Source: Magnetospirillaceae bacterium | Lineage (GTDB): Bacteria > Pseudomonadota > Alphaproteobacteria > Rhodospirillales > Magnetospirillaceae | Length of the DNA stretch: 64,000 nt | NCBI GenBank assembly: GCA_041685145.1 | Contig: JAWLGJ010000007.1 | Span: forward strand, 3,513-67,512 | Reading direction: 5' to 3' | In this document: one piece after another, positions 1 to 64,000 of the stretch | How the letters are laid out: every line of letters starts with the position of its first letter | How positions within the stretch are numbered: the stretch's first letter is position 1 | Notes under the pieces: generated by a model | Told to the model about the DNA's origin: nothing | The model's input: the letters and a program-made list of their open reading frames with translations, nothing else | Database searches by the model: none | Translations under genes and position numbers: made by a program

Positions 1-600
1 GCCGACCCCTTCGCTGCGCCGCACGCGCAGTATTGCCTGATCGAGCTGGCCTCGGCGCGGCCCGACGGCGGCCTTCGCGACGTGCTGGAGGATGCGCTTT
101 CCGCCGCCATTGCCGAGGGCGCGGTCTCCGACGCCGTCATCGCCGCCAGCCTGGAGCAGCGCGCCGGCCTGTGGCGCATCCGCGAGGCGCTGCCCGAAGC
201 CCAGAAGCACGAGGGCGGCAGCATCAAGCACGACGTCTCGGTGCCGGTGGCCGCCGTCCCCGACTTCATCCGCGCAGCCACCGCGGCGGTCACGGCGGCG
301 ATGCCCGGCATACGGCCGGTGCCCTTCGGGCATGTCGGCGACGGCAACATCCACTTCAATCTCAGCCAGCCGCCGGCGATGGACCGCGCCGCTTTCCTGG
401 CCGAGTGGGAGCGCATGAACCGCATCGTTCACGACATCGTCGCGGCGATGGACGGCAGCATCAGCGCCGAGCACGGCATCGGCCGCCTGAAGCGCGCCGA
501 ACTGGCCCACTACGGCGACCCGGTGGCGCTGGACCTGATGCGGCGCCTGAAAGCCGCCCTGGACCCCCAGGGCATCATGAACCCCGGCAAGATCGTCTGA
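1..600 (+). CDS. FAD-linked oxidase / D-2-hydroxyacid dehydrogenase family protein, C-terminal part (5' end outside window)
   Basis: Frame 1 is open from base 1 to TGA 598-600. Tail GHVGDGNIHFN...SISAEHGIGRLK...LDPQGIMNPGKIV matches the FAD-oxidase C-terminal domain pattern. Confidence 0.85.
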   Translation, partial: ADPFAAPHAQYCLIELASARPDGGLRDVLEDALSAAIAEGAVSDAVIAASLEQRAGLWRIREALPEAQKHEGGSIKHDVSVPVAAVPDFIRAATAAVTAAMPGIRPVPFGHVGDGNIHFNLSQPPAMDRAAFLAEWERMNRIVHDIVAAMDGSISAEHGIGRLKRAELAHYGDPVALDLMRRLKAALDPQGIMNPGKIV

Positions 601-616
601 CCCGCCAGGAGGCCCC

Positions 617-2347
617 ATGCCCGTCTTCGAGCCCCCGACCCGCGACATGCTGTTCACCCTGCGCCGCATCGGCGGCCTCGACGAGGTGGCGGCGCTGCCC
701 GGCCACGAGGAGCACGGCGAGGAACTGGTGGCGGCGGTGCTGGAGGAGGCGGGGCGCCTGGCGCGCGAGGTGCTGGCGCCGCTCAACCCCAGCGGCGACC
801 GTCAGGGCGCGCGCATGGCGGCGGACGGCGTGGCCATGCCCGACGGCTTCGCCGCCGCCTATCGCCGCTTCGCCGAGGGCGGCTGGATGTCGCTGCCCTT
901 CGATCCCGGCCACGGCGGCCAAGGCCTGCCCTGGCTGGTGTCCACCGCCGTCTCCGAACTGTGGCACGCCGCCAACATGTCCTTCGCGCTGGTGCCCATG
1001 CTCACCCAGCCGGCCATCGAGCTGATCGCCCGCTACGGCAGCGCCGAGCAGCAGGCGCGCTATCTGCCGCAACTGATCGCCGGCACCTGGACGGCGACGA
1101 TGGAGATGACCGAGCCGCAGGCGGGCTCCGATCTCGGCCTCATCCGCGCCCGCGCCGAACCGGCCGCCGACGGCACCTGGCGGCTGAAGGGCCAGAAGAT
1201 CTTCATCACCAACGGCGACCACGACCTGACCGAGAACATCCTGCATGTCGTCCTGGCGCGCACGCCGGACGCGCCGGAGGGCACGCGCGGGCTGTCGCTG
1301 TTCCTGGCGCCCAAGATCCTGCCCGACGGCCGCCGCAACGACCTGCACGCCGTGCGACTGGAGGAGAAGCTGGGCATCCACGCCAGCCCCACCTGCGTCA
1401 TGGCCTATGGCGACGGGGACGGCTGCGTCGCCGAGATGGTGGGCGAGCGCCATCGCGGCCTTGCCCACATGTTCACGATGATGAACCACGCCCGCCTCAG
1501 CGTCGGCCTGCAAGGCGTGGCGGTGGCCGAACGCGCGCGCCAGCGGGCGCTGGCCTATGCGCGGGAGCGCCGCCAGGGGCGCGGGGCGGAGGGCCACGGG
1601 CCGGTGCCCATCGTCGAGCACGCCGACGTGCGGCGGATGCTGGCGACCCAGACGGCGCTGACCGAGGCGGCGCGGGGCCTCGTCTACCACACCGCCGCGC
1701 TGCTGGACCGCGCCGACCGCCACCCCGACGCGACGGCGCGCGCCGAGGCGGCCCGCGATCTCGCCCTGCTGACGCCGGTGGCCAAGGCCTGGGCCAGCGA
1801 GGCGGGCATCGCCGTCGCCGATTTGGGGGTGCAGGTGCATGGCGGCATGGGCTTTATCGAGGAGACCGGCGCCGCCCAGCATCTGCGCGACGCCCGCATC
1901 ACCGCCATCTACGAGGGCACCAACGGCATCCAGGCCCACGACCTGGTGGCCCGCAAGGTGCTGGCGGACGACGGCGCCGGAGCGGCGGCGCTGGCGGCGC
2001 GCCTGCGCGACACCGCCGCCGCCGTCGAGGCGTCGCCGCCGCTGACGGCGCTGGCGGCGCCCTTCGCCCGCGCCGTCGCCGCCCTGGAGGATGCCACCGC
2101 CTGGCTGCTGGCCACCGGCGCCGGCGAGGACGCGGGCGCCGCCGCCATGTCCTATCTGCGGCTGATGGGCCTGACGGCGGGGGCGTGGTGCCTGCTGCGC
2201 GAGGCCCTGGCCGACGACGCCCCGGCGGGCAAGGCCGAGACGGCGGGCTTCTACGTCCGGCACCTACTGCCGCGGGCGGCGGCGCTGGCGGAAACGGTGA
2301 CGGCGGGCGCCAGCCACCTCGCCACCGCCGCGCCGGGCGCGCCTTAG
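617..2347 (+). CDS. long-type acyl-CoA dehydrogenase (576 aa, DmdC/AcdA-like with extra C-terminal domain)
   Basis: AGGAGG at 607-612 precedes ATG 617. Motifs TEPQAGSDLG, KIFITNGDHD, HGGMGFIEETG, IYEGTNGIQ. Confidence 0.9.
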   Translation: MPVFEPPTRDMLFTLRRIGGLDEVAALPGHEEHGEELVAAVLEEAGRLAREVLAPLNPSGDRQGARMAADGVAMPDGFAAAYRRFAEGGWMSLPFDPGHGGQGLPWLVSTAVSELWHAANMSFALVPMLTQPAIELIARYGSAEQQARYLPQLIAGTWTATMEMTEPQAGSDLGLIRARAEPAADGTWRLKGQKIFITNGDHDLTENILHVVLARTPDAPEGTRGLSLFLAPKILPDGRRNDLHAVRLEEKLGIHASPTCVMAYGDGDGCVAEMVGERHRGLAHMFTMMNHARLSVGLQGVAVAERARQRALAYARERRQGRGAEGHGPVPIVEHADVRRMLATQTALTEAARGLVYHTAALLDRADRHPDATARAEAARDLALLTPVAKAWASEAGIAVADLGVQVHGGMGFIEETGAAQHLRDARITAIYEGTNGIQAHDLVARKVLADDGAGAAALAARLRDTAAAVEASPPLTALAAPFARAVAALEDATAWLLATGAGEDAGAAAMSYLRLMGLTAGAWCLLREALADDAPAGKAETAGFYVRHLLPRAAALAETVTAGASHLATAAPGAP

Positions 2348-2401
2348 CGCAACCTTCTGTCTTTTCTTTGATTTCGGCTGTTCGGCGGCGGAACCGGCGA
2401 C

Positions 2402-2407
2402 TATAAT
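2402..2407 (+). promoter_or_regulatory. candidate -10 hexamer (perfect TATAAT) 8 nt upstream of the lptF ATG
   Basis: TATAAT at 2402-2407. No convincing -35, and no Shine-Dalgarno in the 8 nt (ccggcgcc) before ATG 2416. Confidence 0.3.
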
Positions 2408-2415
2408 CCGGCGCC

Positions 2416-3537
2416 ATGCTCGCCCTCTCGCGCTACATCTTCCGCCAGCTTGCGATCGGGATGGTCTTTGTCGCGGCGGGCCTGGCCTGTGCGCTGTGGC
2501 TGTCGCAGTCACTGCGCTATCTCGACCTGATCGTCGACAAGGGGCTGTCGCTGCTGGCCTTCCTGCGCCTGACGGCGCTGCTGTTGCCCAATGTCTTCGT
2601 CTTCATCCTGCCCATCTCGCTGTTCGCGGTGGTGCTGTTCACCTACAACAAGCTGGCGACGGACCGCGAACTGGTGGTGATGCGGGCGGCGGGGCTGAGC
2701 GATCTGCAACTGGCGCGGCCGACGCTGGTGCTGGCGCTGATCTTCACCGCCGTCGGCTATCTGCTCACGACCTGGGTGACGCCCGAATCGGCCCGGAGCT
2801 TTCGCGAGATGCGCTGGGAAAGCTACAACGAGTTCTCGGGGCTGATCGTGCGCGAGGGGGTTTTCAACGAGGTGGCGCAGGGGCTGACGGTCTATGTCGG
2901 CGAACGCGAAAGCCACGGCACCGTGCACAGCATCCTGGTGCACGACAAGCGCGATCGCCAGCAGCCGGTCACCATGTGGGCGCAAAGCGGCCGTATCGTC
3001 GAAGGGCCGGCGGGGCCGCGGGTGGTCATGGAGAACGGCACCCGCCAGGAGGTGACGCGCGGCACCGGCGACCTGTCCATCCTGGAATTCGACCGCTACA
3101 CGCTTGATCTGGTGTCGCCGCGCACCGCCAGCGGCCTCGGCCGCGGCAAGCCGCGCGAATGGACGATGCGCGACCTGATGCGGGCCGACCGCGCCACGCT
3201 CGATCACGAGCGTTTCGTCGACGCCAAGACCGAACTGCACCAGCGCCTGAGCCTGCCGCTCTACAACCTGGCGATGGCGCTGATCGCGCTGGCCTGCCTG
3301 TTCTCGGGCGAGTTCAGCCGCCGGGGCCAGACCGGGCGAATGCTGCTGGCCGTGGTGCTGGGAGTGGCCGCCCTGGGCGCGGCGCTGGGAACCAACAGCC
3401 TGACGCTGGATTCGCTGGCGCGCTGGCCGGTGATGTACCTCGCCCCCCTCGGTTTCATCATCGCCTCGCTGATGGTGCTGGCGGCGGAGGCGCGGCGGCC
3501 CTGGTGGGGCCGGCACGCCGTGCCGGGGGCAGGCTGA
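2416..3537 (+). CDS. lptF: LPS export ABC permease, LptF/LptG family (LptF-like by eye)
   Basis: N-terminal LSRYIFRQL, ILPISLF...DRELVVMRAAGLS pattern and multiple hydrophobic segments. Stop TGA 3535-3537 shares a base with the lptD ATG. Confidence 0.85.
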   Translation: MLALSRYIFRQLAIGMVFVAAGLACALWLSQSLRYLDLIVDKGLSLLAFLRLTALLLPNVFVFILPISLFAVVLFTYNKLATDRELVVMRAAGLSDLQLARPTLVLALIFTAVGYLLTTWVTPESARSFREMRWESYNEFSGLIVREGVFNEVAQGLTVYVGERESHGTVHSILVHDKRDRQQPVTMWAQSGRIVEGPAGPRVVMENGTRQEVTRGTGDLSILEFDRYTLDLVSPRTASGLGRGKPREWTMRDLMRADRATLDHERFVDAKTELHQRLSLPLYNLAMALIALACLFSGEFSRRGQTGRMLLAVVLGVAALGAALGTNSLTLDSLARWPVMYLAPLGFIIASLMVLAAEARRPWWGRHAVPGAG

Positions 3538-5732
3538 TGGCGGCGGCGCGCAAGGCGGCGGCGGCCGTGGCGGCGGGCCTGCTGGCACTGGCGGCGGCAA
3601 TGCCGGCGCAGGCCCAGGAGGAGGAGGGCACTGCCGTCACCGCGCCCAGCACCGACCGTCCGGCGCTGTTGCAGGCGGAGGAAATCGTCCACGACCGCGT
3701 CGCCGACGTGGTGACGGCCCGTGGCCGCGTCGAGGTCAGCCAGGACGGCCGCGTGCTGCTGGCCGACCGCCTGACCTACCGGCTGCGCGAGGGCGAGATC
3801 GTTGCCAGCGGCCATGTGGCCCTGGTGGAGCCGACGGGCGAGGTGTTCTTCGCCGACGAGATCACCCTCAGCGACGACATGCGCCGCGGCGTCGCCAGCC
3901 GCATCGGCGTGCTGCTGGAGGACAACGCCCGCATCGCCGCCGCCCGCGGCGAGCGTCTGGGCGACGTCACCCGCCTCGACCGCGCCGTCTATTCGCCCTG
4001 CGACGTGTGCGCCGACGACGAGCGGCCGCTGTGGCGAATCAAGGCGCTGGAGGTGGTGCACGACCGCGAGCGCCACAACATCTATTACCACAACGCCTGG
4101 CTGGAGGTGCTGGGGATCCCGGTGGCCTATACCCCCTGGTTCAGCCACCCCGACCCCACAATCGAGCGCCGCAGCGGCGTGCTGGCGCCGGCCTTCGGCC
4201 GCGGCACCGACCTCGGCAGCAGCGTGCAGGTTCCCTATTACCATGTGCTGTCGCCGCAGGAAGACGTCACCCTGACGCCGATGGCCACCAGCCGCGAGGG
4301 GCTGGTGATGATCGGCGAACACCGGCGTCGCTTCGGCAACGGCCTGACGGTCAGCCAGGGCAGCATCACGCGCGATTCCGACGACGACGTGCGCTGGCAC
4401 ATCGACGCCGAGGGCGAATTCCATCTCGACGATGTCTGGTTCGCCGGCTACGAGGCCGAACGCGCCAGCGACGACACCTATCTGCGCCGCTACGGCTTCC
4501 ATTCCGACCGTTCCTGGGTGGGCGGCCAGGGGGCGGGCGCCGTCGGCCAGGGGCCGGTGGGTTTCCACGGTGACCGGTCGTGGCTGACCACGCACCCCTA
4601 TCTGGTGGGGCTGACGCGGCGCAGCTACGTCTCGGTCGAGGGCTTCGCGCTGCAAAGCCTGCGCCAGGAGATCGACAACGACACCCTGCCGCTGGTCCTG
4701 CCCTGGGCGCAGTACAGCCACGTCACCGAGCGCGACCGGCTGGGCGGGCGCTGGCTGATCGACGCCAGCGCCCTGGCGCTGACGCGCATCGAAGGCACCG
4801 ACACCCAGCGCCTGTCGGCGCGGGTGGGGTGGGAACGGCCGATGGCCCTGGCCTCGGGGCAGCTTCTCACCCCCACCCTGTCGCTGCGCGGCGACGGCTA
4901 TCGGCTGAACGACCTGACCGGCCCCCAGGATTCCGACGTGACCGGCCGCATCGTTCCCGAGGCGGCGCTGGAATGGCGCTACCCCTTCGTCTCGTCGGCC
5001 GGCGGATTGCAGCATGTCGTCGAGCCGATCGTGCTGGCCGCCGCCACCCTGAGCGACGTCAACCCCGGCGCCATTCCCAACGAGGACAGCCTCGACCTGG
5101 CGCTGGACGCCTCCAACCTGTTCAGCGTCGACCGCTTTACCGGCCTCGACCGGGTCGAGGAGGGAACGCGCATCAATTACGGGCTGTCCTACAGCCTCGG
5201 CGGCAAGGACTTCCACGCCAGCGCCCTGGTGGGGCAGGTGTACCGCTTCGAGGAATCAACCTTGTACCCGCAGGGCAGCGGACTGGAAGACCGTTTTTCC
5301 GATGTCGTCGGCCAGTTCACCGCCGGCATCGGCCGCCACCTCGACCTCAATTATCGCGTCCGGCTGGACAATGACGACATGTCCATGCGCTTCAGCGACC
5401 TGGGCGCCGGCATCAGCGTGGACCCGGTGCGCTTCAACCTCGACTACATCTATGTCGACGAGATGCGGCAGGGCGGCCTGGAGGAGCGGCAGGAACTTTA
5501 CGCCGAGGCCAGCGTCGCGGTTAGCCCGCGCTGGACCGTCACCGCCTTCTCGCGCTATGACCTGGACAACGGCAGTCCGCTTGTCACCGGGGCGGCGTTG
5601 GGGTACGAGGACGAGTGCTTCGCCATCCTCGCGACGTGGGAGAACAACCGCACGCAGGACCGCGATTTCAGCGCCGGCCAGAGCTTCGGCGTGCGCTTCG
5701 TGTTCAAGACACTGGGCGCGGTGGGCCTTTAG
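3537..5732 (+). CDS. lptD: LPS-assembly outer membrane protein LptD
   Basis: ATG 3537 overlaps the lptF stop. Signal peptide MAAARKAAAAVAAGLLALAAAMPAQAQ. Large OstA/LptD-like beta-barrel protein ending FGVRFVFKTLG. The 126 upstream in-frame codons of track ORF 3159 lie inside lptF and are discounted. Confidence 0.9.
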   Translation: MAAARKAAAAVAAGLLALAAAMPAQAQEEEGTAVTAPSTDRPALLQAEEIVHDRVADVVTARGRVEVSQDGRVLLADRLTYRLREGEIVASGHVALVEPTGEVFFADEITLSDDMRRGVASRIGVLLEDNARIAAARGERLGDVTRLDRAVYSPCDVCADDERPLWRIKALEVVHDRERHNIYYHNAWLEVLGIPVAYTPWFSHPDPTIERRSGVLAPAFGRGTDLGSSVQVPYYHVLSPQEDVTLTPMATSREGLVMIGEHRRRFGNGLTVSQGSITRDSDDDVRWHIDAEGEFHLDDVWFAGYEAERASDDTYLRRYGFHSDRSWVGGQGAGAVGQGPVGFHGDRSWLTTHPYLVGLTRRSYVSVEGFALQSLRQEIDNDTLPLVLPWAQYSHVTERDRLGGRWLIDASALALTRIEGTDTQRLSARVGWERPMALASGQLLTPTLSLRGDGYRLNDLTGPQDSDVTGRIVPEAALEWRYPFVSSAGGLQHVVEPIVLAAATLSDVNPGAIPNEDSLDLALDASNLFSVDRFTGLDRVEEGTRINYGLSYSLGGKDFHASALVGQVYRFEESTLYPQGSGLEDRFSDVVGQFTAGIGRHLDLNYRVRLDNDDMSMRFSDLGAGISVDPVRFNLDYIYVDEMRQGGLEERQELYAEASVAVSPRWTVTAFSRYDLDNGSPLVTGAALGYEDECFAILATWENNRTQDRDFSAGQSFGVRFVFKTLGAVGL

Positions 5733-5765
5733 CGCCGCGCCGACAGACACAGGGACGGCATCGCC

Positions 5766-6752
5766 ATGACGGCATCACGCTCGGACACCAATCGGCCCCT
5801 GCTTGGCCTGCTGGCGGCGCTGCTGTGCCTAGGCATGGTCGCGGCGACGACGCCGGCGGCGGCCGAGGACGGCGAGCCGGGGCGCGAACTCGCCCGCATC
5901 GCCGCCGTGGTCAACGACGACATCATCACCTTCCACGATCTGGAGATGCGGCTGCGCATCATGCTGATGTCCTCGGGCCTTGAGGACACCCCCGAGGTGC
6001 GCCGCAGCCTCGGCCCCCGGCTGCTGCGGGAACTCATCGACGAGCGGCTGCAACTCCAGGAGGCCCGCCGGCTCGACATCGAGGTGCCCGAATCCGACAT
6101 CGACCGCGGCGTCGCCCAGATCGAGAAGAACAACCGCCTGCCCGCCGGGCGGCTGGAGCAGGTGCTGGCCAGCCAGGGCGTCGACATCGCCGCCCTGCGC
6201 CAGCAGGTGCGGGCGGAAATCGCCTGGAGCCGCGCGGTGCAGGCCCGGCTGATGTCCCGCGTCATCGTAACCGCCGAGGAGGTGCAGGAGCGCCTGGCCA
6301 TGCTCAAGAACAGCCAGGGGCGACCGCAATACCTGCTGGCCGAGATCCTGCTGCCGGTCGAGGATGCCGCCGCCGAGGCCGAGGCGCGGCAGCTCGCCCA
6401 GCACATGATCGCCCGCCTGCGCGACGGCCTGTCCTTCCCCGCCCTGGCCGAGCAGTTCTCCGCCAGCCCCACCGCTGCCGCCGGCGGCGACATGGGCTGG
6501 GTGGCGGAGGCCGCCCTGGACGACCACCTCGTCGAGGCGGTGCAGAAGATGCGCCCAGGCGAGATGACGCTGGTGCGCGAGGAAGGCGCCCTTCGCCTGC
6601 TGGTGCTGCGCGACCGGCGCGTGGTCGGCGAGGACGGCCTGCCGGGCGCCGGGGAGCTGCGCCGTCAGCTTGAGCAGGAGCGGCTGGAACTGGTGGCGCG
6701 CAAGCATCTGCGCAACCTGCGCCGCTCCGCCGCGGTGGACATCCGGCGGTGA
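5766..6752 (+). CDS. surA: periplasmic chaperone / peptidyl-prolyl isomerase SurA
   Basis: Signal-like N-terminus LLGLLAALLCLGMVAATTPAAAED. SurA N-domain pattern IAAVVNDDIIT. Conserved position between lptD and pdxA. Confidence 0.85.
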   Translation: MTASRSDTNRPLLGLLAALLCLGMVAATTPAAAEDGEPGRELARIAAVVNDDIITFHDLEMRLRIMLMSSGLEDTPEVRRSLGPRLLRELIDERLQLQEARRLDIEVPESDIDRGVAQIEKNNRLPAGRLEQVLASQGVDIAALRQQVRAEIAWSRAVQARLMSRVIVTAEEVQERLAMLKNSQGRPQYLLAEILLPVEDAAAEAEARQLAQHMIARLRDGLSFPALAEQFSASPTAAAGGDMGWVAEAALDDHLVEAVQKMRPGEMTLVREEGALRLLVLRDRRVVGEDGLPGAGELRRQLEQERLELVARKHLRNLRRSAAVDIRR

Positions 6753-7768
6753 GCCCGGCCGGCCCCGGCCGGCCGCCCCTTGCCCTGACGATGGGCGAGC
6801 CGGCCGGCATCGGCGCCGAGATCGCCTTGAAGGCGTGGCTCCACCATCGCCACATGCTGCCGCCCTTCGTGCTCATCGACGACCCCGTCCGCCTGTGCGC
6901 CCTGGCCCGACGCCTGGGCTGGCAGGTGCCGGTGGCCGAAATCACGGCCCCCGAGGACGCCCCCGGCGCCTTCGCCGCCGCCTTGCCGGTGCTGGCCGAA
7001 CCGCTGCCCGCGCCGGTGGAACCGGGGCGGTGCGAGGCCGCCAACGAAGCCGCCGTCCGCCGCGCCATCGAGCGGGCCGTGGCCCTGACGCTGGACGGGC
7101 GGGCGGCGGCGGTGGTGACCAACCCCATCCACAAGCAGGCGATGGCGGCGGCGGGCTTCGCGTTTCCGGGCCACACCGAGTTTCTGGGCCACCTTGCCGG
7201 CGGCAAGGCGCGGCCGGTGATGATGTTGGCCTGTCCCGGCCTGCGGGTGGTGCCGGTGACGGTTCACCTGGCGCTGGGCGAGGCGATCCGGGCGCTGTCC
7301 GCCGAGGCCATCATCGCCTGCGGACGCATCACGGCGGCGGCGCTGGCGTGCGACTTCGGCATCCGGGCGCCGCGGCTGGCGGTGGCGGCGCTGAACCCGC
7401 ACGCCGGCGAGGGCGGCGTCATGGGAGGCGAGGAACAGGCGATCATCGCCCCGGCGGTGGCCGCCCTGCAGGCGGAGGGCATCGACGCCGTCGGCCCGGC
7501 GCCGGCCGACACCCTGTTCCACGAGGCCGCCCGCCGCCACTACGACGCCGCCTTGTGCATGTATCACGATCAGGCGTTGATCCCGCTGAAGACCATCGAC
7601 TTCGCCAACGGCGTCAACATCACCCTGGGGCTGCCCTTCGTGCGCACCTCGCCCGACCACGGCACCGCCCTCGACATCGCCGGCACCGGCGCCGCCGACG
7701 AGCGCAGCCTGGTGGCGGCGCTGACGATGGCGGCCGACATGGCGGCGAGCCGGGCGGCGCATGGCTGA
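6749..7768 (+). CDS. pdxA: 4-hydroxythreonine-4-phosphate dehydrogenase
   Basis: GTG 6749 overlaps the surA TGA (GTGA). Motifs GHTEFLG, NPHAGEGG, RTSPDHGTA. Confidence 0.92.
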   Translation: MSPAGPGRPPLALTMGEPAGIGAEIALKAWLHHRHMLPPFVLIDDPVRLCALARRLGWQVPVAEITAPEDAPGAFAAALPVLAEPLPAPVEPGRCEAANEAAVRRAIERAVALTLDGRAAAVVTNPIHKQAMAAAGFAFPGHTEFLGHLAGGKARPVMMLACPGLRVVPVTVHLALGEAIRALSAEAIIACGRITAAALACDFGIRAPRLAVAALNPHAGEGGVMGGEEQAIIAPAVAALQAEGIDAVGPAPADTLFHEAARRHYDAALCMYHDQALIPLKTIDFANGVNITLGLPFVRTSPDHGTALDIAGTGAADERSLVAALTMAADMAASRAAHG

Positions 7769-8603
7769 GGCCGCGCCTGATCTGCCGCCGCTGCGCGACG
7801 TCATCGCCCGCCACGGCCTGGCGGCGCGCAAGAGCCTGGGCCAGCATTTCCTGCTGGACATGAATTTGACCGGGCGCATCGCCCGCGCCGCCGGGCCGCT
7901 GGACACCGGCACCACCATCGAGATCGGCCCCGGTCCCGGCGGGCTGACCCGGGCGCTGCTGCAGGAGGGCGCCGGCGCGGTGGTCGCGGTGGAACGCGAC
8001 GAGCGCGCGGTGGCGGCGCTGGCGGAACTGGAGGCGGCCTGGCCCGGGCGGCTGCAAGTCCTCCACGCCGACGCCCTGGCCGTCGATGCCGATGCCTTGG
8101 GGCCGCCGCCCCGGCGTATCGTCGCCAACCTGCCCTACAACATCGCCACGCCGCTGCTGTTGCGCTGGCTGCGCCGCATCGATGCCTTCGAAAGCCTGAC
8201 GCTGATGTTCCAGAAGGAGGTCGTCGACCGCCTGGCCGCGGCGCCGGGAAGCGGCGCCTATGGGCGCCTGTCGGTGATAACGCAGTGGCTGTGCCGGGTG
8301 GAGCCGCTGTTCAACATCGACCAGCGCGCCTTCACGCCGCCGCCCCGCGTGGTGTCGACGGTGGTGCGGCTGACGCCGCGCCCGCACCCGCTGTGTGCGG
8401 CGGAATTCGAGGTTCTGGAGCGGGTGACCGCCGCCGCCTTCGGGCAGCGCCGCAAGATGCTGCGCACCAGCCTGAAGCGGCTGGGCGACGCCGAGTCGCT
8501 GCTGGCGGCGGCGGGGATCGCGCCCGACAGCCGCCCCGAGAGCCTGGACGTCAGTGCCTTCTGCGCCCTGGCCCGCGCCGTCGCCACCGCCGACGGCGGT
8601 TGA
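7761..8603 (+). CDS. rsmA: 16S rRNA (adenine1518/1519-N6)-dimethyltransferase
   Basis: ATG 7761 overlaps the pdxA end by 8 nt. Motifs LGQHFL, EIGPGPGGLT, NLPYNI. Confidence 0.93.
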   Translation: MAEAAPDLPPLRDVIARHGLAARKSLGQHFLLDMNLTGRIARAAGPLDTGTTIEIGPGPGGLTRALLQEGAGAVVAVERDERAVAALAELEAAWPGRLQVLHADALAVDADALGPPPRRIVANLPYNIATPLLLRWLRRIDAFESLTLMFQKEVVDRLAAAPGSGAYGRLSVITQWLCRVEPLFNIDQRAFTPPPRVVSTVVRLTPRPHPLCAAEFEVLERVTAAAFGQRRKMLRTSLKRLGDAESLLAAAGIAPDSRPESLDVSAFCALARAVATADGG

Positions 8604-9050
8604 TCAGACGGCCAGTTCCTCTTTCCTGGCCTCGGCGTCTTCGGCGGGCGCCGCGCCGTTGCGGGGCAGCGACAAGGTCTCCTGCGCCGGGGTGGCGTCG
8701 ATGGGGATGCAGCGCCCGTGAATGCGGGCGCCGGCCTCGATGGAGATGACCTTGTGGCGCACGTCGCCCTCGATACGGGCGCTGCGCGTCAGCGTCACCT
8801 CCTCGGCGGTGATCTGGCCGACGACGGTGCCGTGGATGTCGGCGCGCTCGACCTGGACCTCGCCGGTCACCGCGCCGTGCTCACCGACCACCACCGACTG
8901 GCAGCGGATGTTGCCCTCGATGGTGCCGTCCACCTGGATATCGCCGGGGCTGGCGAAATCCCCGTGCACCTTGGAGCCTTCGCTGATGATCGAGGGCGCG
9001 ACGCTGCGCGGCGGCGCCGGCGGCGGTTTGCTGCTACCTTTTGAGAACAT
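8604..9050 (-). CDS. bactofilin (BacA/CcmA-like polymer-forming cytoskeletal protein)
   Basis: Start ATG at 9050 (MFSKGSS). Repetitive beta-helical core GDIQVDGTIEGNIRCQSVVVGEHGAVTGEVQVERADIHGTVVGQITAEEVTLTRSARIEGDV. The 5' end overlaps the M23 gene by 17 nt. Confidence 0.85.
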   Translation of the reverse strand: MFSKGSSKPPPAPPRSVAPSIISEGSKVHGDFASPGDIQVDGTIEGNIRCQSVVVGEHGAVTGEVQVERADIHGTVVGQITAEEVTLTRSARIEGDVRHKVISIEAGARIHGRCIPIDATPAQETLSLPRNGAAPAEDAEARKEELAV

Positions 9051-10335
9051 GATTCCCTGCCGACAAAAAGAGTTGCGGATCGCGCGGCTCCCCGGCCACC
9101 CGGACCTCGTAGTGCAGATGCGCGCCCTTGGTGCGGCCCGAGGCCCCCATGAGGCCGACCACGGTGCTGCGGCGGACCTTCTGCCCGTCTTCCACCAGCA
9201 CGCAGGCAAGATGGGCGTAACGGGTGGTGATGCCCATGCCATGATCGATCTCGACGACGTTGCCATAGCCGCCGTCCGGCCCCGCGTGCGCCACCACGCC
9301 GTCGCCGGTGGCGCGGATGGGCGCGCGCCAGGGGCCGCCGAAGTCGAGGCCCTTGTGATAGCTCGACAGCCCGTTGATGGGATCCTTGCGCCGCCCGAAA
9401 CGGCTGCTGACCCAGCCGTCGTCGATGGGCTTGCCGAAGGGCAGCGTGCCCAGCGCCGTGGCCAGGCCGTTCCAGCGCACCACCGCCAGGTCCAGCATTC
9501 CCAGCGTATCGAGATAGCCGCCGTCGAATCCCGGCGCCGTGCCCAGCCCGGCCATCGGCACGAAGGGGCCGCCGACGGCATAGGCGCCGCCGTTGCGCTC
9601 GCCCAGGAAGTCGTCAGTGCTCAGGCCCACGGCGGCCAGCGCCTTTTCGATCTCGCCGATGCGCTCGCTGGCGATTTCGACATAGTATTCGATGAAGGCG
9701 CGGTGGCTCCGGCGCAGGCGGTCGAGGCGCGCCTGCACCTGCGTCGTCGGCGGCAGCTTGCGCGGCGGCGGCGGCAGAATGATCTCGGCCTGAAGCTGCC
9801 GCACCTTGTCGCGCGAGGTGCGCGGGCAGGCCGCCGCCACCGACGCCAGCACGGCCGGCGCCGGCTGGGCGGCGGCATCGGCGCCGGCGGACAGCACCCG
9901 CAGGCTGGCGTCGATGCGGTCGATTTCGGCGGCGACGTCGGCGAAGGTGCGGTCGAATTCCTCCAGGCGCTCGAAGGCGCCGAGATAGGTGCGGCGCATT
10001 TCGGCAAGCTCCGCCTCGCGCCGCGCCTGCTCGTCCCGCAGACGGGCCTGCAGGCGGCTCTTCTCTTCTTCGAGGGCGGCGCGTTCCAGCAGGCCGCGCT
10101 CCTCGGCCGCCATGTTTTCATAGCGGGCGACGGCCTGGGCGCGATAGTCCACCAACAACGAGGCGGCGAGCGTCAGCACCCCCGCCAGCACCACGGCCAC
10201 GAAGGCAAGCTGCTTGCCGGTGGAGAGGGCGACATAACGGATGCGGCCACGGCTGCGCAGAATGACCTGTCGCTCGGGAAACAGCGGCAGCACGTTGTTT
10301 CGGAACCATCCGTCACGCGGGTCGGCCTTCCGCAA
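9034..10335 (-). CDS. bitopic M23/LytM metallopeptidase with coiled-coil region (LmdC-like)
   Basis: M23 signatures YHKGLDF (HxxxD) and AHLHYEV (HxH). TM helix LAFVAVVLAGVLTLAASLLV, then a charged coiled-coil stretch. The start is uncertain. TTG 10335 is preferred because it is preceded by AAGAGGGGGGA; the track start 10560 would overlap gmk. Confidence 0.8.
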   Translation of the reverse strand: MRKADPRDGWFRNNVLPLFPERQVILRSRGRIRYVALSTGKQLAFVAVVLAGVLTLAASLLVDYRAQAVARYENMAAEERGLLERAALEEEKSRLQARLRDEQARREAELAEMRRTYLGAFERLEEFDRTFADVAAEIDRIDASLRVLSAGADAAAQPAPAVLASVAAACPRTSRDKVRQLQAEIILPPPPRKLPPTTQVQARLDRLRRSHRAFIEYYVEIASERIGEIEKALAAVGLSTDDFLGERNGGAYAVGGPFVPMAGLGTAPGFDGGYLDTLGMLDLAVVRWNGLATALGTLPFGKPIDDGWVSSRFGRRKDPINGLSSYHKGLDFGGPWRAPIRATGDGVVAHAGPDGGYGNVVEIDHGMGITTRYAHLACVLVEDGQKVRRSTVVGLMGASGRTKGAHLHYEVRVAGEPRDPQLFLSAGNHVLKR

Positions 10336-10444
10336 GGAATCCCCCCTCTTCTGCCTGACAGTCGACTTTCGAGGGGTGTCACTATCCCGGAAGCGGTAGC
10401 GGGGCGTCAAGCGGCATTCGTCACACCCGCCGGCGTGGCGGGGC

Positions 10445-11107
10445 TCAGTCGTTTCGCAGCTTACGGACGAAGTCCGGCAGCCCCACCTGCCGCTGGCGCC
10501 GCAGGCGCTCGGCCTGCAGGATGGCCGACACCTGCCGCACGCTGCGTTCGGCATCGACATTGACGACGATGTAGTCGTATTCCGGCCAGTGGCTCATTTC
10601 GTCGGCGGCCTTGGCCATGCGCTTGGCGACCACCTCGGCCGAATCCTGGGCGCGGGCGTGCAGGCGGCGCTCCAGTTCCGCCACCGACGGCGGCAGGATG
10701 AAGATGCTGACCAGATCCTCGCGGGCGTTCTGGGCCAGTTGCTGGGTGCCCTGCCAGTCGATGTCGAACAGCACGTCGCGCCCGCCGGCCAGCGCCGCCT
10801 CGACCGGGCCGCGGGGGGTGCCGTAGAAATTGTCGAACACCCGCGCGTGCTCCAGCAGCGCCCCGGCCTCGACCCGGCGGCGGAACTCGGCCTCGTCGAT
10901 GAAGACATAGTCGCGCCCGTCCACCTCGCCGGGGCGCGGCGGCCGCGTCGTCACCGACACCGACATGGCGATGTCGGCATCGCGTTCCAGCAGGGCGCGG
11001 GCGATGGTGGTCTTGCCGGCCCCGGACGGCGAGGACAAAACCAGCATCAGCCCCCGGCGGCGCACCAGGGGCGGGGCGGTGTCGGACATGGGCGCTGCCT
11101 TATTCAA
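10445..11107 (-). CDS. gmk: guanylate kinase
   Basis: P-loop SSPSGAGKTT, plus TTRPPRPGEVDGRDYVF. Confidence 0.93.
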   Translation of the reverse strand: MNKAAPMSDTAPPLVRRRGLMLVLSSPSGAGKTTIARALLERDADIAMSVSVTTRPPRPGEVDGRDYVFIDEAEFRRRVEAGALLEHARVFDNFYGTPRGPVEAALAGGRDVLFDIDWQGTQQLAQNAREDLVSIFILPPSVAELERRLHARAQDSAEVVAKRMAKAADEMSHWPEYDYIVVNVDAERSVRQVSAILQAERLRRQRQVGLPDFVRKLRND

Positions 11108-11972
11108 TGTTCTGCACCTGCTCGCGAAGCTGATCGACCACCACCTTGAGGTCCAGGCCGATGCGGGTCAGGTCGGCGTCGTTGGCCTTGGCGCAGAGGG
11201 TGTTGGCCTCGCGGTTGAACTCCTGGCACAGGAAATCGAGGCGCCGCCCGGCCGGCCCCTCGGCGGCCAAAATCTCGCGCGCCGCCCGCACATGCGCCTT
11301 CAGGCGGTCGATCTCCTCGCGCACGTCCAGCTTGGTGACCAGCAGCGCCGCCTCCTGAGCCAGGCGCTCCTCGGGCAGGGCGCCGGCCTCCAGCAGCGCC
11401 TGCACCTGGGCGCGCAGGCGGGCGCGCACGGCGTCGGGGCGCAGGGCGGCGGCGGCCTCGGCGCGGGCGGCGAGATCCGCGATTTCCTCAAGCCGCTGGT
11501 CGAGCACGGCGCGCAGGCGCTCGCCCTCGCCGCGCCGCGCGGCGTCGAGGGCGCGCACCGCCTCGTCAAGGCCGTCCAGCACCGCCTGGCGCACCGCCTC
11601 GCGCAGGTCCGGGTCATCGGCGGGCTCGACCTCCTCCAGCACGCCGCGCACCGACAGGATGGCGTCGACGCGCGGCGGCGCGAAGTCGGGGTTCTGTTGG
11701 TGCCAGGCGCGCAGGATCTCCGCCGCCCGCGCCGCCAGCGCCGCGTTGACCTGCAGCACGGGCTCGGCGGCGGCGCGCTTCAGGGACAGGGTGGCGGAGA
11801 CATTGCCGCGGCGCAGGAGCGCCGCCACCCGTTCGCGGGCCGGCAACTCCACCATGTCCCAGCCCGGCGGCGTGCGCACGCGCACGTCGAGGCCGCGGCC
11901 GTTGACGCTCTTGACCTCCCAGGCCCACGCCAGGGCGCCGCATTGTCCCTCGGCGCGGGCATAGCCCGTCAT
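11100..11972 (-). CDS. yicC: YicC/YloC family stress-induced protein (endoribonuclease family)
   Basis: SMTGYARAEG start pattern and C-terminal REQVQNIE. ATG 11972 chosen over the track start 12044. 3' end overlaps the gmk start by 8 nt. Confidence 0.85.
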   Translation of the reverse strand: MTGYARAEGQCGALAWAWEVKSVNGRGLDVRVRTPPGWDMVELPARERVAALLRRGNVSATLSLKRAAAEPVLQVNAALAARAAEILRAWHQQNPDFAPPRVDAILSVRGVLEEVEPADDPDLREAVRQAVLDGLDEAVRALDAARRGEGERLRAVLDQRLEEIADLAARAEAAAALRPDAVRARLRAQVQALLEAGALPEERLAQEAALLVTKLDVREEIDRLKAHVRAAREILAAEGPAGRRLDFLCQEFNREANTLCAKANDADLTRIGLDLKVVVDQLREQVQNIE

Positions 11973-12050
11973 GCTGGCAATGGCCACACCAAACCCCCTG
12001 TGTTGTGTCAGCGCCGTTATACCCGCCGCCCGTGCGGGCAACAAGGCGGC

Positions 12051-13046
12051 TCAGCGGGCGTCCCGCAGCCGCCGCCAGCGGCGGACGTTGCGGTTGTGCT
12101 CGTCAAGGGTGCGCGCGAAGGCGTGGCCGCCATTGCCGTCGGCGACGAAATAGAGTTCGTCGGTATCCACGGGCGCCAGCACGGCCGCGATGGCGGCGCG
12201 GCCGGGATTGCTGATCGGCGCCGGCGGCAGGCCGCCGTGGACATAGGTGTTGAAGGGATGATCGGCGCGGAGGTCGGCGCGGGTGAGGCGCCGGTCGATG
12301 AGCCCGTCGCCGCCGCTGAGGCCGTAGATCACCGTCGGGTCCGACTGCAACCGCATTCCGCGCCGCAGGCGGTTGATGAACACCGCCGCCACCCGCGGGC
12401 GTTCGGCGGGCACGGCGGTTTCGCGCTCGACGATCGAGGCCAGGATCACCGCCTCCTCGGGGCCCGACAGGGGCAGGTCCGCCGCCCGCTGCGGCCACAG
12501 CCCCGCCAGCGCGTCGCTCATCGCCCGCTGCATCCGCGACAGCAGCGCCGCCCGGTCCTCGCCGCGGCTGAAATGATAGGTTTCGGGCAGCAGGCTGCCC
12601 TCCGGCGGCACGGCGTCGATGGTTCCGCTGAGTTCCGGCCGCGCCCGCAGCAGGTCCACCACCTGCGCCGAGGTCAGCCCCTCGGGCACGGTGAGGCGGT
12701 GCACGACCGTCTTGCCGCGCACCAGGGTCTCCAGCACCGCCCTCATGCTGACGCCGGCGGCGAAACGGTACTCCCCCGCCTTCAACGCCGCCCCCCGCCC
12801 CAGGGCACGGGCCACCACGACGAAAAGGGCGTCGTCGCCGATGACGCCCTCGGCGGCGAGGGTGGCGGCCACGGCGCGCAGGCCGCCAGGCTCGACGATG
12901 ACGGTGGTTTCGGCCTCAAGCGGGCCGGGCTGGGTGAAACGGCTCCAGACGACGCCCGCCGCCACGCCGGCGACGACGGCGACAGTCAGAATCGCGGCAA
13001 TGCCTCGCAGAATCCAGCGCCCCATCCCCGATCCCGGTGCTCCCAT
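12051..13046 (-). CDS. mltG: endolytic murein transglycosylase MltG (YceG-like)
   Basis: N-terminal TM segment. Motifs ASIVERET, RLQSDPTVIY, NTYVHGGLPPAPISNPG. Confidence 0.9.
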   Translation of the reverse strand: MGAPGSGMGRWILRGIAAILTVAVVAGVAAGVVWSRFTQPGPLEAETTVIVEPGGLRAVAATLAAEGVIGDDALFVVVARALGRGAALKAGEYRFAAGVSMRAVLETLVRGKTVVHRLTVPEGLTSAQVVDLLRARPELSGTIDAVPPEGSLLPETYHFSRGEDRAALLSRMQRAMSDALAGLWPQRAADLPLSGPEEAVILASIVERETAVPAERPRVAAVFINRLRRGMRLQSDPTVIYGLSGGDGLIDRRLTRADLRADHPFNTYVHGGLPPAPISNPGRAAIAAVLAPVDTDELYFVADGNGGHAFARTLDEHNRNVRRWRRLRDAR

Positions 13047-13070
13047 CCCCGCCGCGCACCGGCGGCGCGA

Positions 13071-14333
13071 TCACGGCGCGGCGGTGAAGATCAGCGACGC
13101 GTTCGTCCCGCCGAAACCGAAGGAATTGGAGGCCGCGACCCGCACCCGCCGCTCCTTGGCCTCGTGCGGCACGAGGTCAATGTCGCAGCCCTCGGAGGGG
13201 TTGTCGAGATTGAGAGTCGGCGGCACCACGCCCTCGACCACCGCCTGAATGGAATAGATCGCCTCGACGGCGCCGGCCGCGCCCAGCAAATGGCCGATGG
13301 CCGATTTGGTCGAGGACATCGACAAACGATAGGCGTGATCGCCGAACAGGCGCTTGACCGCCCCCAGTTCGATCTCGTCGCCCAGCGGCGTCGAGGTGCC
13401 GTGGGCGTTGATGTAATCGACGTCCTCGGGGCGCAGCCCGGCGCGCCTGAGGGCGTTGCGCATGGCGCGGAAGGCGCCGTTGCCGTCCTCGGCCGGGGCG
13501 GTGATGTGATAGGCGTCGCCGGACATGCCGTAGCCGACCACCTCGGCATAGATGGTGGCGCCGCGCCGCTTGGCGTGCTCCAACTCCTCCAGCACCACGA
13601 CGCCGGCGCCCTCGCCCATGACGAAGCCGTCACGCTCGCGGTCCCAGGGCCGCGAGGCCTTCTCGGGGCTGTCGTTGAACGAGGTCGACAGCGCCTTCGC
13701 CGCCGCGAAGCCGGCGATGCCCAGGCGGCAGATCGCCGCCTCGGCGCCGCCCGCCACCATGACGTCGGCGTCGTCGAGCGCGATCATGCGCGCGGCGTCG
13801 CCGATGGCGTGGGCGCCGGTCGAACAGGCGGTGACGACGGCGTGGTTCGGACCCCGGAAGCCGTAACGGATCGAGACGTGACCCGAGACCAGGTTGATGA
13901 GGCTGGCGGGGATGAAGAAGGGGCTGATGCGGCGGGGCCCCTGCTTCTCAAGGGTCACCGAGCCGGCGGCGATGCCGGGAAGGCCGCCGATGCCGGAGCC
14001 GATCATGACGCCGGTGCGCTCGCGGCCCTCGTCGTCCTCGGGCTGCCAGCCGGAGTCGGCGATGGCCTCCTGCGCGGCGGCGAGGCCATAGACGATGAAC
14101 TCGTCCATGCGCCGCCGCTCCTTGGGCGTGGCGACGCTGTCGGGGTCGAAGTCCCCGGCGCCGTCGCCGCGCGGCACCATGCCGGCGATGCGCGCCGGCA
14201 AGTCCGCGACATCGAACGCGGCGATGGGGCCGATGCCCGACCGGCCGGCGGTAAGGCGGTCCCAGTTGGTGGCCACCCCCGTCCCGAGGGGAGTGACCAT
14301 GCCCATGCCGGTTACGACGACACGTCTCATCAA
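13071..14333 (-). CDS. fabF: beta-ketoacyl-ACP synthase II
   Basis: Active-site context [14 protein letters not shown], plus HGTSTPLGD and [12 protein letters not shown]. Confidence 0.95.
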
Positions 14334-14379
14334 AAAGGCCCTGGCTGCAGTCGGGGGAGCGGCCGCCGCCGCGCCTGTC

Positions 14380-14616
14380 CTAGGACGTCCGGGATTCGAT
14401 GAACTCGATGGCGTCCTTGACGGTAAGAATCTTCTCGGCCGCGTCGTCGGGAATCTCGACCCCGAACTCCTCCTCGAAGGCCATCACCAGTTCAACCGTG
14501 TCCAGACTGTCGGCACCCAGATCGTCGATAAAGCTGGCGTTCTCGCTGACCTTCGACTCCTCGACACCCAGATGCTCGACGACGATCTTCTTAACGCGCT
14601 CGGCAACGTCGCTCAT
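14380..14616 (-). CDS. acpP: acyl carrier protein
   Basis: 78 aa starting at ATG 14616 ([12 protein letters not shown]) after GGAGAAA. Phosphopantetheine site [13 protein letters not shown]. Confidence 0.95.
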
Positions 14617-14671
14617 TTTCTCCAACCCCACCAATCTGCTGAAGTTTCCGCTGATCCCTGGCAACGCCCCT

Positions 14672-14701
14672 GGAAAAAAGTGCCCTTGCGTAGCACACTT
14701 T
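14672..14701 (-). terminator. weak hairpin plus T6 run between fabG and acpP (possible partial terminator)
   Basis: Minus strand reads AAGTGtgctacgcaaggGCACTTTTTTCC. The stem is short (5-6 bp). The run of six T is unusual for this GC-rich DNA. Confidence 0.3.
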
Positions 14702-14720
14702 CCGGGGCTTGGCCAGCGGG

Positions 14721-15461
14721 TCACACCATGACCATCCCGCCATTTATATGCACGGTCTGGCCGGTCACATAGGCGGCCTCGTCGCTGGCCAGATACACCG
14801 CCGCCGCCGCCACCTCCTCGGGCGTTCCCATGCGGCCGGCCGGAATATTCGCCAGCAGCCTTTGCCGCTGCTCGTCATTCAGCGCGTCGGTCATCGCGGT
14901 CACGATGAAGCCGGGGGCGATGCAGTTCACCGTCACCCCCCGCGCCGCCACCTCGGCGGCCATCGACTTGCTCATGCCGATCATGCCCGCCTTGGAGGCG
15001 GCATAGTTCACCTGCCCCGGATTGCCGGTGACGCCGACGATCGAGGTGATGTTGACGATCCGCCCGGCGCGCCGCTTCATCATGCCGCGCAGCGCGGCGC
15101 GCGACAGCCGGAAGGCGGCGGTGAGGTTGACGTCCAGCACCGCCTGCCAGTCCTCGTCCTTCATGCGCAGCGCCAGGCCGTCGCGGGTGAGCCCGGCGTT
15201 GTTGACCAGGATGTCCAGCCCCCCCATCGCCTGTTCGGCGTCGCGCACCAGGGCGTCGAGCGAGGCGGCGTCGGCGAGGTCGGCGGTGACGACATGCGCC
15301 CGCTCGCCCAGCTCGGCCGCCAGCGCGTCCAGGGCCTCGCGGCGCGTGCCCGACAGGGTGACGGCGGCGCCGCGGCCGTGCAGGGCGCGGGCGATGGCGC
15401 CGCCGATGCCGCCCGAGGCGCCGGTGACGAGCGCGGCCTTGCCGGAAAGATCGAACATCAA
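14721..15461 (-). CDS. fabG: 3-oxoacyl-ACP reductase
   Basis: Motifs [23 protein letters not shown]. Located in the fab cluster. Confidence 0.95.
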
Positions 15462-15471
15462 TTCCTCTCCC

Positions 15472-16416
15472 TCAGGGCACGGCCAGGAAGGCCTCGATGT
15501 CGGCAGGCGTCTGGAGCGAGGCCGACGACAGGGCGCGGTCGATGCGCCGCGCCAGCCCGGCCAGCACCTTGCCGGCGCCCACTTCCACCAGGGTCTCGAC
15601 GCCCTGCTCTTTCATATACAGCATACTCTCGCGCCAGCGCACGGTTCCCGTCACCTGCTCGACCAGCAGGCGGCGGATTTCGTCGGCGTCGGTGACCGCC
15701 CGGGCGGTGACATTGGCCACCAGCGGCACCTTCGGCGCCGCCATCGGCACCGCCGCCAGGGCCTCGGCCATCACCTCGGCGGCCGGGGCCATCAGCGCGC
15801 AGTGGAACGGGGCGCTGACCGGCAGCAGCACGCTGCGCCGCGCCCCGCGCTCCGCCGCCAGGGCGACGGCGCGCTCCACCGCCGCCTTATCGCCGCTGAC
15901 CACCACCTGGCCGGGGGCGTTGTCGTTGGCGGCCGCGCAGACCTGGCCCTGGGCGGCGTCGGCGGCGACGGCGCGGGCCGTCTCCAGGTCCAGCCCCATC
16001 AGCGCCGCCATCGCCCCCTGGCCCACCGGCACGGCGCGCTGCATGGCGCGCCCGCGCGTCTTCAGCAGCCGCGCCGCGTCGGCCAGCGAGAAGGTGCCGG
16101 CGGCGGCCAGGGCCGAATACTCGCCCAGGGAATGGCCGGCGACGAAGCGCGCCGTCGCCGCCAAGTCGACGCCGCCCTCCCTCTCCAGGACGCGCATCAC
16201 CGCCATGCTGACCGCCATCAGGGCCGGCTGGGCGTTTTCGGTGAGGGTAAGCTCGTCCTCGGGGCCCTCGAACATCAGGCGCGACAGCGCCTGGCCAAGG
16301 GCGTCGTCGACCTCCTCGAAGACCTCGCGCGCCGCCGGGAAGGCCCCCGCCAGCTCGCGGCCCATTCCCACCGCCTGGGAGCCCTGGCCCGGAAAGACGA
16401 AGGCGCGCGTCGACAT
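15472..16416 (-). CDS. fabD: malonyl CoA-ACP transacylase
   Basis: Start ATG 16416 (MSTRAFVFPGQGSQ). Active site GHSLGEYSAL. Confidence 0.93.
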   Translation of the reverse strand: MSTRAFVFPGQGSQAVGMGRELAGAFPAAREVFEEVDDALGQALSRLMFEGPEDELTLTENAQPALMAVSMAVMRVLEREGGVDLAATARFVAGHSLGEYSALAAAGTFSLADAARLLKTRGRAMQRAVPVGQGAMAALMGLDLETARAVAADAAQGQVCAAANDNAPGQVVVSGDKAAVERAVALAAERGARRSVLLPVSAPFHCALMAPAAEVMAEALAAVPMAAPKVPLVANVTARAVTDADEIRRLLVEQVTGTVRWRESMLYMKEQGVETLVEVGAGKVLAGLARRIDRALSSASLQTPADIEAFLAVP

Positions 16417-16537
16417 CGAATCCCCCTGCTGAACAAATCGGCGCCAAAGGAATAGCCACGCAGCCGCCCCTGTCAAGCGTCCCGCGTCCGCGCCGCCGCC
16501 GGAACCGTCCGCCGGCCGCCGGCCGCCGGCGATGGCC

Positions 16538-16565
16538 TTGCACGGCGAGGGGATTTGTGTATAGT
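16538..16565 (+). promoter_or_regulatory. sigma70-like promoter for rpsF-rpsR-rplI
   Basis: TTGCAC (16538-16543), 16-nt spacer, TATAGT (16560-16565). This leaves a structured leader of about 95-100 nt before ATG 16667. Confidence 0.5.
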
Positions 16566-16666
16566 GCGCGGCTTCTTGCGACTCCTTGCCGGTCCGCAGG
16601 CGGGCCGGCTATGCCCCGCTCCCCCTCGGGTGCGGGACGAGACAAGCCGAAAGGAGCAGTCGGACC

Positions 16667-17026
16667 ATGCCGCTTTACGAGTGCGTGTTCATCGCGCGCC
16701 AGGACATCAACACCCAGCAGGTCGATACCATCGCCGACTCGCTGGCCAACATCATCAGCGAGAACGGCGGCGCCATCGCCAAGCGCGAATACTGGGGCCT
16801 GCGCAATTTCGCCTATCGCATCAAGAAGAATCGCAAGGGGCACTACGTCCTCTTCCACATCGACGCGCCCGTTCCGGCCGTGAAGGAAATGGAGCGCCAG
16901 ATGACCCTCAACGAGGACGTCCTCCGCCATCTCGTGCTGCGGATGGAGGAGCCGGAGGAAGGCCCGTCGATCATGATGCAGAGCCGGGACCGGCGCGACG
17001 ACCGCCCGCGTCGCCGCCCCAGCTAA
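16667..17026 (+). CDS. rpsF: 30S ribosomal protein S6
   Basis: AAGGAG at 16651-16656. [13 protein letters not shown]...[14 protein letters not shown]. Confidence 0.95.
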
Positions 17027-17038
17027 AGGAGGAGCGCG

Positions 17039-17308
17039 ATGAACCAGAACACCCCGATGGGCCCGCGGACGGTGATCGCCGGCGTGCGGCGCCCCTTTTT
17101 CCGCCGCCGCAAGACCTGCCCGTTCTCCGGCGCCAACGCGCCGAAGATCGACTACAAGGACATCAAGCTGCTGCAACGGTTCGTGTCCGAGCGCGGCAAG
17201 ATCGTCCCCAGCCGCATCACCGCGGTGTCGTCCAAGAAGCAGCGCGAACTGGCCAAGGCCATCAAGCGGGCGCGCTTCATGGGCCTTCTGCCCTATGTGG
17301 TGAAATAG
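17039..17308 (+). CDS. rpsR: 30S ribosomal protein S18
   Basis: [25 protein letters not shown]. Confidence 0.95.
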
Positions 17309-17326
17309 GCGCGCGGGAGAAAAGCG

Positions 17327-17923
17327 ATGCACGTCATTCTGCTTGAGCGAATCGAGAAACTGGGCCAGATGGGCGAAGAGGTCCGGGTAAAGCCCGGCTA
17401 TGCCCGCAACTTCCTGCTGCCGCAGAAGAAGGCCCTGCGCGCCACCAAGGAAAACCGCGCCTATTTCGATAAGCAGCGCACCCAGTTGGAGGCCATCAAC
17501 CTCCAGCGCCGCCAGGAGGCCGAGTCGGTCGCCGAGCGGATGCAGGGCCTGACGCTGCGCATGGTGCGCCAGGCGGCCGAAACCGGCCAGCTTTACGGGT
17601 CGGTCACCGGCCGCGACCTCGTCGAGGCCATCAAGGAGGGCGGTTTTACCGTCCAGCGCCAACAGGTCCACCTCGATGCGCCCATCAAGACCCTGGGCCG
17701 CATCCCGGTGCGCGTGGCGCTGCATCCCGAGGTTGCCGTCACGGTGACCGTGGTGGTGGCGCGCTCGCAGGCCGAGGCCGAGGAGCAGGCGGAAGCCGCC
17801 GCCGCGCAGGCAGAGCCGCCGGAGAGCCCCGAGGAAGCACCGGCCGCCGACGCCGCCGCGGAGGAGGCCCCGGCCGCCGACGCCGAGGAGTCCGCCGGGG
17901 ACGAATCCTCCCAGGAGGTATAG
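17327..17923 (+). CDS. rplI: 50S ribosomal protein L9 (acidic C-terminal extension)
   Basis: [32 protein letters not shown]. Confidence 0.95.
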
Positions 17924-18014
17924 GCTCGGCCCCTGCGCCTCTGCGCTCGGTCCTAAACCGTTGGTATGATTTGCGGAACGGCGCCGTGATCCCATCATAA
18001 TCCCCAGCGGGGTT

Positions 18015-19250
18015 GTGATGCTGTTGACGCGGCTGCTCGAACGCATTGTCCGGTGCGGCGCCCTCACCGTCATCGACGCGCGGGGGCGCCGACACCGTCT
18101 GGTCGGCGAGGACGCACCCGGGCTGCGTCCGGTCTCCATCCGCCTGCATCATCCGTCCCTGCACCGCCGGTTGTGGCTGAACCCTAAGCTGACGCTGGGC
18201 GAAGCCTATATGGACGGCACCCTCACCGTCGAGGACGGCACCCTCTATGATTTCCTCGCCCTGTGCGGCGCCAATGTGGCGCGCCGCGGCCGGAACATGG
18301 TGGGGTGGACCGACGCGGCGGCGCGGGCGTTGCGGCGCGTGCAGCAGTTCAATCCCGCCGGCCTCGCCCGCCGCAACGTCGCCCACCACTACGATCTTTC
18401 CGACGCCCTTTACGATTTGTTCCTCGACCGCGACCGGCAGTATTCCTGCGCCTATTTCCCCCACCCCGACGCCGACCTGGAGGAGGCGCAGGAGGCCAAG
18501 AAGCGCCACATCGCCGCCAAGCTGCTGCTGGAGCCGGGGATGCGGGTTCTGGACATCGGCTGCGGCTGGGGCGGCATGGCGCTGAGCCTGGCGGGGCTGG
18601 CCGACGTCCATGTCACCGGCATCACCCTCTCGCGCGAGCAATTGCGGGTGGCGCGCGAGCGGGCGCAACGCGCCGGCCTCGGCCACCGGGTCGAATTCCA
18701 CCTGCGCGACTACCGCCACCAGGAGGGCCGCTTCGAGCGCATCGTCTCGGTGGGCATGTTCGAGCATGTGGGAGTCAACCACTATCGGACCTTTTTCCGC
18801 CGGCTGAAGCACCTGCTGACGCCGGACGGCGTGGCGCTGCTGCATTCCATCGGCCGCGCCGGCGGGCCCGGCTACACCGATCCCTGGATCCGCAAATACA
18901 TCTTTCCCGGCGGCTATTCCCCGGCATTGTCGGAGGTTCTGCCCGCGGTCGAGCGCACCGGCCTTTACGTCACCGACATCGAGATCCTGCGCCTGCACTA
19001 CGCCGAGACGCTGCGGCGCTGGCGGGCGCGGCTGGAGCGCAACCGCGAGCGCGTGCGGGCGCTCTACGACGAGCGCTTCTGCCGCATGTGGGAGTATTAC
19101 CTGACGGGCTCGGAGGTGGCCTTCCGCCACATGGGGCTTGTGGTATTCCAGATGCAGATGTCCCCCCGCATCGACGCCGTGCCGCTGACCCGCGACTACA
19201 TCACCGACACCGAACGTCGGCTGCAAGACCGTCTGAGCAGCGTGGCGTGA
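18015..19250 (+). CDS. cfa: cyclopropane-fatty-acyl-phospholipid synthase family methyltransferase
   Basis: AHHYDLSDALYDLFLD, SAM motif VLDIGCGWGG, and FEHVG. Confidence 0.9.
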   Translation: MMLLTRLLERIVRCGALTVIDARGRRHRLVGEDAPGLRPVSIRLHHPSLHRRLWLNPKLTLGEAYMDGTLTVEDGTLYDFLALCGANVARRGRNMVGWTDAAARALRRVQQFNPAGLARRNVAHHYDLSDALYDLFLDRDRQYSCAYFPHPDADLEEAQEAKKRHIAAKLLLEPGMRVLDIGCGWGGMALSLAGLADVHVTGITLSREQLRVARERAQRAGLGHRVEFHLRDYRHQEGRFERIVSVGMFEHVGVNHYRTFFRRLKHLLTPDGVALLHSIGRAGGPGYTDPWIRKYIFPGGYSPALSEVLPAVERTGLYVTDIEILRLHYAETLRRWRARLERNRERVRALYDERFCRMWEYYLTGSEVAFRHMGLVVFQMQMSPRIDAVPLTRDYITDTERRLQDRLSSVA

Positions 19251-19355
19251 CCGCCCCCCCGCGCGCACGCCCGCGCGCCGGCCGCCGCCGCCATTGCCGT
19301 TGCCCCGCATCGGCGATAGGCTGACGCGGACGGACCACACCGGGGGGGCAAGCGG

Positions 19356-20216
19356 GTGGGCGGGAAGCAGAAGGCCAAGGCCGCGACGGCACCGGACCTC
19401 GACGCGCTGGACATGTCGGCGCACATCGCCGAACGCAAGGACTACGACTACCGGCTGTCGCAGCTTCAGCATCGGATGCTGCGCATCCAGCAGGCGTATT
19501 TCCACCAGAAGCGCCGCGCCATCATCGTCTTCGAGGGCTGGGACGCCTCGGGCAAGGGCGGCACCATCCGCCGCCTCACCGAGCGCCTGGACCCGCGCGG
19601 CTACAAGGTCTGGCCGATCGCCGCCCCCCGCGAGGAGGAGCAGGGCCGGCACTACCTGTACCGCTTCTGGCGCCGCCTGCCGGAGCCCGGCACCCTGGCC
19701 GTCTTCGACCGCTCGTGGTACGGCCGCGTGCTGGTCGAGCGCGTCGAGGGCCTGGCCGGGCGCGAGGAATGGAAGCGCGCCTATGACGAGATCAACGCCT
19801 TCGAGCGGATGCTGGCCGACGACGGCGTCCGCATCCTCAAGCTGTTCCTGCACATCACCCCCGACGAGCAGCTTGAACGCTTTGCCGAGCGCCTGCGCAA
19901 TCCCTACAAGCGCTGGAAGCTGACCGAGGAAGACATCCGCAACCGCGGCAAATGGCCGCAATACGAAAAGGCGGTGCGCGAGATGTTCGCGCGCACCTCG
20001 ACGCCGAACGCCCCCTGGCACCCCATCGCCGCCAACCAGAAATGGTATGTGCGCCTGGCGGCGCTGGAGCTTATCGCCGAGACGCTGGCGGCGGGGGTCG
20101 AGGTGGTGCCGCCGCCGCTGGACCCCGCCGTCCAGGCCGCCGCCGCCGAACGCCTCGGCCTGCACATCGTCCAGGACATCAAGGTCAAGAAGAGCAAGAA
20201 AAAGCCCAAGACCTGA
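19356..20216 (+). CDS. ppk2: polyphosphate kinase 2 family protein
   Basis: GTG start. IIVFEGWDASGKGG Walker A, then FDRSWYGRVLVERV. Confidence 0.88.
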   Translation: MGGKQKAKAATAPDLDALDMSAHIAERKDYDYRLSQLQHRMLRIQQAYFHQKRRAIIVFEGWDASGKGGTIRRLTERLDPRGYKVWPIAAPREEEQGRHYLYRFWRRLPEPGTLAVFDRSWYGRVLVERVEGLAGREEWKRAYDEINAFERMLADDGVRILKLFLHITPDEQLERFAERLRNPYKRWKLTEEDIRNRGKWPQYEKAVREMFARTSTPNAPWHPIAANQKWYVRLAALELIAETLAAGVEVVPPPLDPAVQAAAAERLGLHIVQDIKVKKSKKKPKT

Positions 20217-20256
20217 GGGCGGGCGCCTTGGCGGCGCGCCAAAGGAGGAAACGATC

Positions 20257-20454
20257 ATGGCCTGCCGCACCTGCCGCTACTGGACCGAGCTTGCCGCCGA
20301 GCCGCCCAGCTTCGAAACCGCGCATCAGCAGGGACTGTGCCGCCGCAATCCGCCGGTGGTGCTGGCGGGGGAACGGCATCGCCTTTGGCCGACCACCCTG
20401 TGGGACGACTGGTGCGGCGAATACGAGCCGTCGCCGTCGGTCGAGGCCGATTAA
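20257..20454 (+). CDS. small (65 aa) four-cysteine hypothetical protein
   Basis: AAAGGAGGA at 20241-20249, 7 nt before ATG 20257. MACRTCRYW...GLCRRNPP...DDWCGEY. High GC3. Confidence 0.6.
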   Translation: MACRTCRYWTELAAEPPSFETAHQQGLCRRNPPVVLAGERHRLWPTTLWDDWCGEYEPSPSVEAD

Positions 20455-20505
20455 AACACCCCTCGCCCCCTGCCACGCGGCGCCCGGCGCGCCTATACTG
20501 CCGCC

Positions 20506-23265
20506 ATGATGGACGCTGCCCCGCCCCCGCGTGTTGCGCTGCCCGACGCCCCGGCGCTGGCCGTGGGCGCGCGCGCGGCGGCGCTGGTGCTTGCCGACGG
20601 CGAGGTGTTGAACCTGCCCCTGGACGAAGCGGCGCGCCACGCCCGCCGCCAGCCGCCGCTGCTGTGCCACGCCCGCGCCGTGGCCGCCCGCCTGGGGGGG
20701 CGGCGCTTCGCGGCCCTGGACGTGCTGGAGCTGTTCGCCTTCGTCCGGCCGGCGGCCTTCTGTCTGCCGACGCCGCGCGGCGTCGCCGCGGCCGTGGGGC
20801 TGCCGCCCCCCGCCGACCTGGAGGACGAGGCGGCGGCGCTGCTGTCGGCGGCGCGGAGGCTGCTGGAGGAACTGGCGGCGCACCCGGCGCGCGGCGCGCA
20901 GGCGGTGGCCTGGACGATGGCGCGGGCCGGCTGGTCGTGGGGGCCGGCGGTGCTGGCCGCCCTGGGCGTGCGGGGCGAGGTGCGGGCCGCGCAGGCGAGC
21001 TTCAGGGTCTGGGAGCGCCTGCCGGAATGGTCCGAGCACGCCCCCGAGCCGCCGTCGGGCAGCGAGCCCGTCGACCCCGCCGAGGCGCGGCGCCGCCTCG
21101 CCGGGCTGCTGGGCGAGGGCGCCGAGCCCCGTCCGCAACAGGCCGACTACGCCTCGGCCGTGTGCGCCGCCTTCGCCCCCCGCGACGAGCCCGGGGTGCC
21201 GCATATGGTGCTGGCCGAGGCCGGCACCGGCACCGGCAAGACGCTGGGCTATGTCGCCCCCGCCAGCCTGTGGGCGGCCAGGAACGGCGGCGCCGTCTGG
21301 ATCAGCACCTACACCCGCAACCTGCAACGCCAGCTCGACGCCGAGCTTGACCGCCTGTTTCCCGACGCCGCCGCCAAGGCGCGGCACATCGTCGTGCGCA
21401 AGGGGCGCGAGAACTATCTGTGCCTGTTGAATTACGAGGAGGCGGTGCGCGGCGCCGGCCTGCTGCCCGAGGACACCCTCGCCCTGGGCCTGATGGCCCG
21501 CTGGCTGGCGGCCACCCGCGACGGCGACATGGTCGGCGGCGACTTCCCCGGCTGGCTGCCCGACCTGGTGGGGCGGCCGCGCACCCTGGGGCTGACCGAC
21601 CGGCGCGGTGAGTGCATCCACGCCGGTTGCCCCCACTACCGCCGCTGCTTCATCGAACGCACCGTGCGCCGGGCGCGGCGCGCCGACATCGTCGTCGCCA
21701 ACCACGCGCTGGTGATGGTGCAGGCGGCGCTGGGGGGCCTGGACGACGGGCATCTGCCGCTGCGCTATGTCTTCGACGAGGGCCACCACGTCTTCGACGC
21801 CGCCGACGGCGCCTTCTCGGCGCATCTGTGCGCCATCGAGACGGCGGAGCTGCGCCGCTGGCTGCTGGGGGCCGAGGAGGGCGCCCGCTCGCGCGCCCGC
21901 GGCATGAAGGCGCGCCTGGAGGATCTGTTGCCGCCGGAGGGCGCGGCGGCGGCCGAGGCCCTCGACGCCGCCCTCGCCGCCGCCCGCGCCCTGCCGGGGC
22001 CGGGCTGGCACCAGCGCCTGTTCGACGCGCATCCGCGCCCGCTCGGCGCCGCCGAGGCCTTCCTCGCCCTGGGGCGGCGGCAGGTCATGGCGCGGGCGCG
22101 CTGGCCCGATTCACCCTACAGCCTGGAGGCGGAAACCGCGCCGCCGGTGGACGGCCTGCCCGCGGCCGCCACCGCCCTGGCGGCGGCGCTGGCGCGGCTG
22201 GAGGAGCCGCTGCGCCGCCTGACGCAGGCGCTGGCGCGCCGCCTGGGCGACGAGGCCGCCGACCTCGACACCGCCACCCGCCAGCGCATCGAGGCCGCCT
22301 GCCGCGGCATCGACCGCCGCGCCCTGCGCCCCCTGGCCGCCTGGCAGGCGATGCTGGCGGCGCTGACGGCGCCGCCGGAGGCGGACTTCGTCGACTGGTT
22401 CGCGGTCGAGCGCATCGACGGCCGCGACATCGACGTCGGGCTCCATCGCCACTGGGTCGACCCCACGCGCCCATTCGCGCAGGCGGTGGCGATGCCCGCG
22501 CACGGGGTTCTGGTCACCTCGGCAACGCTGCGCGACGGCTCCGGCGACCTGGAGGCCGACTGGCGGGCGGCGGAGCGGCGCACCGGCGCCGCCCATCTGC
22601 CGGCGCTGGCGGTGCGGGCGGCGGTGCCCTCGCCCTTCGACTATGCGGCGCAGACGCGGGTGCTGGTCGTCACCGACGTGCGCAAGGACGACATGGCCCA
22701 GGTGGCGGCCGCCTATCGCGACCTGTTCCGCGCCGCCGGCGGCGGGGCGCTGGGCCTGTTCACCGCCATCTCGCGGCTGAAGGCGGTGCACCGCCACATC
22801 GCCGCCCCGCTGGAGGAGGCGGGCGTGGCGCTGCTGGCGCAGCATGTCGACGGCCTCGACACCAGCGCCCTGGTCGACATCTTCCGCGCCGAGGAGGACG
22901 CCTGCCTGCTGGGCACCGACGCGGTGCGCGACGGCGTCGACGTTCCCGGCCGCTCGCTGCGCCTGATCGTCTTCGACCGCGTGCCCTGGCCGCGCCCCGA
23001 CATCGTGCACAAGGCGCGCCGCGCCGCCTTCGGCGGGCGGGCCTATGACGACATGATCACCCGCCTGCGGCTGAAGCAGGCCTTCGGGCGGCTGGTGCGC
23101 CGCGCCGATGACAAGGGGGTTTTCGTGCTGCTGGACCCGATGATGCCCAGCCGCCTGCTGGGCGCCTTTCCCGAGGGCGTCGCCGCGCAACGGCTGGGTC
23201 TGGCGGAGGCCGTGACAGCGGTGGCGCGCTTTCTGGGCAGCCGTGACGACCGCAAGGGGGATTGA
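20506..23265 (+). CDS. ATP-dependent DNA helicase, DinG/XPD (Rad3) family
   Basis: Walker A AGTGTGKTLGY and DEGHH box. Cys-rich insert CLLNYEE...CIHAGCPHYRRC (Fe-S-like). C-terminal helicase-C2-type motifs (GTDAVRDGVDVPG). Confidence 0.85.
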   Translation: MMDAAPPPRVALPDAPALAVGARAAALVLADGEVLNLPLDEAARHARRQPPLLCHARAVAARLGGRRFAALDVLELFAFVRPAAFCLPTPRGVAAAVGLPPPADLEDEAAALLSAARRLLEELAAHPARGAQAVAWTMARAGWSWGPAVLAALGVRGEVRAAQASFRVWERLPEWSEHAPEPPSGSEPVDPAEARRRLAGLLGEGAEPRPQQADYASAVCAAFAPRDEPGVPHMVLAEAGTGTGKTLGYVAPASLWAARNGGAVWISTYTRNLQRQLDAELDRLFPDAAAKARHIVVRKGRENYLCLLNYEEAVRGAGLLPEDTLALGLMARWLAATRDGDMVGGDFPGWLPDLVGRPRTLGLTDRRGECIHAGCPHYRRCFIERTVRRARRADIVVANHALVMVQAALGGLDDGHLPLRYVFDEGHHVFDAADGAFSAHLCAIETAELRRWLLGAEEGARSRARGMKARLEDLLPPEGAAAAEALDAALAAARALPGPGWHQRLFDAHPRPLGAAEAFLALGRRQVMARARWPDSPYSLEAETAPPVDGLPAAATALAAALARLEEPLRRLTQALARRLGDEAADLDTATRQRIEAACRGIDRRALRPLAAWQAMLAALTAPPEADFVDWFAVERIDGRDIDVGLHRHWVDPTRPFAQAVAMPAHGVLVTSATLRDGSGDLEADWRAAERRTGAAHLPALAVRAAVPSPFDYAAQTRVLVVTDVRKDDMAQVAAAYRDLFRAAGGGALGLFTAISRLKAVHRHIAAPLEEAGVALLAQHVDGLDTSALVDIFRAEEDACLLGTDAVRDGVDVPGRSLRLIVFDRVPWPRPDIVHKARRAAFGGRAYDDMITRLRLKQAFGRLVRRADDKGVFVLLDPMMPSRLLGAFPEGVAAQRLGLAEAVTAVARFLGSRDDRKGD

Positions 23266-23322
23266 CGGGCGGTGGCGCTTTCGCCTTACAAAGGAACCCC
23301 GTCCTCCGGCCACGAGGGATAC

Positions 23323-23727
23323 ATGGTCAGCGAACAAGCGGCCCTGGTCTATACGATGGTGCTGGTATCGGCCGCCGACGGCCGTATGACCGACATGGAG
23401 ATGCGCACCATCGGCGACATGGTGGGGCACCTGCCGGCCTTCCGGGACTACGACACCGACCTGCTGCCGCGCACCCTGGAGGCCTGCGCCGAGATTCTCG
23501 ACGCCGAGGACGGCCTGGAGCAGGCCCTTGCCCTGATCAAGGCCACGCTGCCGGAGCCGCTGCGCGAGACCGCCTACACGCTGGCCTGCGACCTGGTGGC
23601 GGCGGAAGGCTCGGCAACGCAGGAAACCTTGCGGCTGCTGGAGATTCTCCGCCACCGCCTGGACCTGGACCGGCTGATTGCCGCCGCCATCGAGCGTGGC
23701 TCGCGGGCGCGGTACGCCACCCTATGA
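23323..23727 (+). CDS. TerB-family (tellurite-resistance-like) protein
   Basis: GAGGGA precedes ATG 23323. ...MVLVSAADGRMTDMEMRTIGDMV... helical TerB-like pattern. Stop overlaps the next ATG (ATGA). Confidence 0.7.
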   Translation: MVSEQAALVYTMVLVSAADGRMTDMEMRTIGDMVGHLPAFRDYDTDLLPRTLEACAEILDAEDGLEQALALIKATLPEPLRETAYTLACDLVAAEGSATQETLRLLEILRHRLDLDRLIAAAIERGSRARYATL

Positions 23728-24623
23728 CGGCCCGCCCCGACCTCGGCGGCCGCACCCTCGGCTTCGTCGGCCTGGGGATCATGGGCCGGCCGATGAGCCG
23801 CCACCTCCAGGCCGCCGGCGCCCACATGGTGGTGCACAACCGCAGCCGCGCCCCCCTTGACGAGGCGGAGCGCCTGGGCATGACGGCGGCGGCGAGCCCC
23901 CGCGCGGTGGCCGAGCAGGCCGACGCGGTGGTGCTGATGGTCGCCGACACGCCGGCGGTCGAGGCGGTGCTGCTGGGGCCGGACGGCGTCGTCGCGGGAC
24001 TGCGGCCGGGCGGCCTGGTCATCGACATGGGCACCACCGCCGTCACCCCCACCCGCCGTTTCGCCGCACGGGTGGCCGAGGCCGGCGGCGCCTATGTGGA
24101 CGCGCCGGTGTCCGGCGGCCAGCCGGGGGCCGAGGCCGCCCGCCTGACCATCATGGCCGGCGGCGGCGACGACGCCTTCGCGCGGGCGCTGCCGCTGTTC
24201 CAGGTGCTGGGGACCACCATCACCCATGTCGGCGGCGTCGGCGCCGGGCAGGTGGCGAAGGCCGCCAACCAGGTCATCGTCGGCCTGAACATCGGCGCCG
24301 TCGCCGAGGCGATGGCGCTGGCGGCGCGGGCGGGGGTCGATCCGGCCAAGCTGCGCACCGCCCTGATGGGCGGCTTCGCCGCCTCGCGGGTGCTGGAGGT
24401 GCATGGCGAGCGCATGATCCGCAATGACTTCCAGCCCGGCGGCAAGGTCACCACCCAGCGCAAGGATCTGGCCCAGGCCCTGGATCTGGCCGCCGAACTG
24501 GGCCTGGACCTGCCGGCGACGCGCCTCAACATGCAGCTTTACGACCGCCTCGTCGACGCCGGCGACGGCGGCCTCGACCACGCGGCCCTGGTGCGGCTCT
24601 ACGGCTGGGACGCCGGGGACTGA
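23724..24623 (+). CDS. NAD(P)-dependent oxidoreductase, 3-hydroxyisobutyrate / 2-hydroxy-3-oxopropionate reductase family
   Basis: Rossmann motif GFVGLGIMGRPM, plus DAPVSGG and GAGQVAKAANQ. Confidence 0.88.
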   Translation: MTARPDLGGRTLGFVGLGIMGRPMSRHLQAAGAHMVVHNRSRAPLDEAERLGMTAAASPRAVAEQADAVVLMVADTPAVEAVLLGPDGVVAGLRPGGLVIDMGTTAVTPTRRFAARVAEAGGAYVDAPVSGGQPGAEAARLTIMAGGGDDAFARALPLFQVLGTTITHVGGVGAGQVAKAANQVIVGLNIGAVAEAMALAARAGVDPAKLRTALMGGFAASRVLEVHGERMIRNDFQPGGKVTTQRKDLAQALDLAAELGLDLPATRLNMQLYDRLVDAGDGGLDHAALVRLYGWDAGD

Positions 24624-25189
24624 GGCGTTATCGGCTCGCTCCGGCCGCCGTTGAGTCGCTCCGCCTCCAGGGCGTCGGCTAGCCGCAGGATGCGGTGCAG
24701 GCGCCCCTCGCGGATGCCCAGCGCGTCCAGATGGGTGATGGTGTTGGCGAAATACTCGCGGCTGGTGCCCTTGTCGCCGACGCCGCCGGCGATGATGCGC
24801 GCCGCCTCGGCGTCGCTCAGGCCGCCGGCGTATTGCGGGTGGTCGCGCCGCACCACGAAGGCCACCGCCCGCGCCCGCCGCCCGTCGCCGAGGCGCAGCG
24901 GCGGCACCGCCGGGCGGTAGACGCGGGTGATCATCTCGCGCTCCACCAGATATTCCCAGACATGATGGCGATGCTCCTCGGCCACGCGGTAGGCGATGCC
25001 GCGGCACGACCCGCCGCGATCCAGCCCCACCACCAGGCCGGGGCGTTCCGGCGTGCCGCGATACCGGATCGCCAGCACACAGGGCGCGCGGTGGTAACCG
25101 TGCAGCAGGGCGGGCACGCGCTCGACGAACGCGAAATCCGGCCGCCACATCAGCGAGCCGTAGGCGAACACCCACAATGGTCGCTCCAT
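24599..25189 (-). CDS. chaC: gamma-glutamylcyclotransferase, ChaC family
   Basis: Start ATG 25189 (MERPLWVFAYGSLMW) and ChaC-like core. The rest of the 577-aa track ORF is a shadow frame. Confidence 0.85.
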   Translation of the reverse strand: MERPLWVFAYGSLMWRPDFAFVERVPALLHGYHRAPCVLAIRYRGTPERPGLVVGLDRGGSCRGIAYRVAEEHRHHVWEYLVEREMITRVYRPAVPPLRLGDGRRARAVAFVVRRDHPQYAGGLSDAEAARIIAGGVGDKGTSREYFANTITHLDALGIREGRLHRILRLADALEAERLNGGRSEPITPQSPASQP

Positions 25190-25288
25190 GCCCCTCACCC
25201 TAACGCGGGGACGCCACCGGCGGAAGGGCGCGTTGCGGGCGCCGGGGCCTTCTGCTATCGCTGACGGCGCAAGCATTGGGAGGAAGTC

Positions 25289-26305
25289 GTGCGGCGCCCA
25301 CGCAGCCTGCTGCTGGCCCTTCTGGTCGCCATCACCGCCACGACCGCCGGCTACGCGGTCTATTGGCACCGGCTGGCGAGTGGCATCGAGGAGGGCATCG
25401 CCCGCTGGGCCGACGAGCGGCGGGCCGAGGGCTGGGCGGTGGCCTACGGCACCCCCCGCACCGGCGGTTTTCCCGGCGCCATCGAGGTGAGCGTGGACGA
25501 GCCGCTGGTGGCGGCGCCCGACGGCCTGCGCTGGGAAACCGGCCGCATCGTCGCCCATGTGCCGCCGCATGATCCCGGCAACGTCACCCTGGTCTTCACC
25601 GGCGCCCACCGGCTGGCCTCGCCCGACCTGCCGGGCCCCCTGGCGCTGTCGCCCGACGCCGCCACCGGCCGCTTGCGCCTGGACGCCGGCGGCCGCCCGC
25701 GCGCGGCCGAACTGCGCCTGACCGGGGTGGAGGCGGCGGCGCCCGGCGTCGCCGGGCGGGCGGCGACGGTGATCGCCACCCTTGAGGAGGCCGACATCGA
25801 CAGCCCCGCCTTCCTGACCCTGTGGGTGCATGACCTGGAATGGCAGGCGCCGCTCCACGCGGCGGCGGCGCTGCCGGCGCGGGTGGAATCGCTGCGGCTG
25901 CGGCTGCGCGTCGATCCCGTGCCCACCCTGGAGGCGGCGCCGGCGCGGGCGGCGACGGCCTGGCGCGACGGCGGCGGCGTCGTGGAGGTGCAGGAACTGT
26001 CGCTGGTGTGGCAGCCGCTGACGGTCCACGCCGAGGGACGCCTGAGCCTGGACGAGCGCCTGCAGCCGGCCATGATCCTCGACGCGGCCATTACGGGGTT
26101 GGACGAGGTCGTGCGCCGGCTGAGCGAGGCCGGGCGCCTCGACGACGGCCAGGCCCGGACCGCGCAGACGGTCCTGACCCTGCTGGCACGGCCGCGCGAG
26201 GACGGGCGGCCGGTGCTGCAGGCGCCGGTGGCGCTGCGCGACGGGCGGCTGTTCCTGGGCCCCGTGGCGGTGGCGCGCGTACCCCACCTCGATTGGCAGA
26301 AGTAA
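25289..26305 (+). CDS. membrane-anchored hypothetical protein (DUF2125-like)
   Basis: GGGAGGAAG precedes GTG 25289. N-terminal anchor LLLALLVAITATTAGYAVYW. Coding-type GC3. The family assignment is from memory only. Confidence 0.65.
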   Translation: MRRPRSLLLALLVAITATTAGYAVYWHRLASGIEEGIARWADERRAEGWAVAYGTPRTGGFPGAIEVSVDEPLVAAPDGLRWETGRIVAHVPPHDPGNVTLVFTGAHRLASPDLPGPLALSPDAATGRLRLDAGGRPRAAELRLTGVEAAAPGVAGRAATVIATLEEADIDSPAFLTLWVHDLEWQAPLHAAAALPARVESLRLRLRVDPVPTLEAAPARAATAWRDGGGVVEVQELSLVWQPLTVHAEGRLSLDERLQPAMILDAAITGLDEVVRRLSEAGRLDDGQARTAQTVLTLLARPREDGRPVLQAPVALRDGRLFLGPVAVARVPHLDWQK

Positions 26306-26405
26306 CAGCATCCGCATTATTGTCAGCATCATCTGGTTCTGCTTTTATTCATGCTGCTTCCACTCCAGAAGATGCCGCCCATCAGGGGTTTATATCTTCG
26401 CGTTA

Positions 26406-26433
26406 TTGACCGGCAACTCCACTGTGCCATAAG
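26406..26433 (+). promoter_or_regulatory. candidate promoter for the sulfotransferase-like ORF
   Basis: TTGACC (26406-26411), 16-nt spacer, CATAAG (26428-26433), inside an AT-rich intergenic islet. Confidence 0.35.
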
Positions 26434-26465
26434 CTCGCCGACAAGGCCGGCAGCGGAGGTCGACG

Positions 26466-27275
26466 GTGGTCAATGGCTGCGAGATCAGGCTCACCGGAAT
26501 GTCGCGCAGCGGCAATCACGCCATCATCAACTGGATTTGGCGCCAGGCGGAGGGGCGCAAATGCCTGTTGAACTGCGCCGAGGGCGGAACCAACCCGTTC
26601 GCAAGCTGCCGTCCCCTCGATGACGGCCGCCCCTGGCGGGTCAATTACGGCGACTTCGACATCGCCGCCGAGCGGCGGGGCCGCTTCTCGGCCAAGGATC
26701 TGCTGGTGCACAGCTACGAGGACACCTTCCTCGCGCGCGTCTACAACGGCGCCTTCGAGTCCCAGCACGACGCCCTGGTGGGGCCGACGCGGCGGCGCGT
26801 CGACGTCCTGGTTCTGCGCGATCCTTTCAATTTGTTCGCCAGCCGCCGCGCGCTTGCCGCCAGCCCGGTGACGCCGCGGGCGGCGCTGCGGGTGTGGAAG
26901 CAGCACGCCCGCGAGTTCCTGGGCGAGCGCGGCTACCTGCGCCACGACCGCCTGACGATCAGCTACAACCGCTGGGTTTGTGACCGCGCCTATCGCGCCG
27001 GACTGGCGGCGCGGCTGGGGCTGGGCTTCAGCGACAGCGGCATCGACGCCGTCACCGCCTGCGCCGGCGGCAGTTCCTTCGACGGTCTGGCCTATGACGG
27101 CGACGCCGGCCGGATGCGGGTCTTCGACCGCTGGCGGCATTTCCTCGACGACGCGGAGTATTGGGCGCTGTTCGACGAGGCAACGGTGGCGCTGGCCCGG
27201 CGGATTTTCGGCGCCGCCACCCCCACCCTTGCCTGGGTGGCCTGGCGGCGCGGCGAACGGCCGCTCCCCAACTGA
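26466..27275 (+). CDS. hypothetical protein, sulfotransferase-fold candidate
   Basis: GGAGG at 26455-26459 precedes GTG 26466. LTGMSRSGNHAIINWI resembles the PAPS 5'-phosphosulfate loop. VLVLRDPFNLFASR resembles the 3'-phosphate motif. Coding-type codon usage. Confidence 0.6.
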   Translation: MVNGCEIRLTGMSRSGNHAIINWIWRQAEGRKCLLNCAEGGTNPFASCRPLDDGRPWRVNYGDFDIAAERRGRFSAKDLLVHSYEDTFLARVYNGAFESQHDALVGPTRRRVDVLVLRDPFNLFASRRALAASPVTPRAALRVWKQHAREFLGERGYLRHDRLTISYNRWVCDRAYRAGLAARLGLGFSDSGIDAVTACAGGSSFDGLAYDGDAGRMRVFDRWRHFLDDAEYWALFDEATVALARRIFGAATPTLAWVAWRRGERPLPN

Positions 27276-27279
27276 GGCG

Positions 27280-28371
27280 TCAGATCAGCCGCGCCGGCGA
27301 CAGCGCCGCCGCATCGTCCCGCCGGTGCGCCGGCGTCCGGCCCGCGATCAGGTCCGCGGCCAGCGCGGCCAGTTCCGGGGCCGCCTCGATGCCGTGCCCC
27401 CCCTGGCCCGCGAACCAGAAAAAACCCTCGGCGCGCGGGTCGTGGCCCACCACCGGCAGCTCGTCGGCGGCGAAGGTGCGCAGCCCCGCCCAGGCGCGGG
27501 GAATCGCCGTCACCCGCAGCGTCGTCGCGGCCTCGACACGATGGGCGGCGAGGGCGATGTCGAGTTCCTCGGGCCGCGCGTCGCAGGGCGGCGAGGGCGC
27601 GGCGTCGGCGGGGCTGGCCAACAGGCGGCCGCGCTCGGGCTTCATGTAGAAGCTTTCGCCCGGACCGACGACGAAGGGCATGGCTTCGGGAAGGGGGGCG
27701 CCCGCCACGGTGGCGACGATCATGGTACGCCGGCGCGGCTGCAAGCCCAGCGGCGACAGTCCCGCCAGCGCCGCCACCGCGTCCGCCCAGGCCCCGGCGG
27801 CGTTGACCACCGTCGCCGCCGTCACCGCCCCCTGCGGCGTCTTCAGGTGCCAGTGGCCGTCCAGCCGCAACAGACCCGTCACCGGCGCGTTCAGGCGCAC
27901 CCGCGCCCCGCGCGCGCGGGCACCGCGCCGGAAGCCCTCGACGATTTCGTGGACATGCAGGTCGCGGGCGGCGGGCTCGTGAAGCGCCGTCGCCGCCGGC
28001 CGCAGCACCGGGCATAGGGCTCGCAGCGCGGCGCCGGCCACCACCTCGACGCCCTCCTCCGCCGCCTCGGGCGCGGCTTCCCGCAACAGCAGCAGCCCGC
28101 GCGGCCCCACCAGCGGCGTGGGGGAAAACCCCTCCGGCGGCGATTCGTAGAACGCCCGGCTGGCCCGCGTCAGGCGGCGCAGCAGCGGCGGGCCGTGCTG
28201 TTCGGAGAGGATGGCCGCCGAGCGCCCGGTGGCGTGGGAGGCGGGCAGGGCCTCGCTCTCCAGCACCACCACGTCATGAGCCGCCGCCAGCCGCCAGGCC
28301 AGCGACAGCCCGGCGATGCCGCCGCCGACGATGGCGACGTCGGCGGGAGCATTGTCGCCGGTGTCGGCCAC
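27280..28371 (-). CDS. FAD-dependent oxidoreductase (DAO / glycine-D-amino-acid oxidase family)
   Basis: Dinucleotide motif VAIVGGGIAGLSLAWRL, and C-terminal GQGGHGI. Confidence 0.85.
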   Translation of the reverse strand: MADTGDNAPADVAIVGGGIAGLSLAWRLAAAHDVVVLESEALPASHATGRSAAILSEQHGPPLLRRLTRASRAFYESPPEGFSPTPLVGPRGLLLLREAAPEAAEEGVEVVAGAALRALCPVLRPAATALHEPAARDLHVHEIVEGFRRGARARGARVRLNAPVTGLLRLDGHWHLKTPQGAVTAATVVNAAGAWADAVAALAGLSPLGLQPRRRTMIVATVAGAPLPEAMPFVVGPGESFYMKPERGRLLASPADAAPSPPCDARPEELDIALAAHRVEAATTLRVTAIPRAWAGLRTFAADELPVVGHDPRAEGFFWFAGQGGHGIEAAPELAALAADLIAGRTPAHRRDDAAALSPARLI

Positions 28372-28375
28372 CGCC

Positions 28376-29260
28376 TCAGGCCTGCTTGGCCTCGATGACG
28401 CCGCGGCGGACGGCGCGGGTGCGGGTGAACAGTTCCTCCAGCTTTTCGCCCTCGCCCCAGCGGATCGCCCTTTGCAGCGCGGTGAGATCCTCGGTGAAGC
28501 GTTGCAGCATCTCCAGCACCGCCTCGCGGTTGTTGAGGAAGATGTCGCGCCACATCACCGGATCGGAGGCGGCGATGCGGGTGAAGTCGCGAAAGCCGCC
28601 GGCGGAATACTTCACCACCTCGTGGCGGAGGCTTTCCTCCAGGTCGGTGGCGGTGCCGACGATGGTGTAGGCGATCAGATGCGGCAGGTGCGAGGTCATG
28701 GCCAGCACCTGGTCGTGGTGGTGCGGGTCCATCTCGGCGACGCTCATCCCCGCCGCCTCCCACAGCGCCCGCACCCGCGCCACGGCGGCGGCGTCGGTGC
28801 CCGGCGGCGGCGTCAGGATGCACCAGCGGTCCCGGAACAACTCGGCAAAGCCGGCCTCGGGGCCGGAATGCTCGGTGCCGGCGACGGGATGGCCCGGCAC
28901 CAGGTGGACGCCCTCGGGCACCAGCGGCCCGACGTCGCGGATCACCGCCTGCTTGACCGAGCCGACATCGCTGACGACGGCACCCGGCTTTAGATGCGGC
29001 CCGATGGCGGCGGCGACGTCGGCATAGGCCCCCAGCGGCGTGCAGATCATCACCAGGTCGGCGTCACGAACCGCCTCGGCGGCGTCGGCGGTGGCGGCGT
29101 CGACAAGGCCGAGTTCCAGCGCCTTGGCGCGGGTCTCCGCGCGCCGGGCCACCGCGACCGCGCGCCGGGCCAGGCCGTCGCGGCGCACCACCCGCGCCAG
29201 CGACGAGCCGATCAGCCCGATGCCGATAAAGGCGATTGTGTCGAACAGGGGTTGGGCCAT
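28376..29260 (-). CDS. tyrC: prephenate/arogenate dehydrogenase
   Basis: IAFIGIGLIGSSLA, GHPVAGTEHSGP, SHLPHLIAY. Confidence 0.9.
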   Translation of the reverse strand: MAQPLFDTIAFIGIGLIGSSLARVVRRDGLARRAVAVARRAETRAKALELGLVDAATADAAEAVRDADLVMICTPLGAYADVAAAIGPHLKPGAVVSDVGSVKQAVIRDVGPLVPEGVHLVPGHPVAGTEHSGPEAGFAELFRDRWCILTPPPGTDAAAVARVRALWEAAGMSVAEMDPHHHDQVLAMTSHLPHLIAYTIVGTATDLEESLRHEVVKYSAGGFRDFTRIAASDPVMWRDIFLNNREAVLEMLQRFTEDLTALQRAIRWGEGEKLEELFTRTRAVRRGVIEAKQA

Positions 29261-29263
29261 GAA

Positions 29264-30355
29264 CTACTCCGCGACATAGTCGGCGAAGACCTCGACGAAG
29301 GCGCGGTTTTCGTCCTCGCGCCCGACGGTCATGCGCAGCGACTCCGGCAGGCCATAGCCGCCCATGCGCCGCACGATGATGCCCCGCGAGCGCAAAAAGG
29401 CGTCGGCCTTTTCGGCCTCGGCCGGATCCTTGAAACGCACCAGGACGAAATTGGCGACGCTGGGCGGCACGTCCAGCCCCAGGCCGCGCAGCTTCTCGGT
29501 CACCCAGGCCAGCCAATAGTCGTTGTGCTCGCGCGACAGGCGCTCGAACTCCAGATCCTGGATCGCCGCCAGCGCCGCCGCCTGCGCGGCGGTGTTGACG
29601 TTGAAGGGGTTGCGCACGCGGTTGAGCACGTCGATGACGTTGGCCGGCCCGTAGCCCCACCCCACCCGCAACGCCGACAGGCCGTGAATCTTCGAGAAGG
29701 TGCGGGTCATGATGGTGTTGTCGCCGGCATCGCACAGCTCGGCGCCGGCGCTGTAGTCGTTGCGGGCGACGAACTCGGCATAGGCGGCGTCGATGACCAG
29801 CAGGATGTCGTCGCGCAGCCCCTCGCGCAGGCGCCGCAGTTCCTCCACCGGAAGATAGGTGCCGGTGGGGTTGTTGGGGTTGGCAAGAAAGACGATGCGC
29901 GTGCGCTCGGTCACCGCCGCCAGCAGGTTATCGACGCTGGCGGTCAGCTCGCTCTCCGGCGCCGTCACCGGGGTCGCGCCGGCGGTCTTGGCGGCGATGG
30001 CGTACATCAGAAAGCCGTGGGCGGAATACAGCACCTCGTCGCCGGGGCCGGCATAGGCGCGGCACAGCAGGCCCAGAAGCTCGTCGGAGCCGGCGCCGCA
30101 GACGATGCGCGCCGGGTCGAGGCCATAGCGCGCGCCGATGGCCTGGCGCAGCGCCGTGCAGCCGCCGTCGGGGTAGCGATGCAGGTCGGCGGCCGCGGCG
30201 CGGTACGCCTCGACGGCCCTGGGGCTGGCGCCCAGCGCCCCCTCGTTGGAGGCCAGCTTGATCACGCGGCTGGCGCCCTCCAGCGCCGATTCCCCGCCCA
30301 CATAGGGGGTGATGTCCATGACGCCGGGACGGGGGGTGGGAGCCTTCATCATCAT
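29264..30355 (-). CDS. hisC: histidinol-phosphate aminotransferase
   Basis: LASNEGALG, NPNNPTG, and PLP lysine context TFSKIHGLSALRVGW. Confidence 0.92.
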   Translation of the reverse strand: MMMKAPTPRPGVMDITPYVGGESALEGASRVIKLASNEGALGASPRAVEAYRAAAADLHRYPDGGCTALRQAIGARYGLDPARIVCGAGSDELLGLLCRAYAGPGDEVLYSAHGFLMYAIAAKTAGATPVTAPESELTASVDNLLAAVTERTRIVFLANPNNPTGTYLPVEELRRLREGLRDDILLVIDAAYAEFVARNDYSAGAELCDAGDNTIMTRTFSKIHGLSALRVGWGYGPANVIDVLNRVRNPFNVNTAAQAAALAAIQDLEFERLSREHNDYWLAWVTEKLRGLGLDVPPSVANFVLVRFKDPAEAEKADAFLRSRGIIVRRMGGYGLPESLRMTVGREDENRAFVEVFADYVAE

Positions 30356-31155
30356 CGCTTCGTCAGATCCTGTTCATCGGGTTGCGTTGAATCCATCGCC
30401 AGCGGCACCGGATAACCGCCCAGCACCGCCAGCCCCGCCGCCTCCAGTTCATAGCGGCGCGGGTCGTCCGGGGCCAGGAAGCCCTCGACCGCCAGCACCG
30501 CCGGCTCGGCGGCGTCCAGCGGCCCCACCGCGACCAGCCCGGCGCGGCGCAGCGCCGCCGCCGCCGGCACCTCCGGCGCCGGCCGCGGGTCGGCCACCAC
30601 CGAGTGGTCATGGCCGCTGGCTTCGGGCGCCATGCGCGCCACCACCAGCGCCGGTTGCGCGTCGCCCAGGAAGGGCAGCCGCGCCACCACGCGCAGCGCC
30701 GGCCGCTCCGCCAGCAATGGCCACCAGCGCGGCCCCGGTCCCGGCAGCGGCAGCACGCCGACGGTGGCGGCACCGGCGGCCACGCGGTCGAGCACCGCCG
30801 CCGGGTCGGCCAGCAGCGCCGTGGGGGTATAGGAGCCGTAGAACTCCCGCGCCGTGTCGTCCAGGCCCTCGGCCACCGCCATCGACAGCGGCCCCTGCAG
30901 CCCGGTCATCGGGCCGATGATCTCGTTCCACACCCGCAGCAGCGCCAGCAGCGGAAACGGCCCCGAATGCCGCGCCGCCAGCCGGCGCAGCACATTGGCG
31001 TGGCGGCCGGGGCGAATGAAGACGCCGTCCGGGCGCTTGGCGCGGCCGATGGCCGCCACGACCCCCGAACGCTCGACCAGAAGCTCGTGGATGCGGCGGT
31101 CGATGCGGTCGATGTCCTGGCGCAGCTTGTCGAGGGAATCCTTGTCGTCCGTCAT
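30352..31155 (-). CDS. chorismate mutase family protein with C-terminal extension
   Basis: N-terminal LDKLRQDIDRIDRRIHELLVERS (CM type 2). Overlaps the hisC start by 4 nt. Confidence 0.8.
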   Translation of the reverse strand: MTDDKDSLDKLRQDIDRIDRRIHELLVERSGVVAAIGRAKRPDGVFIRPGRHANVLRRLAARHSGPFPLLALLRVWNEIIGPMTGLQGPLSMAVAEGLDDTAREFYGSYTPTALLADPAAVLDRVAAGAATVGVLPLPGPGPRWWPLLAERPALRVVARLPFLGDAQPALVVARMAPEASGHDHSVVADPRPAPEVPAAAALRRAGLVAVGPLDAAEPAVLAVEGFLAPDDPRRYELEAAGLAVLGGYPVPLAMDSTQPDEQDLTKR

Positions 31156-31288
31156 TGACCGAGGGGCTGTCGATGGCGGGGGATAGTAGTAGTCGCATGA
31201 CCGGCTGAAATCAAAGAAAACATTGACAGCGGCGCCCCCGGCGCCTAGCTATCGCTTTTCCTTTCGGCACGGAACCTTAGACCCGGCG

Positions 31289-32449
31289 ATGGCCGCGACA
31301 CGGGATCGTCACACCTCACTGGCGCCGGCGCCGGACCAGCGAGTGGTCCTGGCGGAGGACCGCCCCTTGCGCCTGGACTGCGGGGTCGAACTGGGCCCGG
31401 TCACCGTGGCCTACAACACCTACGGCACCCTCAACGCCGACCGCTCCAACGCCATCCTCATCTGCCACGCGCTGACCGGCGACCATTACGTCGCCGGGGT
31501 GCATCCGGTGACCGGCAAGCGCGGCTGGTGGGACGAACTGGTGGGGCCCGGCCGGGTGCTGGACACCGACCGCTATTTCCTGATCTGCGCCAATGTGCTG
31601 GGCGGCTGCATGGGCTCCACCGGGCCCTGCGAGGTTAACCCCGCCACCGGCGAGCCCTGGGGCCTGGGCTTTCCGGTCATCACCGTCGGCGACATGGTGC
31701 AGGCGCAGGCGCGGCTGCTGGAGCATCTGGAGATTCCCGACCTGTTCTGCGTCATCGGCGGCTCGATGGGCGGGATGCAGGCGCTGGAATGGGCGGCGGC
31801 CTTTCCGGACAAGGTGTTCTCGGCGGTGCCCATCGCCACCTCGGCCCGCCATTCGGCCCAGAACATCGCCTTTCACGAGGTCGGCCGCCAGGCCATCCTC
31901 GCCGATCCCGACTGGTGCGGCGGCGATTACCTGCGCCAGGGCAAGCGCCCGCGCCGCGGCCTGGCGGTGGCGCGCATGGCGGCGCACATCACCTATCTGT
32001 CCGAGGCGGCGCTGCACCGCAAGTTCGGCCGCAACCTTCAGGACCGCAACGCCTTCACCTATGGTTTCGAGGCCGACTTCCAGGTGGAGAGTTATCTGCG
32101 CCATCAGGGGTCGACCTTCGTCGAACGCTTTGACGCCAACTCGTATCTCTACATAACCCGGGCGATGGATTACTTCGACCTGGCGGCGGAGAACGGCGGA
32201 CAACTGGCCAACGCCTTCCAGGGCACGCGCACGCGCTTTTGCGTCATTTCCTTCACCAGCGACTGGCTGTTCCCGACGCCGGAAAGCCGCATGATCGTCC
32301 ACGCGCTGAACGCCGCCGCCGCCAATGTCAGCTTCGTGGAGGTCGAATCCGACAAGGGCCACGACGCCTTCCTGCTCGACGAGCCGGAGTTCCACGCCAC
32401 CCTGACCGGCTTCCTGGAAGGGGCGGCCGAGCACCGGGGGCTGCGATGA
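31289..32449 (+). CDS. metX: homoserine O-acetyltransferase
   Basis: ATG 31289 preferred over TTG 31223. [14 protein letters not shown], and nucleophile elbow [12 protein letters not shown]. Confidence 0.92.
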
Positions 32450-33072
32450 CGGTGCTCAACAACGGCGCGGCGATCCGCGTCGACCTGAAAATGATCGCCG
32501 ACATGGTGGCGCCGGGGGCGCGGGTGCTGGACGTGGGCTGCGGCGACGGCCAGCTTCTCGACTATCTGGTGCACCGCAAGGGCGTGGACGGACGCGGGCT
32601 GGAACTGTCGATGGCCGGGGTGCGCGCGGCGGTCAGCCACGGTCTGTCGGTGATCCAGGGCAACGCCGACACCGACCTCAAGGACTATCCCTCCAACGCC
32701 TTTGACTACGTCATCCTCAGCCAGACGTTGCAGGCCACCCGCGAGCCCCGGGGGGTGGTCGACCACATGCTGCGCATCGGCCGCCACGCCATCGTCTCCT
32801 TCCCCAATTTCGGCCACTGGCGGGTGCGCCTGCAAATCCTGGCGCGCGGGCGGATGCCGGTGACCGACATGCTGGAATACCAGTGGTACGACACCCCCAA
32901 CATCCACTTCTGCACCATCCGCGACTTCACCGAATTGTGCCGCGAGATGAACATCGACATCGTGCGCGGCATCGCCCTGGACCGCGAGGGGCAGGTGCAG
33001 CCCTGGCGCGGCGACGGCCGCCTGGCCAACCTGTTTTCCGAGCAGGCGATGTTCCTGCTCAAGCGCGGCTGA
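32446..33072 (+). CDS. metW: methionine biosynthesis protein MetW
   Basis: ATG overlaps the metX TGA (ATGA). [12 protein letters not shown], and SFPNFGHW. Confidence 0.92.
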
Positions 33073-33132
33073 CGGCCTGATCCGCCCGCCGCCGTCGGTG
33101 ATGGTGGGGCATGGCATGAGACGAGCACGGCG

Positions 33133-34614
33133 ATGGCCCTCCCCCCTTCCCTGCAATCCCTGATCCACCGGCTGCAACGCCTGCTGGGCGAGGACAGCGC
33201 GGCCGCCGGGGCGCCCCCGCCGCCGCCCACCGCCCCCGCGCCGCCGTCGGCGGCCGAGCCGCCCGTGGACACGTCGGCCGCGACGGCGCCTGAACTGCTC
33301 TCCGTCCTCACCGCGCAGGTCGCCGAGCGCACCGTCGAGGGGCGCCTGGAGGCCAAGCTGGTCGAGGTGCTGCGGCGGCGGGAATCGATGGTCAGCGGGC
33401 TGGTGTACCTGGTCAGCATGGAACGGGTGCTGGCCTATGTGCGCAGCCGCAAGCCCTACATGCTGGACAAGGCGTTCCAGGTCGCCGAATCGGTGCTGCG
33501 CGCCGAACTGGTGCGCGGCGATTTCTTCGCCAAGTACCGCGATCTCGGCTTCCTGGTCGCCTATGCCAATCTCTCGCGCGAGGCCGCCCAGCTCAAATCC
33601 GCGATGCTCTCGCGCCTGATCGCCGAGCATCTGGTGGGCGCCGACGCCGCCCCCGAACTGGCGATCACGCGGCTGGTCAGCATCGACGTGGGCGACGGCG
33701 CCGAGGCGCCGCCGTCGCTGAGCTTCCAGGAGATTCCGTCGCTGGAAGGGCTGGGCGACCTGCTGTCGGCGCGCATGGGCGCCGGGGCGGCGCCGACGGA
33801 CGCGGACGCGGCGGCGGACGACACCGACGCCGCGCCCCGGCGGCGCGAGCCGGCCTGGAGCTATGACGCCCCCGACCGGGACTTCTGGGACCGGGTGCTG
33901 TTTCGCCTGCGCTTCGCGCATCTGCCGGTGTGGAGCGCGCGGGAGCGGCGGGTCAGCAACTATTTCTGGCAGTTCGGCCTGGAGGACGACGGCGGCAAGA
34001 GCGGCTATGACGTGTTGCCGCACCGCGACCGCCCCAAGGAGATCCGCGAGCTCGACCTCTACAGTCTGCGCGTCTTCGGCGACCGGCTGGCGCGGGCGGC
34101 CGAAGGGGGCGAACCCTTCCGTCATCTTCTCACCGTGCCGCTGCACTACGAGACGCTGGTGGCCAGCAAGGGGCGTTTCCAGGTGGTGCAGCTTGCCCGC
34201 GGCCTGCCGCAGGCGGTGCGCCGGCGCATCGTCTTCGAGGTCGTCGGCCTGCCGAGCGGAGTGGTGGCGGGGCGGTTGCTGGAGATCATGGGGCTTTTGC
34301 GCTCGCTGGGGCGCTCAGTGCTGCTGCGCCTGCCGATCGACATGGCGCTTCCCGACGCCAGCGACCCCGCCCTCTACGCGCTCGGCACGGCGCTGCCGGC
34401 GGAGCCGGGTGGCGGGGCGCCGGGCCACGAGGCGCTGCGCGGCTTTGTCCGCCGCGCCGCCGAGCGCGGCTGCAAGTCCTATCTGCTGGGAGTGCCCGAC
34501 GCCGACGCCGCCGCCGAGATGGTGACGATAGGGTTTGACTACCTGGCGGGGCCGGGCATTCTGGAACCGGCCGTCGAGCCGGCGGGGGTGATGGACTTCG
34601 ATCCCTGGCGCTAG
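33133..34614 (+). CDS. hypothetical protein; by-eye resemblance to a fully degenerate GGDEF-EAL tandem
   Basis: 493 aa with coding-type GC3. Pro/Ala-rich N-terminus. The middle segment aligns to GGDEF topology with RDLGF in place of GGDEF. The C-terminal half aligns to the EAL-fold strand pattern with catalytic residues replaced. The weak SD makes the exact start uncertain. Confidence 0.6.
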   Translation: MALPPSLQSLIHRLQRLLGEDSAAAGAPPPPPTAPAPPSAAEPPVDTSAATAPELLSVLTAQVAERTVEGRLEAKLVEVLRRRESMVSGLVYLVSMERVLAYVRSRKPYMLDKAFQVAESVLRAELVRGDFFAKYRDLGFLVAYANLSREAAQLKSAMLSRLIAEHLVGADAAPELAITRLVSIDVGDGAEAPPSLSFQEIPSLEGLGDLLSARMGAGAAPTDADAAADDTDAAPRRREPAWSYDAPDRDFWDRVLFRLRFAHLPVWSARERRVSNYFWQFGLEDDGGKSGYDVLPHRDRPKEIRELDLYSLRVFGDRLARAAEGGEPFRHLLTVPLHYETLVASKGRFQVVQLARGLPQAVRRRIVFEVVGLPSGVVAGRLLEIMGLLRSLGRSVLLRLPIDMALPDASDPALYALGTALPAEPGGGAPGHEALRGFVRRAAERGCKSYLLGVPDADAAAEMVTIGFDYLAGPGILEPAVEPAGVMDFDPWR

Positions 34615-34662
34615 GGAGCGGGGCGACCGCCCGAGGAGGGCGAGGACAAAGGGGGGAGCGGC

Positions 34663-35076
34663 ATGGACGCGCGATTCGCGTGGAAGCCTGCCTATGAGAC
34701 CGGGGACGAGCGCGTCGATCGCCAGCACCAGGAACTGCTGGTGCTGGGCGGGCTGCTGTCCGAGGCGGTGGAATGCGGGCTGGGAGAGGAGGTCGTCGAC
34801 GAGGCCGTGCAGGCGCTGCTGGACTATGTCGACTACCACTTCCGCGACGAGGAGCGCTACATGCGCTCCATCGCGTGCGACCTGTTCCAGGCCCATTGCC
34901 GCGAGCACCGCCACCTGGCGGCCGAGTTGTCGGCGCTGGCCGAGGACCGCGACCTCGGCTTTTCCCGCTTCGAGCATGAACTGCTGAAATGGCTGGAAAC
35001 GCGGCTGATCCCGCACATGACCAACGACGACATGCAGGCCTTCGGCCTCAAGCCCCGTCCCGGGTGCGGCGGCTGA
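34663..35076 (+). CDS. bacteriohemerythrin (single-domain hemerythrin-like metal-binding protein)
   Basis: GGGGGGAG precedes ATG 34663. W.P.Y.TG...VD.QH, HF..EE, H..EH and H...DD ligand pattern. Confidence 0.88.
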   Translation: MDARFAWKPAYETGDERVDRQHQELLVLGGLLSEAVECGLGEEVVDEAVQALLDYVDYHFRDEERYMRSIACDLFQAHCREHRHLAAELSALAEDRDLGFSRFEHELLKWLETRLIPHMTNDDMQAFGLKPRPGCGG

Positions 35077-35839
35077 GGGCGCCGGGCGGCGGCGGAAGGG
35101 TGTCCTGCTGGCGGCGCAGCGGCACCAGCCCCTGCGGCACCACCGCGTAGCGGCGGCGCGCGCGCACCTGCCCCAGCGGCGTGCCGGCATAGATCCGCTT
35201 CGCCGCCTCCATCAGCAGCACCCCGGCGACGGGCTGGAACCAGCGCGCGCCCACCGCCTCCCACGCCGGCGCCGCGCGCAGCATCATCCGCGAACGCACC
35301 GGCGGCATGAACAGCGCCCCCGCCGACTGCACCGGCACGAACATGTTGTCGCGCAGCATCCGGGCAAGCTGGCCGGGCGTGTAGGGACGGCCGTTGCCGA
35401 AGGGGGTGCGCTCCAGCCGCGCCCAGATGCCGCGACGATTGGGCGCCACCACCAGCAGCCGGCCGCCGTCGTCCAGCACCCGCCATGCCTCGCGCATCAG
35501 GGCGCGGACGTGCTCGGTGCTTTCCAGCGCGTGCACCAGCAGCACCCGGTCGACGGCGCGATCCGGCAGCGGCAAGTCCGTTTCCTCGGCCAGCGCCACC
35601 AGCCCCGCGCCCTCGGGCGGCCAGTGCAGCACCCCCTGGCTGGCGGGCATCACCGCCAGCACGCGCTCGGCCTCCTCGCGGAAGGGGGACAGGAAGGGCG
35701 TGGCGAAGCCCAGCCCCAGCAGGCGCTGGCCGCGGACGTCCGGCCACAGGGCCCGGATGCGCCGGCGCAGCATCCGCCGTGCCATCTGTCCGGGGCGGCT
35801 GGCGTAGAATTCGCGCAGTTCCACCACGTCCGTCCACAT
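35048..35839 (-). CDS. class I SAM-dependent methyltransferase (type 11-like)
   Basis: ATG 35839 (MWTDVVELREFY). LLGLGFATPFL...DRVLLVHALE...GGRLLVVAPNRRG. Divergent from gloB, as in many alphaproteobacteria. Confidence 0.8.
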   Translation of the reverse strand: MWTDVVELREFYASRPGQMARRMLRRRIRALWPDVRGQRLLGLGFATPFLSPFREEAERVLAVMPASQGVLHWPPEGAGLVALAEETDLPLPDRAVDRVLLVHALESTEHVRALMREAWRVLDDGGRLLVVAPNRRGIWARLERTPFGNGRPYTPGQLARMLRDNMFVPVQSAGALFMPPVRSRMMLRAAPAWEAVGARWFQPVAGVLLMEAAKRIYAGTPLGQVRARRRYAVVPQGLVPLRRQQDTLPPPPGALSRRTRDGA

Positions 35840-35939
35840 CACGTCCTGGCGGCCCAGCGGTTTCAAGTGGGGTGACTCCCTTTGCTATGCGCCCTGCCGG
35901 TTAGATGATAGGCTTCGCGACCCGACATTGGGAGGGGCC

Positions 35940-36710
35940 ATGTCCGAACTTCTCATCGAGCAGATCCCCGCGCTCAGCGACAACTATGTCTATCTGCTGC
36001 ACGAGCCCAACACCGGCGCGACGGCGGTGGTCGACCCGGCCGCGGCCGAGCCGGTGCAGGCGGCGTTGGCGGCGCGCGGCTGGCGGCTGAGCCACATCCT
36101 CAACACCCACCACCACCAGGACCACACCGGCGCCAATCTGGCGCTGAAGAAGGCCTGGGATTGCAGCGTCGTGGGCGCCCGCCGGGACGCGGCGCGCATT
36201 CCCGGCATCGACGTCGAGGTGGGCAACCGCGACACCATCATGCTGGGCGACGCCGCCGCCATGATCTTCGAGGTGCCGGGGCACACATCGGGCCACATCG
36301 CCTATTGGTTCCCCGACAGCCGGGCGCTGTTCTGCGGCGACACCCTGTTCAGCCTGGGCTGCGGGCGCCTGTTCGAGGGCACGGCCGAGGAAATGTGGCG
36401 CTCGCTGCTGACCCTGCGCGACCTGCCGGCGGAGACCCGCGTCTATTGCGGCCATGAATACACCCAGGCCAACGCCCGCTTCGCCCGCACCGTCGAGCGC
36501 GACAACGACGCCCTGAAGGAGCGCGTCGGCGAGGTCGAGCGCCTGCGCGCCGCCGACAAGCCGACGGTGCCCACCACCATCGCCGCCGAACGCGCCGCCA
36601 ATCCATTCCTCCGCGCCGACGAGGCGGCGGTGCAGCAGGCGGTGGGCTTGCCGGGCGGCGACCCGGTGGCGGTGTTCGCCGAACTGCGCCGGCGCAAGGA
36701 CGCCTTTTGA
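35940..36710 (+). CDS. gloB: hydroxyacylglutathione hydrolase (glyoxalase II)
   Basis: GGGAGGGG precedes ATG 35940. LSDNYVYLL, and metal motif NTHHHQDHTG. Confidence 0.93.
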   Translation: MSELLIEQIPALSDNYVYLLHEPNTGATAVVDPAAAEPVQAALAARGWRLSHILNTHHHQDHTGANLALKKAWDCSVVGARRDAARIPGIDVEVGNRDTIMLGDAAAMIFEVPGHTSGHIAYWFPDSRALFCGDTLFSLGCGRLFEGTAEEMWRSLLTLRDLPAETRVYCGHEYTQANARFARTVERDNDALKERVGEVERLRAADKPTVPTTIAAERAANPFLRADEAAVQQAVGLPGGDPVAVFAELRRRKDAF

Positions 36711-36729
36711 CGCAACGGGAGAAGCCGCC

Positions 36730-37338
36730 GTGAAGCTCTATGTCAGCACCACCTCGCCCTTTGCCCGCAAGGCGCAGGCGGTGGTGATCGAAACCGGCCT
36801 GGCGGGTCGCGTCGCGATGGTGGCGGCGCACCCCTTCGCCGCCGACAGCCCGGTGCCGGGCGTGAACCCGCTGGGCAAGATTCCGGCGCTGGTGCTGGAT
36901 GACGGCACCGCGCTGGCGGAGTCGCCGCTGATCTGCGAATACCTGGACACCCTGCACGGCGGTCCGAGCCTGATTCCGGCCGAAGGCCCCGAACGATGGC
37001 GGGCGCTGCGCTGGCAGACGCTGGGCGACGGCATCATGGATGCCGGCGTGGCGCGGCGCGTCGAGGCGCTGTTCCACCCCGAGGGCCAGCGTTCCGAGGC
37101 GTGGGTCGAGCGCAAGCGCGCCGCCACCGCCCGCGCCCTGGACGCGCTGGAGGGCGAGGTCGAGGCCCTGGCGGCGGCGCCGGTGAGCATCGGCCACCTC
37201 GCCGTCGGCTGCGCGCTGGGTTATCTCGATTTCCGCTATGCCGCGGACGGCTGGCGCCAGGGGCGGCCGCGCCTGGCGGACTGGTACGCCGCCTTCGCCG
37301 CCCGCCCCGCCCTCGCCGAGACCGTGCCCAGCGAGTGA
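36730..37338 (+). CDS. glutathione S-transferase
   Basis: KLYVSTTSPFARK...GKIPALVLDDGTALAESPLICEYL. Confidence 0.85.
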   Translation: MKLYVSTTSPFARKAQAVVIETGLAGRVAMVAAHPFAADSPVPGVNPLGKIPALVLDDGTALAESPLICEYLDTLHGGPSLIPAEGPERWRALRWQTLGDGIMDAGVARRVEALFHPEGQRSEAWVERKRAATARALDALEGEVEALAAAPVSIGHLAVGCALGYLDFRYAADGWRQGRPRLADWYAAFAARPALAETVPSE

Positions 37339-37766
37339 TGGACGCCGAGGCGGTCATCCGCGCCCTCGACCTCCAGCCGCACCCCGAGGGCGGCCGTTTC
37401 CGCGAGGTCTATCGCCACGCCCCCGAGGGCGGCGGCCGGGGCGTGATGACCAGCATCTATTATCTGCTCCGTGCCGGCGAACACTCGGCCTGGCACCGGG
37501 TCGATGCGGTGGAGATCTGGCACCACTATGCGGGCGCGCCGCTGGCGCTGCACATCAGCGCGGACGGCGACGCCGTCACCACCCACACCCTGGGCACCGA
37601 CCTTGCCGCCGGGCAGCGTCCGCAGGCGGTGGTGCCGGCGCACGCCTGGCAGAGCGCCGAGCCCCTGGGGGCCTGGACGCTCGTCGGCTGCACCGTCGCC
37701 CCCGCCTTCGACTTCGCGGGCTTCGAGTTGGCCCCGGACGGGTGGGCGCCCGGCCGTGGCGGCTGA
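37338..37766 (+). CDS. cupin domain protein (DUF985-like)
   Basis: ATG overlaps the GST stop. LQPHPEGGRFREVYR...SIYYLL...WHRV. Confidence 0.8.
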   Translation: MDAEAVIRALDLQPHPEGGRFREVYRHAPEGGGRGVMTSIYYLLRAGEHSAWHRVDAVEIWHHYAGAPLALHISADGDAVTTHTLGTDLAAGQRPQAVVPAHAWQSAEPLGAWTLVGCTVAPAFDFAGFELAPDGWAPGRGG

Positions 37767-37816
37767 GTGACGACCGGGCGGCGCCGACAACGCGACCTTG
37801 GCGTGGAGGCTGTCCC

Positions 37817-38701
37817 TTGGGAGTGGCTCTCGTAACGCTGGCGGCCGTCCTCTGGGGCGTGTCTGGCGGCTTGGGTGGACTGTTGATCGAGGCCGGCTGG
37901 CCTCCCCTGCTGCTGTCCTTCCATCGCGCCGCCTTCGGGCTGGCCTGCATACTCGCCTGGCTGGCACTGGCGCCCGCGATGCGGCCGATGCCACCGAAGC
38001 CAGGTCGGCGCCGTTCCGGGGTGGCCCTGCTGGGCTGGTCGGTGGTGGCGGGGCTGGGGGTCGCCGGCAATTTTTCCTTCTATTTCCTCAGCATCGGCAG
38101 CGCGGGCGTCGCCGTCGCGGCTAGCCTCATGTACAGCGCTCCGGTCTTCGTTTTTCTGGTGTCGTTCGTGCTGCGCCTGGAGCGCGCCACGCCCTTGAAG
38201 GCCGCCGCCGTGCTCGGCGTCGTCGTCGGCATTGTCCTGCTGACGGAGAGCCACCGGGTCGGCCTGAGTGCCGTCACGCCCTTCGGGCTCGCCACCGGGC
38301 TTCTCGCCGGCCTGTCGTATGCGCTGTTCATTTTGGCGTTCAAGGCCGCGGCGGCATACGGCGCGGCGCCCCGAATCCTGGCGATCGCGCTGGCCGCTGT
38401 TTTGGTCGTGCTGCTGCCTCTGGTCGACCACGCGCGGCTGGCGGCCAGTCTGGGCGCCTCGGCATTGCCGTGGTTCGTCGCGCTTGGCGTGGTGGGCGCG
38501 GGGCTGTCCTTTGCGGCCTATATCGCCGGCCTCCGGCGCACGCCGCCGACGGTGGCGGCGGTGCTGGGCGTGGTGGAGCCGGTCACGGCGGCGCTTCTCG
38601 GGACGCTGCTTCTGGACGAAACGCTGTCCCGGGTCCAGATCGGCGGCATGGTGATCATCCTGACGACCATCGCCATGCTCGCCACGCGGCGCAGCGCGTG
38701 A
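37817..38701 (+). CDS. DMT-superfamily (EamA-type) transporter
   Basis: About ten hydrophobic helices, with WG.SG near the N-terminus. TTG 37817 sits 7 nt after GTGGAGG; GTG 37823 is the alternative start. Confidence 0.8.
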   Translation: MGVALVTLAAVLWGVSGGLGGLLIEAGWPPLLLSFHRAAFGLACILAWLALAPAMRPMPPKPGRRRSGVALLGWSVVAGLGVAGNFSFYFLSIGSAGVAVAASLMYSAPVFVFLVSFVLRLERATPLKAAAVLGVVVGIVLLTESHRVGLSAVTPFGLATGLLAGLSYALFILAFKAAAAYGAAPRILAIALAAVLVVLLPLVDHARLAASLGASALPWFVALGVVGAGLSFAAYIAGLRRTPPTVAAVLGVVEPVTAALLGTLLLDETLSRVQIGGMVIILTTIAMLATRRSA

Positions 38702-38905
38702 CACTTTGATCGCCGGCCGCCTTGCGCCCGCCGTCGCGCCCGCCTATACCCGACAGCCCCGGTCGGCCTTTCGAGAGCCCGATATTGCGACTGACTCGCA
38801 TTTAAACCGCTGTATCGCCGCAATTTTTTGCTTGTCCGTTGCGTCCCGGGGGTGTTATCCCTACTTCGCAATCAGGACAAATCCGGTCCTTATTAGCAGG
38901 AACGC

Positions 38906-39345
38906 ATGTTTAAACTGAGCCGCATGACCGACTATGGCGTTGTCATCCTCTCGCACATGGCGCGGGAGCCCCAGCGCATGATGACCGCCCCGGCGCTGGC
39001 CGACGAAACCGGCCTGCCCCGACCCACCGTCATCAAGCTGCTGAAGCAGTTGGCGCGGGCGGGGCTGCTGGACGCGCACCGCGGCGCCCAGGGCGGCTAT
39101 ACCCTGGCGCGGCCGGCCGAGCGCATCACCGTGCGCGAGATCGTCGCCGCGCTGGAGGGGCGCCTGGCCCTAACCGCCTGCGTCGAGGGCGCCGAGGACG
39201 ACTGCGGCGTCGAGGACTGCTGCCCCATCCGCGGGCGCTGGGATCCCGTCAACGAGGCGGTGGCGGCGGCGCTGGACGGGGTGACGCTTGCGCGGATGGC
39301 CGCCTTCGGCCGTAACCGCTTCATGGCCTTCGAGGGACAGTTGCA

Positions 39346-39349
<4 letters not shown>
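38906..39349 (+). CDS. Rrf2-family transcriptional regulator (SUF regulator, Fe-S cluster-ligating type)
   Basis: [22 protein letters not shown] region. Cys cluster [21 protein letters not shown]. Stop overlaps the sufB ATG. Confidence 0.88.
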
Positions 39350-40791
<1,442 letters not shown>

Positions 40792-40812
40792 CAAGAGAGG
40801 GATTTTCCACCA

Positions 40813-41568
40813 ATGGCTTTGCTTGAGATCAAGAACCTGCACGCCAACGTCGATGGCACCGAGATCCTGAAGGGCATCAATCTGGTGGTCGAGCCCGGCG
40901 AGGTGCACGCCGTCATGGGGCCCAACGGCTCGGGCAAGAGCACCCTGTCCTATGTGCTGGCCGGGCGCGAGGGCTATGAGGTCACCGCCGGCGAGGTGCT
41001 CTACAAGGGCACGAACCTGCTGGAGATGGCGCCGGAGGAGCGCGCCCGCGAAGGCGTCTTCCTGGCCTTCCAGTACCCGGTCGAGATTCCCGGCGTCGGC
41101 ACCATGACCTTCCTGCGCACCGCCGTGAACGCCGTGCGCAAGCATCGCGGCCTGCCCGAATACGACGCCATGCAGTTCCTGAAGGTGGTGCGCGAGAAGG
41201 CCAAGGCCCTGAACATCCCCGACGAGATGCTCAAGCGCGCCGTCAACACCGGCTTCTCCGGCGGCGAGAAGAAGCGCGCCGAGGCGTTGCAGGCGGCGCT
41301 GCTGGACCCGGCGATGATGATCCTCGACGAGACCGATTCCGGCCTCGACATCGATGCCCTGCGGCTGGTGGCGGAAAGCTTCGACGCCATGCGCGACGCG
41401 CAGCGCTCGATGCTGGTCATCACCCATTACCAGCGCATCCTGCACTATCTGGTCCCCGACAAGGTGCATGTGCTGGCGCGCGGGCAGATCATGCGCTCGG
41501 GCGGCAAGGAGCTGGCCGAGGAGCTGGAGGCCAAGGGCTACGCCGAATTCGTGGGCGAGGCGGCATGA
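40813..41568 (+). CDS. sufC: Fe-S cluster assembly ATPase SufC
   Basis: GPNGSGKSTL Walker A, FSGGEKKR signature, ILDETDSGLD. Confidence 0.96.
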   Translation: MALLEIKNLHANVDGTEILKGINLVVEPGEVHAVMGPNGSGKSTLSYVLAGREGYEVTAGEVLYKGTNLLEMAPEERAREGVFLAFQYPVEIPGVGTMTFLRTAVNAVRKHRGLPEYDAMQFLKVVREKAKALNIPDEMLKRAVNTGFSGGEKKRAEALQAALLDPAMMILDETDSGLDIDALRLVAESFDAMRDAQRSMLVITHYQRILHYLVPDKVHVLARGQIMRSGGKELAEELEAKGYAEFVGEAA

Positions 41569-42899
41569 GCACGAGCGAAGCCCTGGCGAAAGCCGACACC
41601 GGCGCGCCGCCCTACCTGGACGCCCTGGCGGACCTGGGCGGGCGCCTGCCCCACGGCCCCGACTGGCTCGACGACCTGCGCGGGCGCGGGCGCGCCGCCT
41701 ATGCGGCCGAGGGCCTGCCGACGCGCAAGACCGAGGCCTGGAAATACACCGCCGTCGCCAAGGCCGGCGCCTTCACCCATGCCGAACTGGCGCCGCCGGC
41801 CGCCATCGACGGCGCGCGCGGGGCCGATTTCGGCCTCGAATCCTGGCGGCTGGTGCTGGTCAACGGCCGCGTGCGGCCGGAGATGTCGGCGCTGGAGGGC
41901 CTTCCCGAGGGCGTCACCGTCGCCGGCCTTGCCGACACGCTTGCCCACGCCCCCGAGCGCCTGCGCCCGCATCTGGGCGGCGTGCTGGGCCTGGAGGCCA
42001 TGCCGCTGGCGGCGCTGAACACCGCCTATCTGGGCGACGGCGCCTTCGTGCATGTTCCGCGCGGGGTGGTGCTGGACCGGCCCGTGCAGATCGTCAGCCT
42101 GGGCGCCGCGGGCGAGGCGCCGGTGATGTTCCATCCCCGCCATCTGCTGGTGCTGGAGGACGGGGCCGCCGCCACCGTCGTCGAGACCCATGTCGGCGGC
42201 GGCCGCTATTTCGCGAACACCGTCACCGAGGTGGCCCTCGGCCACGGCGCCCGCCTCGCCCATGCCAAGATGCAGGACGAGGGGCCCGAGGCCGTGCACG
42301 TCGCCGCCTGCGCGGTGCGGCTGGCGGAGAACGCCGCCTATGACGGGCTGGTGCTGCACACCGGCGCCCGGCTGGCGCGCCACGAGCTGCGCGCCGAGAT
42401 CGCCGGCCCCGGCGCCGCCTGCACCATGAACGGCGCCTTCCTCGCCGACGGCAACCGCCACGTCGACAACACCCTGTTCATCGACCACGCCGCCCCCAAC
42501 GGCAGCTCGCGCCAGGTGTTCCGCGGCGTGCTCGACGACGCGGCGCGCGGCGTCTATCAGGGCAAGGTGCTGGTCGAACGCCCGGCCCAGAAGACCGACG
42601 CCCACCAGCTTTCGCGTGCCCTGCTGCTGTCGCGCGGCGCGGAGATGGACGCCAAGCCGGAACTGGAAATCTACGCCGACGACGTCAAATGCGGCCACGG
42701 CGCCACCACCGGCGAGCTGGACACGGCGCATCTGTTCTATCTGCGCGGCCGCGGCGTCGACCTGCCGACGGCGCGGCGGATGCTGGTCGAGGCCTTCATT
42801 GCCGATATCATCGACGCCTTTCCCGACGCCACGGTGCGCGAGGCCTTTGCCGGCCGCGTCGGCGCCTGGCTCGACGGCCACGCGGAGGCGGCGCGATGA
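41565..42899 (+). CDS. sufD: Fe-S cluster assembly protein SufD
   Basis: ATG overlaps the sufC stop. KTEAWKYT, and C-terminal DVKCGHGATTGELD...LFYLRGRG. Confidence 0.93.
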   Translation: MSTSEALAKADTGAPPYLDALADLGGRLPHGPDWLDDLRGRGRAAYAAEGLPTRKTEAWKYTAVAKAGAFTHAELAPPAAIDGARGADFGLESWRLVLVNGRVRPEMSALEGLPEGVTVAGLADTLAHAPERLRPHLGGVLGLEAMPLAALNTAYLGDGAFVHVPRGVVLDRPVQIVSLGAAGEAPVMFHPRHLLVLEDGAAATVVETHVGGGRYFANTVTEVALGHGARLAHAKMQDEGPEAVHVAACAVRLAENAAYDGLVLHTGARLARHELRAEIAGPGAACTMNGAFLADGNRHVDNTLFIDHAAPNGSSRQVFRGVLDDAARGVYQGKVLVERPAQKTDAHQLSRALLLSRGAEMDAKPELEIYADDVKCGHGATTGELDTAHLFYLRGRGVDLPTARRMLVEAFIADIIDAFPDATVREAFAGRVGAWLDGHAEAAR

Positions 42900-44119
42900 G
42901 CTACGACGTCGCCACGATTCGGGCCGAATTCCCCATCCTGGCGCGGCAGGTGCGCGGGCGGCCGCTGGTCTATCTCGACTCCGCCGCCTCGGCGCAGAAG
43001 CCGGCCTGTGTCATCGAGGCCGAGGCCGCCGTCTACCGCGACGAATACGCCAACATCCATCGCGGCGCCTATATGTTCTCGGAGCGCACCACGGCGCGCT
43101 ACGAGGCGGCCCGCGAGACGGTGCGGCGCTTCCTCAACGCCGCCGACAAGCGCGAGGTCGTCTTCACCCGCAACGCCACCGAGGCCATCAACCTCGTCGC
43201 CGCCACCTGGGGTCGCGCCAATCTGGGCGAGGGCGACGAGATCCTGGTCACCGAACTGGAGCACCACGCCAACATCGTTCCCTGGCAGATGCTGGCCCAG
43301 GAAACCGGCGCGGTGCTGCGCCCGGTGCCGGTGGGCGACGACGGCCGCTTCCTGATGGACGCCTTCGAGGATGCCCTGGGCCCGCGCACCCGGCTGGTGG
43401 CGGTGGCGCACATGTCCAATGTGCTGGGCACGGTGCTGCCGGTGGCCGAGATCGCCAAGCGCGCCCGCGACGCCGGGGCGGCGGTGCTCATCGACGGCGC
43501 CCAGGCGGTGTGCCACGCCGCCGTCGACGTGCAGGCCATCGGCTGCGACTTCTACGTCTTTTCCGGCCACAAGCTCTATGGCCCCACCGGCATCGGGGCG
43601 CTGTACGGCCGCCGCGAGTTGCTGGAGGCCATGCCCCCCTATCAGGGCGGCGGCGACATGATCCGGCAGGTCAGCTTCGCGGGCACCACCTGGGCGCCGC
43701 CGCCGGCCAAGTTCGAGGCCGGCACCCCGGCCATTGCCCAGGCCATCGCCCTGGGGGCGGCCATCGACTATGTCGAGGGGCTGGGCCTGGCGGCCATCGC
43801 CGCGCACGAGCACGACCTGCTGACCCATGCCACCCAGCGGCTGTCGGCGATTCCGGGCCTGCGCATCCACGGCACGGCGCCGGGCAAGGGGGCGGTGATC
43901 TCCTTCACCCTCGACGACGCCCACCCCCACGACATCGCCACCGTGCTGGACCGGCACGGCGTGGCGGTGCGCGCCGGCCATCACTGCGCGCAGCCGTTGA
44001 TGGACCGCCTGGGCGTGCCGGCGACGGCGCGGGCGTCCTTCGGGCTCTACAACACCCGCGAGGAGGTCGAGGCCCTGGCCGGCGCCCTGGAGAAAGTCGA
44101 GGAGATGTTCCGCCGATGA
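42896..44119 (+). CDS. sufS: cysteine desulfurase SufS
   Basis: ATG overlaps the sufD stop. FPIL...YLDSAASAQKP, PLP lysine SGHKLYGPTGIG, catalytic RAGHHCAQP. Confidence 0.95.
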   Translation: MSYDVATIRAEFPILARQVRGRPLVYLDSAASAQKPACVIEAEAAVYRDEYANIHRGAYMFSERTTARYEAARETVRRFLNAADKREVVFTRNATEAINLVAATWGRANLGEGDEILVTELEHHANIVPWQMLAQETGAVLRPVPVGDDGRFLMDAFEDALGPRTRLVAVAHMSNVLGTVLPVAEIAKRARDAGAAVLIDGAQAVCHAAVDVQAIGCDFYVFSGHKLYGPTGIGALYGRRELLEAMPPYQGGGDMIRQVSFAGTTWAPPPAKFEAGTPAIAQAIALGAAIDYVEGLGLAAIAAHEHDLLTHATQRLSAIPGLRIHGTAPGKGAVISFTLDDAHPHDIATVLDRHGVAVRAGHHCAQPLMDRLGVPATARASFGLYNTREEVEALAGALEKVEEMFRR

Positions 44120-44592
44120 GCCTGATGGACGACGACCTGCGCGACCTCTATCAGGAGGTCATCCTCGACCACGGCAAGCGGCCGCGCAACTTCCGCCACC
44201 CGGAGGACGCCAACCACCAGGCGCGCGGCCACAACCCGCTGTGCGGCGACCAGTTGGTGGTCTATCTGAAGACGGACGATGCCGGCACCGTGGTCGACGC
44301 CGCCTTTCAGGGCCGTGGCTGCGCCATCTCCACCGCCTCGGCCTCGCTGATGACCGAGGTGGTCATGGGCAAGAGCGAGGCGCAGGCCCGCGCCCTGTTC
44401 GAGGCCGTGCACCGCATGGCCACCGGCGAGGACGAGGTTCCCACCCCGCCCGAGGGCCTGGAAGACGATTTCGACCGCCTGATGGTGCTTTCGGGCGTGC
44501 GTGAATATCCGGCCAGGGTCAAATGCGCCACCCTGGCCTGGCACACGATGACCGCGGCGCTCAACGATGAAGAGGAGGCGACGACGGAATGA
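44116..44592 (+). CDS. sufU: SUF-system NifU-family sulfur acceptor (SufU type)
   Basis: ATG overlaps the sufS stop. NPLCGD...GRGCAIS.ASASLMTE...PARVKCATLAW matches the SufU Cys/Asp pattern. Confidence 0.88.
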   Translation: MSLMDDDLRDLYQEVILDHGKRPRNFRHPEDANHQARGHNPLCGDQLVVYLKTDDAGTVVDAAFQGRGCAISTASASLMTEVVMGKSEAQARALFEAVHRMATGEDEVPTPPEGLEDDFDRLMVLSGVREYPARVKCATLAWHTMTAALNDEEEATTE

Positions 44593-44996
44593 TACCGGAA
44601 CGTCCCTTCGCGCCCGATGCGGGCATGACGACCCCCGGCGAGGAGATCACCTCGCGCGCCGGCGACCCCCTGCCGGCCGACAAGCAGGCGGCGGCGTCGG
44701 AGGACGCCGTGATCGATGCGCTGAAAACCGTTTATGACCCCGAGATTCCGATCAACCTTTACGACCTGGGGCTGATCTACCATCTCGATCTCAGGGACAA
44801 CGGCGACGTCGCCATCACCATGACCCTGACCACCCCGGCCTGCCCGGTGGCGCAGCAGATGCCCGACCAGGTGGCCCAGACGGTGGCCAGCCTGCCCGAG
44901 GTCGGTGTCGTGACGGTGGAGCTTGTCTGGGATCCGCCGTGGACCTTCGACAAGATGAGCCCCGACGCCCGCATGGCGCTCGACGTGATGATGTGA
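44589..44996 (+). CDS. sufT: SUF-associated DUF59 protein (SufT-like)
   Basis: VYDPEIPINLYDLGLIY...TLTTPACPVA. Confidence 0.85.
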   Translation: MIPERPFAPDAGMTTPGEEITSRAGDPLPADKQAAASEDAVIDALKTVYDPEIPINLYDLGLIYHLDLRDNGDVAITMTLTTPACPVAQQMPDQVAQTVASLPEVGVVTVELVWDPPWTFDKMSPDARMALDVMM

Positions 44997-44999
44997 CCC

Positions 45000-45043
45000 G
45001 ACGACGCGAGAGCGTCGTCATTCCCGCGAAGGCGGGAATCCAG
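45000..45043. repeat. tandem hairpins including REP-like element copy 1
   Basis: GACGACGC-gaga-GCGTCGTC (45000-45019), followed by CGTCATTCCCGCGAAGGCGGGAATCCAG (45016-45043; stem ATTCCCGC/GCGGGAAT). It generates the spurious peptide motifs LDSRLRGNDD and IPAFAGMT in the track ORFs. Confidence 0.75.
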
Positions 45044-45096
45044 CAAGGCCGGAGCCATGAAACGAGGTAGGCGACGCTAAGCGCTGGCATCACCAA

Positions 45097-45124
45097 CTGG
45101 ACCCCCGCCTGCGCGGGGGTGACG
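45097..45124. repeat. REP-like element copy 2, inverted orientation
   Basis: The reverse complement CGTCACCCCCGCGCAGGCGGGGGTCCAG matches copy 1 at 23/28 positions. The TT->CC and AA->GG changes keep the stem paired. Confidence 0.7.
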
Positions 45125-45217
45125 GAAGGGGCGCGGCGCGCGGTTTATTCGCGCCGGGCGCGCCTTCCATCCACGCGCATCCCTGTTCATCCGTGTCAGC
45201 TTGAAAGGCTGCCCGCC

Positions 45218-45622
45218 GTGGCAAACAAGGTCCACAAGCCCGACGAGGACTGGCGGCGCGAACTCTCGCCCGAGCAGTACGCCGTCTGCCGGTGCAGCGC
45301 CACCGAGCCGCCCTTCACCGGCCGCTACTGGAACGAAAAGCGCCCCGGCACCTATCACTGCGCCGCCTGCGGCCAGGATTTGTTCCATTCCGGCGCCAAA
45401 TACGACTCCGGCACCGGCTGGCCCAGCTTCTGGGCCCCGGTGGCCCAGGACCGCGTGGCGACGCGCCTCGACTCCAGCCACGGCATGACCCGCACCGAGG
45501 CCCTGTGCAGCCGCTGCGACTCCCACCTGGGCCACGTCTTCGATGACGGCCCCGATCCCACCGGCCAGCGCTACTGCATCAACTCGGCGGCGCTGGCGTT
45601 GAAGGCGGAGGATGAGGACTGA
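45218..45622 (+). CDS. msrB: peptide-methionine (R)-S-oxide reductase
   Basis: GTG 45218, 9 nt after GAAAGG. Zinc CxxC pairs (YHCAACGQ, CSRCDSHLGHVF) and catalytic RYCINS. Confidence 0.9.
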   Translation: MANKVHKPDEDWRRELSPEQYAVCRCSATEPPFTGRYWNEKRPGTYHCAACGQDLFHSGAKYDSGTGWPSFWAPVAQDRVATRLDSSHGMTRTEALCSRCDSHLGHVFDDGPDPTGQRYCINSAALALKAEDED

Positions 45623-45625
45623 CGC

Positions 45626-45898
45626 TCAGTCGGCCGCCACCGGCACGATGACCCCCACCGGCGCCTCCGGGTCGCGCATGTCCAGGAACACCACCTGCCC
45701 CAGCCGCTCGACCAGGGCGCATTGGTCCTCGGGCAGGTCGAGGAAGCGGGCGGTGGCGCCCTCGGCGTCGGTGACCTCCAGGACGTCGCCGTCCAGGCGG
45801 GCGGCGGCCGTCTCCAGGGCGAAGGGCGGCTCGGGCAGCGGGATGACGACGTGTTCCTGGTTGCCGGCGACGATGATGTCGTAGTCGTCGATGTCCAT
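45626..45898 (-). CDS. small acidic hypothetical protein (90 aa)
   Basis: GGGAGA 8 nt before ATG 45898. Very high GC3. No recognisable motif. Confidence 0.6.
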   Translation of the reverse strand: MDIDDYDIIVAGNQEHVVIPLPEPPFALETAAARLDGDVLEVTDAEGATARFLDLPEDQCALVERLGQVVFLDMRDPEAPVGVIVPVAAD

Positions 45899-45921
45899 GA
45901 CGCGGGTCTCCCGACGGGTGT

Positions 45922-45959
45922 GGAAAAGGAAAAGGGGGCGAGACTTGCCCCGCCCCCTT
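45922..45959 (-). terminator. rho-independent terminator downstream of asd
   Basis: Minus strand reads AAGGGGGCG-gggcaagtct-CGCCCCCTT followed by TTCCTTTTCC, about 31 nt after the asd stop. Confidence 0.7.
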
Positions 45960-45990
45960 ACCTGGTTCGCCTGCCGTGCGTGGCGGGCGG

Positions 45991-47010
45991 CTATTTCTTC
46001 AGGTAGTCCTGCGCCAGCACCTCGGCGATCTGCACGGTGTTGAGCGCCGCGCCCTTGCGCAGGTTGTCGCCGACGCACCAGAAGCTGAGGCCGTTCTTCA
46101 CCGTCTCGTCGCGGCGCAGGCGGCTGACGAAGACGTTGTCCTCGCCGGCGCATTCGACCTGGGTGACATAGCCCTCGTCGGCGCGGTAGTCGACCACCGA
46201 GATGCCGGGGGCGTTGCGCAGCGCCTCGCGGGCGTCGTCCTCGGAGACGGCGTTCTCGAACTCGACATTGATGTATTCGGCGTGGCCGATGAACACCGGC
46301 ACGCGGGCGCAGTTGGCGTGCAGCTTGATGTCGGGGTCGAGGATCTTGCGCGTCTCCACCGCCATCTTCCACTCTTCCTTGGTCTCGCCGTTCTCCAGGA
46401 ACTTGTCGATGTGGGGAATAACGTTGAAGGCGATCTGCTTGGTGAACTTCTCATTCACGATCGGGTCGTTCACATAGATGGCGCGGGTCTGGTTGAACAA
46501 CTCGTCCATGGCGTCCTTGCCCGAGCCCGACACCGACTGGTAGGTCGACACCACCACGCGCCGAATCTTGCCCAGGTCATGCAGCGGCTTCAGCGCCACC
46601 ACCATCTGGATGGTCGAGCAGTTGGGGTTGGCGATGATGCCGCGCTTGGTGTAGCCGGCGATGGCCTCGGGGTTCACCTCCGGCACCACCAGCGGCACGT
46701 CGGGCTCCATGCGGAAATGCGAGGTGTTGTCGACCACCACGCAGCCGGCGGCGGCGGCGCGCGGGCTGTGCTTGGCCGAGACGCTGGCGCCCGGCGACGA
46801 CAGGGCGATGTCGACGCCGGTGAAGTCGAACGTGGCCAGGTCGCGGCACTTCAGCACCTCGTCCTCGCCGAAGGAAATCTCCTTGCCCACCGACCGCTGG
46901 GAGGCGAGCGGAATCACCTCGTCGACGGGGAACTGGCGCTCGGCCAGGATGTTGAGCATCTCGCGCCCGACATTGCCGGTCGCGCCGATGACTGCGATTC
47001 TGTAACCCAT
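45991..47010 (-). CDS. asd: aspartate-semialdehyde dehydrogenase
   Basis: GAGGAGCAAAAG precedes ATG 47010. IGATGNVGREM, and active-site NPNCSTIQMV. Confidence 0.95.
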   Translation of the reverse strand: MGYRIAVIGATGNVGREMLNILAERQFPVDEVIPLASQRSVGKEISFGEDEVLKCRDLATFDFTGVDIALSSPGASVSAKHSPRAAAAGCVVVDNTSHFRMEPDVPLVVPEVNPEAIAGYTKRGIIANPNCSTIQMVVALKPLHDLGKIRRVVVSTYQSVSGSGKDAMDELFNQTRAIYVNDPIVNEKFTKQIAFNVIPHIDKFLENGETKEEWKMAVETRKILDPDIKLHANCARVPVFIGHAEYINVEFENAVSEDDAREALRNAPGISVVDYRADEGYVTQVECAGEDNVFVSRLRRDETVKNGLSFWCVGDNLRKGAALNTVQIAEVLAQDYLKK

Positions 47011-47056
47011 CTTTTGCTCCTCGCTTTTCTGTCGCCCGCGCGCCCGATATGAAACA

Positions 47057-47077
47057 GCCCGCGTGGTGCACGCGGGC
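47057..47077 (-). terminator. attenuator-type terminator hairpin in the asd leader
   Basis: Minus strand reads GCCCGCGTG-cac-CACGCGGGC (9-bp stem) followed by TGTTTCATAT, 46 nt upstream of the asd ATG. Confidence 0.45.
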
Positions 47078-47111
47078 CAATCCAAATTCGGTCAAATCGA
47101 CCGGCCCGCGC

Positions 47112-47225
47112 CTATCCGCCGGTTTTCGTAGTGGTCGCGGAGGTGGTCGTCGTGACGGCGCACGCCATCGCCGCCGGCCGGGGGCCGGCCGAACCGTCGG
47201 GGCGGTCCAGGCGAATGCGCGACAT
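47112..47225 (-). CDS. candidate Thr-rich leader peptide (37 aa) upstream of asd
   Basis: GGAAGGAG 5 nt before ATG 47225. Peptide MSRIRLDRPDGSAGPRPAAMACAVTTTTSATTTKTGG, with 8 Thr in the last 13 residues. The TAG stop abuts a segment that can pair with the terminator's left arm. Confidence 0.45.
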   Translation of the reverse strand: MSRIRLDRPDGSAGPRPAAMACAVTTTTSATTTKTGG

Positions 47226-47253
47226 GCGGGCTCCTTCCGTCTCGCGGCCGCGC

Positions 47254-47282
47254 ATTAGTCCAGAATATCGGCCGGCGGTCAA
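47254..47282 (-). promoter_or_regulatory. candidate promoter for the asd leader transcript
   Basis: Minus strand reads TTGACC (47282-47277), 17-nt spacer, ACTAAT (47259-47254). Confidence 0.4.
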
Positions 47283-47283
47283 G

Positions 47284-47298
47284 GGGGGCTTTGCCCCC
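47284..47298 (-). terminator. terminator-like GC hairpin after leuB
   Basis: Minus strand reads GGGGGC-aaa-GCCCCC immediately after the leuB TGA, followed only by CTTGACC (poor U tract). Confidence 0.4.
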
Positions 47299-47304
47299 GC
47301 CCCT

Positions 47305-48411
47305 TCAGGCCACCAGCCGGTCCAGCTCGCCGACCACGGCCTCGCCCATGACCGTGGTCGAGACCTTGGCCTTGCCGGGCTGCATGATGTCGGCGGTGCG
47401 CAGCCCGCCGTCGAGGACGTTGGTCACCGCCGCCTCGATCAGGTCGGCCTCGGCGCCGAGATCGAAGGAATAGCGCAGCATCATTGCGAAGCTGAGCAGG
47501 GTGGCCAGGGGATTGGCGATGTCGTTGCCGGCGATGTCGGGGGCGGAGCCGTGCACCGGCTCGTACAGCGCCCGGCGGCGGCCCTGGGCGTCGGCCCCGC
47601 CCAGCGAGGCCGAGGGCAGCATCCCCAGCGAACCGGTCAGCATGGCGGCGCAATCGGACAGGATGTCGCCGAACATGTTGGTGGTGACGATGACGTCGAA
47701 CTGCTTCGGCGCCCGAACAAGCTGCATCGAGGCGTTGTCGACATACATGTGCGACAGCTCGACCTCGGGGTATTCCTTGCCCACCGAGACCACTTCCTCG
47801 CGCCACAGCACGGTGGATTCCAGTACATTGGCCTTGTCCACCGAACAGACGCGCTTGCCCCGCTTCATCGCCAGGTCGAAGGCGACGCGGGCGATGCGGC
47901 GCACCTCGGGGGTGGTGTAGACCAGGGTGTTGTAGCCCTTGCGGGTGCCGTCGGGCAGGGTGTCGATGCCGCGGGGATCGCCGAAATAGATGCCGCCCGT
48001 CAGCTCGCGCACGATCATGATGTCGAGGCCGGCGACCACCTCGTGCTTCAGCGTGCTGGCCTCGGCGAGGGCGTCGAAGACGATGGCCGGGCGCAGATTG
48101 GCGAACAGGCCCATCTCCTTGCGGATGCGCAAAAGCCCCCGCTCCGGCTTCTTGTCGAAGGGCAGATCGTCCCACTTCGGCCCGCCGACGGCGCCCAGCA
48201 GCACGGCGTCGGCGGCCATCGCCTCGGCCAGGGTCTCGTCGGTCAGCGGCACGCCGTGCCTGTCGATGGAGGCGCCGCCGATGAGGCCCTCGCGCACGTC
48301 GAAGCCGACGCCGCGCCGGCGTTGCAGCCACTCCATCACCCGGCGCACCTGCGCCGTCACCTCCGGGCCGATGCCGTCGCCCGGCAGCATCAAAATCGTC
48401 CTGTCGCGCAT
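47305..48411 (-). CDS. leuB: 3-isopropylmalate dehydrogenase
   Basis: [15 protein letters not shown], and the SASLG...[13 protein letters not shown] pattern. Confidence 0.95.
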
Positions 48412-48480
48412 TCCCCTCTCCGGGCTTGTTCTTGTCGCTTCGCGCCTCGCGGCGCTCCTGGATGTGCGTGGCTTGAGGGC

Positions 48481-49092
48481 CTAGGCCGCCAGCCAGGGCG
48501 CCTGCTGGCGCCGGCGCGCTTCGAAGTCATCGATCTTCGCGGCCTTCTGGAGCGTCAGGCCGATGTCGTCGAGGCCGTTCAGCAGGCAGTGCTTGCGGAA
48601 GGGATCGACGTCGAAGGCGATGACGCCGCCGTCGGGGCCGCGGATTTCCTGCTTCTCCAGATCGACGGTGACGGTGGCGTTGGCGCCGCGCCCGGCGTCG
48701 TCCATCAGCTTGTCGACCTCCGCCTGCGGCAGGGTGATGGGCAGGATGCCGTTCTTAAAGCAGTTGTTGTAGAAGATGTCGGCGAAGCTGGGCGCGACGA
48801 TGCAGCGGATGCCGAAATCGAGGAGCGCCCAGGGGGCGTGCTCGCGCGAGGAGCCGCAGCCGAAATTGTCGCCGGCGACCAGGATCTTGGCCGCGCGGTA
48901 GGCGGGCTTGTTCAGCACGAAGTCGGGATTCTCGGCGCCGTTGTCGTCATAGCGCATCTCGTGAAACAGGTTCTTGCCCAGCCCGGTGCGCTTGATCGTC
49001 TTCAGGAACTGCTTGGGGATGATCATGTCGGTGTCGACATTGATCATCGGCAGCGGCGCGGCGACGCCGGTGAGCACGGTGAATTTGTCCAT
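48481..49092 (-). CDS. leuD: 3-isopropylmalate dehydratase small subunit
   Basis: Start ATG 49092 ([14 protein letters not shown]). [17 protein letters not shown]. Confidence 0.95.
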
Positions 49093-49106
49093 CGTCCCTC
49101 TCCCCC

Positions 49107-50513
49107 TCAGGCCAACGCGCGCACGTCGGTCAGGCGCCCGGTGATGGCCGCCGCCGCCGCCATTTCGGGGCTGAGCAGATGCGTGCGCCCGCCCCGGCCC
49201 TGCCGGCCCTCGAAATTGCGGTTGGAGGTCGAGGCGCAGCGCTCGCCCGGCTCCAGGCGGTCGGCGTTCATCGCCAGGCACATCGAGCACCCCGGCTCGC
49301 GCCATTCGAAACCGGCCTCGGTGAAGATGCGGTCCAGGCCTTCCGCCTCGGCCTGCTCCTTGACCAGGCCCGAGCCCGGCACCACCATCGCGCCGACGCC
49401 CGCCGCCACCCGGCGGCCCTTGGCGATCGCCGCCGCCGCCCGCAGATCCTCGATGCGGCCGTTGGTGCACGAACCGATGAACACGCGGTCGACGGCGATA
49501 TCGGCCAGCGGCGTGCCGGGGGCAAGGCCCATGTATTCCAGCGCCCGCCGCATGGCCCGGCGGCGGTGCTCGTCGGGCTCGTCGGCGGGGTCGGGGACGC
49601 GGGCGGTGATGGGCAGCACGTCCTGGGGGCTGGTGCCCCAGGTCACCTGCGGCGCCACGTCGGCCGCCGCCAGGGTGATCTCGGTGTCGAAAGCGGCGCC
49701 GTCGTCGGTCTTCAGCGTCTTCCAATAGTTGACCGCCGCCTCCCACGCGGCGCCCTTCGGCGCCTGCGGGCGGCCCTTCAGGTATTCGAACGTTGTCTCG
49801 TCGGGGGCGATGAGCCCGGCGCGGGCGCCGGCCTCGATGGTCATGTTGCACACCGTCATGCGCCCTTCCATCGACAGCGCCCGGATGGCCTCGCCGGCGT
49901 ATTCGATGACATGGCCGGTGCCGCCGGCGGTGCCGATGCGGCCGATGATCGCCAGCACCAGATCCTTGGCGGTCACCCCGGCGGGCAGGCTGCCGTCGAC
50001 GGTGATGCGCATGTTCTTGGCGCGGGCCTGCACCAGCGTCTGGGTGGCGAGCACATGCTCGACCTCGGAGGTGCCGATGCCGAAGGCCAGCGCCCCGAAG
50101 GCGCCGTGGGTGGCGGTGTGCGAATCGCCGCAGACGATGGTGGTGCCGGGCAGGGTGAAGCCCTGTTCGGGCCCGACGATGTGCACGATGCCCTGGCGGA
50201 TGTCGTCCATCGGATAGTAGGGCACGGCGAAGTCGCGGGCGTTGGCCTCCAGGGTCTCGACCTGCAGGCGCGATTCGGGATCGGCGATGCCGTGCGAGCG
50301 GTCGGTGGTGGGGACGTTGTGATCGGCCACCGCCAGGGTCTGCCCCGGCCGCCGCACCTGGCGCCCGGCGGCGCGCAGCCCCTCGAAGGCCTGGGGGCTG
50401 GTCACCTCGTGGACGAGATGGCGGTCGATATAGATGAGGCAGGTGCCGTCATCCTGAACATCGACCAGATGGCTGTCCCAGATCTTGTCGAACAGGGTGC
50501 GCGGTGAAGCCAT
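49107..50513 (-). CDS. leuC: 3-isopropylmalate dehydratase large subunit
   Basis: [36 protein letters not shown] 50513 preferred; 50531 is the alternative. Confidence 0.95.
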
Positions 50514-50605
50514 GTCTCGCTCTCGACTCATTCGTGAAGGGGCGCAGAATAGCGATTGCCCCGCGTGAGGGAAAGGGGCGTCGCGGCCAACGGGGGCGGG
50601 CCGCC

Positions 50606-51526
50606 TCAGCCGCCGCCGGCGGCGTGCAGCTTCAGCGCCGTGGCGATGAAGGTGTGGGTGGGCGTGGGCAGGCCGTGCTGGGCCCCCAGGCGCACCACCG
50701 CCCCCGACAGCCAGGGCAGTTCCAGCCGCGCGCCGCGTTCCAGGTCGCCCAGCATCGAGGACTTCATCTCGTGCGGCAGGCCGTCGACGAAGGCCATCAC
50801 CCGCTCGCCCTGGTCGACGGGCAACTCGACGCCCTCGGCGCGAGCCACCGCCACCGCCTCGTCAACGGCGGCGCGCAGCAGGGCGCGGGTGTCGGCGTCA
50901 TCGCGGATGGGGCCGATGGGCAGCCGCGTCAGACTGGTGACACCGCTGAACGGGGCCAGGAAGACGAACTTCTCCCAGATGTTGCGGCGGATGTCGGGGG
51001 CGACCTCGATCTCCACCCCGGCCGCTTGGCCGGCCTGGGCGAACGCCTCGATATTGCGGCCGGCGCCGCCCTCGGCGCGCCCCACCCACAGCCGCGCCAG
51101 GGTGCCGGTGTGGCGGATGACGCCGGGGGCGCCGATGACGGCGGCGATGTGGCAGACGCCGCCGACGGCATGGCCCGGCCCCAGCACCGAGTCGAGGCGC
51201 GGCACCGAGTCGACGCCGTTCTGGAAGGTGATGACGGGCGTGTCCGGCCCCAGCAGCGGGCGGACGACCTCGGCGGCGCTTTCGGTGTCCCACAGCTTGA
51301 CCGAGAACAGCACCACATCGGCCGGGCCCAGATCCTCGGCGCGGTCGCTGGCGGTGACCGGGTGCAGGTGCAAGTCGCCGAGGGCGCTTTCCACCCTCAG
51401 GCCGTTCTCGCGCATGGCCGCCAGATGCGCCCCGCGCGCCAGGAAGCGCACGTCATGCCCCGCCGCCGCCAGCCGCGCCCCGAAATAGCCGCCGACCCCG
51501 CCGGCGCCGACAATCGCAATCCGCAT
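50606..51526 (-). CDS. panE: 2-dehydropantoate 2-reductase
   Basis: GGGAGGTG precedes ATG 51526. [16 protein letters not shown], and the ApbA/PanE C-terminal domain. Confidence 0.85.
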
Positions 51527-51599
51527 CTCGCACCTCCCTCGCTGCACCAGACGCTTGGACGGGCGCGCCACAGCGGGCGCCGCCCAACGGGCACACCAC

Positions 51600-51631
51600 G
51601 GGCCGGGGACACTGGCGCGTGCCCCCGGCCC
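51600..51631 (-). terminator. long GC hairpin downstream of rplS (terminator-like, no U tract)
   Basis: GGGCCGGGGACAC-tggcgc-GTGCCCCCGGCCC (12 bp plus 1 mismatch), 27 nt after the rplS stop. Confidence 0.4.
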
Positions 51632-51657
51632 GAAACGTCAACCGATGGAAAAGGGGC

Positions 51658-52101
51658 TCAGGCGCCCTTTTTCTTCTTCTTACTGCTGCCCTTGGCCACG
51701 GCGGCGGCCTCGCGCTCGGCGGCGGCCACCTTGGCGCCATAGCCGGTGGTCTGTTCGGCGATGCGGGCCGACTTGCCCCGGCGCTCGCGCAGGTAATACA
51801 GCTTGGCGCGCCGGACGGCGCCGCGCCGCACCACCTCGATCTGGGCGATGCTGGGCGAGTACAGCGGGAAGATTCGCTCCACGCCCTCGCCATAGCTGAT
51901 CTTGCGCACCGTGAACGACGAGTTCAGGGCGTCGTTCTTGCGGGCGATGACCACGCCCTCATAGGCCTGGGTGCGCTCGCGGTTGCCCTCGACCACCTTG
52001 ACGTGGACGCGCACCGTGTCGCCCGGCGAGAAGTCCGGCACGCCGCGCTCGGCGGTCAGCTTCGCCATCTGCTCGTTTTCGAGCTCTTGAATGATGTTCA
52101 T
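51658..52101 (-). CDS. rplS: 50S ribosomal protein L19
   Basis: [11 protein letters not shown]...[26 protein letters not shown]. Confidence 0.95.
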
Positions 52102-52104
52102 TTT

Positions 52105-52842
52105 TCAGCCCTCAACCTTCTTCGCCGCGACGTACCGCTCCCACAAGTCGGGCCGCCGCTGCCGCGTCACCTCTTCCGCCTGCGCCTGCCGCCAGGCGCG
52201 GATCCTTTCGTGGTGGCCGGACAGCAGAATGTCCGGCACCGCCCGGCCCTGCCAAAGCTGGGGCCGGGTGTAGTGGGGATATTCCAGCAATCCCCGCTCG
52301 AAACTCTCTTCGGTCAGCGATTCCTCCCGGCCGACGACGCCCGGAAGCAAGCGCACCACCGCATCCATCAACACCAGCGCCGCCGGCTCGCCGCCCGACA
52401 GCACATAATCGCCGACGCTGACCTCCTCGGCGCCGTGGGCGTCCAGAACCCGTTGGTCGACGCCCTCGAAGCGCCCGCACAACAGCGTCACCCGTTCCTC
52501 GGCGGCCAGCGCCCGCACCCGCGCCTGGTCCAGCAAACGCCCCCGTGGCGTCAGATACACCAGCGGTCCGCCGCGGTGACCGGCACGGATCGCCGCGTCG
52601 ACGACGTCGGGCCGCATGACCATGCCGGGGCCGCCGCCGACGGGCGTGTCGTCGACGGAGCGGTGTTTATCGCTCGCGAAAGCGCGAATGTCCACCGTTT
52701 CCAGCGCCCACACGCCCTCGGAAAGCGCCCGCCCGGCCAGCGAATGCCCCAGCGGCCCCGGAAACATCTCCGGGAAGATGGTCAGCACCGCCGCCGTCCA
52801 CGCCGGGCCGCCCGCCGCCCTCGCCTGCGCCTCGTCCGCCAC
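52105..52842 (-). CDS. trmD: tRNA (guanine37-N1)-methyltransferase
   Basis: [45 protein letters not shown]. Confidence 0.95.
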
Positions 52843-53358
52843 TCACTTCTCCTCGCCGGTCTCCGCCGGCGGCTCGATCACCAGCCGTCCCGCCGCCAGG
52901 TCCACCGTCGGCACCACCCGGCGGGTGAAGGGGTAGAGGGCGGTGCCGCCGCCCTCCAGGGCCACCTCCAGCACGTCGCCGGCGCCGAAGTCATGCACCG
53001 CCCGAACCGTCCCCAGGCGCTCGCCGTCCCCGGAGTCGACACCGAGGCCGACGAGGTCGGCGTAGTAATACTCCTCCGGGTCCGCGAGCGCCGGCAGGGC
53101 GGCGCGCGGCACCATCAGCCGGCATCCCCGCAGCGCCTCGGCCGCCTCGCGGCTGTCGACGCCCTCCATCGCGGCGACGACGACGCCCTTGGCCTGGCCG
53201 GTGACGCGCAGGCGCCGCCGCCAGGTGCCGGCCTCGTCCTCCACCGGGCCATACGCCGCCACCGCCTCGGCATCGGCGGTGAAGGGCTTGACCCGCAGCC
53301 GCCCTTGGACGCCGTGCGCGCCGACGACCACGCCCAGGCAGACGCGATCCTCCGGCAC
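52843..53358 (-). CDS. rimM: 16S rRNA processing protein RimM
   Basis: GVVVGAHGVQGRLRVKPFT, YYADLVGL. Abuts trmD. Confidence 0.92.
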   Translation of the reverse strand: MPEDRVCLGVVVGAHGVQGRLRVKPFTADAEAVAAYGPVEDEAGTWRRRLRVTGQAKGVVVAAMEGVDSREAAEALRGCRLMVPRAALPALADPEEYYYADLVGLGVDSGDGERLGTVRAVHDFGAGDVLEVALEGGGTALYPFTRRVVPTVDLAAGRLVIEPPAETGEEK

Positions 53359-53373
53359 GGCCGTCCCCCGCGG

Positions 53374-53793
53374 CTACGCCTCGGCCTCGGCCCCGTCGCC
53401 GCCCTCGGCCGGCGCTTCCGCCGGCGCCGGCGCCTCGGCCTCGGCGGCGGCCGCCGCGGCGGCTTCCTGCTGCTCCTTCAGGCGCTCCTGCGCCTTGGCC
53501 TTGGGCTGCGGCTTCTTGGTCTGCTCGCGGCGGGGGCGCGGCGCCATCAGTTCCGCATCGGCCAGGAACTTGGCGACGCGGTCGGTGGGCTGCGCGCCGA
53601 CGCCGAGCCAGTATTTCAGGCGCTCGGTCACCAGGGTGAGGCGCTGGTCGTGCTCGCGCGGCACCATCGGGTTGTAGGTGCCCACCTTCTCGATGAAGCG
53701 GCCGTCGCGCGGGCTGCGCGAATCGGCGACCACGATGCGATAGAACGGGCGCTTCTTGGCGCCGCCGCGGGCCAGACGAATCTTCAGAGACAT
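53374..53793 (-). CDS. rpsP: 30S ribosomal protein S16 (Ala/Glu-rich C-terminal extension)
   Basis: [35 protein letters not shown]. Confidence 0.95.
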
Positions 53794-53833
53794 TCCTTCT
53801 CCAATCCTTTTCCTGCTAAATCGAAATCAATCC

Positions 53834-55219
53834 TCAGCCGAAGGGGAAGCCGCCGCCGCCGCCGCCCGGCGGCATCATGCCCGGCGGCAGGCCGCCGCCC
53901 TTGAGCAGGCCCTTCTTCCCCATCTTGCCGACCTTCTTCATCATCCCCTGCATCTGCTGGTGCTGCTTGAGCAGGCGGTTGACGTCCTGGACGCTGACGC
54001 CGGACCCGGCGGCGATGCGCTTCTTGCGCGAAGCCTTGATGACCTCGGGCCGGCGCCGTTCCTTGGGCGTCATCGACAGGATGATCGCCTCCTGGCGCTT
54101 GATCATCGAGTCGTCGATATTGGCCTTCTCGATCTGCCCCTTGAGCTTGCCGATGCCCGGCAGCATCCCCAGCAGGCCCTTGACGTCGCCCATTTTCTTG
54201 ATCTGGCGCAACTGGCTGAGCATGTCCTCCAGGTCGAACTGCCCCTTCTGGACCCGCTTCGCCAGCCGCTCGGCCTCTTCCTGCTCGATGGTCTCGGCGG
54301 CGCGCTCGACCAGGCTGACGACGTCGCCCATGCCCAGGATGCGCCCGGCGAGGCGGTCGGGGTGGAAGCCTTCCAGCCCGTCCAGCTTCTCGCCGGTACC
54401 CAAGAGCTTGATGGGCTTGCCGGTGACGGCCCGCATCGACAGGGCAGCGCCGCCGCGGGCGTCGCCGTCGACGCGGGTCAGGACGATGCCGCTGACGCCC
54501 ACCTTCTCGTCGAACTCGCGCGCCAGGGTGACGGCGTCCTGGCCGGTCATGGCGTCGACGACCAGCAGGGTTTCCTGCGGCCGGGCGACGTCACGCACGT
54601 CGGCGACCTCGGCCATCAACTCCTGGTCGATGTGCAGGCGGCCGGCGGTGTCGAGGATGACGACGTCATAGCCCTCAAGCCGCGCCGTTTCCATCGCGCG
54701 GCGGGCGATGTCCACCGGCATCTGCCCGTCGACCACCGGCAGGCTGCCCACCTCGGCCTGCCGCGCCAGCACGGCAAGCTGCTCCTGCGCCGCCGGGCGG
54801 TAGACGTCCAGCGAGGCCAGCAGCACCTTCTTGCGCTCGCGCTTCTTCAGGCGGGCGGCGATCTTGGCGCTGGTGGTGGTCTTGCCCGAGCCCTGCAAGC
54901 CGACCATCAGGATCGGCACCGGCGGCTGGGCGCGCAGATCAAGCTCGGTGCCCTCGGTGCCCAGGGTCTCGACGAGGACGTCGTGGACGATCTTGACCAC
55001 CATCTGGCCGGGGGTGACCGAGCGGATCACCTCCTGGCCGACGGCGCGCTCCTTGACCGTGGCAACGAAGTCCTTGACCACCGGCAGGGCGACGTCGGCC
55101 TCCAGCAGCGCCACGCGCACCTCGCGCATGGCCGCGTTGACGTCATCCTCGGTCAGCGCGCCCCGGCGGCGCAGCTTATCGAAGACGCCGCCCAGCCGGG
55201 CGCTCAGGCTCTCGAACAT
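53834..55219 (-). CDS. ffh: signal recognition particle protein
   Basis: MFESLSARL, GLQGSGKTTT, DTAGR, Met-rich M domain, C-terminal Gly-rich tail. Confidence 0.96.
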   Translation of the reverse strand: MFESLSARLGGVFDKLRRRGALTEDDVNAAMREVRVALLEADVALPVVKDFVATVKERAVGQEVIRSVTPGQMVVKIVHDVLVETLGTEGTELDLRAQPPVPILMVGLQGSGKTTTSAKIAARLKKRERKKVLLASLDVYRPAAQEQLAVLARQAEVGSLPVVDGQMPVDIARRAMETARLEGYDVVILDTAGRLHIDQELMAEVADVRDVARPQETLLVVDAMTGQDAVTLAREFDEKVGVSGIVLTRVDGDARGGAALSMRAVTGKPIKLLGTGEKLDGLEGFHPDRLAGRILGMGDVVSLVERAAETIEQEEAERLAKRVQKGQFDLEDMLSQLRQIKKMGDVKGLLGMLPGIGKLKGQIEKANIDDSMIKRQEAIILSMTPKERRRPEVIKASRKKRIAAGSGVSVQDVNRLLKQHQQMQGMMKKVGKMGKKGLLKGGGLPPGMMPPGGGGGGFPFG

Positions 55220-55437
55220 GCAAACCCTTCCGACGCAACGGGTATGGCGCCAGTGCGCGAACCCTCGCGGACTGGCGGACCTCCTCGGAGGCTGAGACGC
55301 TTCGCAACCTCAGAGAACCAAGCGAACGTGGTTATTAGCCGCGCCCCGCGCCAGTGTCAACCGCCGGCGCGGAGCCGGGCGAGCGACGGTGGGCGAAGGT
55401 GGGGGCGGGACGCCCCCTCCCAAGGCGCCAATGGCGG

Positions 55438-55815
55438 CTACTCGATCAATTGGCCGGCCGTTCGCAGATAGACCGGCCCGGTTTGGCCGATGGTCTCGCC
55501 GTCGAAGCTCTCGGAGGCGACGTGAATCTCCTCCAGCATTTCGGCGAGCCCCTGAACCTCCTGGTTGATGCGCCCCAGCGCGTTTTCGATGGTGTAGGTC
55601 AGCTCATGGATGGTGACGAAATCCTCGTCGCTCAGGGTCTCGGCGGCGAGGACGGCGGCGAGGCGTTCGTTGTATTCGGCGAAGTTCGCCACCGCCACCT
55701 CCAGGGTTTCGGCGGGCTTACCCTTGAAATGCTCGGGCCGTTCGTCGGCATGGGCGATGCCGGCGGCAAAAAGCGCCGCCCCCAGGCCCAGGGCATTGAT
55801 CAACCGTCTCATCAT
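55438..55815 (-). CDS. exported helical hypothetical protein
   Basis: GAGAGGAGCA precedes the ATGATG at 55815/55812. Signal peptide MMRRLINALGLGAALFAAGIAHA. Mature part is acidic and helical (HELTYTIENALGRI...). Confidence 0.65.
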   Translation of the reverse strand: MMRRLINALGLGAALFAAGIAHADERPEHFKGKPAETLEVAVANFAEYNERLAAVLAAETLSDEDFVTIHELTYTIENALGRINQEVQGLAEMLEEIHVASESFDGETIGQTGPVYLRTAGQLIE

Positions 55816-56208
55816 TGCTCCTCTCTTCCCATATGCAAATGCGAGGCGATTGCAGTTAAAGCGCAAAAGCGGGCCTCGGGCAAGCCCGAAATCGCGGCGG
55901 GCGGATTAGCCGTCGTAGGGAGTATCGGCACCCCCTTGCGCAGACTGTGCGATCGGCGTCTTGTTGGCATGGGGGCGGGGGTCTCAGGTAAGGGGACAGG
56001 ATTCGGCCGGTCTTCCATCGTTTCGGGTAAGTCGCGGCCATCCTTGCGGGTAGGAAATACAAGGAATTTCTAATGAGTACGCGAGTCGTGCTGGATTCGC
56101 GGGGGCCGTTATGCCAAAAGTTGCCCGACCGCAGTCCGGGTCCAGCCCCGGCGATCCGCGCCCGCCCGCCCGCGACTGCCGCAACAAGACGACTGAGTGG
56201 AGGAGAGC

Positions 56209-57216
56209 ATGACCGTACGCGTTGCCATCAACGGTTTCGGCCGCATCGGCCGCCTGGTGCTGCGCGCCCTCGCCGAGCAGAAGCGCACCGACGTGCAGGT
56301 GGTGGCCATCAACGATCTGGGCTCGCCCGAAGCCAACGCGCATCTGTTCCGCTATGATTCCGTGCACGGTCGCTTTCCGGGCGAGGTGACGGTCGAGGGC
56401 AACAGCATGGATGTCGGCTTCGGGCCGATGAAGGTCACCGCCGAGCGCGACCCCACCAAGCTGCCCTGGGGCGAATTGGGCGTCGACATCGTCGCCGAGT
56501 GCACCGGCATCTTCACCAAGCGCGACAAGGCCGCCCTGCACCTTGAGGCCGGCGCCAAGCGCGTGCTCGTCTCCGCCCCCGCCGACGGCGCCGACCTGAC
56601 GGTGGTCTACGGCGTCAACCACGACCAGCTCAAGCCCGAGCACACCATCGTCTCCAACGGCTCCTGCACCACCAACTGCCTGGCGCCGGTGGCGCATGTG
56701 CTCAAGGATCTGTGCGGCATCGAAAAGGGCTTCATGACCACGGTGCACGCCTATACCGGCGACCAGAACACCGTCGATACCCTGCACAAGGATCCGCACC
56801 GCGCCCGCGCCGCCGCGGTCAGCATGATCCCCACCTCGACCGGCGCCGCCAAGGCCATCGGCCTGGTCATCCCCGAACTGGCCGGCAAGCTGGACGGCAC
56901 CGCCGTGCGCGTGCCCACCCCCAATGTCTCGATGATCGACCTGAAATTCGTCGCCGGGCGCGAGGTGAACGCCGAGGAGATCAACGCCGCGATGGCCAAG
57001 GCCGCCGCCGGGCCGCTGAAGGGGGTGCTGGACTACAACGACGCGCCGCTGGTCTCGGTCGACTTCAACCACAACCCGGCCTCGTCCACCTTCGACGCCA
57101 CCCAGACCAAGGTGGTCGGCGGCAACCTCGTGCGCGTGCTGTCCTGGTACGACAACGAGTGGGGCTTCTCGTCGCGCATGAGCGACACCGCCGCGGCGAT
57201 GGGCAAGCTGGGCTGA
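56209..57216 (+). CDS. gap: type I glyceraldehyde-3-phosphate dehydrogenase
   Basis: GGAGGAGAGC precedes ATG 56209. INGFGRIGR, and catalytic [12 protein letters not shown]. Confidence 0.96.
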
Positions 57217-57221
57217 TCCTC

Positions 57222-58415
57222 ATGGCCGCGTTCAAAACCCTCGACGACCTGGACGTGGCGGGCAAGCGGGTGGTGGTGCGCAGCGACCTCAACGTCCCCA
57301 TGAAGGACGGCAAGGTCACCGACGCCACCCGCATCGACCGCTCCGCCCAGACCATCCGCGAACTGGCCGACGCCGGCGCGCGGGTGGTGGTGGTGTCGCA
57401 TTTCGGCCGCCCCAAGGGCCGGCGCGTACCCGAGATGAGCCTGAAGCCGGTGGCGGCGGCGCTGGGCGAGGCGCTGGGGCGCCCCGTCGCCTTCGCCGAG
57501 GACTGCGTCGGCCCCGCCGCCGAGGCGGTGGTGAACGGCCTGGGCGACGGCGGCGTGGCGCTGCTGGAGAACCTGCGCTACCACGCCGAGGAGGAGAAGA
57601 ACGACGCCGCATTCGCCGGCAGGCTGGCGGCGCTGGGCGACGTTTACGTCAACGACGCCTTCTCGACCGCCCACCGCGCCCACGCCTCGACCGAGGCCAT
57701 CGCGCGGCTGCTGCCGTCGGCGGCCGGGCGGCTGATGCAGGCCGAGCTGGAGGCGCTGACCAAGGCCCTGGAGGCGCCGGAACGGCCGCTGGCGGCCGTG
57801 GTCGGCGGCGCCAAGGTGTCCACCAAGCTGGACCTCCTGGGCAATCTCGTCGGCCGCGTCGACATGATCATCATCGGCGGCGGCATGGCCAACACCTTCC
57901 TGTTCGCGCAAGGCCTCGACGTCGGCAAGTCGCTGTGCGAGAAGGAAATGGCCGACACCGCCCGCGCCATCCTCGACAAGGCCGCGGCGGCGGGCTGCGA
58001 GATCGTGCTGCCCACCGACGCCGTGGTGGCGCGCGAGTTCCGCGAGAACGCCTGGGCCGACATCGTCACCGTCGACAAGGTGCCGGCCGACACCATGATC
58101 CTGGACACCGGCCCCGACAGCGTGCAGGCCATCAAGCGCAAGCTGGCCGGCTGCAAGACGCTGGTCTGGAATGGCCCCCTGGGCGCCTTCGAGGTCATCC
58201 CCTTCGACGACGCCACCAACACCGTCGCCCAGGAGGCGGCGCGCCTGACCGGCCAGGGGCGGCTGCTGACGGTGGCGGGCGGCGGCGACACGGTGGCGGC
58301 GCTGGCTCATGCCGGGGTGCTGGAGAAGTTCTCCTACGTCTCCACCGCCGGCGGCGCCTTCCTGGAGTGGCTGGAGGGCAAGGATCTGCCTGGCGTGGCG
58401 GCCCTGAAAGCCTGA
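57222..58415 (+). CDS. pgk: phosphoglycerate kinase
   Basis: [33 protein letters not shown]. Confidence 0.96.
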
Positions 58416-58472
58416 GGGTGCGGACCCGTTCGCGCCTGGCGGCGCTCGCGCGCCCCGCTGGCGCCCTTTCGG

Positions 58473-58501
58473 TTGACGCCTCGGCGCGGCGCGAATAGGT
58501 T
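58473..58501 (+). promoter_or_regulatory. candidate promoter for lysK
   Basis: TTGACG (58473-58478), 17-nt spacer, TAGGTT (58496-58501). Confidence 0.3.
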
Positions 58502-58537
58502 TCCGCACCTCTCGCAGTCCCTGGGGAACCGCCAGCG

Positions 58538-60139
58538 ATGTCCGAGCCGCTTCGCGACCTTGCCCGTGAATCCAACGCCTGGCCGTTCCAGGAGGCGCGC
58601 GCCCTGCTGGACAAGCGCCTGAAGGGCGGGGCGCCCGAGAAAGGCTTCGTGCTGTTCGAGACCGGCTACGGCCCCTCGGGCCTGCCCCATATCGGCACCT
58701 TCGGCGAGGTGGCGCGCACGGAATGGGTGCGCAACGCCTTCCATCGCCTCGCCCCCGACATTCCCACCAAGCTGTACGCCTTCTCGGACGACATGGACGG
58801 GCTGCGCAAGGTGCCCGACAACATCCCCAACCGCGAGATGGTCGCCCAGCACCTGGGCAAGCCGCTGACCGCCATTCCCGACCCCTTCGGCACGCATGAG
58901 AGCTTCGGCCACCACAACAACGCCCGCCTGCGCGCCTTCCTCGATTCCTTCGGCTTCGAATACGAGTTCCAAAGCGCCACCGACTGCTACCAGAGCGGCC
59001 GCTTCGACGACGCGCTGCTGGCGGTGCTGCGCCATTACGACGCGGTGATCGACGTCATCCTGCCCACCCTGGGCGAGGAGCGGCGCCAGACCTACAGCCC
59101 CTTCCTGCCCGTCTGCCCGCGCACCGGCCAAGTGTTGCAGGTGCCGGTGGTCGAGCGCGACGCCGAGGCCGGCACCATCGTCTATCGCGACGCGGACGGG
59201 CGGCTGGTCGAGACGCCGGTCACCGGCGGGCGCTGCAAGCTGCAATGGAAGTGCGACTGGGCCATGCGCTGGTACGCGCTGGGTGTCGACTACGAGATGT
59301 CGGGCAAGGATCTGATCCCGTCGGTGGAACTCAGCTCGCGCATCTGCCGCATCCTGGGCGGGCGGCCGCCGCAGAATCTGACCTACGAGCTGTTCCTGGA
59401 CGAGAACGGCCAGAAGATTTCCAAGTCCAAGGGCAACGGCATCGCCGTCGAGGACTGGCTGCGCTACGCCCCGCCGGAGAGCCTGGCGCTGTTCATGTAC
59501 CAGGCGCCCAAGCGCGCCAAGCGGCTGTATTTCGACGTCATCCCCAAGAACGTCGACGACTACCTAACCCATGTCGCCAAGTTCCGCGAACAGGACGCGG
59601 CGGCGCGATTGCAGAACCCCGCCTGGCACATCCACGACGGCGCGCCGCCGGCCGAGGCCGAATCGCCGCTCGGCTTCGGGCTGCTGCTCAACCTGGCCAG
59701 CGTCTGCCACGCCGAGGAACCGCAGGTGCTGTGGCAGTTCATCCGCCGCTACGCACCCGAGGCCGGCCCCGCCACCCACCCGCTGCTGGACCGGCTGGTC
59801 GGCCACGCCGTCGCCTATTACCAGGACTTCGTCAAGCCGGCGAAGACCTACCGCGCGGCCACCCCCGCCGAGGCGGCGGCGCTGGCGGAACTGGCAGCGG
59901 AACTGCGGGCGCTGGGGCCGGGGGCGGAAGCCGAGGCCTTCCAGAACGCCGTCTACGAGGTCGGCAAGCGCCACGCCGAGACCTTCCCCGACCTCAAGGC
60001 CTGGTTCAAGGCGCTGTACCAGATTCTGCTGGGGCAGGAGCAGGGGCCGCGCATGGGCTCGTTCATCGCCCTCTATGGCGCGGCGGAATCCATCGCGCTG
60101 CTGGAAAAGGCGGCGGCGGGGGAGGATTTGTCGGGCTGA
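58538..60139 (+). CDS. lysK: class I lysine--tRNA ligase
   Basis: HIGH-type motif [10 protein letters not shown] and KMSKS-type KISKSKGNG. Length and pattern match the class-I LysRS found in alphaproteobacteria and archaea. Confidence 0.92.
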
Positions 60140-60144
60140 GGGCC

Positions 60145-60900
60145 TCAGCCCTGGCGCATCGCCCCGATGCCGGCGCCCACCTCCAGGCCGCCGAACCAGT
60201 CGAGGAAACGGCGCACGTCCTCGCCCCGGAACAGCTTGCCGTGCTGCGGCGCCATGATGTCGATGTCGAGGCGCGAGACCATGCCGATCCAGGCGTCGCG
60301 CGCCTGCGGCGAGCCCATCCAGCGGCGGTGGAAGCCTTCCATATAGGCGACGTGGCGGTTGAAGTCGTCGACGAACAGGCTGTCGGCCTCCTCCGGCGGC
60401 ACCAGGGCGGCGCCGATGTCGCCGCTGAACAGCACCCGCGCCTTGGGGTCATAGACGACATAGCAGCCCGGCGAGTGCAGATAGTGGGCCGGCAGGATCT
60501 GCAGGGCGACACCGCCCAGGCGCACGGTGGTTCCCTCGTCGGGAATCTTCACCATGCGGGCGTCGCGGTCGAAATGGCTGATGAAGCCGGTCCACATCCA
60601 CGGCACCAGCACCTCGAGATTCGCGCCGCACATCCGCCGCCACAGCGGCAGCGACGACGACACGTCGGGATCCTGGTGCGACAGGAACAGATGGCTGATG
60701 CTGTCCGCCGGCACCTCCTGCGTCAGCGCCGCCAGCATGGCCGGGAACAGTTCCATACCGCCCGGATCCAGCAGCATCGTCTGCCCGCCGACGCAGACGA
60801 CGCACTGGTTGGTATCGATGATGTTGTCGGGGCGGTCGGGGTCGCGCGCGAAGACCAGCCAGCGGTGGTCGCCGTCGCGGTAGATGGTGCTGCCTTTCAT
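60145..60900 (-). CDS. metallo-beta-lactamase-fold protein resembling the di-iron domain of flavodiiron proteins (ODP-like)
   Basis: 251 aa. FDP-like ligand pattern SH75-Q-D77-P-D79, LH142SPG, FSGD161IG, PQH220G; the fourth residue of the HxExDH motif is Val. GGGAG 8 nt before the ATG. 36-nt gap to the upstream gene. Confidence 0.7.
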   Translation of the reverse strand: MKGSTIYRDGDHRWLVFARDPDRPDNIIDTNQCVVCVGGQTMLLDPGGMELFPAMLAALTQEVPADSISHLFLSHQDPDVSSSLPLWRRMCGANLEVLVPWMWTGFISHFDRDARMVKIPDEGTTVRLGGVALQILPAHYLHSPGCYVVYDPKARVLFSGDIGAALVPPEEADSLFVDDFNRHVAYMEGFHRRWMGSPQARDAWIGMVSRLDIDIMAPQHGKLFRGEDVRRFLDWFGGLEVGAGIGAMRQG

Positions 60901-60936
60901 GCCCTGCTCCCTGTCCCCGATTGCTGGCCCGTTGCC

Positions 60937-61638
60937 TCAGCCATGCGCGCGCCGGCAGGCCGCCGCCACGGCGCGGCCTTCGTCCTGGGCGCGGCGCACG
61001 GCCGTGCCCGCCGTGGCCGTCATGTCGCGAAGTTGCCCGACATAGTCGCGCATGGTCTGGGCGACGGTGCGGAATTCGGGCTCGTGGCGGCCGGCGCCCG
61101 AGGCCTCGATGGCGATGTTGGTGGCGATGCTGTCCGAGGCCGACACCACGCTTTCCACAGCCCGAGCCTGGGCGGCGAGGGCCTCGACGGAATCGACCAT
61201 GCCCAGCACCGTTTCCTCCATGCTGGCCATCAGCCCCGCCTGCGCCGCGCTCACCGCCTCCAGCGAGCGCCCCTGCCGCTCCAGGGCGGCGACGGTGCGC
61301 TCCATCAGCCGCAGCTCGTGGATGAAGCGCAGCCCGGCGGCGGCGAAGCGGTAGCTGTCATGCATCACCGCCGCGCAATCGGTCTGCGCCTGCGCCAGGC
61401 GGTTGACCAGTTCGCGGGTGTACTGGGTCAACGCCCGCACGGCGCGGCCGGCGTCGCCCGCGCGCCCCGCCACCAATTCGGCGTTCAGCGACAGAATGCG
61501 CAGGTTCTCGGCAAGTTCCTGAAGGTCGGTAAAGGCGTGGAAGGCCTTGACGGTGTCTCCGAACAGGACGGAGACCCGCGCCTCCAGCGCGTCCACCCCC
61601 CCGCCACGCTCGCCTACGCCGCGGGCGCCCTCGGCCAT
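60937..61638 (-). CDS. soluble all-helical protein with two chemoreceptor (MCP) signalling-tip-like motifs
   Basis: 233 aa, GGGAG SD. LRILSLNAELVAGRAGDAGRAVRALTQYTRELV and SIATNIAIEASGAGRHEPEFRTVAQTMRDYV each resemble LLALNAAIEAARAGE.GRGFAVVA.EVR.LA. No TM segment. Confidence 0.65.
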   Translation of the reverse strand: MAEGARGVGERGGGVDALEARVSVLFGDTVKAFHAFTDLQELAENLRILSLNAELVAGRAGDAGRAVRALTQYTRELVNRLAQAQTDCAAVMHDSYRFAAAGLRFIHELRLMERTVAALERQGRSLEAVSAAQAGLMASMEETVLGMVDSVEALAAQARAVESVVSASDSIATNIAIEASGAGRHEPEFRTVAQTMRDYVGQLRDMTATAGTAVRRAQDEGRAVAAACRRAHG

Positions 61639-61664
61639 GCAATGCTCCCTCTTCGTACCAAAGT

Positions 61665-61693
61665 ACCCTATCGGAATTTTTCCCGAATTGTAA
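61665..61693 (-). promoter_or_regulatory. candidate promoter for the MCP-like/ODP-like operon, with a palindrome in the spacer
   Basis: Minus strand reads TTACAA (61693-61688), 17-nt spacer, TAGGGT (61670-61665). The spacer holds the imperfect palindrome TCGGGAA-aaa-TTCCGA (61671-61686). Confidence 0.3.
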
Positions 61694-61760
61694 GGGAATG
61701 CGCCATCTGTTCAGGACGGGTGCTTTCGGCTAGGGTCCGGCCCACGGTGGGAGGCCCGAA

Positions 61761-62819
61761 GTGATCGACACCTATCCCCTGACGGGACCATTGCTGCGGC
61801 TGTTGGACCCCGAACGGGCGCACGCGCTGGCGGTGTGGGCGGCCGCGCGCGGCCTGACGCCGCGCCAGCGCGCGCCCGACCCGCCGCTGCTGGCCTGTCG
61901 ATTGTGGGGGCGCCGCTTCCCGAACCCCATCGGCCTGGCGGCGGGCTTCGACAAGGACGCCCGCGCCGCCGACGCCCTGCTGGACATGGGCTTCGGCTTC
62001 GTCGAAATAGGCACCGTGACCCCAAAGCCGCAGCCCGGCAACCCGCGCCCGCGCATGTTCCGCCTGCGCGAGGACGGGGCGGTCATCAACCGCATGGGCT
62101 TCAACAGCGGCGGCGCGGCGGCGGCGGCGGCGCGCCTGGCGCGACGGCAACGGCGCGGCGTCGTCGGCGTCAATCTGGGCAAGAACAAGGACACCGCCGA
62201 CGCCGCCGCCGATTACGAAAGCGGCGTCGAGGCCTTGGCGCCGCTGGCCGATTATGTGGTCATCAACGTCTCGTCACCGAACACGCCGGGGCTGCGGGCC
62301 CTGCAGGGGCGGGCGCCGCTGGAGGCGCTGGTGGCGCGGGTGCGCGCCGCCCTCGACGCGCGGGTGCCCGAGGCGACGCCGCCCTTGCTGCTGAAGGTCG
62401 CCCCCGACCTGACCGACGACGACCGCGGCGACATCGCCGCCGTGGCGCTGGCGGGGGGGCTGGATGGCCTGATCGTCACCAACACCACCGTCGGGCGGCC
62501 GCCGTCGCTGCGCTCGCGCCACCGCGACGAGGTTGGCGGCCTCAGCGGCCGGCCGCTGTTCGCCCTGTCCACCGAGGTATTGTCCGACCTCTACCGCCGC
62601 ACCGAGGCCCGCCTGCCCATCATCGGCGTCGGCGGCATCGCCTCCGGCGCCGACGCCTATGCCAAGATTCGCGCCGGCGCCTCGCTGGTGCAGCTTTACA
62701 CCGCCCTCGTCTATCAGGGGCCGGCGCTGGTGGGGCGGATCAAGACCGACCTGGCGCGGCGGCTGGCGGCGGACGGCTTCACCTCCGTCGCCGAGGCCGT
62801 CGGCGCCGACCACCGCTGA
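61761..62819 (+). CDS. pyrD: quinone-dependent dihydroorotate dehydrogenase (class 2)
   Basis: GGGAGG 6 nt before GTG 61761. GLAAGFDK, GFGFVEIGTVTP, NVSSPNTPGLR, GVGGI. Confidence 0.93.
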   Translation: MIDTYPLTGPLLRLLDPERAHALAVWAAARGLTPRQRAPDPPLLACRLWGRRFPNPIGLAAGFDKDARAADALLDMGFGFVEIGTVTPKPQPGNPRPRMFRLREDGAVINRMGFNSGGAAAAAARLARRQRRGVVGVNLGKNKDTADAAADYESGVEALAPLADYVVINVSSPNTPGLRALQGRAPLEALVARVRAALDARVPEATPPLLLKVAPDLTDDDRGDIAAVALAGGLDGLIVTNTTVGRPPSLRSRHRDEVGGLSGRPLFALSTEVLSDLYRRTEARLPIIGVGGIASGADAYAKIRAGASLVQLYTALVYQGPALVGRIKTDLARRLAADGFTSVAEAVGADHR

Positions 62820-62835
62820 GGGAACCATCCGCGCC

Positions 62836-63714
62836 ATGACCGACGTTCCGCTGATCGCCGGCCTCTCCGAGGTCATCGACGCCTATGACGCCCTCATCCT
62901 CGACCTGTGGGGGGTGGTCCATGACGGCGTGCGCCTGTACCCGCAGGTGCCGGAGACCCTGGCCCGCCTGCGCGACGCCGGCCGCCACACGCTGCTGCTG
63001 TCCAACGCGCCGCGCCGCGCCTACGCCCTGGTCGAGGCCATGACCGGCATGGGCCTGGACCGTGGGCTCTACGGCGCGGTGATGTCCTCGGGCGAAGCCG
63101 TCCACCGGGCGTTGCTCGCCCGCGACGATCCCTTTTTCGCCGCCCTGGGCCGGCGCTGCCTGCACATCGGGCCCGAGCGCGACCGCAACATCTTCGAGGG
63201 GCTGGACCTGAGCCTCGCCGCCGACCCGGCGGCGGCCGATTTCGTGCTCAACACCGGCCCCTGGTCGCTGGAGGAAACCGTCGCCGACTACGAGGTGCAG
63301 TTGCGCGCCTGCGCCGCCGCCGGGCTGCCGATGGTCTGCGCCAACCCCGACCTCGTCGTCATCCGCGAGGGCCGCGCCGTCATCTGCGCCGGGGCGCTGG
63401 CGCGGCGCTACGAGGAACTGGGCGGCCGCGTCGCCTATCGCGGCAAGCCCGACCCGGCCATCTACGACGACTGCATGGCGCTGCTGGAGGGCGTCGACCG
63501 GCGCCGGGTGCTGGCGGTGGGCGACGCCTTCCACACCGACATCGCCGGCGCCGCCAACGCCGGCATCGACGCCGTCCTCGTCACCAGCGGCATCCACGCC
63601 GAGGAAATGGGCGTCGGTGCCTGGGGCGAGCCGCCGGCGCCGGAACGGCTGCGGGCGGCGGTGGCGCGGCACGGCCAGAGGCCGCTGGCGGCGATTCCGG
63701 CGCTGCGGTGGTAA
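62836..63714 (+). CDS. HAD-superfamily hydrolase (TIGR01459-like subfamily IIA)
   Basis: ILDLWGVVHDG nucleophile motif, LLSNAPR, GKPDPAIY, VGDAFHTDIAGA. Confidence 0.85.
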   Translation: MTDVPLIAGLSEVIDAYDALILDLWGVVHDGVRLYPQVPETLARLRDAGRHTLLLSNAPRRAYALVEAMTGMGLDRGLYGAVMSSGEAVHRALLARDDPFFAALGRRCLHIGPERDRNIFEGLDLSLAADPAAADFVLNTGPWSLEETVADYEVQLRACAAAGLPMVCANPDLVVIREGRAVICAGALARRYEELGGRVAYRGKPDPAIYDDCMALLEGVDRRRVLAVGDAFHTDIAGAANAGIDAVLVTSGIHAEEMGVGAWGEPPAPERLRAAVARHGQRPLAAIPALRW

Positions 63715-64000
63715 GTGGCGCCACCGCCACAGGTGTTGCAAAAACGCCGCGACCTTCCCATATTAAGAAGCACTGTCATATGTGGGAGAGGTACGGTGCG
63801 GATGTGGGATCGGTTGCTGATGGGCTTCTGGCGTCGGGTCACCGGCGCGGCGCCACGGCGACCGACGGCGCGCTACCCGGTGCGGCTGCGGTAACGCGCG
63901 AAGGGACGGCGGCGACGGGCCGCCCTACACCGCCCGGCGGCGGGCGGCGGGTACGTTGCGGGCGCGGTTGTCCTCTTCCTCGAACAGCGCCGCCAGTTGG

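Follow-up and report, generated by a model that had tools for sequence, protein, structure and literature searches.

Aspartate semialdehyde, the product of the asd-encoded enzyme, is the last intermediate that the routes to lysine/diaminopimelate, threonine, methionine and isoleucine have in common, and to our knowledge the control of this branch point is poorly known outside the enteric bacteria. In a 64,000-nucleotide stretch of DNA from a Magnetospirillaceae bacterium (hereafter the window), a short threonine-rich open reading frame and a set of GC-rich segments lie just upstream of asd, which raises the question of whether the supply of aspartate-family amino acids is read there by a translating ribosome. 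An earlier note on this DNA, made from the letters alone, had proposed as much. We consider it highly likely, from the sequence and from modelling of the RNA, that the element attenuates asd transcription in the classical ribosome-mediated (leader-peptide) manner, on the plan of the enterobacterial thr operon leader. The direct basis for this reading comprises the sequence elements themselves, their folding energies, their conservation and covariation, and their placement.

Organisation of the leuB-asd intergenic region

The element is located between leuB and asd on the minus strand (Table 1). The downstream gene is indeed asd, as the earlier note had it, with its Shine-Dalgarno sequence and ATG in place; its closest relative, from Inquilinus, is just 79% identical. 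By exact look-up, asd, leuB and the 37-residue leader peptide are all singleton entries in an NCBI-derived protein collection, where the peptide is already present as a called but unnamed gene product. Adjacency of leuB and asd is common, and the leader is missing in some relatives. A GC hairpin directly after the leuB stop codon, absent from the output of our terminator scan, is possibly a weak leuB terminator and abuts the -35 element of the promoter candidate. The motifs, spacer and coordinates of that promoter were given correctly in the earlier note, but the candidate fails a promoter scanner (there is a C at position 2 of the -10 element). Judged from the sequence, transcription would start near 47247, from a promoter just downstream of leuB, and a TTGNNN-17-TANNNN element is found 22-46 nt upstream of the leader start in most relatives.

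The leader ORF possesses its own start codon and Shine-Dalgarno sequence and lies 101 nt upstream of asd. All of its described features (ribosome binding site, ATG, 37 codons and the 8 Thr within the last 13 codons) could be confirmed, and the same 13 codons also include 1 Lys. Frames that have 5 or more Thr among their final 14 codons are scarce, with just 7 on both strands of the whole window; inspection by eye of the 70 nt after each stop codon revealed a recognisable A/B/C layout (see below) for the leader ORF alone.

Table 1. Features of the asd leader region and its flanking genes in the window.
Feature	Position	Strand	Basis or remark
asd (aspartate-semialdehyde dehydrogenase), putative regulated gene	45991..47010	-	NF011456, 505 bits (cut-off 223); TIGR01296 asd_B, 452 bits
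asd Shine-Dalgarno sequence, GAGGAG	47017..47022	-	Sequence; asd ATG at 47010
Weak U tract, GTTTCATAT	47047..47055	-	Sequence; after the terminator stem
Segment C (= segment 4), CACGCGGGCT	47056..47065	-	Terminator 3' arm; helix conserved with covariation
Segment B (= segment 3), GGCCCGCGTG	47069..47078	-	Alternative partner of A or C
Small spacer hairpin, CGGTC-GATTT-GACCG	47089..47103	-	Sequence scan/folding; in the antiterminator loop
Segment A (= segment 2), GCGCGGGCCGG	47101..47111	-	Starts at first base past TAG; antiterminator 5' arm
Leader ORF, MSRIRLDRPDGSAGPRPAAMACAVTTTTSATTTKTGG, 37 codons + TAG (47114-47112)	47112..47225	-	Sequence and ORF list
Regulatory codons, ACG ACG ACC ACC tcc gcg ACC ACT ACG AAA ACC	47121..47153	-	8 Thr, 1 Lys
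Segment 1, CGACC..UCCGCG..CC, within the Thr codons	47133..47149	-	Predicted to pair with A and its 3' flank in ribosome-free RNA; MFE fold of the 251-nt leader
Leader-ORF Shine-Dalgarno sequence, GGAAGGAG	47231..47238	-	5 nt ahead of ATG 47225; anti-SD duplex -8.0 kcal/mol
Promoter candidate, TTGACC-17 nt-ACTAAT	47254..47282	-	-35 at 47282-47277, -10 at 47259-47254; 9/12 consensus matches
GC hairpin GGGGGC-AAA-GCCCCC, then just CTT	47284..47298	-	Sequence; right after the leuB stop codon
leuB (3-isopropylmalate dehydrogenase), upstream neighbour, context only	47305..48411	-	TIGR00169, 502.5 bits (cut-off 353)

Mutually exclusive helices downstream of the leader stop codon

Segments A, B and C were all found on the minus strand where the earlier note had drawn them, including its slightly shorter version of C (CACGCGGGC, 47065-47057, then TGTTTCATAT). 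The central claim that B can pair with either A or C also stands, but the helices had been undercounted: A:B comprises 9 bp and not 8, and B:C forms a stem of 10-11 bp and not 9, closed by a 3-nt loop. Folding energies are -21.9 kcal/mol for A:B as a duplex and -26.9 kcal/mol as a hairpin including the spacer, versus -19.5 kcal/mol for B:C alone. When either state is forced within a 201-nt leader, terminator and antiterminator are isoenergetic (-96.7 and -96.8 kcal/mol, respectively). The complementarity between A and B at the stop codon beats all but 0.04% of background (2730 30-nt windows from the same DNA; p=0.0004). The predicted terminator, an 11-bp GC stem with TTTCATAT, lies between the leader ORF and asd, and the scan returned it as a terminator-like site at 47079-47055 with 11 pairs (8 of them GC), a 3-nt loop and at least 5 T in 8.

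Beyond the three segments of the earlier note there is a fourth, within the Thr codons, which is predicted to pair with A when the RNA is free of ribosomes. The isolated hairpin between this segment 1 and A has an energy of -20.9 kcal/mol, and the same pairing appears in the free-RNA minimum free energy folds of five relatives (L005, L009, L010, L087 and L095; see below). The 251-nt leader as a whole is no more stable than its shuffles (z = -1.1), a test that is uninformative here because the element is two-state. Folding constrained by a ribosome footprint yields the terminator when the ribosome is placed at the stop codon of the window leader, and the antiterminator when it is placed at the Thr codons -13 to -7.

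These features suggest the following scheme. Transcription would start just past leuB and enter the 37-codon leader ORF. With ample charged tRNA-Thr (and, across the family, also tRNA-Lys), the ribosome would reach the TAG and its footprint would cover A, leaving B to pair with C, such that the hairpin and U tract would halt RNA polymerase about 44-45 nt before asd. Under scarcity of Thr (or Lys), the ribosome would instead stall 9-40 nt ahead of the stop codon, on ACN/AAR codons, melting the pairing between segment 1 and A. The freed A could then take B once B emerges, so that the C terminator would not form and polymerase would enter asd. The scheme presumes that the leader ORF is translated, that the weak U tract supports termination and that tRNA charging elicits a response.

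The leader recurs upstream of asd in related Alphaproteobacteria

The same layout of ORF, stop codon, A, B, C and U tract is present at 11 other asd loci. The carriers are Magnetospirillum sp. UT-4 (L002), Terasakiella sp. A23 (L013), a member of the Dongiaceae (L012), a Rhodospirillaceae MAG (L009), a Rhodospirillales MAG (L010), L005, and the metagenome contigs L082, L087, L090, L095 and L100. Their leader peptides are 14-42 residues long, each with an in-frame start codon, and have unrelated N-termini, yet all 11 contain a run of Thr and Lys near the C-terminus at the same position as in the window (for example TTKTGTTTT, TTTTKTKTTT, TITKKTKT, TLKTKKTTGTKT, KTTTKTTKTT and TKTK). By hand count, Lys accounts for about 26 of the ~41 non-Thr residues within the runs. 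The threonine sensing proposed in the earlier note would be only part of the picture: the Thr run is real, but the regulatory codons across the family are Thr plus Lys. Lys sensing is doubtful in the window itself, whose copy has just one Lys codon. A Shine-Dalgarno-like site precedes the start codon in about 9-10 of the 11 leaders scored (the window and 10 relatives); the exception that can be named is L005, and L082 lay outside this scoring.

Spacing is similarly constrained. The leader stop codon is TAG in 9/12, A begins -3 to +2 nt from the first post-stop base in 10/11 scored members (-9 in L012), and the terminator hairpin starts 27-36 nt past the stop codon in each of the 10 relatives covered by the analysis and, by reading, alike in L082. 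Most relatives also have a spacer hairpin of unrelated sequence between A and B. From the end of the terminator to the asd ATG there are about 27-63 nt in most cases (27 in L012, 32 in L090, 44 in both the window and L009) and the distance rises to 78 nt in L013; L082 has a 182-aa ORF without a name in between. In most cases the gap is too small by size for an independent promoter, so that asd transcription must cross the terminator. The earlier caveat of a weak U tract applies to the window but not to the relatives, whose U tracts are much better (CTTTTTGG, CCTTTCGTTTTTC, CCTTTTTTCG, CCCTTTTTGCTTTTGG and CTTTTTTGTTGGG); with so poor a tract, the efficiency of intrinsic termination in the window is uncertain.

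Several controls bear on whether this recurrence could arise by chance. A criterion based on the Thr/Lys ORF was passed by 10 of 87 alphaproteobacterial-type asd upstream regions, compared with 0 in their reverse complements, 0.53 (maximum 3) in shuffles and 0.70 (maximum 2) in random segments from the same loci. The final set contains nine of the 10 passing loci; the remaining one, L045, ranks only as a possible member. The distribution is patchy, and Inquilinus, Azospirillum and many other close relatives lack the leader. Wherever it was scored, A:B pairing at the stop codon exceeded the background of its own locus (p 0.0004-0.086; Fisher 3e-13, pooled over instances that are not independent and include L004 and L086, which were later excluded). 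A model trained on the asd leaders only (R1) was run against a search space of about 775 kb, in which clearly unrelated matches scored at most 15 bits; scores between these and that of E. coli thrL (see below) came from the same terminators read on the opposite strand (at most 20 bits), from small-protein ORFs that were excluded (see below) and from L082 (30 bits), which was accepted as a new member.

A hand-registered alignment of the A/B/C core was dropped as circular, and we used instead a model-derived alignment (A3) of 13 sequences including E. coli thrL, built by a model that knew the terminator only. In A3, A:B is 87.9% paired, versus 28-52% when the segments are slid against one another, and in 3 pairs both partners have changed. 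For B:C the paired fraction is 95.2%, versus 29-53% when slid, and such double changes number 4. The helices vary only modestly in sequence: most copies share GGCCCGC/GCGGGCC, and the covariation consequently rests on few changes (in L095, L012, L013 and thrL). Taken alone, the A..B region folds into a hairpin in 12/12 members (-15.8 to -26.8 kcal/mol).

Footprint-constrained folding with the ribosome at the stop gave the terminator in all loci folded, and a stall at the upstream Thr codons gave the antiterminator in the window, L002, L090 and L100. Equilibrium folding with a stalled ribosome reproduced the antiterminator in just 5/13 loci and is counted as support for those loci only; in L009, L010, L012, L013, L087 and L095 the terminator was still the more stable state, and a kinetic, co-transcriptional argument is therefore needed. 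In the E. coli trp leader the terminator is likewise the more stable state at equilibrium under stalling.

The earlier note's reading implied that orthologous leaders should carry a Thr-run mini-ORF and alternative helices. This was found at the 11 loci, with compensatory changes in both helices. Together with the excess over controls (10/87 regions against 0-0.7), it supports the interpretation as an enterobacterial-style attenuator placed before asd. Because it recurs in at least 11 related alphaproteobacterial lineages, we regard it as very probable that the element is real and works as a thrL-like attenuator, apparently one not described before, which would tune asd to the supply of Thr (and Lys).

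Borderline loci and alternative explanations

Two further loci, L004 and L086, were counted at first and then removed when their ORFs proved to encode small signal-peptide proteins; the ORF of L011 encodes a third such protein, and a convergent gene separates it from asd. The three proteins are 53-63 residues long, with a signal-peptide-like N-terminus and a tail of the form ..TTTTK..GG, followed by a terminator. L015 (Magnetovibrio, MIYVIKENKKTHTFL), with an imperfect stem and an R1 score of 8.4 bits, is a possible member, as is L045 (Aestuariivirga), where an ORF ending in ..TFKKPTKKTV lies upstream of asd with no recognisable intrinsic terminator.

The excluded loci illustrate what the window ORF might be if it were not a regulatory leader, namely the gene for a small, functional protein rich in Thr, followed by a terminator that belongs to it. 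The window peptide has the same kind of ending (..AC..T-run..K..GG*), and the small-protein ORFs, one of them cut off from asd altogether, score weakly with R1 (21.7-26 bits). Nevertheless, neither the window peptide nor the 11 core relatives have a hydrophobic N-terminus, and across the core set neither length nor N-terminal sequence is retained, only the Thr/Lys run and its spacing to the stop codon and A. A promoter-like TTGC.G-16/17-TACATC is seen by eye past the terminator in L004 and L086 and is missing in the core set, and pairing between A and B at the stop codon would have no role in a plain protein gene. We therefore give this explanation very little weight. It is just as improbable that the hairpin merely terminates an upstream unit (leuB or a small gene), with the Thr ORF a chance frame and asd served by its own promoter. 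GC-rich DNA does readily give rise to short ORFs, the full leader has no significant stability advantage over its shuffles, and leuB and asd are frequently adjacent, in some relatives without any leader. However, the 44 nt between terminator and ATG (27-63 nt in most relatives) contain no -35/-10 candidate, and the ORF, its Thr/Lys run, the juxtaposition of stop codon and A, and the A:B helix are kept in 11 other lineages, even where leuB is not upstream (L012, L013 and L100). The controls, moreover, predict 0-0.7 loci where 10 were observed.

A different kind of alternative retains the Thr-ORF sensor and changes the read-out, with B:C in the window acting via Rho-dependent termination, RNA stability or asd translation. 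The U tract of the window, far poorer than those of its relatives, is in keeping with this idea, as is the L045 ORF with its want of a recognisable intrinsic terminator. Yet the site passes the terminator-like scan, relatives of the same layout have canonical U tracts, and B:C lies at least 28 nt from the asd Shine-Dalgarno sequence and does not sequester it; this variant thus appears unlikely. Finally, a metabolite riboswitch or protein-binding leader (lysine- or SAM-responsive, for instance) could drive the terminator and render the ORF irrelevant. In some other phyla asd is under a lysine riboswitch or other RNA control. In the window, however, no Rfam family reached its gathering score; the lysine riboswitch (RF00168) and the asd RNA motif (RF01732) were among those without a match at that level, and neither matched at E<=10 in 46900-47400. 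The only fitting Rfam match was Thr_leader (leader, E<=10; 12 relative loci, E<=5), and the remaining sub-threshold matches have the appearance of chance: they comprise sRNA, snoRNA, microRNA precursors and two riboswitch aptamers, the aptamers scoring 12.7 and 12.9 bits where 34 and 36.2 are the gathering scores. Conservation is seen in the identity of codons in one frame and not in the sequence of the A-B spacer, so that control by a ligand-binding leader seems extremely improbable.

Implications

A Thr/Lys leader at asd would provide a concrete, testable regulatory mechanism for a group of Alphaproteobacteria that includes the cultivable Magnetospirillum and Terasakiella. It would also portray thrL-type leaders as cassettes that can be attached to different genes and recoded for another pair of amino acids. 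Current Rfam thresholds miss the asd leader, and the mini-ORF is therefore at risk of annotation as a 'hypothetical protein'. R1 could serve as the starting point for a new RNA family and for surveying its targets more widely.

Relationship to thrL and other known systems

The best sub-threshold Rfam match in the window is Thr_leader (RF00506), which aligns to the leader over the full length of the model and scores 23.3 bits against a gathering score of 55 (E=0.041, with 501 nt searched). L009 and L087 score 35.7 and 27.1 bits, also below that value. In the opposite direction, R1 matches E. coli thrL end-to-end with 48.4 bits (E about 1e-11). The E. coli thrL sequence was read directly. In thrL as in the asd leader, ACN Thr codons form a run within a short ORF, and a GCGGGC located at the stop codon can pair with GCCCGC, the 5' arm of a GCCCGC...GCGGGC-U(n) terminator ~25-35 nt downstream; both act on the aspartate-family pathway, the asd leader by proposal; thrL also fits both helices of alignment A3. 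They differ in target (asd here, thrABC for thrL), in taxon (Rhodospirillales-type Alphaproteobacteria versus Enterobacteria and related Gammaproteobacteria) and in the second regulatory residue, which is Lys in the asd leaders, where Ile occurs only in L010 and L087, and Ile in thrL. The position of A differs too, lying just past a stop codon that is usually TAG in the asd leaders and within the last codons before TGA in thrL. By sequence, the asd leaders thus form a thrL-like family and are not an isolated oddity. The resemblance may reflect homology, or else GC-rich terminator cores are common and the two have converged on them. We raise only tentatively the idea that the asd leader and gammaproteobacterial thrL truly share an ancestor, the asd leader having been rewired from thrABC to asd in an alphaproteobacterial lineage and recoded from Thr+Ile to Thr+Lys, in which case one ribosome-read sensor might serve two end products and form the main control point of aspartate-family flux in the carriers.

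The four-segment logic is also that of trpL, hisL, leuL, ilvL/ivbL and pheL, which differ from the asd leader in amino-acid specificity and target: regulatory codons lie in segment 1, the stop codon lets the ribosome mask segment 2, and exclusive 2:3 and 3:4 helices decide the fate of an intrinsic terminator. Leader-peptide attenuators have been reported in Alphaproteobacteria for S. meliloti trpE(G) (Bae & Crawford 1990, as cited in PMC13285730) and for C. crescentus ilvBN (PMC4117421). RNA elements upstream of asd are likewise on record, in the form of the asd RNA motif of Lactobacillales (RF01732) and of the 'attenuator-like sequences' preceding S. mutans asd (Cardineau & Curtiss 1987, as cited in PMC2864571). 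We found no description of an asd leader-peptide attenuator in the searchable literature, in agreement with the earlier note, and a prior prediction in Vitreschak et al. 2004 (FEMS Microbiol Lett) or Lopatovskaya et al. 2010 (Mol Biol) is possible. RF01732 belongs to another phylum and is a structured RNA motif with no described leader-peptide logic. The mechanism proposed here is therefore classical, and it is the target gene, the taxon and the codon set that are new. The asd gene of E. coli is reportedly under multivalent repression by Lys, Thr and Met, with an 'absence of a typical attenuation signal'. The physiological logic, a branch-point enzyme answering to more than one end product, is the same in E. 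coli and in the carriers, but where E. coli asd is said to have no attenuator, a typical attenuation signal is present here.

The asd leader has the anatomy of an attenuator

On the minus strand, leuC, leuD and leuB are followed by a 294-nt intergenic region and then asd. The earlier note had proposed a Thr-sensing leader-peptide attenuator here (47040–47282), and on rereading the sequence every element that it listed is present (table). Their arrangement follows the classical ribosome-mediated attenuator, with segment B able to pair either with A (antiterminator) or with C (terminator). In a consensus scan of the window, B:C came out as terminator-like, with 11 pairs around a 3-nt loop. Both hexamers of the promoter candidate are there, but the scan rejects it on account of a C at the second position of the -10 hexamer. 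A hairpin, GGGGGC-AAA-GCCCCC (47284–47298, minus strand), lies 6 nt past the leuB stop; it is followed only by CTT and at its 3' end runs up to the proposed -35 TTGACC, so that transcription of leuB reading through into the asd leader seems possible. Downstream of asd (42689–45622, plus strand) lie ORFs whose products by eye resemble a cysteine desulfurase (SufS-like), an IscU/SufU-like scaffold, a DUF59-type Fe-S assembly protein and MsrB. An exact copy of the 37-aa leader peptide (47115–47225, minus strand) is a called gene product in an NCBI-derived protein collection, unnamed and in a singleton cluster, and therefore risks standing as a 'hypothetical protein'.

Features of the asd locus and of comparison loci (L-numbers denote fetched asd loci)
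Feature	Position or locus	Strand	Evidence or detail
leuB	47305–48411	-	TIGR00169, 502 bits (NCBIfam)
Promoter candidate TTGACC-17-ACTAAT	47282–47254	-	Read from sequence
Leader SD GGAAGGAG	5 bases ahead of ATG 47225	-	Read from sequence
Leader ORF, 37 codons	ATG 47225, TAG 47114–47112	-	Read from sequence
Thr codons	Last 13 codons of leader ORF	-	ACG ACG ACC ACC .. .. ACC ACT ACG AAA ACC
Segment A	47111–47101	-	Its first base is the first base after the stop
Segment B	47078–47069	-	Read from sequence
Segment C, then TGTTTCATAT	47065–47057	-	Read from sequence
asd SD and start		-	Present where the earlier note placed them
asd	ATG 47010	-	NF011456, 505 bits against a cut-off of 223 (NCBIfam)
Leader peptide tail ..VVTTKTGTTTTS	L002		Genome record, Magnetospirillum sp. 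UT-4
Leader peptide tail ..ATTTTKTKTTTPR	L005		Genome record
Leader peptide tail MFNLLGKTTETKSTQ	L009		Genome record, Rhodospirillaceae MAG
Leader peptide tail MFFALTITKKTKTLH	L010		Genome record, Rhodospirillales MAG
Leader peptide tail ..TLKTKKTTGTKTGGWNAA	L012		Genome record, Dongiaceae
Leader peptide tail ..GSKTTTKTTKTTA	L013		Genome record, Terasakiella sp. A23
Leader peptide tail ..SVTTKTVVKTKR	L082		Metagenome contig
Leader peptide tail ..AKNTTKKTIITR	L087		Metagenome contig
Leader peptide tail MRALKIGTKTKDPC	L090		Metagenome contig
Leader peptide tail ..DSKTTTKKPTA	L095		Metagenome contig
Leader peptide tail ..TPTKPTTRTTTG	L100		Metagenome contig
Thr-rich small-protein ORF	L004, ~2189–2363		
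Thr-rich small-protein ORF	L086, ~1199–1361		
Thr-rich small-protein ORF	L011, 1790–1981		

Across both strands of the 64 kb, just seven open frames have at least 5 Thr in their last 14 codons, and the asd leader is the sole one for which inspection by eye of the 70 nt past each stop showed a recognisable A/B/C layout. Its A:B duplex is outdone by only 0.04% of 2730 background windows.

The same leader recurs before asd in distinct genera

We compared 160 asd loci from genome and metagenome collections. The closest asd is only 79% identical, so the sampled loci represent distinct genera. The orthologue comparison suggested in the earlier note supports and extends its interpretation: a Thr/Lys-rich mini-ORF with the alternative A/B/C helices recurs at 11 other asd loci. 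We regard this comparative evidence as decisive for the predicted attenuator. Every leader has an in-frame start codon, preceded by an SD-like site in all those scored except L005 (L082 fell outside the scoring). The peptides are 14–42 aa long with unrelated N-termini. What stays constant is the Thr/Lys run and where it lies, a pattern that marks a leader peptide and not a functional protein. By hand count, some 26 of roughly 41 non-Thr residues in the runs are Lys, making Thr and Lys together, not Thr alone as proposed, the regulatory codons at the family level. Sensing of Lys as well as Thr across the family is likely; for the window copy, with a single Lys codon (AAA), it is doubtful.

The A consensus, GCGGGCC, starts -3 to +2 nt from the first post-stop base in 10 of 11 scored members (-9 in L012), and the 5' arm of the terminator starts 27–36 nt past the stop in the 10 relatives analysed, L082 having the same layout by reading. 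The weak U tract conceded in the earlier note is a property of the window copy, the relatives having far better ones (CTTTTTGG, CCTTTCGTTTTTC, CCTTTTTTCG, CCCTTTTTGCTTTTGG, CTTTTTTGTTGGG). About 27–63 nt separate the terminator end from the asd ATG in most members (78 nt in L013); in most this gap is too small for a separate promoter, so that asd would be transcribable only through the terminator. Promoter-like sites (TTGNNN-17-TANNNN) lie 22–46 nt ahead of the leader start in most members and lend support to, without proving, the window's candidate promoter. In L082 the leader and terminator (500–701) precede an unnamed 182-aa ORF (~715–1262), acetyltransferase-like by eye and with no NCBIfam match, and then asd (1283); the attenuator may there govern a two-gene operon.

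Leader stop codons are TAG in 9 of 12 members (the window at 47112–47114, L002, L009, L010, L013, L087, L090, L095 and L100) and TGA in three. For GC-rich genomes, in which TAG tends to be the less frequent stop, this share of TAG seems high. Segment A often begins with the G of TAG (TAG|CGGGCC). Common ancestry or a constraint on the stop-A junction may lie behind this pattern.

Three further loci (L004, L086 and L011) carry a Thr-rich ORF and a terminator near asd and are superficially leader-like. They were excluded: the ORFs encode 53–63-aa proteins with a signal-peptide-like N-terminus, a convergent gene separates ORF and asd in L011, and a promoter-like site lies past the terminator in L004 and L086. 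These proteins share a Cys just past the N-terminus, a Thr-rich stretch with Lys, a ..GG* end and a strong terminator after it, and may be the evolutionary source of the leader, a derivative of it or mere look-alikes. An ..A-C-(V/A).. motif 14–25 residues ahead of the leader stop (AMACAV, DVACVT, NTACVA, VRCAQ; seen in the window at 47157–47165 and in L013, L095 and L002) resembles the ..A-x-A-C.. past their signal peptide. Either chance or a constraint at the RNA level could account for it.

Membership of L015 and L045 is no more than possible. Many close relatives (Inquilinus, Azospirillum and others) have no leader at asd, giving the element a patchy distribution. Their upstream organisation is different and simpler: asd is preceded by a divergent gene and by CTTGTAAAGC..CGTAAGTCA, a conserved promoter-like sequence found in L007, L089, L092 and similar loci as CTTGTAAAGC(N)..CGTAAGTCA about -70 to -30 before asd. 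The divergent gene encodes a small membrane protein with ..FWPRYL..H..R..H..G...

Both alternative helices covary

Could Thr/Lys-rich ORFs and complementary segments arise by chance? A fixed criterion required an ORF of 10 codons or more whose last 14 codons hold no fewer than 3 Thr, 1 Lys and 5 Thr+Lys, with its stop 60–170 nt from asd. Of 87 alphaproteobacterial-type asd upstream regions 10 pass, nine of them in the final set and the tenth being L045. Reverse complements gave 0, 200 shuffles a mean of 0.53 (maximum 3) and random same-locus segments 0.70 (maximum 2). A:B complementarity at the stop codon exceeds the same-locus background in every scored instance (p 0.0004–0.086); the pooled Fisher value of 3e-13 includes the later excluded L004 and L086 and, because the instances are related, is not a true probability.

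The RNAalifold consensus structure is the terminator, and a covariance model of 11 asd leaders (R1) was built with this structure only. On a 13-sequence R1-made alignment (A3, including E. coli thrL), which was not fitted to A:B, A:B is 87.9% paired against 28–52% in slid registers, and 3 of its pairs have both partners changed; the observed values were matched in no more than 2 of 500 shuffles. The B:C terminator is 95.2% paired (against 29–53%), with 4 pairs changed on both sides. Compensation can be read directly in L095 (A CGCAGGC with B GCCTGCG) and in L012 (A GCGGCC with B GGCCGC and C GCGGCC). The elements, their placement, conservation and covariation are matters of observation.

Folding is consistent with a two-state switch

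The earlier note had suggested comparing the energies of A:B and B:C. In the 201-nt leader the two states are isoenergetic (forced B:C -96.7 kcal/mol, forced A:B -96.8 kcal/mol); as isolated hairpins they reach -19.5 kcal/mol (B:C) and -26.9 kcal/mol (A..B). The A..B stretch alone forms a hairpin in 12 of 12 members (-15.8 to -26.8 kcal/mol), usually topped by a small spacer hairpin of unrelated sequence. A third predicted hairpin pairs Thr codons 47149–47133 with A and its 3' flank (-20.9 kcal/mol) and would supply 'segment 1' of the classical four-segment model, absent from the earlier list. When folding of the window leader was constrained by a 28-nt ribosome footprint at the stop codon the terminator folds, and with the footprint over Thr codons -13 to -7 the antiterminator folds. 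The whole leader has no extra stability over shuffles (z -1.1), a score that we treat as uninformative for a two-state element.

In the proposed mechanism, a ribosome at the stop would mask A, B:C would pair and transcription would end. If the ribosome instead stalled at Thr (or Lys) codons, it would open 1:A and leave A exposed to capture the emerging B, and polymerase would continue into asd. The transcription start site, translation, termination and the response to tRNA charging are inferred. Even with a stalled ribosome, A:B is thermodynamically weaker than the terminator in six relatives, so the switch there must be kinetic, as is likewise accepted for the E. coli trp leader. Taken together, this is very probably a functional leader-peptide attenuator of asd, mechanistically unsurprising and sited at a key metabolic branch point.

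Relation to known systems

The earlier note knew of no described asd attenuator in this lineage. We likewise found none for asd in the searchable literature, which covered comparative attenuator and cis-regulatory RNA studies, Caulobacter and Streptomyces leader-peptide catalogues and one Weinberg/Breaker motif survey; an earlier in-silico prediction may exist. For the other Breaker-lab surveys, covered by term counts alone, the count of 'asd' is 0 in each. The element is thus apparently undescribed: the mechanism is textbook, while the target gene, lineage and Thr+Lys codon set appear new.

Against Rfam, no family reached its gathering score anywhere in the window, and neither window nor leader matched the Lactobacillales asd RNA motif (RF01732, PMC2864571) or the lysine riboswitch. 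The best relaxed-threshold match in the leader is Thr_leader (RF00506; 23.3 bits, E 0.041, gathering score 55), which also matches L009 (35.7 bits) and L087 (27.1 bits); by Rfam's own criterion all three leaders are non-members. R1, with asd leaders only in training, aligns over the full length of E. coli thrL (48.4 bits, E about 1e-11). In about 775 kb searched, no clearly unrelated match exceeds 15 bits. Intermediate scores come from L082 (30 bits), the excluded small-protein ORFs of L004, L086 and L011 (21.7–26 bits) and the same terminators read on the reverse strand (up to 20 bits).

The match arises because thrL has the same A/B/C cores in identical order: ACC-rich codons, ..GGT GCG GGC TGA, 24 nt, GCCCGCAC..GTGCGGGC and nine T. 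The asd leaders differ in regulating asd, whereas thrL regulates thrABC, in belonging to a different taxon, in having Lys and not Ile as the second residue, and in placing A past the stop, where thrL has it before the stop. Either shared ancestry or convergence on common GC-rich terminator cores may underlie the resemblance.

Follow-up and report, generated by a model that had tools for sequence, protein, structure and literature searches.

Two adjacent minus-strand genes in a 64,000-nt stretch of a Magnetospirillaceae genome (the window, meaning the whole stretch that was analysed) encode a 251-aa protein with a metallo-beta-lactamase (MBL) fold and a 233-aa helical partner. They raise the question of whether they form an alphaproteobacterial version of the ODP sensor and soluble chemoreceptor pair known from Treponema denticola and Thermotoga maritima, as a first-pass annotation of the sequence had proposed. 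ODP is described in PMC7666581 as an O2 sensor for chemotaxis that is genetically coupled to a sensor-less MCP homologue modulating CheA, and an operon of ODP plus MCP has already been published (Muok et al. 2019, PNAS), according to the summary given in PMC7319448.

The arrangement of the genes is that of a compact operon. The partner gene (60937..61638, minus strand, 233 aa), taken from the ORF list and identified by Pfam and profile matches, lies upstream of the ODP gene (60145..60900, minus strand, 251 aa), likewise from the ORF list and matched by the full model of Pfam PF19583. Direct reading of the sequence places a 36-nt spacer between the partner stop codon (60937-60939) and the ATG of the ODP gene at 60900, and each gene has a GGGAG Shine-Dalgarno box 6 nt 5' of its ATG (61645..61649 for the partner gene and 60907..60911, within the spacer, for the ODP gene, both on the minus strand); the first-pass annotation had noted both the 36-nt spacer and the GGGAG boxes. 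The flanking genes encode a class I LysRS (lysK, 58538..60139, plus strand) and PyrD (61761..62819, plus strand), and the wider surroundings are of a housekeeping nature, with genes for a leuC-type aconitase, panE, rplS, trmD, rimM, rpsP, ffh, gap, pgk and a HAD hydrolase. The partner gene and pyrD share a divergent intergenic region of 122 nt (61639..61760), which presumably contains the operon promoter. A promoter candidate had been placed in this region, which was described as AT-rich; its GC content is indeed lower (54-59% versus about 71%), but no sigma-70-like site passed the scan, nor did any intrinsic terminator. At the other end of the operon, a hairpin read from the sequence, GGGCTGAG-GCC-CTCAGCCC (60133..60151), extends across both stop codons where the ODP and lysK genes converge; it is without a T-run and the terminator scan makes no call there, and it may possibly serve as a bidirectional transcript end.

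Neither che genes nor paralogs of the pair were found in the 64-kb window using Pfam on the ORFs and tblastn, which agrees with the earlier description of a housekeeping setting away from any che cluster. The Pfam scan treated the ORFs in bulk, listing the best 25 families, with the 10 ORFs nearest the pair searched singly, and the tblastn result for CheY and CheW is a weak negative. Another ORF of 251 aa (40813..41568) was considered as a second ODP copy and dropped, as tblastn revealed no similarity.

The 251-aa protein is clearly an ODP. It matched the Pfam ODP family (PF19583) with an E-value of 3.7e-69 and 232.9 bits (cutoff 27.2), with its residues 28-221 covering the model completely (1-194/194), and a PDB search retrieved the ODP structures of T. 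maritima (6qrq, 1.3e-66) and T. denticola (6qnm, 6.6e-58), with flavodiiron proteins at 1e-10 or weaker. Lactamase_B was the sole other Pfam match, and no flavodoxin domain was detected by Pfam, as already noted from the letters of the sequence. A grouping with ordinary hydrolases had been named as an outcome that would speak against an ODP-like protein; the sequence scores favour ODP instead. In a genome scan, the closest ODP match was merely 65% identical.

The metal site was assessed in an alignment of 83 ODP sequences, including both crystallised ODPs. The ligand roles of these residues are taken over from flavodiiron homology, so they are referred to here as candidate ligands. All six residues listed by the first-pass annotation are present. 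The first metal-ligand motif, H75-Q-D77-P-D79 (codons at 60664..60678), H142 (60475..60477) and D161, the candidate bridging ligand in an SGDIGAA motif (60418..60420), occur in 83/83 sequences, and H220, in a PQHG motif (60241..60243), in 82/83, with one gap; all codons are on the minus strand, and both the T. maritima and the T. denticola ODP have the same residues at HQDPD, H142, D161 and H220. An altered metal site had been suspected from Glu-to-Asp and His-to-Val changes in the first motif. These changes hold relative to flavodiiron proteins but not relative to ODPs and, given that the candidate ligands are invariant across ODPs, crystallised members included, the supposed alteration is simply typical of the family. 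Judged by its sequence, the 251-aa protein belongs to the ODPs proper and has the complete candidate ligand set of the family.

Alpha- and Gammaproteobacteria keep the ODP and partner genes together as a unit. In the co-occurrence analysis that had been suggested for this pair, a partner homologue was located directly upstream of ODP on the same strand in all 77 proteobacterial loci with room for it, and reciprocally an ODP gene was found downstream of 3/3 partner homologues. The two genes are less than 50 nt apart or overlapping in 65 out of 74 loci, and the relatives of the pair include those of Magnetospirillum, methanotrophs and Pseudoalteromonas. Two gene orders are known for ODP-MCP operons, according to PMC7319448. 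In the four loci from Thermotogota, Nitrospirota, Synergistota and Aquificota, ODP comes first with the partner downstream, and these four partners have 276-295 aa with one central canonical tip, at aa 137-151. The orphan position away from che genes is not peculiar to the window genome, being shared by most related loci.

Homology of the partner to the MCP kinase-control tip is clear at the profile level. The 233-aa protein itself matched Pfam MCPsignal with an E-value of 8.1e-6 and 26.2 bits, under the gathering cutoff of 34.6; this was its sole Pfam match, with no TM, HAMP or ligand-binding domain found. MCPsignal recognizes 62 of the 78 partner family members at E ≤ 0.01, the best merely at 1.3e-9, and the partner-family profile searched against PDB retrieved 3g6b (TM14) as the best match (4.5e-13), with TM1143 at 3.7e-11. 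A protein in public data (P0001) is 100% identical to the partner, and relatives are named 'chemotaxis protein'. The earlier view of the partner as an all-helical soluble protein with chemoreceptor signalling-tip motifs is thus sustained by these matches and by an AlphaFold model.

What sets this otherwise standard ODP operon apart is a single oddity, the presence of two tandem tips in the partner instead of one. Tip repeat 1 (aa 49-78, LSLNAELVAGRAGDAGRAVRALTQYTRELV; 61405..61494, minus strand) aligns with the TM14 and TM1143 tips, and tip repeat 2 (aa 171-200, IATNIAIEASGAGRHEPEFRTVAQTMRDYV; 61039..61128, minus strand) was recognized by hhalign of the N-terminal against the C-terminal half and by a profile of the C-terminal half. 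Sequence comparison thus indicates that the partner holds the MCP tip hairpin twice in tandem, in diverged copies of about 100 aa each, and has no adaptation region; the methylation consensus [ASTG][ASTG]xx[EQ][EQ]xx[ASTG][ASTG] was absent from all 78 proteobacterial partners, that of the window included. An MCP has a single mid-chain hairpin tip flanked by long symmetric arms. The window partner departs from this, with tip 1 at aa ~60 of 233, the second motif at aa ~181 and arms of only about 45-58 residues. The most conserved stretches of the partner are exactly the two tip motifs. Across the 78 partners, N52, A53, R59, A60, G61 and T71 of tip 1 are invariant or at least 90% conserved, and conservation also reaches at least 90% at E178, A179 and L154. 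On our presumed mapping to the Tsr tip, E385 is replaced by V and F396 by V in tip 1, and R388 by G in tip 2, which also holds a proline. With canonical residues lost in both repeats, binding to CheA/CheW may be weakened or changed.

A true ODP accompanied by an MCP-tip-derived soluble protein, the two co-occurring everywhere examined, bears out the proposed sensor-receptor pair, and it is likely that the two-gene operon is a soluble O2/ferrous-iron sensing module of the ODP type. By analogy with the T. denticola and T. maritima systems, the di-iron centre of ODP would bind O2 or Fe(II), and ODP would bind the partner according to its O2/Fe(II) state. The partner would then offer its MCP-tip surfaces to CheA/CheW, a complex whose genes would lie elsewhere in the genome, and could bias kinase activity and so drive aerotaxis or iron-taxis.

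The alternative that survives best, which we regard as unlikely, is that the ODP sensor has an output other than chemotaxis, the degenerate double-tip partner being uncoupled from CheA/CheW. It would then compete for array components or act as a decoy for them, or else relay the O2/Fe signal into another pathway, for example c-di-GMP turnover, partner-switching or sigma-factor control. Its appeal lies partly in the partner, with its sub-threshold MCPsignal score and the canonical residues gone from both tips, and with gamma-type relatives that mostly escape Pfam recognition and are now 'hypothetical proteins'. Genomic context points the same way: most related loci are orphan pairs without che genes, the recurrent neighbours encode receiver domains, GGDEF/EAL and SpoIIE+STAS+HATPase_c_2, and two loci (L085 and L086) have PAS-GGDEF-EAL genes on either side of ODP. 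PMC7319448 also describes ODPs as recruited to various signal-transduction pathways. However, the two tip motifs are the best-kept parts of the partner, and such a conservation peak is expected if the tip-binding interface for CheA/CheW is retained. Moreover, the sole cluster context found is Che-like, the pair closing a CheD-CheB-MCP-STAS-REC/PP2C cluster in Methylococcales, and the characterised ODP partners modulate CheA according to PMC7666581.

In a further alternative, the 'second tip' would be a coiled-coil look-alike and the partner an asymmetric or truncated single-tip MCP fragment with a generic helical extension. Coiled-coil proteins are indeed prone to spurious profile matches, the C-terminal half of the window partner by itself matched MCPsignal only at E 0.12, and a neutral single-tip probe found one tip in 27/78 partners, among them the window partner, where it saw tip 1 alone. 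The same probe detected two tips in 49/78 proteobacterial partners and a single central tip in 4/4 ODP partners from outside the Proteobacteria, and several other lines of evidence make a look-alike quite improbable. The N-terminal and C-terminal halves align in hhalign with a probability of 89% and an E-value of 2e-6, their motifs in register. When a profile built from the C-terminal halves of the family was searched against the whole PDB, the first 10 of 10 matches were MCPs (2ch7 at 4.9e-8 and 3g6b at 1.9e-7), with the tip 2 motif in register on the tip of the matched MCPs. The gamma-type tip 2, TEATRAGD....VVADEV, is close to the canonical IEAARAGE....VVADEV, and the family-wide conservation of E178, A179 and L154 also argues against a chance resemblance.

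Fold models bear on both sides of this question. The AlphaFold model of the window partner (pLDDT 91.7) is all-helical, with a continuous helix through tip 1 (aa 39-121) in place of the hairpin expected there, and turns solely at aa 122-126 and 180-182, the latter being tip 2. In contrast, the model of a gamma-type relative (pLDDT 88, pTM 0.77) turns exactly at both tips and folds into a single-chain four-helix bundle whose two tips share an end. The turn at tip 2 is therefore predicted in both models. The four-helix pseudo-dimer fold was sought in the window partner's own model and appeared in that of the gamma-type relative only. A Foldseek comparison with PDB returned nothing significant for either model, the best matches being generic single-chain four-helix bundles at E > 1e-3. 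From the gamma-type model we infer that the tip repeats may fold back into a single-chain four-helix bundle mimicking the tip of an MCP homodimer. We tentatively put forward, as a possibility that falls somewhat short of even chances, that in the proteobacterial partner two diverged tip hairpins make up a minimal, naturally occurring single-chain pseudo-dimer of the kinase-control tip (~205-235 aa, no adaptation region), which docks into or caps CheA/CheW arrays under ODP control.

The weakest alternative, that the 251-aa protein is an ordinary MBL-fold hydrolase or a truncated flavodiiron O2/NO reductase serving detoxification, with incidental adjacency to the helical gene, can draw on a Lactamase_B match (2.2e-14) and weak flavodiiron similarity but is highly improbable, with ODP-specific scores about 55 orders of magnitude above those for flavodiiron or generic MBL proteins, no flavodoxin domain, a ligand set of the ODP type and a pairing kept in 77/77 loci of two proteobacterial classes. 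The readings of this protein as a zinc MBL hydrolase and as a flavodiiron reductase were dropped, the latter because of the missing flavodoxin domain and an E-value of 1e-10 compared with 1e-66 for ODP.

Few sensors that respond directly to O2/Fe(II) are known to provide input to bacterial chemotaxis; ODP is among them and, to our knowledge, has been studied solely in a spirochete and Thermotoga. The window locus and its 77 relatives show that the ODP module is common in Alpha- and Gammaproteobacteria, where it has a different, short double-tip partner. If the partner does prove to be a single-chain mimic of the receptor dimer tip, it would constitute a naturally occurring kinase-control unit of minimal size, of use in structural studies of how receptors couple to CheA/CheW and in understanding aerotaxis in microaerophiles, and the function-less class of 'single-chain MCPs' would gain a defined sensory input. 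It would also represent a second widespread ODP signalling architecture, most gammaproteobacterial members of which are now annotated as hypothetical; those gamma-type proteins without a Pfam domain could be renamed MCP-tip-derived ODP partners.

Among known systems, flavodiiron proteins (FprA, rubredoxin:oxygen oxidoreductase and flavorubredoxin) have an MBL-fold di-iron domain and a ligand spacing in common with the 251-aa protein. They differ in carrying HxExDH instead of HxDxD-V and in having a flavodoxin domain, their similarity to it is 1e-10 or weaker, and the 251-aa protein is a predicted sensor and not a reductase.

F9 chemosensory systems were reportedly treated by Wuichet and Zhulin in 2010. 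Receptors of the DosM type, with a double signalling domain, and natural soluble 'single-chain' MCPs occur in F9 systems, as in VC1403 of V. cholerae and in R. centenum (PMC7534058, PMC4692393), and the functions of such natural single-chain forms are unknown according to PMC4692393. DosM, with two full-length signalling domains, forms an extended rod that ends in a tip on either side, bridges two CheA/CheW baseplates and is encoded in F9 che clusters (PMC7534058). Like DosM, the window partner combines two MCP signalling-tip modules in one soluble chain, but these are tip subdomains only, of ~100 aa each, rather than full signalling domains. Unlike DosM, the gamma-type model has its two tips together at one end; the window model is different again, its tip 1 being straight. 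Finally, the window gene is tied to ODP and not to an F9 cluster, and no che cluster was found in the window.

Engineered single-chain receptors are also said to have been reported by Greenswag et al. in 2015. In single-chain Tsr and Tar constructs, kinase-control modules are joined covalently into pseudo-dimers, and these retain array formation and the control of CheA (Mowery et al. 2015, PMC4692393); given that such receptors are functional, the predicted single-chain bundle could be functional too. Those artificial constructs, however, are of full length and comprise adaptation regions and two identical subunits, whereas the window repeats are diverged, each keeping a complementary subset of tip residues.

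The closest comparison is with the ODP/receptor pairs named in PMC7666581 and PMC7319448, TDE2498/TDE2496 of T. denticola and ODP/TM14 of T. maritima. The window shares with them the sensor family, identical ligand motifs and the arrangement of a stand-alone di-iron MBL-fold protein beside a small soluble MCP-like protein without TM or sensing domain; unlike in those systems, the window partner falls under the MCPsignal cutoff and has no che genes nearby. A kinship with TM14-type receptors, which the first-pass annotation had suggested examining, is upheld insofar as TM14 (3g6b) is the best PDB relative of the window partner, and fails insofar as the latter is shorter (233 versus 276-295 aa), with two diverged tips and not one canonical central tip. 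The TM14-type description (one mid-chain NAxIEAARAGE.GRGF tip, ODP upstream) fits the partners of Thermotoga, Thermodesulfovibrio, Aminobacterium and Hydrogenivirga but not that of the window, where the order of Thermotogota-type loci is reversed, with the partner first and then ODP. In sum, the locus encodes a system of a known kind whose receptor partner is a variant.

The 251-aa product encoded at 60145..60900 on the minus strand covers the whole Pfam model of the beta-lactamase family of oxygen-binding di-iron proteins (ODP; PF19583) with an E-value of 3.7e-69, and it matches the solved ODPs of Thermotoga maritima (6qrq, 1.3e-66) and Treponema denticola (6qnm, 6.6e-58). Flavodiiron proteins match it at 1e-10 or weaker, and the NCBIfam flavorubredoxin model at 1.8e-4. 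Across an alignment of this protein, 80 genomic homologues and both crystallised ODPs, H75, D77, D79, H142, D161 and H220 are invariant (H220 in 82 of the 83 sequences, with one gap), and the HQDPD-V motif is the same in both solved ODPs. The Glu-to-Asp and His-to-Val changes that the first-pass annotation had taken for an altered metal site are real relative to flavodiiron proteins but, given the identical motif and invariant ligands, they constitute the normal ODP signature, and the site is not altered. Judged by its sequence, the protein is a true ODP and a plain member of the family.

ORF reading places this gene and the upstream gene of its 233-aa helical partner (60937..61638) on the minus strand exactly as first annotated, with a gap of 36 nt in the sequence between them and GGGAG at a 6-nt spacer before both start codons (61645-61649 for the partner and 60907-60911 for the ODP). 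The class I lysyl-tRNA synthetase gene lysK, on the plus strand, converges on the ODP gene and ends at 60139, while pyrD starts at 61761 as the divergent flank of the partner gene. A hairpin at 60133..60151 (GGGCTGAG-GCC-CTCAGCCC, stem of 8 bp, loop of 3 nt) lies where the two convergent genes end, its arms including the ODP stop codon (60145-60147, minus strand) and that of lysK (60137-60139, plus strand); it has no T-run and is therefore not a classical terminator. The divergent region for which a promoter candidate was proposed has a GC content of 54-59% against about 71% around it. A consensus scan yielded neither a sigma-70-like promoter nor an intrinsic terminator, so the promoter there stays a candidate.

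Using the ODP sequence for a genome scan, we recovered 80 loci from Rhodospirillaceae, Magnetospirillum, Terasakiella, two Planctomycetota bins and many Gammaproteobacteria, including Methylococcales, Pseudoalteromonas, Cellvibrionaceae and Bacterioplanes. Wherever a locus extends far enough upstream (77 loci), a same-strand ORF of 200-310 aa directly precedes the ODP gene, and all 77 ORFs are homologous to the window partner (phmmer recognised 56 of them, one profile iteration raised this to 75, and tblastn added the remaining two). Of 74 loci, 65 have the two genes overlapping or less than 50 nt apart, as is typical of an operon. Reciprocally, three partner homologues each had an ODP gene immediately downstream (3/3), so the co-occurrence check suggested by the first-pass annotation bears out the pair in both directions. 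One of these three, a metagenomic locus whose partner is 58% identical (L082, 5612..9568), has the order HAD hydrolase, pyrD, (DUF952), partner and ODP, the same synteny as the window, which indicates that the insertion beside pyrD predates the window genome.

The neighbours of the pair differ from lineage to lineage. In Methylococcales and methanotrophic symbionts, it stands at the end of a Che-like cluster composed of CheD, CheB, MCP, STAS, REC-PP2C-HATPase_c_2, partner and ODP. In this cluster (L047, 70..6729; also L030, L048, L052, L060 and L078), the MCP has 401 aa and a 566-aa REC-PP2C(SpoIIE)-HATPase_c_2 protein precedes the pair, an arrangement that points to a chemosensory pathway whose output is partner-switching. 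Other loci, the window among them, are orphan pairs beside housekeeping genes. In the window, the genes towards one side are a leuC-type aconitase gene, panE, rplS, trmD, rimM, rpsP, ffh, a DUF6746 protein gene, gap and pgk, those towards the other pyrD and a HAD hydrolase gene; the small DUF6746 protein (55441..55866, minus strand, E-value 9e-43) is encoded between ffh and gap. Pfam searches, itemised for part of the ORFs, and tblastn, whose negative result with the CheY and CheW queries is weak, found no che genes and no paralogues of either protein in the 64-kb window. The significance given to the missing che genes was overstated, as other loci are also orphan pairs. Some gammaproteobacterial loci (L083, 266..3768; also L063 and L071) continue after the pair with BolA, thioredoxin and ferrochelatase, iron- or redox-related neighbours of an Fe/O2 sensor.

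The partner alone matches Pfam MCPsignal with an E-value of 8.1e-6 (26.2 bits, under the gathering score of 34.6), and its best PDB match is 3g6b/3g67 (E-value 0.012), deposited as 'methyl-accepting chemotaxis protein', which we take to be TM14. A profile of 78 partners reached 3g6b at 4.5e-13 and TM1143 at 3.7e-11. On these profile matches the partner is MCP-tip-derived, confirming the chemoreceptor motifs noted initially and, together with the ODP assignment, the original identification of the locus as an ODP-type sensor with an MCP-derived partner. Alphaproteobacterial forms (alpha-type) are named 'chemotaxis protein' or 'methyl-accepting chemotaxis protein' in public sources; gammaproteobacterial forms (gamma-type) mostly lack a Pfam domain and appear there as 'hypothetical protein'. 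About 40 such database clusters (P0122-P0162, 202-229 aa, gamma-type, no Pfam domain) are MCP-tip derived by profile searches. The methylation consensus site is absent from the window partner and every other proteobacterial partner, and each arm spans only about 45-58 residues, so the partner retains only the protein-interaction tip subdomain.

Four tests support the view that the proteobacterial partner carries two tandem tips that arose by duplication. The profile alignment puts the canonical tip motif at aa ~49-66 of 233, not mid-chain, and shows a second conserved block at aa 171-200 (IATNIAIEASGAGRHEPEFRTVAQTMRDYV) that is similar to the MCP tip. Comparison by hhalign of the family alignment of N-terminal halves with that of C-terminal halves gave 89% probability (E-value 2e-6, 77 columns) with both motifs in register. 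Searched against all PDB sequences, a profile of the C-terminal halves alone had none but MCPs as its leading hits (TM1143 at 4.9e-8 and 3g6b at 1.9e-7, followed by PcaY, Tsr and Aer), with the second motif falling on their tip; the gamma-type second tip has the sequence TEATRAGD....VVADEV, where the canonical tip has IEAARAGE....VVADEV. When the 78 proteobacterial partners were searched with a neutral 70-aa probe derived solely from four ODP partners of non-proteobacteria, 49 showed two separate tips. In the window partner, the second tip is weak on its own (C-half MCPsignal E-value 0.12; the probe finds the first tip only), so the double-tip claim rests on family-level evidence.

The AlphaFold model of the window partner, predicted with 63 alpha-type sequences (pLDDT 91.7, pTM 0.81), has helices at 11-35, 39-121, 127-179 and 183-232, turning at tip 2 (aa 171-200) and running as a continuous helix through tip 1 (aa 49-78). 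The gamma-type relative P0148, modelled with 50 mixed sequences (pLDDT 88, pTM 0.77; helices 10-53, 56-108, 111-167 and 171-207), turns exactly at both tips and is predicted to be a single-chain four-helix bundle whose two tips lie at the same end. The models conflict at tip 1, perhaps because AlphaFold is uncertain there, because the protein forms a domain-swapped dimer, or because the clades really differ. Foldseek returned no significant match for either model, only single-chain elongated helical bundles (maquettes, ClyA).

ODP is an O2 sensor in T. denticola chemotaxis, genetically coupled to a sensor-less MCP homologue that modulates CheA, and it influences how CheA is ordered in arrays (PMC7666581); it acts as an auxiliary sensory subunit whose receptor binding is conformation-dependent (PMC6978683). 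The mechanism that homology most favours is one in which the window ODP would sense O2 or Fe(II) at its di-iron centre and would bind the partner, whose tip surfaces may in turn act on a complex of CheA and CheW with genes elsewhere in the genome.

For comparison, we considered ODP loci of other phyla (L084-L087) from Thermotoga sp. KOL6, Thermodesulfovibrio, Aminobacterium and Hydrogenivirga; a PAS-GGDEF-EAL gene is adjacent in two of these loci, L085 and L086. The Thermotoga tip segment equals the 3g6b chain except for one Arg/Lys change. All four partners (276-295 aa) lie downstream of ODP and bear a single canonical NAxIEAARAGE motif, which occupies the chain centre (residues 137-151). In this sample, gene order thus tracks partner architecture (77 loci versus 4), double-tip partners lying upstream of ODP and those with a single central tip downstream, in keeping with the 'two different orders' that PMC7319448 mentions for ODP-MCP operons, the published type to which the present pair belongs. 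Unlike characterised ODP partners, that of the window has two diverged tips on a short chain with no adaptation region, lies upstream of ODP and scores below the Pfam threshold. Two signalling modules in one protein have a precedent in DosM of F9 systems, which is rod-shaped with one tip at either end (PMC7534058). Natural 'single-chain' MCPs have been described, with function unknown, and engineered single-chain Tsr and Tar still signal (PMC4692393); the literature searched, with the primary ODP paper outside it, yielded no link between single-chain or double-domain MCPs and ODP. We therefore rate the make-up of the receptor partner as what is new at this locus, the sensor and the type of pair being already known.

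Follow-up and report, generated by a model that had tools for sequence, protein, structure and literature searches.

A soluble mini-chemoreceptor with two tip-like motifs, encoded beside an ODP oxygen/iron sensor in the Magnetospirillaceae

Chemoreceptors are regarded as obligate homodimers, in which two identical tips form the module that controls the kinase. The locus described here, which lies in a 64-kb window (the whole stretch of 64,000 nucleotides that was analysed) from a member of the Magnetospirillaceae, raises the question of what a receptor-like protein might do, and how it might be folded, when two tip-like motifs stand in one short chain. The protein, P0001, has 233 aa and departs in this respect from the one-tip-per-chain layout of MCPsignal proteins; both of the peptides that a sequence-only reading had likened to the MCP tip are present, at residues 44-81 and 167-203, and both match the tip profile. 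That reading went on to propose an internal duplication of the tip and a single-chain four-helix bundle, or else a chance similarity in an Ala-rich helix. Judged by analogy with ODP systems already published, P0001 would most likely serve to carry the O2/Fe(II) state of an ODP sensor, encoded by the neighbouring gene, to CheA/CheW.

The gene for P0001, a sensor-less, soluble, two-tip mini-chemoreceptor, was defined from its open reading frame and translation and occupies positions 60937..61638 of the minus strand. Direct reading of the sequence shows a strong Shine-Dalgarno element, AAGAGGGAG (61645..61653, minus strand), 6 nt before the ATG. The partner gene P0002 (60145..60900, minus strand; 251 codons) follows downstream after a gap of 36 nt, in the same orientation; it encodes an ODP (PF19583) and was assigned through Pfam, through matches to solved ODP structures and through its recurring adjacency. 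To judge by translation, the unit has a class-I lysyl-tRNA synthetase-like gene as one neighbour and a dihydroorotate dehydrogenase-like gene as the other, and since the first is convergent and the second divergent, P0001 and P0002 form a two-gene operon. An 839-codon frame on the plus strand (59245-61764) covers parts of lysK and the entire ODP/mini-receptor operon; it was rejected as a gene, being a shadow frame typical of very high-GC DNA. P0001 has neither a transmembrane segment nor a sensor domain: no hydrophobic segment was found in it, the maximum Kyte-Doolittle mean over 19 residues being 0.97, and Pfam and NCBIfam give weak MCP matches alone. There are no che genes within the 64-kb window and none beside the operon.

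The identity of the partner follows from several matches. P0002 scores 232.9 bits (E 3.7e-69) against the Pfam ODP family, for which the cut-off is 27.2, and aligns with the solved ODP structures 6QRQ/6QWO (E 1.3e-66) and 6QNM/6R9N (E 6.6e-58). The metal-site motif HQDPD is kept, sHQDPDV lying upon tHQDPDV in the alignment with 6QRQ, and on these matches P0002 is a bona fide ODP di-iron O2/Fe(II) sensor. The pairing is moreover a recurrent one, 49 of 80 related species loci having an ODP gene directly downstream in the same orientation. A second, paralogous pair of mini-receptor and ODP occurs in the same genome (contig C82, about 54.8-56.3 kb; L081 2305-3021 and 3041-3832), where the receptor, P0129, is 44% identical to P0001 in the best local alignment and its partner is an ODP of 263 aa. 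In the distant relative P0164, which is 21% identical to P0001, the ODP gene lies 18 nt downstream. Beside the P0164 pair stand a Fur-family regulator gene and an AurF/DUF455 di-iron-oxygenase-like gene (L082 1506-4973), flanking genes that hint at an iron-related neighbourhood.

The two-tip protein also occurs without a downstream ODP, in 31 of the 80 species loci (L026-L036, L041-L046, L067, L069-L072 and others), and six genomes with such a locus, from Magnetospirillum spp., Novispirillum, Haematospirillum and Insolitispirillum, have no ODP gene anywhere. The neighbours of these orphan members are not conserved. Members of this kind indicate that another partner can take the place of the ODP, or that the protein can act by itself. 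Many of the orphans are about 231 aa long and have a shortened central region. In Magnetospirillum sp. LM-5, an orphan member is adjoined by a 320-codon frame (L029 1738-2700, minus strand), which we take, from the look of its sequence alone, to resemble a phage major capsid-type protein.

The family to which P0001 belongs comprises about 281 homologous clusters at 90% identity, 42 of its representative clusters being recovered at E<1e-10, and its members are 215-270 aa long. Within the order it is restricted to a single GTDB family, that of the window, where 16 of 25 genera carry it, as against none of the 16 other families. Named sequences were contributed by Magnetospirillum, Paramagnetospirillum, Phaeospirillum, Telmatospirillum, Novispirillum, Haematospirillum, Azospirillum-like and Terasakiella genomes. 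A superfamily search that started from the distant member P0164 returned four proteins and did not deepen the alignment.

Two blocks of P0001 are strongly conserved across this family. Block 1, at residues 33-81 (61396..61542, minus strand), is near-invariant in alignments of 37 and of 110 sequences and contains tip-like motif 1, with the consensus LSLNAELxAGRAGDxGRAVRALTQYTRELVNRL; it aligns to positions 43-96 of the Pfam MCPsignal profile and to the tips of Aer and Tsr. Block 2, at residues 164-206 (61021..61149, minus strand), has near-invariant flanks and a variable turn in the alignments, and contains tip-like motif 2, with the consensus SIATNIAIEAxxAGxHExEFRTVAxTMRxYV. The second block is as conserved as the first, and the motif 1 signature AGxxG...LTQ survives in relatives of only 21-24% identity (P0164, P0184). 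The motifs are centred at about residues 62 and 184, an offset of 122 residues, and the two halves are joined by a variable loop at residues 122-126 (61261..61275, minus strand), recognised from gapped alignment columns and non-helical in the AlphaFold2 (AF2) models; insertions and deletions in the family cluster at residues 122-128. As for a methylation region, the family alignment varies most at residues 85-160, and relatives do not keep the one EE pair that P0001 has there (141-142).

Scanned whole, P0001 matches MCPsignal (PF00015) at 26.2 bits (E 8e-6), with residues 40-162 lying on positions 43-166 of the 172-position profile, a score below the gathering cut-off of 34.6 bits; the genome-wide six-frame search gave 21.1 bits, and a precomputed PF00015 tag is present on many relatives. 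No single match spanning the whole protein in the normal hairpin register was returned; such a match would have counted against the two-tip proposal. When the halves are scanned separately they fall on one and the same part of the profile: the N half matches positions 43-96, and the C half (residues 124-233) matches positions 13-95, which include the same tip region, at E 0.11. The C halves of two out of three other family members also match MCPsignal (E 1e-4 and 5e-4), and for three of the four proteins tested, P0001 among them, it is the top Pfam match of the C half, at the same profile positions. A profile built from 22 C halves (A2) and searched against all PDB sequences ranks MCPs first (Aer, E 2.2e-4; PcaY, 2.2e-3; Tsr, 6e-3; TM1143, 0.014), and its register is exact, IaTNiAiEAaaaGahEkeF being aligned with LALNAAVEAARAGEQGKGF of the MCP tip. 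Furthermore, the full-length family profile aligns as two separate domains to one same tip, in Aer and again in Tsr. By these comparisons each motif independently matches the MCP hairpin tip in the same register, through matches that are individually weak yet consistent.

How the two motifs are arranged in space is the point at which the structure prediction and our preferred reading diverge. AF2 was run twice on P0001, with the 37-sequence and the 110-sequence alignments (pLDDT 91.5 and 94.0; pTM 0.81 and 0.85; all five models of the second run at 92.8-94.0), and both runs gave an all-helical protein with helices 13-35, 39-121, 127-180 and 183-232 and breaks at residues 36-38, 122-126 and 181-182. 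These models place a U-turn at motif 2 (residues 180-182), as the sequence-only reading would have it, whereas motif 1 is modelled within a straight helix of 83 residues (pLDDT 96-98 there). From the helix lengths we infer a three-helix bundle (68-121, 127-180 and 183-232) capped end-on by an arm of 13-35 against 39-61, with the Gly-rich segment 58-66 probably at the junction of the two sub-bundles. Foldseek comparison of the model with the PDB returned generic helical rods and no MCP; single-chain four-helix bundles (maquettes) matched at TM 0.37-0.47 and ClyA at a query TM of up to 0.58, in agreement with a model more complex than a plain bundle of four helices.

Should the AF2 fold be right, motif 2 would be the sole hairpin tip and motif 1 a straightened segment in the middle of its 83-residue helix, the whole forming an asymmetric rod of a three-helix bundle and an N-terminal hairpin cap (13-35, 39-61). 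The invariant surface of motif 1 would then either be exposed for the binding of ODP, CheW or CheA or take part in dimerisation, and P0001 would still be an ODP-cognate adaptor, though not a pseudo-dimer of tips. We judge this somewhat unlikely, while taking it seriously: the two runs agree with high scores, the break at 36-38 is backed by Pro at position 38 or 40 in many homologues, and the closest structures, ClyA for example, are themselves long asymmetric rods. Against it stands a strictly conserved GxxGxxG that the rod would place inside a helix, at the junction of the sub-bundles. In the weighted alignment, Gly58 is kept by 86%, Gly61 by 98% and Gly64 by 99% of sequences, and residues 58-66 hold a mean of 2.9 Gly, compared with 1.3 in the motif 2 turn. 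Paralogue turns read GRTGDGGR or AGEKGAGV, the full canonical tip signature AGExGxG(F/V); in P0129 the turn of motif 1 is GRTGDGGR and that of motif 2 is EATWHGGYGQHF. Motif 1 also keeps both canonical tip flanks in register.

The pattern of hydrophobic residues and the spacing of the motifs bear on the same choice. Helix 39-60 reads as having two hydrophobic stripes (39/42/46/49/53/56/60 and 48/51/55), like an MCP bundle helix; on this pattern a two-helix arm cannot bury both, and the AF2 rod leaves the second unburied. Tip 1 stands about 61 residues from the central loop and the loop about 60 from tip 2, with outer arms of about 48 and 47 residues, pseudo-symmetric lengths that correspond, as far as spacing can tell, to the symmetry expected of two side-by-side hairpins. 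Over-extended helices are a recognised failure of AF2 on coiled coils, and the near-invariant blocks gave AF2 little co-evolutionary information here, because they hardly vary. Together with the covariation described next, these features suggest, though they do not decide, that motif 1 is a turn after all.

Covariation was analysed by mean-field and pseudo-likelihood DCA on 213-245 sequences (effective number 91-106), and both methods recover the contacts common to either fold, 65-121/127-180, 127-180/183-232 and 65-121/183-232. Of the top 100 pairs, 9 fall in the band i+j=125±3 that links residues 39-60 with 65-121, where 0.6 would be expected (P=1e-8, naive), a figure that we rejected as proof of the fold; it is mostly a conserved-block artefact, the naive enrichment being large because all conserved-block positions covary between subfamilies, and the pair sums of block 1 are spread like those of random pairs. 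In a block-matched test, restricted to residues 42-58 against 65-79 (254 pairs) pairs within 2 of i+j=125 still have the higher scores, though the signal is weak, with Mann-Whitney p=0.0014 (mean-field) and 0.035 (pseudo-likelihood) from about 106 effective sequences. The same test at centres 113, 117, 121, 129 and 133 gave no significance, and after correction for the six centres tested the mean-field result alone remains significant. This register-specific signal counts against the AF2 fold and could arise in two ways: a single chain may make a U-turn upon itself (in cis) at residue 62/63, or two extended chains may swap in antiparallel orientation.

No covariation was seen for the packing of helix 13-35 on helix 39-61 (i+j=74) that AF2 predicts, and this absence also weighs against the rod, to the extent that a method of low power here can tell; the undisputed hairpin 127-180/183-232 is itself barely enriched, from which that low power is evident. 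On the course of helix 13-35 the data are divided, since the top single pairs (15/19-180, 33-164, 38-158) suggest that it folds back toward the tips, whereas the band averages suggest that it continues in line with helix 39-60. On balance we consider the side-by-side arrangement somewhat likelier than the AF2 rod. The single-chain four-helix bundle of the sequence-only reading accordingly survives in part, with the Gly signature, the arm symmetry and the weak covariation on its side and, against it, models that turn at motif 2 alone.

Our preferred reading, held tentatively and with a confidence that falls a little short of even, is that P0001 is an ODP-cognate soluble mini-receptor of two diverged tip modules, whose hairpins pack into a four-helix tip that docks to CheW/CheA. 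Its cognate partner in signalling would be the O2/Fe(II) sensor, the ODP whose gene lies 36 nt downstream; with no sensor domain and probably no adaptation (methylation) region, P0001 would consist essentially of two diverged MCP hairpin-tip modules 122 residues apart. Both modules would form helical hairpins that pack together, in one chain or by an arm swap between two chains, and would so rebuild the four-helix tip that otherwise needs two receptor subunits. The rebuilt tip would dock to the CheW/CheA of one of the cell's chemosensory arrays, where an O2- or Fe(II)-dependent state of the ODP bound to the mini-receptor would shift kinase activity. Motif 1 is probably the array-docking hairpin, because its canonical turn, RAGDxGR, is kept and invariant; motif 2 is probably a structural or ODP-facing hairpin, because its flanks alone (NxAIEA...F..VA) are kept and its turn is variable.

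The link of this mini-receptor to chemotaxis can be approached through the genomes that carry it. All family-bearing genomes examined are chemotactic, and the window's genome encodes about 12 canonical MCPs and contains three or more chemosensory (che) clusters. Among the 81 related loci scanned (L001-L080 and L082), a che cluster adjoins a family member in one, from a metagenome-assembled Rhodospirillaceae (L078 2995-6585), in which the mini-receptor gene is followed by an ODP gene, a 224-codon frame that encodes a putative histidine phosphotransferase (ChpT-like), and then cheA. The CheA of this locus is 87-88% identical, over two aligned segments, to the CheA of the C47 cluster in the window's genome. 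Elsewhere in the window's own genome (G000:C26:153297-156283), three consecutive CheW-domain matches fall in one 1133-codon frame directly after an MCP gene; the product looks like an unusual multi-CheW protein.

P0001 might instead have no link to chemotaxis and be an MCP-tip-derived helical scaffold or regulator, coupling the ODP, or another partner in ODP-less genomes, to a different output such as c-di-GMP or transcription. Such a reading draws on the absence of che genes from the window and from 80 of the 81 related loci scanned, on a Pfam MCPsignal score below threshold, on the six genomes that keep the gene without any ODP, and on the reported linkage of ODPs to other signal-transduction genes too (PMC7319448). 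We nevertheless find it improbable, because the array-docking signature of motif 1 has stayed almost unchanged while the family diverged to about 21% identity, every family-bearing genome examined is chemotactic, one locus is contiguous with cheA, and an action on CheA is published for the ODP partners Tm14 and TDE2496. Given its place just upstream of the ODP gene, P0001 is probably the adaptor of that sensor to the chemotaxis machinery.

That the tip was duplicated within the gene, as the sequence-only reading proposed, rests mainly on both halves matching one same outside profile, the direct evidence for a repeat being weak. Self-alignment of the single sequence gave z=1.8, which is not significant; hhalign of the N half against the C half chose another register with 37 sequences, again without significance, and with 213 sequences found the tip-to-tip register, i to i+122, over 92 columns (P=0.012, 3.6% probability), and the duplication is not statistically established by these direct comparisons of one half with the other. 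The idea that the second motif arose by chance in an Ala-rich helix, P0001 being an ordinary truncated MCP hairpin, is largely refuted and very improbable, for although the self-alignment and hhalign values just given allow it and the Pfam match at residues 40-162 is colinear with a normal MCP, block 2 equals block 1 in conservation, MCP tips, in exact register, head the PDB matches of the C-half profile, MCPsignal is the top Pfam match for three of four C halves at the same positions, and a tip at residue 62 of 233 would leave a normal single hairpin with about 100 C-terminal residues unpaired. The C-half Pfam, C-half PDB and full-profile matches tie the second motif statistically to MCP tips, and on this evidence it is not a chance resemblance. 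A little more tentatively than the role proposed above, we suggest that the family may be a natural single-chain pseudo-dimer of the receptor tip, in which a tandem duplication fused two subunits, hairpin 1 keeps the canonical docking turn and hairpin 2 has been freed for ODP binding or for breaking the twofold symmetry, and which, as a minimal monomeric counterpart of a receptor dimer, would plug a soluble O2/Fe(II) sensor into CheA/CheW arrays without an adaptation region.

If this is true, the presence of two unlike tips in a single natural chain would reveal which of the tip contacts are required twice and for which one copy suffices, and no smaller kinase-control unit would be known, an advantage for structural work and in the design of synthetic sensors. 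It would also explain how a soluble di-iron O2/iron sensor is wired into the arrays of microaerophilic Magnetospirillum-type bacteria, a group in which the mapping of aerotaxis receptors is still poor (PMC12442639). Should the AF2 fold prove right, a receptor tip would have been re-used as a straight binding helix, which would also be new, if of narrower interest.

Pairs of an ODP with a sensor-less receptor are known from Treponema denticola (TDE2498/TDE2496) and Thermotoga maritima (ODP/Tm14), the source study for both reportedly being that of Muok et al. (2019, PNAS 116:14955). ODP and MCP genes can share an operon, and two gene orders are then seen (PMC7319448), and TDE2496, which has neither transmembrane nor sensor modules, modulates CheA and probably inserts into arrays (PMC7666581; for the pairs, PMC7666581 and PMC7319448). 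Because the partner gene here is an ODP, a point that the sequence-only reading had missed, the present system is a variant of this published one: like TDE2498/TDE2496 and ODP/Tm14 it couples the gene for an ODP di-iron sensor with that for a small cytoplasmic MCP homologue devoid of transmembrane and sensor domains, and like the Tm14 and TDE2496 genes that of P0001 is adjacent to its ODP gene on the same strand, with a gap of 36 nt. Tm14 (structures 3G67/3G6B) is matched by the tip profile once, in mid-chain of a 213-residue construct, as expected of a dimerising single hairpin; P0001, by contrast, carries two tip-like motifs within its 233 residues, which leaves no space for an extended adaptation region. 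TDE2496, which we compared by its description, may share the two-tip layout. Literature searches returned no natural single-chain, pseudo-dimeric or two-tip receptor, in agreement with the sequence-only reading, which took the arrangement to be undescribed for natural chemoreceptors, and an earlier description together with TDE2496 is possible. The pairing of an ODP with a sensor-less soluble receptor is hence known, and the double-tip partner is, as far as searches show, new. Amb0994 and CetA2/CetB2 of magnetospirilla were considered as the same system and rejected, being a PAS-based bipartite receptor and unrelated.

Compared with the canonical MCP signalling domain (PF00015; Tsr, Aer, TM1143), the tip consensus NAAIEAARAGExGRGFAVVAxEVRxLA is recognisable twice in P0001, motif 1 keeping RAGDxGR and the xxRxLxxR flank and motif 2 keeping NxAIEA and F..VA. 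P0001 differs from the canonical form in its sub-threshold score, in having no HAMP, transmembrane domain or ligand-binding domain and, so far as the alignment shows, no conserved methylation helices, and in carrying two tips per chain. Engineered single-chain or foldon-fused fragments of receptor tips, from the Crane laboratory, reconstitute core signalling units. P0001 resembles these constructs in placing receptor-tip helices in one polypeptide as a soluble kinase-control module; unlike them, since they are laboratory-made, it would, with the fold proposed here, be a natural and diverged example, conserved throughout a family.
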